Part shown: positions 1-8,338 of the stretch, piece after piece
Numbering within the stretch: the first letter of the stretch is position 1
Layout: the number at the start of each line of letters is the position of its first letter
Source of the DNA: a virus
Lineage: Duplodnaviria > Heunggongvirae > Uroviricota > Caudoviricetes
Direction: 5' to 3' (one strand)
IMG/VR virus record: IMGVR_UViG_2654587792_000032
Coordinates: 1-8,338 of that record
DNA: 8,338 nucleotides
Made by a program: the position numbers and the translations under genes
Notes under the pieces: model-generated
Told to the model about the DNA's origin: nothing
The model's database searches: none
What the model saw: only the letters and a program-made list of their open reading frames with translations

Positions 1-486
1 CACCTTTAGCCAATGCTCAATGCGTCTTTCACAGGTTCTTAAACTCCATTCCGGATGTGCATCATTCAGCAGTTCAGCCATTTTGCGCTTAGTCATCCCC
101 CGCCCCACATAACGCTGACTCAGAACATTGAGCAGCCCGGGATAACCTGCCAGTACTTCACCAATAACCCTGTCGATTATTAACGCCTCTGAATCGGTAC
201 AATGTGCCAGCCAGCTTTTTTGATTGCCGTTGATCATATCCCGCAAAAAAGCCTCAAGTTCAGGTTTGTCCAGACCCGCTTTTTTCATCCTCCGGAGCGC
301 CTCGTTAATTGCCGTTTTTGTCAGCTTTTTAGAGGTCAGTAATTGGTTGAACATATTTCCCGTCTTACCGTCGCCAATATACGACCAACGCCCCCACATA
401 CGCAGTTTCCCCTGGATCCAGACACTTTCCAGCGTTTTCAGGCGTAAATGCTCACCGCTTTTGCCTGTAATTTCCGGGTATATCAT
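1..486 (-). CDS. Phage late-gene antitermination protein Q family; C-terminal end runs off the window (at least 162 codons present)
   Basis: ATG at 486 (rc of cat 484-486). The frame stays open to position 1 (checked by hand for the last 40 codons: ...SQRYVGRGMTKRKMAELLNDAHPEWSLRTCERRIEHWLKV). The N-terminal LRMWGRWSY and C-terminal RYVGRGMTKRKMAELL segments resemble Q antiterminators of the DLP12/82 type as I recall them. It lies 8 nt downstream of rusA, the canonical nin-region order. Not in the ORF track because it is open-ended; the + strand ORF 224-568 is its shadow. Confidence 0.7.
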   Translation of the reverse strand, partial: MIYPEITGKSGEHLRLKTLESVWIQGKLRMWGRWSYIGDGKTGNMFNQLLTSKKLTKTAINEALRRMKKAGLDKPELEAFLRDMINGNQKSWLAHCTDSEALIIDRVIGEVLAGYPGLLNVLSQRYVGRGMTKRKMAELLNDAHPEWSLRTCERRIEHWLKV

Positions 487-494
487 ATTTATGC

Positions 495-860
495 TCACTC
501 ACTTTCAATTTTGTAAATCTTCACGCCCAGCCGCCCACCAGAAACGAGCTGACCGCGCACAATATTGATTTCATCAAACTGCTCGTCGTCTATAAGTAGT
601 CCGGCATGCGTAAGCGCATCCAGTGGTGCCTTCAGGATATTGTCCAGGTCGCGGCGGCGCTTATCCGGTGGCTCTGCAATAATCTTTATCGCCAGCCTTC
701 CGGACAGGTTTAATTTCAGCCACTGCTGGCGAACAATAAGTGCCACATCCCGGCGATAACGCTCACCGGCTTTTGACACAAAATATGTGCTGCCACGACG
801 TCGCCAGTAGGTGTTCACCGTCGGCGGGTAAGGCAAAACAAATTCTATGCGTTCAGTCAT
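495..860 (-). CDS. rusA: Crossover junction endodeoxyribonuclease RusA (Holliday junction resolvase)
   Basis: 121 aa. The PYPPTVNTYWRRRG segment, the DKRRRDLDNILKAPLDALTHAGLLIDDEQ block and the GGRL motif match the RusA family (catalytic Asp cluster). Stop TGA at 495-497. Confidence 0.9.
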   Translation of the reverse strand: MTERIEFVLPYPPTVNTYWRRRGSTYFVSKAGERYRRDVALIVRQQWLKLNLSGRLAIKIIAEPPDKRRRDLDNILKAPLDALTHAGLLIDDEQFDEINIVRGQLVSGGRLGVKIYKIESE

Positions 861-1916
861 TCATGCTTTCCACTTCAGGACACCCGAATTTCTCGCGTGC
901 ATTAAAAAACGAATCAGCAACAACAGCTGGCTGCCGTGTTTTTCTTCAAAATCTTTTACCCCGGCGTGCAGTTCGTTATGACATTTACGGCACAGCGGAA
1001 TAACAAACAAATCATCAGCCTTTGTTCCCATACCTCCCAGGCCATGACCAATGATGTGATGCGGATCATCTGCCTGATTACCGCACGTCATGCATTTCTG
1101 CGTTTTTACCCAGCGCGTGTATACAGGCATCTCTTCCCGTTGTGGTTTCTGGCGCTGGAGATACTGAGCCGGTGACTCCGGATCAACGGCAATGCTGACC
1201 ACCGTCTTTTCCTGTGGCGGGTTTTGCTGGTGGGCGTGAGGCAGCAGCGCAAGATTTTTTGTGCGCTGCTTCAGTATGCTGGTGGCGGTCTGCTCTCCCG
1301 GTACGATGTCGCTTTCGCGGTACACCGAGCGGATTTTTTCCGCACGCAATCCCAGAGAACGACGTAATACTGCCTCCGGCAATACGTCCGCTACCTGATT
1401 GCAGACCGCCCACCAGGATAATTCAGCCAGCGATAACTCCCGCTCCTGTGTACCGTTTATTGCGTGGCGGATGACGTCAATCATCCAGGATGTCAGGTTT
1501 TGTTGAGCAAGTTGCCCGAGTGATTCTGAAGTCTGGTCGCGTAACTGATTATCACAGTGCCAGCACAATACCATTGCGCCGGTACCGTAACGATGTATGA
1601 CGGTTTCACTGTGGTGGTAGTCACCATGAGGCCACTGGCAGGATTTAACATGGCGTAACAGCCAGTCAGACAATGCGCCAGCGCCGCCAGCAGCACGAAT
1701 CACCCGCTCATCGCTGAAAAATGGCAGTAATGATTTATCTTCCGCGAGCGGCTGGCGCACGGCAGGAACAGTTCCTGACGGCAGACCGCGCATGCTTTTC
1801 GGTTCCGGCTCCACCAGCACCCGGGGATTATGAAATACCTGCATGGATTCACGGCCCGGCTTAAGGACCACCAGCCCGAGTTCCGGTACCAGAACAGGTC
1901 GAAGTAATACCCGCAC
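861..1916 (-). CDS. ydfU: DUF968 (YdfU-family) lambdoid prophage protein with C-terminal Cys/His HNH-like motif
   Basis: 351 aa with GTG start at 1916. An SD-like GGAGG (rc of 1921-1925) sits inside the 3' end of the upstream ORF. The C-terminus CMTCGNQADDPHHIIGHGLGG...CRKCHNELH is a zinc-finger/HNH-like signature typical of DUF968 proteins. Its stop TGA (861-863) abuts the rusA ATG (858-860), implying translational coupling. Confidence 0.8.
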   Translation of the reverse strand: MRVLLRPVLVPELGLVVLKPGRESMQVFHNPRVLVEPEPKSMRGLPSGTVPAVRQPLAEDKSLLPFFSDERVIRAAGGAGALSDWLLRHVKSCQWPHGDYHHSETVIHRYGTGAMVLCWHCDNQLRDQTSESLGQLAQQNLTSWMIDVIRHAINGTQERELSLAELSWWAVCNQVADVLPEAVLRRSLGLRAEKIRSVYRESDIVPGEQTATSILKQRTKNLALLPHAHQQNPPQEKTVVSIAVDPESPAQYLQRQKPQREEMPVYTRWVKTQKCMTCGNQADDPHHIIGHGLGGMGTKADDLFVIPLCRKCHNELHAGVKDFEEKHGSQLLLLIRFLMHARNSGVLKWKA

Positions 1917-1917
1917 G

Positions 1918-2196
1918 TTACCTCCAGATACGCTGCTGGAATGTGCGGGACGGACGCGGTGGGCGTTCAGAGTAAGGCAGTCTGACTGAGATTATCCAGT
2001 GTCGGAAGTCGAAGCTGAGGTCTTTCTGAAACTCGTAACCACGTCTGCGGTAGTTCTGAATTAGCCACTCTGCCTGCTCTTCAGTACATGGATCATGCTG
2101 GAACCAGTCAGATTTGAATGCATGAGAACGCCGCCCGTGCCTGCTGGCAAAGACGGCTGAATTATCAGAATTGTGTTGTCTGGAATTTTGCGCCAT
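1918..2196 (-). CDS. Hypothetical small phage protein (92 aa), nin-region position
   Basis: ATG at 2196 preceded by GGAGA with 6-nt spacing. Stop TAA at 1918-1920 lies 1 nt from the GTG of the DUF968 gene. No family recognised from the sequence; it may correspond to the small ORF found next to ydfU in Qin-like prophages. Confidence 0.5.
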   Translation of the reverse strand: MAQNSRQHNSDNSAVFASRHGRRSHAFKSDWFQHDPCTEEQAEWLIQNYRRRGYEFQKDLSFDFRHWIISVRLPYSERPPRPSRTFQQRIWR

Positions 2197-2262
2197 CGGC
2201 TTTCTCCGGTGGCACAGTGTTACTCAACAGGGGTTCAGCCCTGCGCTGAATTGTAGATGAAT

Positions 2263-2571
2263 TCACTCATCTTCAAAAGCAGAAAAACCAGCCTTAATCC
2301 CAGCTTCTTTCAGAGACGGCAACGATGTGACAAATTCATTTGCACGCAAAATAAAACCATCCGTCACAAGCCCATCCACCAAATGAATTAACGCAGCTCC
2401 ACTCTTCCTTTGTTGAGACTGTAAACATTTAATACGGCAGTGGCTGACAATAGCGCCATTCTCAACGCGCACAGTATAGAGGCCATCCTCACTAAAAATT
2501 TCACGTAATTCTTCGATTTTCATCAACAGAATCCTTCCAGATAAATAGCACTCCCCCTGTTCGGGGTCCAT
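2263..2571 (-). CDS. Hypothetical small protein (102 aa from ATG 2571; 86 aa if the internal ATG at 2523 is used)
   Basis: Open frame with two candidate starts: ATG 2571 (purine-rich AGGGAGAAGAGGG upstream) or ATG 2523 (GGAAGGA about 8 nt upstream). No recognisable domain. It lies between the cassette terminator and the backbone ORFs. Confidence 0.45.
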   Translation of the reverse strand: MDPEQGECYLSGRILLMKIEELREIFSEDGLYTVRVENGAIVSHCRIKCLQSQQRKSGAALIHLVDGLVTDGFILRANEFVTSLPSLKEAGIKAGFSAFEDE

Positions 2572-2606
2572 CCCTCTTCTCCCTGCGCGCTACTTAAGTA
2601 TTTTTG

Positions 2607-2636
2607 ATTCTATTCTGGCACCGTCCAAAACTTCAA
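2607..2636 (-). promoter_or_regulatory. Candidate sigma70 promoter for the 2263-2571 ORF
   Basis: On the minus strand: TTGAAG (rc of 2631-2636), an 18-nt spacer, then TAGAAT (rc of 2607-2612). It sits immediately downstream of the 2645-2676 terminator. Sequence match only. Confidence 0.3.
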
Positions 2637-2644
2637 ACACGTTG

Positions 2645-2676
2645 AAAATAAAAACAAAAAACCCGCCGAAGCGGGT
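2645..2676 (-). terminator. Rho-independent terminator ending the 216-aa/368-aa operon
   Basis: Minus-strand RNA reads ACCCGC-UUCG-GCGGGU (perfect 6-bp GC-rich stem with a UUCG tetraloop) followed by UUUUUUGUUUUUAUUUU. It starts 5 nt after the stop of the 2681-3787 CDS. Confidence 0.8.
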
Positions 2677-2680
2677 ATAC

Positions 2681-3787
2681 TCAAACAATCTGGAAAATAT
2701 TTCTTGGATTTGTAATAGGTCTGTTGATGGAGAACAACTCACGAATTAAATCTTGGCTCAAGCCAGTTTTCATAAGAATTCTTAGCCAGGTTGCATCATC
2801 CAGCATTTCAATCGCCTCGGCCAGCATACCGGGTTCTTCAGGGCGCAAAAGTTCATCACCAGGTTCAACTCTCGTATACCCTCTGGAATTAAGATGCATA
2901 TAGCCAGTTCTTGCCTGTTCCTGGGTCAATAAGCCTAATGCGCTGGCTCGATAAATACACATTTTAAGGCTGATTTTCCATCTAAGTTTAAATTCAACCA
3001 GAGCATTCCAGTCGAATTGCTTACCTCGTATTCGTGGAAATTCTTTAATGAAAGATAACCTGGGAACTAATAAGGCGCTCGAAAAGTGATCGGCTTGTGA
3101 TTCCGTAAGTTTATCACCTGTCGTTATGCCCTCATGCATTACTAAATGCCCTAATTCATGACCTAAATCAGAGCGAAATCTACATATGCTTTTTTTAACA
3201 TTGTTCCTGATGATAACAGGCCTGTTATTGTGAACAGTAAAAGCATCAACACGATCATCGACTCCCGTAACATGCGCAACGATTACCCCTAAACTCTCCG
3301 CCAATTTAACCATTGATGATATAGGGCCAAGACCTAAATTCCAGGCACGGCGACAATCTTCTGCCACTCGCTCAATATCATTCGGAGTAAGTAATTCAGC
3401 CCCTGGGTGCTCCGGTATGTTAACGTCAGGAAATTCGATTTCACCTTCAACAGCAGAAATTATAATATTAAGAATCTCAGCCCTGGCCAATACACTATTA
3501 GTCAGCGTTTGAGTCCTGGACTTCTTACTCCGAAAATGGCAGACATCACTTTCCAGAGCGTATTTTCGTTCAGTAAAAAGAAAACTGGACTTAATCATAA
3601 GCGCTGAAGATATTAACTCAAGACATTGCTCCGATGGCCTGCACCCCTTCTCCAGTTTGCTAACGAATTGCTTTGTCTTGCCAATTTTTTCGGCTAACTC
3701 TTCACAAGAAAGCCCAACAGCCATTCTCGCTAGTTTGAGCTTATCACCCCGATACTCAGTGAAGTTATTCACCTGATGTTCCATCAC
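2681..3787 (-). CDS. XRE-family HTH DNA-binding domain fused to an ImmA/IrrE-type (M78, COG2856-like) zinc metallopeptidase domain
   Basis: 368 aa. The N-terminal KLKLARMAVGLSCEELAEKIGKTKQFVSKLEKG is a typical HTH_3/XRE helix-turn-helix. The HEXXH zinc motif HELGH falls at residues 210-214 (nt 3146-3160, verified by reverse-complement), followed by ESQADHF as a plausible third-ligand region. The start is GTG 3787 or ATG 3784. It overlaps the upstream 216-aa gene by about 20 nt. Confidence 0.85.
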   Translation of the reverse strand: MMEHQVNNFTEYRGDKLKLARMAVGLSCEELAEKIGKTKQFVSKLEKGCRPSEQCLELISSALMIKSSFLFTERKYALESDVCHFRSKKSRTQTLTNSVLARAEILNIIISAVEGEIEFPDVNIPEHPGAELLTPNDIERVAEDCRRAWNLGLGPISSMVKLAESLGVIVAHVTGVDDRVDAFTVHNNRPVIIRNNVKKSICRFRSDLGHELGHLVMHEGITTGDKLTESQADHFSSALLVPRLSFIKEFPRIRGKQFDWNALVEFKLRWKISLKMCIYRASALGLLTQEQARTGYMHLNSRGYTRVEPGDELLRPEEPGMLAEAIEMLDDATWLRILMKTGLSQDLIRELFSINRPITNPRNIFQIV

Positions 3788-4415
3788 TGCTCACATCCAA
3801 ATCTTTATCCTTCGTACGCCGACGAAGAGGCACCTTATTAATCTCCGCTTCGTCAGGGAGTGTGTTATAATCAAGAGGCATAAGCGGCATCGATGCTGTA
3901 GATTGATGAGAAACTATACTAATCTGAGCACCATAAGTATTAAATCCAACAAGAGCCACCTCCCAACGAGGCAGTGTGGACTCTAATTCACCATCGCCCT
4001 CTTCGGATAAAAAAGGCTCAGCTATGACTCGCCATGTAATATCTTGCTCAGCCTCAACATCACCAAACAATGAGAGTTGCTCATACTCTACTTTATTTCG
4101 ACGCAGACGATGTTTCTTTTTGGGGTTATTAATGCAATCTTTGGTAAATTGTAGCGGAACTTTATTTAAAGCAACTACATAGTCCAACCCCTTGGAAATC
4201 ATCTCAAGGCCAGGAATTGCATCTTCATTTTGAATAAGATGATTTCTGACCCAATCATAAGCCCTTACACCTTCAGACCAGTTGCTGTCTAATGCGTGCT
4301 TATGATAGTACAGCTGCTCAAGTACGTTAGCGATCTCCGCCAACAAGTGGCGAACATAGTTTTCAGCAAGATAAGGTTGAAATTCCCAACAAGGAGCTAA
4401 CTGATTTTCATTCAT
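3765..4415 (-). CDS. Hypothetical protein (216 aa), first gene of a two-gene operon with the HTH-peptidase
   Basis: A single upstream ATG at 4415. The long open frame has an acidic C-terminal tail (EEGDGELE...DEAEI...DKDLDVSSDGTSGE) and a basic patch KKKHRLRRNK. No family recognised. Stop TAA at 3765-3767 lies inside the start region of the downstream gene. Confidence 0.6.
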   Translation of the reverse strand: MNENQLAPCWEFQPYLAENYVRHLLAEIANVLEQLYYHKHALDSNWSEGVRAYDWVRNHLIQNEDAIPGLEMISKGLDYVVALNKVPLQFTKDCINNPKKKHRLRRNKVEYEQLSLFGDVEAEQDITWRVIAEPFLSEEGDGELESTLPRWEVALVGFNTYGAQISIVSHQSTASMPLMPLDYNTLPDEAEINKVPLRRRTKDKDLDVSSDGTSGE

Positions 4416-4450
4416 TTCAAGTTTCGCTTTTTTTAGAATTCGTAAACCAC

Positions 4451-4479
4451 ATATTTTCGCATTTTTCTATTTTTGTCAA
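4451..4479 (-). promoter_or_regulatory. Candidate sigma70 promoter for the 216-aa/HTH-peptidase operon
   Basis: On the minus strand: perfect -35 TTGACA (rc of 4474-4479), a 17-nt spacer, then an A/T-rich -10 AAATAT (rc of 4451-4456). It sits about 35 nt upstream of ATG 4415 and directly downstream of the hok terminator. No strong SD before the ATG. Confidence 0.35.
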
Positions 4480-4487
4480 CCAGACTA

Positions 4488-4512
4488 ATGCAAAAACCCG
4501 CCGAAGCGGGTT
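4488..4512 (-). terminator. Rho-independent terminator at the 3' end of the hok mRNA
   Basis: Minus-strand RNA reads AACCCGC-UUCG-GCGGGUU followed by UUUUUG. The 20-nt core AAAAACCCGCCGAAGCGGGT is identical to the terminator at 2656-2676. Confidence 0.7.
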
Positions 4513-4580
4513 AAGTGCGGGTGCGTTGAGGATGCCTGGCACATCAGAGGTGGCGGGAGATTACTCCCCCGCCGGGTCTC

Positions 4581-4736
4581 TTACTCCTCAGGTTCGTAAG
4601 CTGTGAAGACAGCGACCTCCGTCTGGCCGGTTCGGATTCGTACCTCGCAGAGGTCTTTCCTCGTTACCAGTGCCGTCACTATGACGGTTAAACAGATGAC
4701 GATCAGGGCGATTAACATCGCCTTTTGCTGCTTCAT
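4581..4736 (-). CDS. hokD: Hok/Gef-family type I toxin (51 aa small membrane toxin)
   Basis: Translation MKQQKAMLIALIVICLTVIVTALVTRKDLCEVRIRTGQTEVAVFTAYEPEE shows the hallmark Hok hydrophobic helix and the conserved C-E-V/L and Y-E motifs. As far as I recall it matches HokD/RelF of the Qin prophage. The in-frame upstream extension (ORF track 4581-4793, starting MLYTRR...) marks a mok-like upstream reading frame. Confidence 0.85.
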   Translation of the reverse strand: MKQQKAMLIALIVICLTVIVTALVTRKDLCEVRIRTGQTEVAVFTAYEPEE

Positions 4737-4905
4737 AGCCTGCTTCTCCTTGCCTTTCGGCACGTAAGAGGCTAACCTACGTGTGTAGAGCATAGATATG
4801 GCCTCAGATTAATGTTAAGCGTCTTGCCGGACGCGTAATGTTAACTGGGGCTTTTCTCTATCTGCCTTTGGTGTTGATGCCCGAGGCAGATAGCCTCAAG
4901 CACCC
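4737..4905 (-). promoter_or_regulatory. hok mRNA 5' leader with mok-like start region and fold-back (tac/ucb-type) elements
   Basis: The minus-strand leader GCUUGAGGCUAUCUGCCUC...GGCAGAUAG contains a 9-bp inverted repeat (plus 4858-4866 pairing with 4885-4893). The segment UAGCCUCUUACGUGCCGAAAGGCAAGGAGAAGCAGGCUAUG parallels the plasmid R1 hok leader as I recall it. Confidence 0.5.
4786..4866 (+). ncRNA. sok: Sok-like antisense RNA (approximate ends)
   Basis: On the plus strand, opposite the hok leader: candidate promoter -35 TTGCCT (4750-4755), a 17-nt spacer, then -10 TAACCT (4773-4778). This mirrors the R1 sok promoter arrangement from memory. The transcript would be complementary to the mok start region and extend into the 4858-4893 inverted repeat. 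Ends are inferred, not observed. Confidence 0.4.
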
Positions 4906-4911
4906 GCAGCA

Positions 4912-4940
4912 ATTCTACTTAACTACCGTTACCTCGCCAA
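4912..4940 (-). promoter_or_regulatory. Candidate sigma70 promoter of the hok mRNA
   Basis: On the minus strand: -35 TTGGCG (rc of 4935-4940), a 17-nt spacer, then -10 TAGAAT (rc of 4912-4917). The predicted start falls near GGGTGCTTGAGG, consistent with the 5' end of hok-family mRNAs. Confidence 0.5.
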
Positions 4941-5411
4941 TATGAAATCAATCAGAAAGGTGATCCATAAGAACAACAGCAAGACAATAAATTGCCATTA
5001 CAGCAGCAATAGCCAGCGCACATTTGAGAACCAGCACCACAACCTCCTGTATTGGACGTACACCAGTCCTGATAAATATGAGGCTGTCTCGTCAGTGATT
5101 CAATACAACTACTGGGTATAGTTTCTATGATTTTGTTCTGTGGAAATGGAAAACAGCAACCAGTCACCACCAGCACTTCTTTAAACATGCCAAGTCACAC
5201 GCAAGCCAACATTATAGTTCCCTTTGAGCGAGCAGATGAAGCTAGCAAAAATATTGATCACTTAGGATGCATTACTAACGTTGCTATGTGTTAACGAACA
5301 GGGAGTGGGTCATCAGCATAAATATTTATGCAGTAGGTTTCTTTTAGGACTAGATTAATCAAAAACATTTAGATAAAATTATAAAATCAAGAAATTGGTG
5401 GCAATTAATCT

Positions 5412-5441
5412 TTAATTGTGCCAGCTGAATTTCGTTATTAT
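5412..5441 (+). promoter_or_regulatory. Candidate promoter for the membrane-protein/methyltransferase operon
   Basis: -10 TATTAT (5436-5441) lies about 37 nt upstream of ATG 5479. The -35 is weak (TTAATT at 5412-5417, 18-nt spacer). AT-rich context makes this call weak. Confidence 0.25.
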
Positions 5442-5478
5442 AGAAGATTAGCTTTTTTTTGAGTGTTTGGAGAGTAAA

Positions 5479-6174
5479 ATGTTAGAACCACCAAAGAGTT
5501 ATAATGAAATGTTGCCTATGCTCCATAAGGCGACTTTTATTACTACATTTATATTTTACCTATCATTAGTCATTTATGGCTACATGCCATTGGTTGGCAT
5601 TAATGCCAAGTATATCCCCCCCGTTAAAGACTACGAGGAATTTATTAAATGGATATTAACCTTTGGCATACTACCAATTGCATCTTCAGTTTTTTGGTCA
5701 GTAATTAGTGGAGCTTTAGATCTACATAATAATGTAGCAAAAATTATTGGAATAAGGAAGATGTGGGATAGTCATTTAATTATTAAACCATTAGCAAAAA
5801 TTGCAGGCGTTACGAGAAAATTAACTACTGATGAATCTCACAAGGTAATGAGTAAACTGTATTACCCAGAAGTTAAAGAGTTAAAAGACAAACATTACGT
5901 TGAACTTTTCTGGAACAAAGTTTATTACTTTTGGGTTTTCTTTGAACATACAGTAATCGCATTTGTTACTATTTTAATAATAAGTATCGCCAAATTAACA
6001 AATATATTCTCTGTTACTGGCTCTTTAATTAATCTTTGGTTGTGGATTATTTCTCTTGTCGCATTTGACTTCCTTATTTTCATAGCATCAGTTAAACCAA
6101 GAACAGAAAGCCAAGTAAGACAAATACCTGATAGCAAAATAAAAGAATTCTTTAACAATAACAATATTTTTTAA
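5479..6174 (+). CDS. Predicted integral membrane protein with four hydrophobic helices (about 232 aa), uncharacterised
   Basis: ATG 5479 follows an SD-like TGGAGA (5468-5473); the ORF track starts at an upstream in-frame TTG at 5467. Hydrophobic helices lie roughly at residues 21-40, 57-81, 151-175 and 183-205, with a charged loop in between. Sequence is strongly AT-rich with A/T-ending codons. Stop TAA at 6172-6174. Confidence 0.65.
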   Translation: MLEPPKSYNEMLPMLHKATFITTFIFYLSLVIYGYMPLVGINAKYIPPVKDYEEFIKWILTFGILPIASSVFWSVISGALDLHNNVAKIIGIRKMWDSHLIIKPLAKIAGVTRKLTTDESHKVMSKLYYPEVKELKDKHYVELFWNKVYYFWVFFEHTVIAFVTILIISIAKLTNIFSVTGSLINLWLWIISLVAFDFLIFIASVKPRTESQVRQIPDSKIKEFFNNNNIF

Positions 6175-6186
6175 ACGAGGTTGATT

Positions 6187-6840
6187 TTGAATTACAAAAT
6201 AAATGGAATAAACATACGTTCAGAAAATGCAGCGAAACCGCACACTATGCCATCTAACTATCTCTGTAAACAGATTGAAAGCACTAATAAAAATGGCAAT
6301 GCCCTTGATTTTGGATGTGGAAAACTTAGATATTCAGAACAATTAGCAAATAAATTTGAAACTGTGACATTTTTAGATTCCAGAAGACAACTAGAAAGAG
6401 TGCAAATTATCAGAGGTGTACAAACTACGATTCCAGATTACGTGATAAATAACTATAAGAATGCTAATATTGTTTCTTATGAAAATATAGATAAAATAAC
6501 AAATCATTATGATTTCATACTTTGCGCAAACGTGCTTTCCGCAATTCCATGTGAATCCACAATTCACAAAGTCCTCAGTGCGATTAGAGAATTATTAAAG
6601 AGTGATGGTGAAGCACTGATTGTCAATCAATACAAAAGTTCTTATTTCAAGAGGTACGAGAGCGGTATTAAACATTTGCATGGGTATATATACCAAAACT
6701 CTCGCAATGCTTTCTACTATGGTTTATTAGATGTGGATACTGTAAGTAAAATATGCTCAGATAATAATTTAGAAATAATAAAATCATGGAGCAAAGCAGG
6801 TAGTTCATATGTGGTTGTTGGTAAACATATACATATTTAG
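6187..6840 (+). CDS. Small class-I SAM-dependent methyltransferase-like protein (about 217 aa)
   Basis: Rossmann-fold methyltransferase motifs are present: LDFGCGK (motif I, glycine-rich SAM loop), TFLDS (acidic residue at the end of beta-2), YDFILCANVLSAIP (motif II) and LLKSDGEALIV (motif III). The start is probably TTG 6187 (GAGG at 6177-6180, 6-nt spacing) or TTG 6181. It begins 7-13 nt after the stop of the membrane-protein gene. Confidence 0.6.
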   Translation: MNYKINGINIRSENAAKPHTMPSNYLCKQIESTNKNGNALDFGCGKLRYSEQLANKFETVTFLDSRRQLERVQIIRGVQTTIPDYVINNYKNANIVSYENIDKITNHYDFILCANVLSAIPCESTIHKVLSAIRELLKSDGEALIVNQYKSSYFKRYESGIKHLHGYIYQNSRNAFYYGLLDVDTVSKICSDNNLEIIKSWSKAGSSYVVVGKHIHI

Positions 6841-7154
6841 TTTATTTCAACAAATTATTAGAAAGAGTGATTTGCTTGTTAATTATTAGCTCGGCAGTGC
6901 CGGATCAACATGACCCTGCCACTTAGGCCATTGCCGGTTTACCTACTTTTGTAAGGTTCAGCATGAAGTTTTTATATACTCTTCCTAATATCAATAGTGA
7001 TGCTCGCTTATGTTAGCTGCTTCTTGTACATAGTAGCCTTCTCCGACAGTACTGCAATGAGCGGAGAGTAAAAGTCGATAAACAATAAGGAGGTTCACAA
7101 TAAATATTTCTCGGTGAAACTTTCAAAGCATTCTCTGTTTTGCTAAATCGACAA

Positions 7155-8054
7155 TTATAAATCAACAACATTTAGTGTTATATCAATATTATTTAGCCTT
7201 GCAATCTCTGATGAATCACTTGCTATTTTAGCTTTTAATTTATCAATATTAATCATATCTTCATGGCTTATATAAACCATATCACCTTGGTTAACTTTAG
7301 ATTTGTTCACTATGGCTTGAATAACAGACAAATCATCCATTACACCTCTCATAAATTTCACCATGCTTTGATCTTTGAAGTCAGATATCGATTTTGAACG
7401 TTGCTTACGTTGAATTGTTCCTTTTGTAATTACTTCATTAATTTCTTTTAAACCAGTGAGCATATCAGACAGACTGCCTTCGCAACTCATCCGATGTTTT
7501 ATTGCATTGCGATTAATAATATTGAGTATAATTTCGAGTGAATCTTTATCACTCCATGGATGTAATGATGTATAATCATGATGGCGTCGAATGGCGTCAA
7601 TCATATCCTGGACCATATCTTCATCTGCTTTATCGCAAAGTTCATTCACGAAATAGCTGGGGTCGATTATTTTACAATAACTTGGAGTTAGGTATCTTGA
7701 GGCTTTACAAAAAACAAAAATATATAAAGTAGAGTATTTATCTTTCAGACTCTCTCCTATTTCATTTATTTTCTCAAAAGATTCGATAGTTTTTTTAATT
7801 TTTGCTGGACTTGCATTCGTAGTAACTTGAACTGCTATCATGTTTTTATTATCAGCTAAATCAATGGCGGGAAAATTAACTTTAATCTGATTCATGTTTA
7901 CCAGTTCACCCATTTTCAGCGCGCGAAACATAAAGATGGTCAATGACTCAATTATTCTTTCCATGTCATGAAAGCCTGCCTGTTTGCGTTGCGCGATATA
8001 AAGCTGGAGTAGTGCAATATCACTCTGTAAGTTTCTAATAAGTGGATCAATCAT
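7155..8054 (-). CDS. Hypothetical protein (299 aa), AT-rich orphan, convergent to the methyltransferase operon
   Basis: ATG 8054 is preceded by AAGGA with 9-nt spacing. A continuous 900-nt open frame in AT-rich DNA, with a Lys/Asp/Ile/Asn-rich composition. No family confidently recognised. Confidence 0.6.
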   Translation of the reverse strand: MIDPLIRNLQSDIALLQLYIAQRKQAGFHDMERIIESLTIFMFRALKMGELVNMNQIKVNFPAIDLADNKNMIAVQVTTNASPAKIKKTIESFEKINEIGESLKDKYSTLYIFVFCKASRYLTPSYCKIIDPSYFVNELCDKADEDMVQDMIDAIRRHHDYTSLHPWSDKDSLEIILNIINRNAIKHRMSCEGSLSDMLTGLKEINEVITKGTIQRKQRSKSISDFKDQSMVKFMRGVMDDLSVIQAIVNKSKVNQGDMVYISHEDMINIDKLKAKIASDSSEIARLNNIDITLNVVDL

Positions 8055-8338
8055 AGCTAATAATCCTTTTCAATGAAGCTGGAGGTGTGTTTAACTATTA
8101 GTTAAATTTCTATTTTTATAGAAACAAGCTTTACAACTTCATCAAAGTTTCTCAAATCCTAATCCACTTTGCAAATCCACTAACCATGCTGAATGCTTTC
8201 TGTTGTTAAACATATCCGCTGCTGGCACCAAGCAGACAAACACACTAAGGAAGGTGCGAATAAGCGGGGAAATACTTCTCGGCTGACTCAGTCATTTCAT
8301 TTCTTCATGTTTGAGCCGATTTTTTCTCCCGTAAATGC

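Follow-up and report, generated by a model that had tools for sequence, protein, structure and literature searches.

A predicted RosmerTA toxin-antitoxin cassette in a Qin-like prophage, inserted at the hokD terminator and with a clamp-binding-like motif in its putative toxin

Two overlapping genes on the minus strand of an 8,338-nt stretch of viral DNA (the window, the whole stretch analysed) raise the question of what a protein of 216 aa, followed by a fused helix-turn-helix (HTH) and zinc-peptidase protein, does for the prophage that carries it. In this study, the region was identified, with a probability of about 0.7, as a RosmerTA-type toxin-antitoxin and anti-phage cassette, the upstream product (RmrT) being proposed to poison the sliding clamp under the control of the downstream product (RmrA) and ClpXP. 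The system type is already known (RosmerTA); the new lead is a clamp-like motif in RmrT. The genes lie in the window as follows:

3765..4415, minus strand: rmrT, 216-aa predicted toxin (PADLOC class PDLC03929, phrog_5786)
2681..3784, minus strand: rmrA, 367-aa HTH and M78 zinc-peptidase protein, predicted antitoxin/repressor
3765..3784, minus strand: overlap of rmrT and rmrA, 20 nt from the rmrT stop to the rmrA start (23 nt with the GTG at 3787)

According to the ORF list of the window, rmrT (216 aa) begins with ATG and runs from 4415 to 3765. On the same strand, rmrA can be read from an ATG (3784..2681, 367 aa) or from a GTG (3787..2681, 368 aa); the ATG form is WP_000401168.1 in RefSeq and adjoins WP_001004956.1, the rmrT product. 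Both ORFs, their strand and their overlap were found where the first-pass annotation had placed them, the overlap being 20 or 23 nt depending on the start codon. Its length was unchanged in all related loci with an RmrT of at least 63% identity.

The second gene had been described as an HTH/M78 fusion, and Pfam searches agreed, placing HTH_3 at residues 17-63 and Peptidase_M78 at residues 177-282. The corresponding positions are:

3599..3739, minus strand: XRE-type HTH of RmrA (Pfam HTH_3, 5e-07)
2942..3259, minus strand: Peptidase_M78 (ImmA/IrrE) domain of RmrA (Pfam, 6e-11)
3160..3146, minus strand: HELGH of RmrA (H209/E210/H213, ATG numbering)
3103..3101, minus strand: E228 of RmrA, candidate third zinc ligand

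SinR, the 434 repressor and CapH were the PDB sequence matches of the HTH. The zinc-site residues given earlier as H210/E211/H214 are in GTG numbering and correspond to H209/E210/H213 from the ATG. Alignment showed H209, E210, H213 and E228 to be invariant across the window clade, diverged relatives and the verified RmrA, so that the HEXXH motif and the downstream Glu of the predicted zinc site appear intact. In PADLOC, RmrA matched 14 RmrA profiles, the best with an E value of 6e-105, and BLASTP comparison with the verified RmrA of E. coli OLC-716 gave 29% identity over 301 aa (E 2e-35). The NCBIfam spr1629 family was also matched (1.5e-45), with a score of 156 bits that lies below the cut-off of 335, and RmrA is not an equivalog of that family.

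The published RosmerTA architecture consists of an upstream toxin, RmrT, and an HTH/zinc-peptidase antitoxin, RmrA (Millman 2022 preprint; Ernits 2023, PMC10440598). In the verified system, rmrA could not be deleted and protection against phage was observed (Millman 2022 preprint). The proposal that the two genes form a toxin-antitoxin-like or defence module, with an HTH-M78 regulator or antitoxin and an upstream effector, fits this architecture, the PADLOC profiles and the RmrA homology. Membership of the pair in Rosmer is highly probable. By analogy with the verified members, it is quite probable that the pair behaves as a toxin-antitoxin system, and an anti-phage role has somewhat better than even odds.

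RmrT matched PADLOC PDLC03929 with an E value of 4.6e-25, its residues 7-209 aligning with positions 5-195 of the 198 in the profile, and its family comprised 69 representatives at E<1e-3. The upstream partner had earlier been called unrecognised, which does not hold, since it is already catalogued as RmrT PDLC03929 and phrog_5786; it is not a structural or housekeeping protein. Pfam and NCBIfam gave no match to RmrT, and a search of PDB with the RmrT family profile gave no relative (best match, E 0.06). The AF2 model had a pLDDT of 83, and structure searching with it returned no convincing neighbour. RmrT is acidic and soluble, with no hydrophobic segment seen in the sequence, and in related loci the toxin evolves faster than the antitoxin. 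The verified OLC-716 toxin matches a different profile, PDLC03935; BLASTP detected nothing between it and the window RmrT, and hhalign of the two family profiles gave a probability of 1.6%. RmrT is thus a member of a catalogued Rosmer toxin class; the published experiments on toxicity and defence concern only other classes of Rosmer toxin, and both properties would apply to RmrT by analogy.

The sequences that bound and precede the genes are listed below.

4416..4481, minus strand: conserved promoter and leader (-35 TTGACA at 4479..4474; -10 candidates at 4458..4451)
4460..4455 and 4427..4422, minus strand: GCGAAA direct repeat in the leader, candidate RmrA operator
2651..2676, minus strand: downstream intrinsic terminator (6-bp GC stem, UUCG loop, U run; terminator scan and RNA fold)
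4492..4512, minus strand: upstream boundary hairpin, the hokD intrinsic terminator (terminator scan, repeat search and RNA fold)

A perfect TTGACA -35 had been reported ahead of rmrT and is indeed present, in a region conserved in 10 diverged loci, although the -10 is weak. The two candidates are AAATAT (3/6, at a spacing of 17 nt) and TGcGAAAAT (4/6, at a spacing of 15 nt). A consensus promoter scan called no promoter upstream of rmrT because of this weak -10. In the alignment, TTGACA was invariant and the leader of approximately 70 nt was kept in the 10 loci, in which RmrT is just 50-94% identical; the cassette leader is better conserved than the coding sequence. From the alignment, conservation of TTGACA and the leader across diverged loci is beyond what chance would give, and promoter and operator roles are inferred for 4416..4481. 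The strong terminator noted downstream of rmrA was recovered by both the terminator scan and RNA folding as the hairpin ACCCGC-UUCG-GCGGGU followed by a U run (2676..2661). An identical hairpin lies upstream, at 4512..4495. With the same terminator hairpin at both ends, the cassette is transcriptionally insulated on either side.

Sequence comparison indicates that the cassette, a moron of 1.8 kb, was inserted precisely at the hokD terminator in a Qin-like lambdoid E. coli prophage. The insert contains the promoter and leader, rmrT, the overlapping rmrA and the terminator, with two genes only, and is flanked by a perfect 20-nt direct repeat, copy 1 of which (AAAAACCCGCCGAAGCGGGT) lies in the hokD terminator hairpin and copy 2 at 2657-2676. 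In K-12, Qin has an empty site with a single copy of the hairpin and repeat, and its neighbours are unchanged. The GC content of the insert is 41-45%, as against 48-57% in the backbone to the left. The occupied and empty hokD-terminator sites provide a clean example of a defence moron entering a prophage. Another addiction locus, hok/sok, adjoins the cassette. The low-GC, moron-rich stretch around it also holds a defence-like SMEK protein and a methyltransferase pair. The dicA/dicC immunity region is far from the cassette.

The cassette is carried by 237 of 5,426 complete E. coli genomes, or about 4% for this one variant. All copies of at least 94% identity lie between hokD and rem; those of 87% identity or less lie in other contexts and retain the promoter, the gene pair and the overlap. 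By these comparisons, the unit moves as a block between genomic contexts. Co-occurrence of the pair elsewhere, on which the first-pass annotation depended, was found from both sides: RmrA was directly downstream in 54/54 loci found via RmrT, and a partner of the same RmrT family was present in 25 of the 27 loci with an upstream ORF that were found via RmrA at 35-74% identity. Among sequenced phages, tblastn against 50,697 genomes detected no RmrT family member, and the sole megablast match of the cassette was the 65-nt hok terminator region. Three distant members of the RmrT family had no relatives in IMG/VR.

How RmrT might act is suggested by a short motif in the middle of the protein:

4065..4079, minus strand: codons of QLSLF, residues 113-117 of RmrT, which fits the consensus QL(S/D)LF for beta-clamp binding exactly, clamp binding being predicted from the match
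RmrT loop peptide around the motif: VEYEQLSLFGDVE

Clamp-binding motifs have the consensus QL(S/D)LF, in the form Q-aliphatic-x-[L/M]-[F/L] or in a six-residue form, and acidic flanks are typical (PMC11139829). QLSLF of RmrT has acidic flanks and lies in the loop joining strands 3 and 4, which is first basic and then acidic. A canonical motif was present at the homologous position in 42/71 full-length RmrT relatives, a count inflated by relatedness, compared with 5.7% of shuffles; after clustering at 50% identity, 27 of 56 representatives had it. The third residue of the motif is unconstrained, Pro and Gly being among those seen, and the relatives switch between a five-residue and a six-residue form, as known clamp-binding motifs do. 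The verified RmrT family, although unrelated in sequence, has QLKLDL or NLDLF at one position. In S. pneumoniae, the toxin RipA of the Rosmer family binds DnaN, and mutations that alter the DnaN pocket suppress its toxicity (PLoS Genet 2025, PMC12795458); the words "motif" and "clamp-binding" are absent from that paper.

Other observations bear on the motif from the opposite side. About 40% of the RmrT relatives have no canonical motif, and the distant members retain just x-x-[LM]-F. One other partner class of RmrA-like proteins (L133/L134, 214 aa) also lacks it, and the clamp motif is therefore not universal among the partners of RmrA-like proteins. In an AF2 model from a shallow alignment, residues 96-123 had pLDDT values below 50; in a deeper model, residues 108-115, which include the first half of the motif, were helical with pLDDT of about 70-86. 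Since half of the motif would lie in a short helix, the conserved Leu and Phe could be structural rather than docking residues. Against clamp action throughout Rosmer, the toxin of phage Kita acts on the membrane (PMC10440598). That the RmrT class targets the clamp (DnaN) via QLSLF is suggested by the motif and stands a little short of even odds. About as probable is the wider idea that RmrT is a sliding-clamp poison, that clamp-pocket binding may recur among sequence-unrelated Rosmer toxins (the RmrT class, the OLC-716 class and RipA), and that the HTH-peptidase and ClpXP jointly remove the toxin.

Several reports on protease genes are relevant to this last point. In three Pectobacteriaceae rmrA is essential, and clpX is essential there only in strains carrying Rosmer. 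In S. pneumoniae it is the toxin RipA that makes clpX essential (PMC12795458). In E. coli E101, clpP is essential owing to a prophage toxin-antitoxin pair with the toxin upstream of the antidote (Rousset et al. 2020 preprint). The mechanism proposed for the cassette is as follows. The HTH of RmrA would repress the cassette promoter, with the conserved GCGAAA repeat as the candidate operator, and RmrA together with host ClpX/ClpP would act on the RmrT protein itself to keep it inactive. Once a phage infects or ClpXP capacity is lost, this control would fail and RmrT would accumulate. QLSLF of RmrT would then dock in the hydrophobic pocket of DnaN, the beta sliding clamp, and the docked toxin would displace polymerases and halt host and phage DNA replication, leading to growth arrest or abortive infection. 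If this is true, removal of the toxin by RmrA and ClpXP would explain why clpX or clpP is essential in Rosmer carriers, and Rosmer would gain a concrete mechanism of abortive infection, namely shutdown of replication that depends on the host clamp. The clamp lead would also tie the targeting of DnaN by RipA to ClpX or ClpP essentiality in Rosmer carriers of three bacterial groups. RosmerTA is widespread and its toxins are mostly uncharacterised; the motif turns the action of RmrT into a small set of questions. Since antibiotics too are aimed at the beta-clamp pocket, natural protein inhibitors of it are of practical interest.

Several other readings of the pair are possible, of which one, a module that serves the cryptic prophage purely for addiction or stabilisation, or as a stress switch, whose loss kills the cell and which has no role in defence, agrees with the classic toxin-antitoxin traits seen here (the overlap, a leader resembling those of autoregulated operons, and a toxin evolving faster than its antitoxin). 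The adjoining hok/sok locus and the link of S. pneumoniae RipAB with competence rather than defence (PMC12795458) point the same way. On the other hand, verified Rosmer systems protect against phage (Millman 2022; Ernits 2023, PMC10440598) and the cassette has the SMEK protein and the methyltransferase pair as defence-like company in its moron-rich, low-GC stretch; addiction and defence are moreover not mutually exclusive, and a role in addiction alone is considered unlikely. Killing by cutting of DNA, with RmrT as a divergent nuclease of the PD-(D/E)xK fold that may be tethered to DNA via its clamp motif, is rather improbable. The columns of strands 2 and 3 (L-x-F-V-F-x-I and V-P-x-R-F) have no conserved acidic residue or Lys in an alignment of 50 RmrT sequences.

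The polarity of the pair could also be the reverse, with the HTH-peptidase toxic and the 216-aa protein its antidote, as in PD-lambda-2, in which the Xre-peptidase protein is toxic alone and is rescued by the upstream gene (Vassallo 2022). This is highly improbable: PD-lambda-2 has three genes, the first HigB-like and the third P4-antitoxin-like, whereas the insert has two, the first without similarity to HigB; PADLOC matches of the two proteins included no PD-Lambda-2 profile, while RmrA was matched by RmrA profiles; and it is the peptidase gene that proves undeletable or essential in Rosmer systems. Assignment to PD-lambda-2 itself was rejected on the number of genes and on the lack of a HigB or PD-Lambda-2 profile match. 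RmrA shares both domains with ImmR/ImmA- and CapH/CapP-like switches, and its side matches in PADLOC were capP (1.6e-14) and capH (1.5e-4), so it could be thought to control neighbouring genes in the same manner, the 216-aa protein being mere cargo or an accessory. Terminators bracket the cassette, however, and the neighbours are the same in K-12 Qin, which is without it; the cassette moves among unrelated contexts with its partner gene only, and the dicA/dicC region is distant. Such a role is likewise highly improbable. A prophage switch of the ImmR/ImmA type was rejected as an assignment, as a single protein carries both HTH and peptidase, no HTH is encoded by the upstream gene, and the insertion is independent and bounded by terminators.

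RipAB (Spr1630/Spr1629) of S. pneumoniae belongs to the Rosmer family and has an antitoxin with XRE and ImmA-like parts (PMC12795458). Its toxin binds DnaN, mutations in the pocket suppress toxicity and neutralisation needs ClpX, which is the mechanism proposed for RmrT by analogy. RipAB differs in having been studied for competence induction, not phage defence. The E. coli E101 pair, E101_02645/E101_02644, resembles the window pair in that it lies in a prophage and has a domain-less toxin ahead of the antidote, and was cited by Millman et al. as a configuration with a zinc-peptidase antitoxin. Its accessions are different (WP_001179380/WP_000481765, versus WP_001004956/WP_000401168 in the window), and the T46S suppressor reported for it fits a toxin of the OLC-716 type (T46), not the window RmrT (W46). 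RmrTA of Gordonia phage Kita is likewise phage-encoded, with an ImmA-type RmrA and a domain-less toxin, and defends E. coli against some phages (PMC10440598); the C-terminus of the Kita toxin localises to the membrane, which the toxin depolarises, whereas the window RmrT is acidic and soluble.

ImmR/ImmA of ICEBs1, DdrO/IrrE of Deinococcus and CapH/CapP of CBASS share with RmrA the combination of an XRE HTH and an M78/COG2856 peptidase as a signal-responsive switch. There, the repressor and the peptidase that cuts it are made as separate proteins and together regulate an adjacent operon; in the window the domains are fused and the upstream toxin gene is the only cargo. In SocAB, a type VI toxin-antitoxin system of Caulobacter crescentus, the toxin reportedly blocks replication at the beta-clamp pocket and is restrained by ClpXP, which is said to make the protease essential. 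SocA is a small protease adaptor and not an HTH-peptidase, so its likeness to the window pair is one of analogy.

The RosmerTA system of E. coli OLC-716 has been verified, whereas that of the window is known from sequence, and the two toxins are unrelated in sequence (PDLC03935 versus PDLC03929). Both toxins are nevertheless soluble proteins of approximately 220-240 aa with a clamp-motif-like element in mid-protein, QLKLDL in OLC-716 and QLSLF in the window. Both systems consist of two co-oriented genes with the toxin first, and their RmrA proteins (370 and 367 aa, respectively) have the same HTH and zinc-peptidase layout, with HELGH and the downstream Glu identical.

The cassette described in the first-pass annotation was confirmed, element by element, at its coordinates. 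Its two minus-strand ORFs correspond to the E. coli RefSeq pair WP_001004956.1 (hypothetical) and WP_000401168.1 (helix-turn-helix/ImmA-IrrE metallo-endopeptidase), which overlap by 20 nt, and the terminator scan placed an intrinsic terminator right behind the second gene, as had been claimed. The features were as follows.

4512..4495, minus strand, intrinsic terminator upstream of the cassette (terminator scan)
4479..4474, minus strand, perfect -35 hexamer TTGACA
4460..4455 and 4427..4422, minus strand, GCGAAA direct repeat with copies 33 nt apart, which overlaps the regions of the -10 element and of translation start
4415..3765, minus strand, rmrT ORF, 216 aa, ATG start
3787..2681, minus strand, rmrA ORF from GTG (368 aa), or from ATG at 3784 (367 aa)
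2676..2661, minus strand, intrinsic terminator directly 3' of rmrA (terminator scan)
2657-2676 and 4492-4511, perfect direct repeat of 20 nt, AAAAACCCGCCGAAGCGGGT, corresponding to the hokD terminator hairpin (repeat search)

The proposed promoter held for its -35 hexamer, but the candidate -10 elements are weak (AAATAT at 17 nt spacing, or TGcGAAAAT at 15 nt) and a consensus promoter scan called no promoter at this TTGACA. No obvious Shine-Dalgarno sequence precedes rmrT. Among loci with 50–94% protein identity, the rmrT leader (4416-4481, minus strand) varied less than the coding sequence, and the conserved GCGAAA repeat is a candidate operator for the HTH of RmrA. In Pfam, RmrA contains HTH_3 (residues 17-63) and Peptidase_M78 (177-282), and RmrT gave no match.

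The first-pass reading of a fused regulator/antitoxin with an upstream effector fits RosmerTA, but the effector is not unrecognised as had been stated: a profile search matched the 216-aa protein, over almost its full length, to the PADLOC RmrT profile PDLC03929 (E 4.6e-25). The second protein matched 14 PADLOC RmrA profiles (best 6e-105). In PHROGs, RmrT falls in phrog_5786 (unknown function) and RmrA in phrog_2439; the NCBIfam entry "spr1629 family repressor/antitoxin" matched RmrA below threshold. Compared with the verified system of E. coli OLC-716, with sequences taken from the supplement of Millman et al. 2022, RmrA showed 29% identity over 301 residues (E 2e-35), with H209, E210, H213, and E228 invariant. 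The two RmrT proteins had no BLASTP similarity and a profile-profile probability of only 1.6%, the verified RmrT belonging to another PADLOC profile, PDLC03935. In published Rosmer work an rmrA deletion was unobtainable (Millman et al. 2022 preprint), and the toxin gene comes first in about 58% of such pairs (Ernits et al. 2023). The PADLOC matches, the RmrA homology, and the published pair layout together indicate that the cassette is, as judged by sequence, a Rosmer system with a catalogued class of predicted toxin. It has all the testable defining features of RosmerTA and would already be recognised as such by standard defence-finder tools.

Boundaries were set by alignment to the Qin prophage of E. 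coli K-12. Window 1169-2676 matches K-12 ydfU-rem and 4491-4750 matches hokD, both alignments sharing one 21-nt stretch, the hokD terminator hairpin (4030-4050 of L002, the K-12 Qin locus). The insert is 1,815 bp long, bracketed by both repeat copies, with a GC content of 41–45%, that of the backbone to its left being 48–57%. At this spot K-12 Qin carries one hairpin copy, so that the window and K-12 form an occupied- and empty-site pair for a defence moron. Elsewhere the cassette likewise begins right behind a terminator hairpin, but not this one.

Of 5,426 complete E. coli genomes, 237 carry at least 80% of the cassette length, and the cassette was also found on two E. coli plasmids; neither it nor RmrT was found in 50,697 deposited phage genomes. 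Co-occurrence of the pair, a check proposed at the outset, was evident from both sides: rmrA lay directly downstream in all 54 loci with RmrT at 50–100% identity (IMG/VR and GTDB), and an RmrA-based search (35–74% identity) recovered 27 loci in which an ORF precedes rmrA, 25 of them with an RmrT-family partner (HMM E 1e-28 to 1e-65). RmrT was always more diverged than RmrA (94 vs 97.5%, 85 vs 92%, 63 vs 73%, and 50 vs 63%). Copies with at least 94% identity all lie between hokD and rem/ydfU/rusA; those with 87% or less occupy unrelated contexts, usually just past another terminator hairpin, with TTGACA and the leader of approximately 70 nt nearly unchanged. Such linkage and leader conservation across contexts indicate that the pair, promoter, and leader behave as one selected unit. 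In one IMG/VR locus (L026, UViG 2740892442_000002, 4632-5700), a frameshift drops approximately the last 22 residues of RmrA, with rmrT intact; this reflects either a sequencing error or a dispensable C-terminal tail.

The neighbouring genes in the window were as follows.

495-860, minus strand, RusA, backbone, downstream of the cassette
861-1916, minus strand, YdfU-like DUF968/HNHc protein, backbone, downstream of the cassette
within 4581-4905, minus strand, Hok, 51 aa (Pfam HOK_GEF)
4731-4905, sok RNA (Rfam RF01794, 114 bits)
within 5201-8054, plus strand, 235-aa membrane-like protein without family match, paired with the methyltransferase gene
within 5201-8054, plus strand, class I SAM methyltransferase (weak PADLOC mad2 match, 1.5e-5)
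7155-8054, minus strand, SMEK_N-domain protein (PADLOC Aga_REase-PNTD1-PNTD2, 2e-21)

The YdfU-like and RusA genes confirm that the cassette occupies the nin-like, late-regulatory region of a lambdoid prophage, upstream of the antiterminator Q. Directly upstream of the cassette lies a complete hok/sok locus of type I (4581-4905, minus strand), so that two toxin-antitoxin systems are adjacent. The GC content of 5201-8054 is only 31–34%; the SMEK_N protein and the plus-strand pair are possible further defence morons. In E. coli FORC 064 (L001, 8161-11309), the cassette adjoins the type III effector genes nleB2, nleC (partial), nleH (frameshifted), and nleF, within a rearranged tandem pair of Qin-like prophages.

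The RmrT family is modest, with proteins of approximately 200 aa and 69 representatives at E<1e-3 in an exhaustive profile search. An alignment of 50 sequences raised the pLDDT of the AF2 model from 62 to 83; the model opens with two long helices and three strands, followed by a loop of approximately 35 residues and three further strands. This loop, NPKKKHRLRRNKVEYEQLSLFGDVEAEQD, contains a clamp-binding-like motif, QLSLF at residues 113-117, which fits exactly the consensus QL(S/D)LF for binding the beta sliding clamp (DnaN); its acidic flanks are typical of clamp-binding motifs (review PMC11139829). With the motif defined as Q-aliphatic-x-[L/M]-[F/L], or as the longer form in which a further residue precedes the final one (PMC11139829), it was present in 42 of 71 full-length relatives, each time at the homologous position, and, after clustering at 50% identity, in 27 of 56 representatives; among shuffled sequences only 5.7% had it anywhere. 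Approximately 40% of relatives lack the canonical form, and more distant partners retain only x-x-[LM]-F in acidic surroundings. In the better AF2 model the first half of QLSLF is helical. The residue at position 3 varies freely among S, T, D, E, N, K, A, G, and P, and the motif alternates between lengths of five and six residues (for example QLSLF, QLPLF, QMGLF, QLSLPL, QLSLDF), a pattern that known clamp-binding motifs show and that would not be expected of a buried helix.

The verified RmrT (OLC-716; Millman Table S2), from a family unrelated in sequence, has QLKLDL at residues 143-148, where Vibrionaceae members have NLDLF; the canonical motif occurs in 26 of 39 members of that family, compared with 10.7% of shuffles. 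No description of a clamp motif in Rosmer toxins was found within the searched literature. The system type is already known; this motif lead is what is apparently new. At two other loci (L133 and L134, 1873-2517), RmrA homologues with approximately 35% identity have a 214-aa upstream partner that matches neither RmrT family and lacks the canonical motif; it is another toxin class.

A 2025 study placed S. pneumoniae Spr1630/Spr1629 (RipAB) in the Rosmer family: its toxin interacts with DnaN, substitutions in the clamp hydrophobic pocket suppress toxicity, and ClpX is needed for neutralisation by the HTH-ImmA-like antitoxin (PMC12795458); the word "motif" is absent from the main text. Among Pectobacteriaceae, rmrA is an essential gene, and clpX is one only in Rosmer-carrying strains (PMC13566846); a prophage TA of similar kind makes clpP essential in E. 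coli E101 (Rousset et al. 2020 preprint). Architecture, homology, linkage, insertion, and motif conservation were observed directly in the sequences. In the proposed mechanism, RmrA may repress the cassette promoter, possibly through the GCGAAA repeat, and would act with ClpXP to keep the RmrT protein itself inactive. RmrT released on phage infection or when the protease is overloaded would fill the DnaN pocket through QLSLF and halt replication. That one Rosmer toxin acts on membranes (Ernits et al. 2023), that the first half of the motif is helical in the better model, and that approximately 40% of relatives lack the canonical form count against the clamp reading. The idea that clamp poisoning recurs among Rosmer toxins is put tentatively at a probability of about 0.4.

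Among known systems, ImmR/ImmA, IrrE/DdrO, and CapH/CapP were rejected because here the HTH and peptidase are fused and no external operon is controlled. PD-lambda-2 was rejected because the cassette has two genes, lacks a HigB-like gene, and gave no profile match. SocAB resembles the proposed clamp and ClpXP logic by analogy only.

What the first reader, a model, noticed from the sequence alone, without database searches (positions are those of the whole stretch)
5250..8150. Sharp compositional island: strongly AT-rich about 2.9 kb block embedded in a balanced-GC prophage
By eye the block from about 5250 to about 8150 is far more AT-rich than the flanking prophage sequence (long A/T runs, codons ending in A/T). 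That is the signature of recently acquired foreign DNA. It occupies the position where the Qin-type prophage of E. coli K-12 carries relBE upstream of hokD, as I recall, suggesting cargo replacement at a prophage hotspot.
Basis: partly seen in the sequence, partly recalled or inferred. Interest (0 to 1): 0.5.

Follow-up and report, generated by a model that had tools for sequence, protein, structure and literature searches.

The report
AT-rich anti-phage cargo in prophage hotspot
The AT-rich block is real and is swappable cargo in a known variable slot of a Qin-like E. coli prophage: a membrane anti-phage gene (a relative of YmfE/"Kunado") with its partner methyltransferase, joined to an untested stand-alone nuclease gene.

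Summary
Observation confirmed. GC falls from 0.47 to 0.33 at base 5246 (likelihood change point, LLR 82 against at most 7.5 in shuffles). That matches the homology junction at 5247-5249. GC3 of the three genes is 0.26-0.28, against 0.53-0.68 in backbone genes.

Comparison with other E. coli prophages sets the cassette at about 5250-8211. It lies between an intact hok/sok locus and the DUF977/replication genes. K-12 Qin carries relBE-ydfV-flxA in that slot, and other strains carry AbiH, HAD+NUDIX, hydrolases or hypothetical genes.

The block is a composite of two modules:
- **ymfE-ymfD-like operon (5479-6840).** It is 60% and 68% identical to YmfE and YmfD of prophage e14. A 2026 preprint shows that YmfE ("Kunado") is an H-NS-silenced defence against T5-like phages. 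The two genes were adjacent in all 15 contexts examined, as far out as Acidobacteriota, and often lay beside Hachiman or Lamassu.
- **A convergent 299-aa SMEK/Mrr-type nuclease gene (7155-8054).** Elsewhere it occurs alone in integrative elements and defence islands.

Both modules are AT-rich in nearly every host, so low GC is a family trait and does not show recent arrival. The window ends in an IS5 element (8249-8338).

Overall this is an ordinary kind of feature: defence cargo in a prophage hotspot. The conserved methyltransferase partner and the stand-alone nuclease are the two untested parts.

The parts
4560..4950 (-). Intact hok/sok type I toxin-antitoxin locus (hokD/mok ORF 4581-4793, sok/leader RNA region 4731-4905). 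It forms the conserved left anchor of the hotspot.
   Evidence: Pfam HOK_GEF 2.9e-23. Rfam sok RF01794 scores 114 bits against a gathering score of 59. The sequence is shared at 93-99% with thousands of E. coli prophages. Similarity to K-12 stops at 4750, where relE is joined.
4951..5249 (.). Conserved, unannotated flank that ends at the left recombination junction of the cassette (5247-5249).
   Evidence: The UTI89 and A19 prophages match the window at 93% up to 5247 and 5249 and then diverge. Many other genomes end at query positions 672-690, which is window 5231-5249. The compositional change point is at 5246.
5250..8211 (.). The AT-rich variable cassette (2962 bp, GC about 0.33).
   Evidence: Junctions were defined against L004 and L005. 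The cassette is present at 80% coverage or more in 151 of 5426 complete E. coli genomes, always chromosomal; 146 of the 153 matching records are at least 99% identical. It is absent from 50,697 deposited phage genomes.
5313..5478 (+). Upstream region that travels with the ymfE-like gene; presumed native promoter and leader.
   Evidence: It is conserved at 71-77% upstream of ymfE-like genes in other contexts, including loci that lack the SMEK gene (L029, L030, L036). No strong sigma-70 consensus match was found on the + strand.
5479..6174 (+). YmfE/'Kunado'-like inner-membrane protein, 231 aa (235 aa from the TTG at 5467), with four predicted transmembrane helices.
   Evidence: 60% identity to K-12 e14 YmfE over 232 aa, E 1e-108. 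No Pfam, PADLOC, NCBIfam or PHROG family. Four hydrophobic segments and a 64-residue basic loop. The AF2 model is all-helical, pLDDT 87. e14 YmfE is shown to be anti-phage in bioRxiv 10.64898/2026.09.05.749240.
6181..6840 (+). YmfD-like class I SAM-dependent methyltransferase, 219 aa, in an operon with the ymfE-like gene (6-bp gap).
   Evidence: 68% identity to K-12 YmfD, E 6e-113. Pfam Methyltransf_23, Methyltransf_12 and TehB. No DNA-methyltransferase family hit. It lies immediately downstream of a YmfE-like gene in every locus examined.
6841..7154 (.). Convergent intergenic region that contains the seam between the two modules (about 6952-7053).
   Evidence: 6843-6951 is found downstream of ymfD in loci without SMEK (L029, L030, L036). 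7054-7108 is found downstream of SMEK in loci without ymfED (L013-L017).
7155..8054 (-). Stand-alone SMEK-domain protein, 299 aa: an N-terminal Mrr/SMEK-type PD-(D/E)xK nuclease domain (about residues 5-140) and a C-terminal helical domain with no known family.
   Evidence: Pfam SMEK_N 81.8 bits (cut-off 27). NCBIfam NF033859 105 bits (cut-off 30). A profile of the family matches the 'Mrr domain from Kordia jejudonensis Mrr-APAZ pAgo' (PDB 26bh), E 1.2e-13, over residues 20-139. E36, D65, Q76, T78 and K85 are invariant in 39 homologues. AF2 pLDDT 85.6. The C-terminal part has no family.
8055..8248 (-). Upstream region of the SMEK gene. The right junction of the cassette is at 8211/8212, followed by 36 bp of conserved prophage flank.
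   Evidence: Homology to UTI89 and A19 resumes at 8212. 8126-8238 is also conserved upstream of SMEK genes that stand alone in Enterobacter.
8249..8338 (+). Terminal 90 bases of an IS5 element, inserted after a CTAA target. It is not part of the cassette.
   Evidence: Matches the IS5 end in L002 at 95%. The sequence starts GGAAGGTGCGAATAAG. The uninterrupted locus L001 continues with different sequence after ...CACACTAA. This accounts for the thousands of multi-copy matches.

Best explanation
The block is a composite anti-phage cargo cassette in the hypervariable slot between hok/sok and the replication genes of a Qin-like lambdoid prophage. Cassettes are probably exchanged between prophages by homologous recombination through the conserved flanks.

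Module 1 is a ymfE-ymfD-like operon. By homology to e14 YmfE ('Kunado'), the four-helix inner-membrane protein would block a post-adsorption step, probably genome entry, of T5-like phages. The cytoplasmic SAM-dependent methyltransferase is its obligate genomic partner. It is inferred to modify or regulate YmfE, or a phage or host component that YmfE acts on.

Module 2 is an independent, convergently transcribed gene for a 299-aa protein. Its N-terminal SMEK/Mrr-type nuclease is the same effector domain that short-Argonaute (SPARDA) and short-Lamassu systems use. Here it is fused to a private helical domain. That domain is inferred to hold the nuclease off until infection is sensed.

The low GC content is a stable trait of both gene families. 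It is likely to place the cassette under H-NS silencing, as reported for the e14 lit/ymfE locus.

Shown here: composition, junctions, homologies, gene linkage, and defence-island context. Shown elsewhere for the e14 homologue only: anti-phage activity and H-NS control. Inferred: activity of this copy, the role of YmfD, and the activity and trigger of the nuclease.
For: - Composition and junctions.
- Hotspot with alternative cargo.
- YmfE and YmfD homology.
- Kunado activity and H-NS silencing of e14 ymfE: bioRxiv 10.64898/2026.09.05.749240.
- The ymfE-like and ymfD-like genes are adjacent in all 15 independent contexts, whether the search started from YmfE or from YmfD. These include Pseudomonas (35-39% identity), Saccharophagus, Microbulbifer and Acidobacteriota.
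- Distant pairs lie directly next to Hachiman (L039) and Lamassu (L044), and near Lamassu components LmuA/LmuC (L040), a C5 DNA methylase (L043), a retron-type RT (L025) and lit (e14).
- One YmfE-like domain is fused to a TIR domain.
- SMEK domain membership and match to the solved Kordia domain. SMEK is described as a nuclease effector in PMC10810196, PMC12205087 and PMC12663957.
- The 299-aa SMEK family occurs without ymfED next to integrases, SymE, Abi_alpha, AbiGi, HEPN-like+SLATT genes and a P4-like satellite.
- The seam between modules is in the intergenic region.
- The window also carries RosmerTA and hok/sok.
Against: - No experiment exists on this copy. It is only 60% identical to the tested YmfE.
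- The preprint is not peer reviewed. It found ymfE and lit as the only hits in its e14 deletion screen and does not mention ymfD, so YmfD may be dispensable for the T5 phenotype.
- Neither YmfE/YmfD nor the 299-aa SMEK protein matches any full PADLOC v2 system model.
- Structural searches gave no specific match for YmfE. For the nuclease domain they gave only weak, non-significant restriction-enzyme-like matches.
- The putative catalytic motif is D...QxT with a downstream K, not the canonical (D/E)xK, so activity is not assured.
- The H-NS high-affinity motif is not enriched (6 matches against 4.0 +/- 1.9 expected).
- Several copies of the cassette are disrupted by IS elements or frameshifts. 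This may mean the cassette is costly or dispensable.
Confidence: 0.7

Rival explanations
1. The three genes form one integrated system. For example, a restriction-modification-like unit in which the YmfD-like methyltransferase protects self DNA from the SMEK nuclease, with YmfE as an accessory.
For: The convergent methyltransferase/nuclease layout resembles many R-M systems. The trio is kept with the same architecture in three diverged allele groups: SMEK protein 99-100%, 88-89% and 83% identical to the window copy, and cassette DNA 83.5% identical in E. coli A42. These are in different lambdoid prophages.
Against: - YmfD hits only small-molecule or generic class I methyltransferase families, and no DNA methyltransferase family.
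- YmfED occurs without SMEK in e14, P2-like prophages, Cronobacter, E. hormaechei, Pseudomonas and others.
- SMEK-299 occurs without ymfED in at least 8 contexts.
- The intergenic region shows a seam where the two modules were joined.
- From general knowledge: K-12, which carries e14 ymfD, has no unassigned DNA methylation motif.
Confidence: 0.08
2. The block is simply recently imported foreign DNA. On this view its AT-richness reflects an AT-rich donor and too little time to ameliorate, with no particular function implied.
For: There is a sharp compositional step at the exact recombination junction. The cassette is found in only 2.8% of E. coli genomes and is at least 99% identical in most carriers.
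Against: - The families are AT-rich relative to their hosts in many genera, and in the old e14 element.
- Diverged alleles (83-89%) of the same cassette sit in the same kind of slot.
- All three ORFs are intact and strongly conserved at the protein level across Proteobacteria.
- A close homologue has a demonstrated function.
Confidence: 0.1
3. ymfE-ymfD is a TehA/TehB-like resistance or lysogenic-conversion pair, not a phage defence. On this view a membrane protein works with a small-molecule methyltransferase that detoxifies or modifies a compound or an envelope component.
For: The gene order (membrane protein, then methyltransferase) mirrors tehAB. YmfD passes the Pfam TehB threshold (25.8 bits against 20.4) and hits the NCBIfam TehB models weakly.
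Against: - Generic methyltransferase families score higher than TehB, and the NCBIfam TehB scores are far below their cut-offs.
- YmfE has four helices and no similarity to TehA.
- The pair repeatedly sits in defence islands and prophage cargo slots.
- e14 YmfE gives phage resistance.
Confidence: 0.07

Closest known systems
YmfE ('Kunado') and YmfD of the E. coli K-12 cryptic prophage e14
   Same: Same two-gene operon (membrane protein, then class I SAM methyltransferase). 60% and 68% amino-acid identity over the full length. Same low GC (0.33). Both are prophage cargo that lies next to another defence gene: lit in e14, the SMEK gene here.
   Different: A different prophage and a different slot: e14 has the pair at its icd/att end, this window has it between hok/sok and the replication genes. 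The neighbour differs. This copy is untested. The preprint treats YmfE as a single-gene system, whereas the data here show an invariant YmfD partner.
SMEK/Mrr nuclease effector domain of short-Argonaute SPARDA partners (Kordia jejudonensis SMEK/Mrr-APAZ) and of short-Lamassu LmuA
   Same: Homologous N-terminal domain (Pfam PF21941; profile match to PDB 26bh, E 1.2e-13). The E, D, Q-x-T/S and K positions are conserved.
   Different: There is no APAZ domain, no Argonaute gene and no LmuB or LmuC nearby. The C-terminal 160 residues are a helical domain with no known family. It is a stand-alone gene with no conserved partner.
Prophage and satellite defence hotspots (P2/P4 hotspots of Rousset et al. 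2022, PMC9122126)
   Same: A fixed slot bounded by conserved phage genes that holds different small cargo systems in different strains, many of them anti-phage. 'Enzyme plus transmembrane protein' pairs such as HAD hydrolase + TM were validated there.
   Different: This is a lambdoid (Qin-like) slot between hokD and DUF977, not the P2 or P4 slots described there. The ymfED pair is also found after ogr at the end of P2-like prophages, which is not the slot that paper describes.
relBE-hokD region of K-12 Qin
   Same: Same prophage family and same position relative to hokD and dicC/dicA.
   Different: The cargo is entirely different. K-12 lost the sok/mok leader (similarity ends at 4750) and the replication genes. 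The window has an intact hok/sok and an extra RosmerTA insertion on the other side of hokD.

Membership tests
YmfE/Kunado family | Full-length sequence homology to e14 YmfE | tested here: met
   60% identity over 232 aa, E 1e-108. The K-12 YmfE cluster is recovered in the homologue search.
YmfE/Kunado family | Polytopic inner-membrane protein | tested here: met
   Four hydrophobic segments (20-41, 58-80, 148-170, 181-205). The positive-inside rule places the 64-residue loop and both termini in the cytoplasm. The AF2 model is all-helical, pLDDT 87. This is a prediction only.
YmfE/Kunado family | Protection against T5-like phages at a post-adsorption step | not testable with these tools
   Shown only for e14 YmfE, in bioRxiv 10.64898/2026.09.05.749240.
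YmfE/Kunado family | AT-rich locus bound and silenced by H-NS | tested here: inconclusive
   The locus has GC 0.31-0.33. The H-NS motif is not enriched. Binding cannot be tested in silico.
SMEK domain proteins (Pfam PF21941 / NCBIfam NF033859) | Match to the family models above their curated thresholds | tested here: met
   81.8 bits against a cut-off of 27, and 105.1 bits against a cut-off of 30.
SMEK domain proteins (Pfam PF21941 / NCBIfam NF033859) | Conserved putative catalytic residues of the PD-(D/E)xK-like core | tested here: met
   E36, D65, Q76, T78 and K85 are invariant in 39 homologues and align with E, D, Q, S and K of the solved Kordia domain. Nuclease activity itself was not tested.
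SPARDA (short pAgo + nuclease-APAZ) | APAZ domain fused to the nuclease, and an adjacent short Argonaute gene | tested here: not met
   The PADLOC match covers only the N-terminal 150 of 463 profile positions. There is no Argonaute in the window or in 26 kb of the intact locus L001.
Short Lamassu (LmuA with SMEK effector) | LmuA C-terminal region plus LmuB (SMC-like) and LmuC genes in the same operon | tested here: not met
   No LmuA, LmuB or LmuC hit for any window protein scanned. The neighbours are ymfD and DUF977.
Type II restriction-modification system | DNA methyltransferase (N6/N4 or C5 motifs) genetically coupled to the endonuclease | tested here: not met
   YmfD matches only generic or small-molecule class I methyltransferase models. 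The methyltransferase and the nuclease occur independently of each other in most contexts.
TehAB tellurite-resistance pair | TehB-equivalog methyltransferase and a TehA (SLAC1-like, 10-TM) membrane partner | tested here: not met
   NCBIfam TehB equivalogs score 30-31 bits against cut-offs of 218-303. YmfE has four helices and no TehA similarity.
Prophage defence hotspot | Conserved flanks with different cargo in related elements, including known defence genes | tested here: met
   Eight different cargo sets lie between hokD and DUF977: relBE, AbiH and the other sets listed in the report. The junctions are at 5247-5249 and 8212.

The most novel reading that the evidence does not exclude
Kunado is not a single-gene system. 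On this reading YmfE and the YmfD methyltransferase form an ancient, obligate two-component module that has been conserved as an adjacent pair from Enterobacterales to Acidobacteriota. In it, SAM-dependent methylation of YmfE itself, of a phage protein or nucleic acid entering through the membrane, or of a small signal either gates or broadens the membrane protein's anti-phage action. Separately, the 299-aa SMEK protein would be a new single-gene defence nuclease whose private C-terminal helical domain is the infection sensor.
Probability: 0.3. Interest if true: 0.6.

Novelty: new member of a known kind. Interest (0 to 1): 0.4.

Why it matters
It gives a worked example of how lambdoid prophages stack and swap defence cargo. 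This 8-kb window holds hok/sok, RosmerTA, a Kunado-like pair and a SMEK nuclease side by side.

It also shows that strong AT-richness in such slots is a lasting property of the cargo families, probably linked to H-NS control. It does not mark recent arrival.

Two testable leads come out of it:
- The methyltransferase YmfD is an invariant partner of the recently named Kunado protein. Its role is not addressed in the only paper I found on that protein.
- A widespread 299-aa stand-alone SMEK nuclease family is a good candidate for a new single-gene defence system.

Tried and rejected
- PADLOC, Pfam, NCBIfam and PHROG scans of the YmfE-like protein found nothing.
- The afdb50 fold library was unavailable.
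- The C-terminal half of the SMEK protein has no Pfam match even at E up to 10.
- I tested whether the Pseudomonas neighbours of SMEK (a 219-aa protein and a SLATT_5 protein) are distant homologues of YmfD and YmfE. They are not.
- The H-NS consensus motif is not enriched.
- The promoter and terminator consensus scan found fewer promoter-like sites than shuffles gave (11 against 16.5) and nothing decisive.
- No flanking direct or inverted repeats suggest transposition of the cassette.
- The cassette is not in the deposited-phage collection.
- I first read the many multi-copy matches to the window end as DUF977 variation. They are IS5.
- I considered calling the Pantoea SMEK locus the P4 psu-int hotspot of Rousset et al. 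I dropped that, because the gene lies at the primase end instead.
- Literature searches on ymfD and ymfE other than the 2026 preprint gave only strain genotypes and expression tables.
Full report

Yes. A 300-base sliding profile shows GC of 0.41-0.58 up to about 5100 and 0.29-0.37 from 5250 to 8250. The maximum-likelihood single change point in GC content is at base 5246 (0.471 left, 0.329 right). Its log-likelihood gain is 82, against a mean of 2.5 and a maximum of 7.5 in 200 permutations. Third-codon-position GC of the three genes inside the block is 0.26-0.28. It is 0.53-0.68 for RusA, DUF968 and hokD, and 0.35-0.40 for a second, milder island at 2263-4490.

**2. Where is the window from, and where are the junctions?**

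The window matches Qin-like lambdoid prophages of E. coli at 99.9% over bases 1-8248. Gene order in the intact relative L001 is:

- DUF1133, RusA, DUF968 and two small ORFs
- an HTH/ImmA-type protein plus a 216-aa protein
- hokD
- the three AT-rich genes
- DUF977, an O-like replication protein, YdaT, and dicC/dicA

Bases 8249-8338 are the end of an IS5 element. It starts GGAAGGTGCG and is inserted after CTAA. It matches the IS5 in L002, and the uninterrupted locus continues differently.

Against the prophages of UTI89 and A19, shared sequence (93%) runs to 5247/5249 and resumes at 8212. The variable cassette is therefore about 5250-8211. K-12 Qin matches only 967-2676 and 4491-4750. K-12 has lost the sok/mok leader, which is intact here (Rfam sok, 114 bits).

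**3. The slot is a hotspot.**

Different E. coli strains carry different genes between hokD and DUF977:

- relBE/ydfV/flxA (K-12)
- two hypothetical genes (UTI89)
- an AbiH-family gene plus a 463-aa gene (A19)
- HAD plus NUDIX hydrolases (GN02050)
- QueH plus a methyltransferase fragment (ATCC 11303)
- an alpha/beta hydrolase (FWSEC0003)
- a run of small ORFs (AVS0717)
- the present cassette

. The present cassette is found in 151-153 of 5426 complete E. coli genomes, always on the chromosome. Of the 153 matching records, 146 are at least 99% identical and 7 are 80-95% identical. For example, strain A42 carries the same three genes, 83.5% identical, in a different lambdoid prophage between the replication and Q regions. 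The cassette is absent from the deposited-phage collection.

**4. The block is a composite of two modules.**

*(a) The ymfE-ymfD-like operon.* The first two genes are homologues of ymfE and ymfD of the K-12 cryptic prophage e14. Identity is 60% (E 1e-108) and 68% (E 6e-113).

I started from the membrane protein and, separately, from the methyltransferase. I then scanned every fetched locus with profiles of the three families. The two genes are adjacent, 0-15 bases apart or overlapping, in every locus with room to see both. That covers 15 independent contexts:

- the window's Qin-like prophage, E. coli A42 and e14
- P2-like prophages of Providencia and Enterobacter asburiae, where the pair follows ogr
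- an E. hormaechei lambdoid prophage, where it follows the lambda-P-like gene
- a Cronobacter prophage end
- a mobilisable element
- four Pseudomonas genomes (35-39% identity)
- Saccharophagus, Microbulbifer and Acidobacteriota (27%)

Most of these lack the SMEK gene.

*(b) The 299-aa SMEK protein.* It has 84 homologue clusters of nearly constant length across Proteobacteria. It has no conserved neighbour. It lies next to integrases in Enterobacter islands, SymE in Cupriavidus and Enterobacter, Abi_alpha in Vibrio, a HEPN-like gene plus a SLATT_5 gene in Pseudomonas, AbiGi/ArdC on a Yersinia conjugative element, and the primase end of a P4-like satellite in Pantoea.

*(c) The seam.* In the 314-base convergent spacer, 6843-6951 travels with ymfD in SMEK-less loci, and 7054-7108 travels with SMEK in ymfED-less loci. 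The trio is restricted to enterobacterial lambdoid prophages, where the SMEK protein is 99-100%, 88-89% or 83% identical to the window copy.

**5. What do the parts do?**

*YmfE-like protein.* It has four predicted transmembrane helices. A 64-residue basic loop and both termini are predicted to be cytoplasmic. Its AF2 model is confident (pLDDT 87) but matches nothing specific.

The decisive evidence comes from a September 2026 preprint (bioRxiv 10.64898/2026.09.05.749240):

- In hns-deleted K-12, resistance to T5-like phages maps to e14 ymfE.
- Cloned ymfE under its native promoter reproduces that resistance.
- Adsorption is not blocked, so the authors propose a superinfection-exclusion block of DNA entry. 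They name the protein Kunado.
- The lit/ymfE locus is a strong H-NS site.

The preprint's text never mentions ymfD.

*YmfD-like protein.* It is a class I SAM-dependent methyltransferase with only generic or small-molecule family matches, and no DNA methyltransferase signature. It has a family-specific invariant N-terminal motif, I-R/K-S-E-N-A-A-K-P.

*Context of the pair.* Distant ymfED pairs sit directly beside Hachiman (HamA/HamB, L039) and Lamassu (LmuA-Cap4/LmuC/LmuB, L044). Others lie near Lamassu components LmuA/LmuC (L040), a C5 DNA methylase (L043) and a retron-type RT-Toprim (L025). One distant YmfE-like domain is fused to a TIR domain. This is the classic defence-island signature.

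*SMEK protein.* Its N-terminal 140 residues pass the curated thresholds of Pfam PF21941 and NCBIfam NF033859. A profile of the family matches the solved 'Mrr domain' of the Kordia jejudonensis short-Argonaute partner (E 1.2e-13). E36, D65, Q76, T78 and K85 are invariant. SMEK is described as a nuclease effector of SPARDA and of short Lamassu (PMC10810196, PMC12205087, PMC12663957). Here there is no APAZ domain, no Argonaute and no LmuB or LmuC. The C-terminal 160 residues form a helical bundle with no known family.

**6. Most likely mechanism.**

The cassette is defence cargo that a prophage carries for its host. The ymfE-like membrane protein would interfere with a post-adsorption step of incoming phages. 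This is inferred by homology and not shown for this copy. The methyltransferase acts with it in a way not yet known, which I infer from the invariant linkage. The SMEK protein would be an infection-activated nuclease, inferred from its domain and context.

The AT-richness is not evidence of recent arrival. Both families are 10-25 GC points below their flanks in almost every host examined, and e14's copy has the same GC as this one. A more likely reading is that low GC keeps these potentially costly genes under H-NS control, as shown for e14. That could not be tested here, and the H-NS motif count is not informative.

**7. Rivals.**

- *One integrated R-M-like system.* Disfavoured, because the two modules occur independently, the methyltransferase has no DNA methyltransferase features, and the seam is visible.
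- *Functionless, recent foreign DNA.* Disfavoured by protein conservation, diverged alleles in the same kind of slot, and the tested homologue.
- *A TehAB-like resistance pair.* Disfavoured by far sub-threshold TehB equivalog scores, the lack of any TehA similarity, and the genomic context.

**8. Novelty and verdict.**

The kind of feature is well known: AT-rich defence cargo in a prophage hotspot. All three genes are already annotated in RefSeq as hypothetical protein, class I SAM-dependent methyltransferase and SMEK domain-containing protein. One of them belongs to a family whose function was reported weeks before the literature cut-off.

What is new here:

- the exact junctions
- the two-module structure of the block
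- the universal YmfE-YmfD coupling
- the recognition of a stand-alone SMEK nuclease family as recurrent mobile cargo

Interest is moderate.

Noticed in passing
window 2677-4490: A second, milder low-GC island (GC 0.42) encodes a RosmerTA toxin-antitoxin defence pair: RmrA 2681-3787 (PADLOC 6e-105) and RmrT 3765-4415 (5e-25). Relative to K-12 Qin it is a clean insertion between the rem-side sequence and hokD.
   Followed up: partly
window 4560-4950: hokD here keeps its full sok/mok leader (Rfam sok, 114 bits). In K-12 Qin, similarity ends at 4750, where relE is joined, so K-12 has lost that regulatory region.
   Followed up: partly
window 8249-8338: An IS5 end is inserted after CTAA. It lies 195 bp upstream of the SMEK start codon and 36 bp outside the cassette. 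Its position could alter expression or silencing of the SMEK gene.
   Followed up: partly
L002 8596-9790; L057; L084; L094; L071/L085; hits H42, H115, H144: Other copies of the cassette are repeatedly damaged. There is IS5 or another insertion inside ymfE, ISVsa5 or IS3 within the cassette, and a frameshifted SMEK gene. This suggests a cost, or an IS preference for this AT-rich DNA.
   Followed up: no
window 4951-5247: A conserved (93%) but unannotated stretch lies between hok/sok and the junction. It holds a 78-aa Cys/Gly-rich ORF on the minus strand (4952-5188) with no family match. It may be a gene remnant.
   Followed up: no
window 8212-8238: A short segment with a hairpin (CTGCTGGCACCAAGCAG) is shared both with Qin-like prophages that lack the cassette and with Enterobacter loci where SMEK stands alone. 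It may be a recombination or regulatory element. It is unexplained.
   Followed up: no
protein P0371: A 395-aa protein joins a YmfE-like membrane domain (residues 4-204) to a C-terminal TIR domain (Pfam TIR_2, 2e-20). This architecture is typical of immune effectors.
   Followed up: no
L033 2212-2283 (K-12 e14): The annotated small RNA C0293 lies just downstream of ymfD in e14. I did not look for an equivalent in the window's spacer 6841-7154. The Rfam scan found only sok in the window.
   Followed up: no
L034, L035, L036: Short contigs carry this E. coli cassette at 90-100% protein identity but are filed under a 'Candidatus Scatousia' MAG, an uncultured Haemophilus MAG and a Streptomyces assembly. 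These are most likely binning errors or contamination, not real hosts.
   Followed up: no

Follow-up and report, generated by a model that had tools for sequence, protein, structure and literature searches.

Two short AT-rich genes, one for a small membrane protein and one for a methyltransferase-like protein, stand side by side in a prophage accessory slot of the window (the whole stretch of 8,338 nucleotides analysed here), and the locus raises the question whether they form one functional unit and which function this unit serves. The pair is probably an anti-phage operon of the YmfE/YmfD (Kunado) type, made up of two genes and carried by a prophage, and was classified as a fresh member of a known, barely characterised defence family. 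The operon comprises the following parts:

5295..5478, + strand: upstream region (30% GC) with a Shine-Dalgarno GGAG at 5470-5473; presumed promoter and possible H-NS-silenced control region.
5479..6174, + strand: ORF-A, YmfE/Kunado-family inner-membrane protein of 231 aa with four predicted TM helices (homology, AF2, hydropathy).
6175..6186, + strand: spacer of 12 nt in which GAGG at 6177-6180 is the putative ribosome-binding site of the TTG start (sequence).
6187..6840, + strand: ORF-B, YmfD-family class I SAM-dependent methyltransferase of 217 aa, predicted to be soluble (homology, Pfam, AF2).

Both open reading frames are real and lie where the sequence-only reading had placed them, and the spacer falls within the 7-13 nt given there. 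At the base composition of the operon a stop is expected approximately every 13 codons, and the chance of an open frame was estimated by us at ~7e-9 for 231 codons and ~2e-8 for 217 codons. ORF-A starts with ATG 5479, five nt after the GGAG, and ends with the TAA stop at 6172-6174; TTG 5467, which would yield 235 aa, is unlikely to be the true start. The start of ORF-B was assigned to TTG 6187 because the homologous N-terminus, 'M-x-Y...SENAAKPHT', is invariant across the family. The succession of spacer, GAGG and TTG suggests translational coupling of ORF-B, and in most enterobacterial copies the spacer was likewise 11-12 nt long and the methyltransferase began with a codon other than ATG, usually TTG.

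The gene pair displayed 31.4% GC against 47.3% at positions 1-4800 (the prophage backbone), which bears out the earlier description of the two genes as one cassette, closely coupled and foreign in composition. The AT-rich block continued beyond 6840 as far as the window reaches (5250-8338, 32.9% GC) and includes a convergent gene encoding a SMEK domain. On the operon strand, scanning for the sigma-70 consensus revealed no strong promoter, and consensus scans for promoters and terminators and repeat searches around the operon gave nothing above chance. At 30-31% GC, the operon and the region upstream of it would suit H-NS binding; by analogy with the homologue described below, H-NS control is possible.

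Judged by sequence comparison, the pair is a diverged copy of ymfE-ymfD from the E. coli K-12 prophage e14, gene for gene homologous. ORF-A displayed 60% identity to K-12 YmfE (b1138) over 230 aa (BLASTP, E 2e-108) and ORF-B displayed 68% identity to K-12 YmfD (BLASTP, E 1e-112). Protein sizes are close (231 vs 234 aa and 217 vs 221 aa, window vs K-12), and the e14 genes share the order, the 12-nt spacer and, by our own start mapping, the TTG start; the K-12 record annotates a longer YmfD abutting ymfE. Both pairs are AT-rich, prophage-borne and located beside another abortive-infection or toxin locus, e14 ymfE-ymfD adjoining lit and the window pair adjoining hok/sok and RosmerTA. The slots differ, the window pair occupying the nin-side hokD-DUF977 slot of a Qin/Rac-like lambdoid prophage whereas the e14 copy lies at the attL end. 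The sequence-only reading had recognised no architecture that it could name, a statement overturned by this homology. It had also allowed that the pair might map to an already named system, which turned out to be true in part, in that the YmfE half carries the defence name Kunado.

This name was given to YmfE as an anti-phage protein in a preprint of September 2026 (bioRxiv 10.64898/2026.09.05.749240). There, a screen of Keio mutants in e14 genes, made in a delta-hns background, singled out ymfE for T5-like phages, YmfE was found to be silenced by H-NS, and cloned Kunado protected against T5-like phages using different receptors while adsorption was not blocked. The preprint, which is unreviewed and is the only functional study, mentions neither YmfD nor whether the clone carried ymfD. 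Since it credits the defence to 'Kunado (YmfE)' without ymfD, the methyltransferase may be dispensable for the T5 phenotype. By analogy with this 60%-identical homologue, the window allele probably has an anti-phage function, and the membrane-level role proposed earlier (superinfection exclusion or abortive infection) was retained as the most likely one. The pair has long been in the E. coli K-12 genome as two y-genes, of which the membrane half has only just been tied to phage defence. Kunado is a single-gene system in the preprint, whereas the comparative data gathered here point to a two-gene unit.

A survey of gene neighbourhoods, which had been suggested as a check, found the pair conserved in every informative locus. 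In all 28 methyltransferase-seeded genome loci a YmfE-family ORF stood next to the methyltransferase gene in the same orientation, and a methyltransferase was present in 58 of the 58 informative YmfE-seeded loci (27/27 on viral contigs and 31/31 in metagenomes, the metagenome scan using a narrower YmfE alignment for its search pattern). Both genes were also carried by each of ten homologues checked one by one. Among 80 distinct loci both gene orders were encountered (62 and 18), the intergenic gap was at most 19 nt in 77, and the genes overlapped in 23. Linked loci came from five or more phylum-level groups, Proteobacteria, Planctomycetota and Acidobacteriota among them. No third gene was found to be conserved beside the pair in the loci compared. 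At the level of gene neighbourhoods, ymfE and ymfD were shown to be obligately linked, with a functional unit that appears to consist of exactly two genes. The picture of a housekeeping methyltransferase with a membrane gene that is not co-conserved was clearly contradicted by these counts.

The two products corresponded to the four-TM protein and SAM-methyltransferase-like protein described before. ORF-A displayed four hydrophobic segments (approximately residues 21-41, 59-80, 146-177 and 183-205, from Kyte-Doolittle profiles and AF2 helices) and a conserved helical insert of roughly 65 residues between TM2 and TM3. From the AF2 model (pLDDT 85.8, pTM 0.80), hydropathy and charge distribution, the N-terminus, the insert and the C-terminus are predicted to face the cytoplasm. 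The YmfE-family HMM scored ORF-A at E 1e-55, and 225 representatives were found with the family profile. Six residues invariant among 33 aligned family sequences (Y8, H83, R93, Y129, W152 and E156) are present in ORF-A. Profile searches of Pfam, NCBIfam, PHROGs and PADLOC gave no match for ORF-A, and K-12 YmfE had no match in PADLOC. By PADLOC 2.0 and Pfam profiles, ORF-A fell outside the known TM-effector and defence families (SLATT, Abi, CBASS/Pycsar TM effectors). DUF2207_C gave sub-threshold matches only in the 20 distant YmfE-family members scanned, and these were taken as membrane-composition noise. The fold search gave no informative match, and an ORF-A homologue was absent from the sequenced phage-genome collection searched. 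Neither protein of the pair is covered by a model of its family in Pfam, NCBIfam, PHROGs or PADLOC 2.0.

ORF-B matched Pfam Methyltransf_23 and Methyltransf_12 at 8e-9, above the gathering score. It displayed LDFGCGK at residues 40-46, with motif I (D41-x-G43-x-G45) and the acidic D64 after beta-2 both intact and invariant across the YmfD family, as well as a family-specific N-terminal beta-hairpin and an invariant N14-A-A-K17-P18 loop. The AF2 model (pLDDT 89, pTM 0.88) matched the fold of class I methyltransferases, and with its Rossmann fold, glycine loop and acidic residue ORF-B has the predicted features of a class I SAM-dependent methyltransferase. A phmmer search against PDB sequences found nothing, and a profile search against the PDB gave weak generic matches only (PKMT2 at 4e-4, TehB, 2xva, at 6e-3). 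Foldseek against the PDB retrieved generic class I relatives only, with Trm9, DnrK, MfnG, NNMT and NodS at similar scores, and therefore no substrate could be assigned. The likeness to NNMT, considered as a link to nicotinamide produced by a TIR domain, was set aside as non-specific. A DNA methyltransferase of restriction-modification type was discarded as well, as it had been in the sequence-only reading: the 217 aa include no DPPY-type or PCQ motif, no DNA-methyltransferase family was matched, and no nuclease is conserved beside the pair.

One clade of the YmfE family displayed a Thoeris-like (ThsB/PDC-S66-like) TIR domain at the C-terminus, with TIR_2 at 2e-20 and the PADLOC PDC-S66/ThsB models at 6e-59. 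The fusion was encountered in about ten sequence clusters, and these loci keep the methyltransferase, 3 nt upstream; ORF-A of the window has no TIR domain. The C-terminal TIR is shared with membrane-anchored TIR/TM-effector modules (Thoeris ThsB-like TIR, the PADLOC candidate PDC-S66, Rst_2TM_1TM_TIR), and on these similarities the sub-clade places the YmfE membrane module in the design space of sensor-plus-effector defence proteins. Those modules have no methyltransferase, whereas a methyltransferase is the constant partner of YmfE; no PADLOC model matched the TM module of the YmfE family itself. A universal methyltransferase partner, a two-gene unit and the TIR clade together change the unit of function and the way to test it.

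The genomic setting showed the pair to be located in defence hotspots. The variable prophage accessory slot beside hok, noticed earlier, was recovered: hokD was identified by Pfam and sok by Rfam (4731-4905), and in related prophages the hokD-to-DUF977 slot holds AbiH with a hypothetical gene, or a Sll1717 P-loop ATPase. The window also holds RosmerTA and the SMEK protein. Hachiman HamA and HamB adjoin the pair in two loci (L027 and L034), a HamB-like fragment is found in L002, and a Wadjet-like DUF3584 gene adjoins the pair in L032. Other copies lie at the end of a P2-like prophage or in a P4-like element; many are chromosomal and outside prophages, and some distant ones stand among housekeeping genes (L014, L030 and L051). 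The SMEK gene accompanies the pair in the closest enterobacterial alleles. As a third general component it was rejected, being absent from the e14, P2-like and P4-like copies and from all distant loci.

T4 Imm and Sp, P22 SieA and HK97 gp15 are classical small inner-membrane exclusion proteins, encoded by prophages or phages, that act after adsorption, and a post-adsorption action is also the role proposed for YmfE. To our knowledge, they all lack an obligate enzyme partner. YmfE resembled none of them in sequence or fold in the searches made, and the YmfE family, unlike these proteins, is spread over many phyla and often lies outside prophages. In the proposal of the preprint, the membrane protein is sufficient to block phage DNA, or to misdirect it, at the inner-membrane step of entry, which would leave the methyltransferase as an accessory with an unrelated or minor role; such pure superinfection exclusion suits a gene that is prophage-borne, as classical Sie genes are, and is nevertheless rather unlikely here. 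Whichever way round the genes stood, and in each of the five or more phylum-level groups, every informative locus had kept the methyltransferase, a retention hard to reconcile with an unrelated accessory gene. Many copies, moreover, are chromosomal rather than prophage-borne, and a TIR NADase fused to the membrane module is more in line with signalling or abortive infection than with steric plugging; the existence of these fusions therefore favours a sensor or trigger role of the membrane module.

TehA and TehB likewise combine a membrane protein with a small class I SAM methyltransferase, and TehB is among the best (weak) relatives of ORF-B. TehA is a channel of SLAC1 type with roughly 10 TM helices, unrelated to the four-TM ORF-A. 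Tellurite resistance of TehAB type was thus rejected for the window pair, as ORF-B scored far under the TehB equivalog cut-offs and ORF-A matched no family. A broader metabolic or stress benefit to the lysogen, from a membrane-associated pair for small-molecule methylation or detoxification (TehA/TehB-like, or a lipid- or quinone-modifying enzyme with its anchor), would agree with the weak TehB matches (Pfam 25.8 bits vs a cut-off of 20.4; PDB 2xva at 6e-3), with similarly weak ones to UbiG and to small-molecule O- and N-methyltransferases, and with the housekeeping genes that flank several distant copies. This moron without a defence function is improbable, as NCBIfam equivalog scores were all far below threshold (e.g. 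TehB, 30-31 bits vs 218-303), no transporter family was matched by the membrane partner, the pair recurs in defence islands and hotspots of mobile elements and includes TIR fusions, and the e14 homologue confers phage resistance. With its two small and closely coupled genes, carried on mobile elements and here beside hok/sok and RosmerTA, the pair might also recall an addiction module in which the methyltransferase restrains a growth-arresting membrane toxin and the prophage is thereby stabilised. This seems very improbable: the methyltransferase displays invariant catalytic motifs, needless for a stoichiometric antitoxin, both gene orders occur, and the K-12 delta-ymfD Keio strain grows normally (PMC12096079), though the locus is H-NS-silenced there.

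For the two-gene anti-phage operon of YmfE/YmfD type, the following sequence of events can be proposed. The four-TM protein would span the inner membrane, its two termini and conserved helical insert facing the cytoplasm, and would act at, or just after, phage genome entry. Coupled translation of the downstream cistron would keep the soluble methyltransferase at a constant ratio to the membrane protein. The enzyme may dock on the cytoplasmic face of this protein, where it would methylate either the membrane protein itself or a molecule arriving at the membrane, and so tune or complete the response. Within YmfE, the invariant cytoplasmic residues H83, R93, D97 and D137 are candidate acceptors. 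The sequence-only suggestion, a methyltransferase-fold sensor in control of a membrane effector, could apply as well. More tentatively, and less likely than not, Kunado may work with two components and depend on YmfD methylating something other than DNA. YmfD would then modify the cytoplasmic face of the YmfE sensor, and so adapt or arm it much as CheR does with chemoreceptors, or else modify a molecule of the phage or the host at the site of entry; the membrane module would serve as a transferable sensor of infection, able to drive a TIR NADase as well. If true, this would be a defence mechanism built on SAM-dependent methylation of a non-DNA target. Keio and ASKA strains exist for both K-12 genes, and the role of a non-DNA methyltransferase in membrane-based defence is therefore directly testable.

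A minor point concerns annotation. The RefSeq/PGAP model of this ORF-B allele starts at ATG 6247 and comprises 197 aa; it is thus 20 conserved N-terminal residues short.

The window derives from a lambdoid prophage of E. coli, of the Qin/Rac-like type, and carries the following features.

495-860, minus strand: RusA
861-1916, minus strand: DUF968/HNH gene
between the DUF968/HNH gene and the RosmerTA pair in gene order: two small phage ORFs
2681-3787, minus strand: RmrA of RosmerTA, HTH and M78 peptidase protein (PADLOC 6e-105)
3765-4415, minus strand: RmrT of RosmerTA (PADLOC 5e-25)
4581-4905, minus strand: hokD toxin ORF and sok antisense RNA (Pfam HOK_GEF 3e-23; Rfam RF01794, 114 bits)
ATG at 5479 to TAA at 6172-6174: ORF-A, 231 aa, GGAG five nt 5' of the start
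TTG at 6187 to 6840: ORF-B, 217 aa, GAGG at 6177-6180
7155-8054, minus strand: SMEK-domain gene, 299 aa, N-terminal SMEK (Pfam 5e-23; NCBIfam 1e-30)

An AT-rich block extends from beyond hokD/sok to the end of the window and harbors ORF-A and ORF-B, whose GC content is 31.4 % versus 47.3 % for window positions 1-4800. The sequence-only reading had described an AT-rich operon for a four-helix membrane protein and a methyltransferase-like protein. This was confirmed by ORF mapping, GC content and profile matching: ORF-A displayed four hydrophobic helices, ORF-B, whose residues 40-46 read LDFGCGK, is a class I SAM methyltransferase (Methyltransf_23/12, 8e-9), and the spacer measures 12 nt. The description was refined in that the island additionally holds the SMEK-domain gene, which is convergent with the pair and alike in AT-rich composition. 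By our own calculation, chance would leave a frame open over 231 or 217 codons with p ~1e-8 at the composition of the pair. RefSeq/PGAP starts ORF-B at ATG 6247 (197 aa; WP_001139852.1, positions 9998-10591 of the fetched locus L001) and thereby misses 20 family-invariant residues (N-terminus M-x-Y...SENAAKPHT; window 6187-6249); the true start is therefore TTG 6187 and the RefSeq model is truncated.

One match of the methyltransferase search was labelled ymfD, and the e14 prophage region of E. coli K-12 was compared. ORF-A is 60 % identical to YmfE (b1138, 234 aa; E 2e-108) and ORF-B 68 % identical to YmfD (b1137, 221 aa; E 1e-112). The two e14 genes abut in the same order as in the window and adjoin lit at the attL end. 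Full-text search retrieved a single functional study on YmfE, dated 11 September 2026 (bioRxiv 10.64898/2026.09.05.749240). There, deletion of hns in BW25113 or MG1655 uncovered e14-encoded immunity, and two hits emerged when the e14 genes were screened with Keio strains, lit against T4 and ymfE against T5-like phages. Cloned in pBR322 under its native promoter, ymfE protected against T5-like phages of differing receptors and left adsorption unblocked; its product was renamed Kunado and suggested to be a superinfection-exclusion protein stopping DNA injection. The terms "ymfD" and "methyltransferase" are absent from that text. The window locus displayed all computable features of YmfE/YmfD membership, so that the earlier view of an architecture without a nameable defence counterpart no longer holds. 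The kind is known, named very recently and barely characterised; the demonstration of a two-gene unit, the breadth of the family and a TIR-fused clade go beyond the literature consulted.

Word-indexed searches recovered relatives of ORF-A in 39 clusters and of ORF-B in 316, and a profile of the ORF-A relatives, run against 1.84 billion representative proteins, gathered 225 family members, nearly all of 220-250 aa. One HMM per family was then scored on all ORFs of every fetched locus. A directly adjacent, same-strand YmfE-family ORF was found at all 28 methyltransferase-seeded loci from species-representative genomes, which covered Gamma- and Alphaproteobacteria, Planctomycetota, Acidobacteriota, Dormibacterota and Gemmatimonadales. 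Conversely, YmfE-seeded loci displayed the methyltransferase in 27 out of 27 viral contigs and in 31 out of 37 loci of a distant metagenomic branch, the other six ending at a contig edge on the possible methyltransferase side; homologues looked up singly had both genes in ten out of ten cases. The predicted operon was thus co-conserved. Among 80 distinct loci, YmfE preceded the methyltransferase in 62 and followed it in 18, with gaps of at most 19 nt in 77 and overlaps in 23. When neighbours within 4 kb were compared all against all at 29 non-redundant loci, no third shared gene emerged. Since both genes were present at all informative loci and no third one was, the functional unit comprises exactly two genes. 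Nor does the methyltransferase represent a housekeeping function encoded nearby by chance.

The AF2 model of ORF-A was confident and all-helical (pLDDT 85.8, pTM 0.80), with TM1 at about residues 8-32, TM2 at about 53-80, a helical insert at about 82-133, TM3 inside a long helix (138-173), TM4 inside helix 183-214 and a short C-terminal helix. The insert holds 12 Lys and Arg residues and the C-terminal tail five, while loops 38-55 and 171-182 are not rich in them; by the positive-inside rule, the N-terminus, insert and C-terminus would be cytoplasmic. In 33 sequences 12-90 % identical to ORF-A, residues Y8, H83, R93, Y129, W152 and E156 were invariant and D97 and D137 nearly so, all conserved positions falling within the inner half of TM3 or on the face predicted to be cytoplasmic. 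ORF-B was modelled as a standard class I fold (pLDDT 89, pTM 0.88) that stands out by a beta-hairpin at its N-terminus and by the loop E13-N-A-A-K-P18, which is flexible and invariant. Across 35 sequences there was no variation in motif I (D41, G43, G45), D64, N115 or P121, and catalysis is therefore under selection. Profile and Foldseek comparisons, from which a more precise placement might have come, gave generic relatives: ORF-B resembled Trm9, DnrK, MfnG, NNMT, NodS, TehB, UbiG and Rickettsia PKMT weakly and about equally, and the membrane model of ORF-A had generic helical matches only. Restriction-modification was rejected, as it had been from sequence, because ORF-B lacks DNA-methyltransferase motif IV and neighbours share no third gene. 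TehAB and all TM-effector families having profiles were likewise rejected.

A YmfE-family representative of 395 aa (P0279) joins a YmfE-like N-terminal part to a C-terminal TIR domain (TIR_2, 2e-20; PADLOC PDC-S66 6e-59, ThsB 1e-35). This architecture recurred in about ten clusters at 43-100 % identity, some from Nitrospirales and Terriglobales assemblies, and independently supports a cytoplasmic C-terminus of YmfE. At fusion loci L047 and L048, two versions of one locus, a YmfD-type methyltransferase (E 1e-55) ends 3 nt upstream of the fusion gene; the TIR domain therefore adds to the two-gene system and does not substitute for the methyltransferase.

Of 5,426 complete E. coli genomes, 153 contained the window allele, in each case chromosomally, and 4,767 the flanking hokD locus. 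The latter marks one edge of a slot reaching to the replication-region gene DUF977. In one related prophage this slot carried AbiH with a hypothetical gene, in another an Sll1717-family P-loop ATPase. As cargo differs, the slot is a variable hotspot, and the proposed prophage accessory position next to hok was borne out. Besides the e14 copy next to Lit, copies lay immediately behind ogr where P2-like prophages end (Enterobacter, Providencia) and, with gop-beta-cII and a reverse transcriptase, in a P4-like element. Hachiman HamA and HamB lay directly beside the pair in Amphritea (L027, 6837-10307) and Pseudomonas (L034, 356-3825), and a HamB-like fragment adjoined it in a third contig (L002, 1-1833). 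These three pairs are mutually related, and pair plus Hachiman may form a recurrent two-system island. A Halomonas copy lay beside Wadjet-like DUF3584 and DUF7281 genes; further copies neighboured integrase, recombinase, PIN and EVE genes, and some had ordinary chromosomal neighbours. No ORF-A homologue was found in a collection of 50,697 sequenced phage genome records.

The locus is rather probably a two-gene operon for Kunado-type defence in which the methyltransferase is a functional partner, given the homology, linkage, intact active site, hotspot residence and one-clade TIR fusion documented here. Its e14 homologue is silenced by H-NS and stops T5-like phages after adsorption (bioRxiv 10.64898/2026.09.05.749240). 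Exclusion by YmfE as a single protein, the methyltransferase being a passenger, accords with protection by cloned ymfE; with strict linkage and the TIR fusions on the other side, it is judged unlikely. A non-defence methylation or detoxification pair is very improbable beside the defence-related neighbours and fusions, and an addiction module slightly more so. The sole other study touching ymfD treated it as a candidate mRNA m6A methyltransferase: its Keio deletion displayed no growth defect, and none of four candidates was singly responsible for m6A installation (PMC12096079).

In the two-gene defence operon, the four-helix protein would serve as an inner-membrane sensor or gate active during genome entry. 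The methyltransferase, translated from the coupled cistron (with a weak TTG start in the window), would act on the conserved cytoplasmic face, modifying YmfE or a molecule appearing there. Trigger or abortive-type logic seems more attractive than a purely steric plug because of the TIR variants and the spread over many phyla, often outside prophages.

The SMEK protein matched the N-terminal part of the PADLOC Argonaute-associated-nuclease model (2e-21), and no Argonaute gene lies near it. Its gene stayed with the pair in alleles as low as 83 % in protein identity (L069-L072, L074, L079) and was missing from e14, P2-like and P4-like copies and all more distant loci; it was therefore treated as separate linked cargo, which may be a stand-alone defence candidate. 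The RosmerTA defence pair (2681-4415) is inserted between small nin-region ORFs and hokD, a position occupied by rem alone or empty in related prophages L053 and L054. The P4-like element (L003, 2818-16653) combines the pair and the gop-beta-cII module with genes for a relaxase, DUF4225, an Hcp-like protein and a 613-aa reverse transcriptase, and resembles a satellite with a densely packed island of accessory or defence cargo. The Nitrospirales YmfD and YmfE::TIR genes (L047/L048, 1341-3900) lie directly 3' of NAD-salvage genes, namely one of the isochorismatase/nicotinamidase family and one for NAPRTase, to which one gene call adds a fused Macro domain; this position may be coincidence or a tie to NAD+ consumption by TIR. 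Some ymfE-like genes were interrupted by insertions of ~1.1-1.3 kb (L077, 3519-5552; L081, 3463-5381; and E. coli genomes NZ_CP148483.1 and NZ_CP148498.1, where an ISVsa5 transposase is annotated beneath the ymfE match). The methyltransferase ORF was whole in L077 and L081, and the split genes may reflect counter-selection against, or decay of, the membrane gene.

Follow-up and report, generated by a model that had tools for sequence, protein, structure and literature searches.

A stand-alone SMEK-domain protein with a family-private helical domain as a candidate single-gene phage-exclusion moron in a lambdoid prophage

The gene on the minus strand at 7155-8054 of the window (the whole 8,338-nucleotide stretch of viral DNA that was analysed) encodes a member of the SMEK domain family, in which a putative Mrr-type nuclease domain is followed by a helical domain private to the family. 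With a probability of roughly 0.55, the protein may be a stand-alone SMEK effector nuclease that, together with this private helical domain, makes up a single-gene phage-exclusion moron. As a member of an annotated domain family, the gene is not new in kind; the stand-alone two-domain architecture and the C-terminal domain are undescribed in the literature searched, where queries for the accession, for 'Mrr-APAZ' and for SMEK together with defence gave no study of the 299-aa architecture. The coordinates of the gene, its domains and the surrounding features are collected in Table 1.

Table 1. Positions of the features discussed, numbered from the first nucleotide of the window.
Feature	Position	Strand	Remarks
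AT-rich islet, 2.9 kb, with the membrane, methyltransferase and SMEK genes	5313..8237	.	boundaries by blastn against L041 and L042
Membrane protein	5467-6174	+	
Class I SAM methyltransferase	6181-6840	+	
SMEK-domain CDS	7155..8054	-	299 aa, ATG start, stop codon included
Family-private helical domain, residues 157-299	7158..7586	-	
SMEK/Mrr-type PD-(D/E)xK domain, residues 1-156	7587..8054	-	putative nuclease domain
Conserved non-coding leader, ~190 nt	8055..8243	-	DNA homology with SMEK-only loci; travels with the gene
Shine-Dalgarno AAGGA	8064..8068	-	9 nt ahead of the ATG; AAAAGGAT identical in 7 contexts
Candidate promoter TTGATG	8145-8140, then N17-TCTATA or N19-TATAAA	-	putative, non-consensus
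Boundary hairpin	8237-8215	-	

A constrained gene of the SMEK family

The initial annotation described a long, clean frame with a credible Shine-Dalgarno sequence, AT-rich and on the strand opposite to the adjacent gene pair, and each of these observations is borne out. The chance of 299 stop-free codons at the local composition is about 5e-11, and relatives at 77-90% amino acid identity contain exactly 299 codons, with no stops and no indels. The pairwise dN/dS of the gene is 0.14-0.38 and is similar across both halves of the protein. Because of the improbably long stop-free run, the constant length and these dN/dS values, we conclude that the gene is genuine and evolves under purifying selection. 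The ribosome-binding segment around AAGGA does not vary among seven genomic contexts. The GC content of the gene is 0.328 and its GC3 0.270, compared with 0.51-0.54 in the adjacent phage genes rusA and DUF968, and its orientation is convergent with that of the plus-strand membrane and methyltransferase genes.

The gene had also been called an orphan with no recognisable family, and neither description can be kept. Pfam PF21941 (SMEK_N) matches residues 10-121 with an E value of 5e-23 (81.8 bits against a cutoff of 27), and NCBIfam NF033859 matches residues 5-95 with an E value of 1e-30 (105.1 bits against a cutoff of 30); the protein is thus a member of the SMEK domain family above the curated HMM cutoffs. 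The PADLOC model PDLC02399 ('Aga_REase-PNTD1-PNTD2'), which describes an Argonaute-associated protein with a restriction-endonuclease fold, matches residues 8-153 with an E value of 2e-21, the match covering only positions 9-150 of the 463 in the model; PADLOC recognises the domain in the 299-aa protein and assigns it to no defence-system model. In RefSeq, WP_000566848.1, a 'SMEK domain-containing protein', is 99.7% identical to the window protein. A protein search found at least 84 relatives across Proteobacteria, mostly full-length at about 299 aa (Enterobacterales, Pseudomonas, Vibrio, Burkholderiales, Xanthomonadales and Azospirillum), and a genome scan added members at about 30% identity from Campylobacterota, Verrucomicrobiota and Bacteroidota. 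Among 5426 complete E. coli genomes, 151 (~3%) carry the gene; among the isolated phage genomes of INPHARED, no full-length homolog was found.

A putative nuclease domain and a private helical domain

A search for a PD-(D/E)xK fold had been suggested for this protein, and such a fold was found in its N-terminal domain. A profile of 62 family members matches one solved structure, PDB 26bh, with an E value of 8e-14 over residues 20-139, and the window sequence alone reaches 5e-9; this structure is the Mrr domain of the Mrr-APAZ protein of the Kordia jejudonensis pAgo system. In the AlphaFold2 model of the 299-aa protein (mean pLDDT 85.6), the N-terminal domain is predicted to consist of a helix at 31-45, strands at 66-68 and 73-81, a helix at 83-94, and strands at 109-118 and 127-130; further helices at 132-156 follow the nuclease core and lead into the C-terminal bundle. 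In this model, the core corresponds to the alpha-beta-beta-beta-alpha-beta arrangement of PD-(D/E)xK nucleases. With the whole model as query, Foldseek found no match at E <=1e-3 in PDB or BFVD, and a word-indexed search with the N-terminal domain alone returned close relatives and fragments only and is uninformative on architectures.

The residues that would form the active site are strictly kept. In 53 representatives, down to 17% identity, E36, D65, Q76 and K85 are 100% conserved, while N55 is conserved in 98% and T/S78 in 94%. The third motif of the putative site is Q76-V-T78, and the invariant K85 is located at the start of the helix that follows Q76-x-T78. The same E36/D65/Q76-x-T/S78/K85 pattern is seen in the Kordia domain when it is aligned with PDB 26bh. 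By its sequence, this constellation is apparently an intact variant of the PD-(D/E)xK site. Because Thr/Ser takes the place of the usual (D/E)xK lysine, the putative nuclease activity would depend on compensation by K85.

The loss of the canonical lysine could also be read as decay, in which case the protein would be an inactive or non-nuclease relic whose degenerate PD-(D/E)xK scaffold has a structural or regulatory role unrelated to conflict. The label 'regulator', which some sources attach to homologs recovered in the protein search, points in the same direction, but it is given with no stated basis. The residues listed above are retained as they would be in a working site, and they recur together in the Kordia domain, for which nuclease activity has been reported (PMC12205087). 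Such a relic is therefore very improbable.

The C-terminal domain is predicted to contain four helices, at residues 169-182, 195-210, 229-251 and 264-287, and its conserved residues among the 53 representatives are D169, R182, A184, E192, G193, G212 and K221. An exhaustive profile search with residues 157-299 against 1.84 billion representatives retrieved 91 proteins, 90 of which are either fragments or proteins 290-320 aa long in which the domain occupies about 155-300. The sole exception, a 977-aa protein, was rejected as spurious, as its match is a repetitive stretch of 20 residues. Since the exhaustive search gave only the two-domain family and its fragments, the domain is limited to one architecture. 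Compared with known families and DNA-binding proteins, it gave no match and no functional clue; we propose that it is a regulatory, sensor or oligomerisation domain.

A HEPN fold had been among the possibilities named at the outset, and the segment R182-N-A-I-K-H187 does resemble an Rx4H motif. R182 is conserved, but H187 is replaced by D, Q, N or C in many members. Because the R182-x4-H187 motif is not kept and the fold and profile searches for HEPN were negative, this reading of the domain was rejected.

Genomic setting, mobility and leader of the gene

The window belongs to a lambdoid prophage of the Qin/DicA type. The genes dicC, ydaT, an O-like gene, DUF977 and the SMEK gene are co-oriented in this order, and beyond the convergent methyltransferase/membrane pair are located hokD/sok, an RmrTA-like pair, DUF968, rusA and Q. 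Because the SMEK gene is co-oriented with the early-right operon, it is the membrane/methyltransferase pair that is the inverted element. No Argonaute gene flanks the SMEK gene, its neighbours being DUF977 upstream and the methyltransferase downstream. The slot is variable: the RmrTA-like pair is found in the window and in O157:H16 and is absent from strain C7. The SMEK gene, hok/sok and the RmrTA-like pair occupy one prophage cargo slot, and the best explanation for the SMEK gene is that it is a moron in a variable slot between the replication genes and hokD.

The surroundings of homologs elsewhere were compared by clustering all ORFs of at least 70 aa that lie up to 4 kb from the gene, in a set of 30 non-redundant loci. 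SMEK is the sole ORF family common to 30 of the 30 loci, the next commonest occurring in 3; no conserved partner or small ORF was found in these loci, and when the two genes closest to SMEK on either flank were pooled (107 proteins), each Pfam or PADLOC family was encountered three times at most. The homologs are located in defence islands, integrative elements, plasmids and prophages. Their neighbours include defence or toxin-antitoxin genes (LmuB with CTD7/MC3, AAA_15/AAA_21, AriA/PtuA-like ATPases, DpdF, Abi_alpha, SLATT_5, S_4TM, Mrr_cat, SymE and TacAT), genes of mobile elements (integrases, resolvases, TrwC, RteC and relaxases), and ordinary housekeeping genes that border small islets. 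In Citrobacter koseri (L010), a homolog is located downstream of a separate, complete Lamassu-type operon. In addition, when the window is aligned with SMEK-only loci from Pectobacterium and Enterobacter, DNA homology begins at the stop codon (7152-7168) and ends about 190 nt upstream of the start (8233-8243). Because only SMEK is common to the 30 loci and the homology comprises the gene and its leader and ends at the stop codon, the gene is an autonomous, self-contained, horizontally moving cassette. Of the two roles first offered for it, that of an independent single-gene accessory or Abi-type gene agrees best with the data, as the gene moves alone, has no recurrent neighbour and is found in defence, toxin-antitoxin and mobile contexts.

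The other role, that of a third component of the membrane/methyltransferase module, and the suggested co-occurrence with that pair hold only in part. The pair adjoins the SMEK gene in 151 of the 151 E. coli carriers, and the convergent three-gene cassette recurs at 83% nucleotide identity in a prophage with a different backbone of the RepO/helicase type (L041) and at 88% on an IncHI2 plasmid of Citrobacter koseri (L042), so that the linkage extends over three backbones with common islet boundaries. The GC3 of all three islet genes is 0.26-0.28. These findings would suit a three-gene system in which the methyltransferase or the membrane protein might protect against the nuclease or trigger it. 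Against such a system, each module also occurs alone. At 38 SMEK loci, among them Pectobacterium with 83% amino acid identity, no membrane or methyltransferase homolog is found within 6-7 kb. Conversely, 8 loci have the pair and no SMEK gene: in P2-like prophages of Providencia and Enterobacter the pair directly follows ogr, and elsewhere it adjoins icd or is carried by a relaxase-bearing mobilisable element. Moreover, insertion of IS5 or IS1 has broken the membrane gene in two E. coli genomes whose SMEK gene is intact, and the methyltransferase resembles enzymes of the TehB/UbiG type rather than DNA methyltransferases. A three-gene system is accordingly unlikely; as either module can be found on its own, the islet is most economically read as two separable modules that were joined once and now move as a block within Enterobacteriaceae. 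A 219-aa gene downstream of a Pseudomonas homolog was considered as a possible counterpart of the methyltransferase and was rejected, as the two proteins have no similarity and their same length is coincidental.

The leader of the SMEK gene is, in the alignment, about as conserved as the coding region. At the SMEK-only loci L017, L006, L007 and L016, the homology spans from ~7152-7168 to ~8227-8243, and in L016, a 'Streptomyces' contig, it reaches further, to 6979. Because the conserved leader travels with the gene, the mobile unit consists of one gene and the control region belonging to it. A scan for consensus sigma-70 promoters flagged no site upstream of the gene, a scan for consensus promoters and terminators around it performed no better than on shuffled sequence, and no terminator-like inverted repeat was found between the convergent genes. 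A 12-bp pairing of positions 8188-8177 with the start-codon region at 8063-8052 is predicted.

These properties of the leader bear on the idea that the protein is an addiction or stabilisation toxin that retains the mobile element and is countered by an unrecognised antidote, for example a small RNA or a translational switch in the leader. The conservation of the leader, the predicted pairing, the hok/sok and RmrTA-like loci in the same cargo slot and the many mobile elements around homologs are all consistent with it. Nevertheless, the changes in the predicted pairing are one-sided and none is compensatory, the Rfam scan of the window matched sok only and nothing in the leader, the 30 loci gave neither a small ORF nor a partner, and distant homologs (<=70% nucleotide identity) share the coding region only. 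A toxin of this kind is thus improbable.

Proposed function and comparison with known SMEK systems

We infer nuclease activity, regulation by the C-terminal domain and an anti-phage function by analogy with the known SMEK proteins. In pAgo, Lamassu and STAND systems, SMEK is a killing module that is released by sensing or oligomerisation, and for this reason the 299-aa protein may be a triggered DNase. In the proposed mechanism, the N-terminal domain would cut DNA with little or no sequence specificity through the E36/D65/Q76-x-T78/K85 site, and the four-helix C-terminal domain would keep the nuclease off in an uninfected lysogen. Upon infection, the C-terminal domain would sense a cue (a phage protein or a nucleic-acid structure, possibly by oligomerisation) and turn the nuclease on; the resulting degradation of DNA would exclude the superinfecting phage, whether or not the cell dies. 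Several observations weigh against this proposal: the substitution of the (D/E)xK lysine, the weak activity described in the sole biochemical report on a SMEK domain, the PADLOC match to the domain alone, the absence of the gene from the isolated phages of INPHARED, the negative scan for a consensus sigma-70 promoter, and a C-terminal domain that offers no hint of its function. A bolder form of this proposal is tentative: the protein would be a hitherto undescribed minimal defence system in which a SMEK 'warhead' is joined to a new 140-residue sensor of a phage cue, and the leader would serve as a translational switch that lets the lysogen express the gene from the gene's own promoter and silences it on read-through phage transcripts.

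On the other hand, specificity for a sequence or a modification would be just as plausible for a nuclease that has neither a partner nor an evident antidote. The protein would then be a Type IV-like or otherwise substrate-specific restriction enzyme, whose C-terminal domain reads a feature of DNA and whose N-terminal domain cuts foreign DNA with no sensing or abortive step. The Mrr-like catalytic fold suggested by the profile match and the predicted model is compatible with this, as is the description of the domain as a 'restriction endonuclease, misannotated as SMEK' (PMC10318531). The 30 loci contain no cognate DNA methyltransferase or antidote for this single gene, an absence that a host could tolerate only if the enzyme does not act on host DNA. 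However, the 299-aa protein matches neither Mrr_cat (PF04471) nor any Pfam model of a modified-base reader (SRA, winged helix or YTH), its C-terminal domain is a near-neutral, all-alpha bundle (pI 7.15) that resembles no family or DNA-binding protein, and elsewhere SMEK acts as a triggered, non-specific effector. We regard a restriction enzyme as a doubtful alternative to the triggered exclusion nuclease proposed above.

Increasingly, SMEK emerges as an interchangeable nuclease warhead of Argonaute, Lamassu and STAND systems, in all of which large sensor machinery is needed. If the triggered nuclease is confirmed, control of SMEK by about 140 private residues would offer the simplest model for turning such a nuclease off and on, and the gene would be a compact, single-gene addition to prophage-borne defences. 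As the membrane/methyltransferase pair also occupies the P2 defence hotspot, the islet could be a test bed for two candidate systems. If the protein proves to be a restriction-like nuclease of the usual kind, the finding is a modest one.

Among the known systems, the closest counterpart in sequence is found in short pAgo systems, in which SMEK (= Mrr) is fused to APAZ as the nuclease effector (PMC10810196, PMC12205087). The Kordia KjAgo/SMEK-APAZ heterodimer, named SPARMA (bioRxiv 10.1101/2025.04.08.647717), performs guide-dependent DNA cleavage and has weak collateral DNase activity (PMC10810196; PMC12205087). The window protein and the SPARMA Mrr-APAZ share a homologous N-terminal domain with the constellation E...NFPAIDLAD...A-x-Q-x-T...K, and in both proteins this domain precedes a non-catalytic module. 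Unlike its SPARMA counterpart, the window protein is a 299-aa protein with a private four-helix C-terminal domain in place of APAZ, and the window contains no Argonaute. Similarly, SMEK is one of the N-terminal effectors of the short Lamassu LmuA, the killing module of an anti-phage system that is activated by oligomerisation (PMC12663957); the effector domain family is the same, whereas LmuB, LmuC and the C-terminal region of LmuA are absent from the window. DREN (DUF4365) of SPARDA is likewise a PD-(D/E)xK effector with a Q-x-K-type motif, in which target sensing leads to non-specific DNA degradation (PMC10810196, PMC12205087); it differs from the window protein in that it belongs to another Pfam family and depends on APAZ and pAgo.

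Compared with the Mrr and Type ISP nucleases (E. coli Mrr, LlaBIII and AF1548), the window protein has no Mrr_cat match and no recognised DNA-reader, and its third motif is Q-x-T/S, while theirs is (D/E/Q)-x-K. Another stand-alone SMEK protein, of 344 aa, is encoded in an SPbeta-like element of Bacillus subtilis and is different from the 299-aa type. In Herpetosiphon, Haur_5149 is a 1105-aa STAND-type protein composed of SMEK_N, AAA_16 and TPR; this Avs-like protein resembles the window protein in having SMEK as the N-terminal effector ahead of a presumed sensor, but the window protein lacks the ATPase and the repeat sensor. With respect to its genomic position, the gene can be compared with the exclusion morons of lambdoid prophages. 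The same slot in the Qin prophage of K-12 is occupied by relBE, and BstA is a prophage-encoded single-gene exclusion moron. The SMEK gene has no sequence or fold relationship to such morons, but like them it is AT-rich acquired cargo with its own upstream region, located near toxin-antitoxin loci.

Leader and right edge of the islet

The non-coding leader of ~190 nt directly upstream of the SMEK gene is conserved across seven different genomic contexts. Within this leader, RNAalifold predicts a 12-bp pairing between positions 8188-8177 (CATGGTTAGTGG) and 8063-8052 (TTATTAGCTATG), the latter segment containing the SMEK start codon, as well as a hairpin (8237-8215) located at the boundary of the mobile unit. 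Because the substitutions in support of the 12-bp pairing are one-sided only, it stays a prediction. When window 7000-8338 was used as a megablast query, 8362 matched places were obtained in 1831 E. coli genomes, and only 151 of these places covered the SMEK gene. The surplus matches probably fall on the final 90 bases (8249-8338), which contain the 3'-terminal part of the DUF977 gene (stop ~8307) and the sequence downstream of it; this stretch, which marks the right edge of the islet, seems to be common to many lambdoid prophages.

Cargo modules of the prophage

Features in and beside the AT-rich islet (window coordinates)
Feature	Position	Strand	Evidence
RmrA-like gene	2681-3787	-	HTH + IrrE/M78 peptidase; match to PADLOC candidate RmrA, E 6e-105
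RmrT-like gene	3765-4415	-	match to PADLOC candidate RmrT, E 5e-25
hokD-type toxin ORF	4581-4793	-
sok antisense RNA	4731-4905	-	Rfam RF01794, E 5e-26
Membrane/methyltransferase pair	5467-6840	+	predicted membrane protein, 235 aa; class I SAM methyltransferase
SMEK leader	8055-8243	-	conserved; RNAalifold predictions

The membrane/methyltransferase pair is a conserved two-gene module in its own right (comparison loci L043-L050). Its membrane protein gave no matches in Pfam, NCBIfam or PADLOC, and belongs to a family confined to Enterobacterales. In P2-like prophages carried by Providencia and Enterobacter, the pair lies immediately 3' of ogr, a site known as the P2 defence hotspot; elsewhere, it adjoins icd or is located on a relaxase-bearing element. 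The pair is a candidate for a defence function. In the islets of E. coli TW14425 and 14EC047, the membrane-protein gene is struck by IS5 and IS1 insertions; the SMEK gene is unbroken and annotated as a normal CDS.

The RmrT-like and RmrA-like genes overlap, together spanning 2681-4415, and the hokD/sok locus is flanked by this pair and the islet. The RmrTA-like pair represents a second variable cargo module, since it is found in O157:H16 strain 98-3133 yet is missing from the prophage of strain C7, which is collinear in other respects.

SMEK proteins in other contexts

The E. coli SMEK protein has a counterpart of 87% identity encoded on a 3-kb contig of 41% GC assigned to 'Streptomyces sp. 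NPDC088196' (NZ_JBFBIU010000052.1), which is almost certainly enterobacterial contamination in that assembly. The solitary SMEK gene on a prophage has a Gram-positive parallel in a Bacillus subtilis SH1 plasmid (SPbeta-like; L054 3480-4514), where a different stand-alone SMEK-domain protein of 344 aa is surrounded by SPbeta prophage genes, yoqW to yorD. In Haur_5149 of Herpetosiphon aurantiacus pHAU01 (L053 2920-6237; 1105 aa), SMEK_N (9-150) is joined to a STAND-type ATPase (AAA_16) and to long arrays of TPRs, and an adjacent, divergent gene encodes a reverse transcriptase. On the Citrobacter koseri chromosome (L010 2109-6906), a SMEK homolog of 48% identity lies 200 bp 3' of a Lamassu-type operon (CTD7, MC3, LmuB_C) in the same orientation, and is followed by an AAA_15/AAA_21 ATPase gene. 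This adjacency is noteworthy because SMEK occurs as the effector in some short Lamassu LmuA proteins (PMC12663957).
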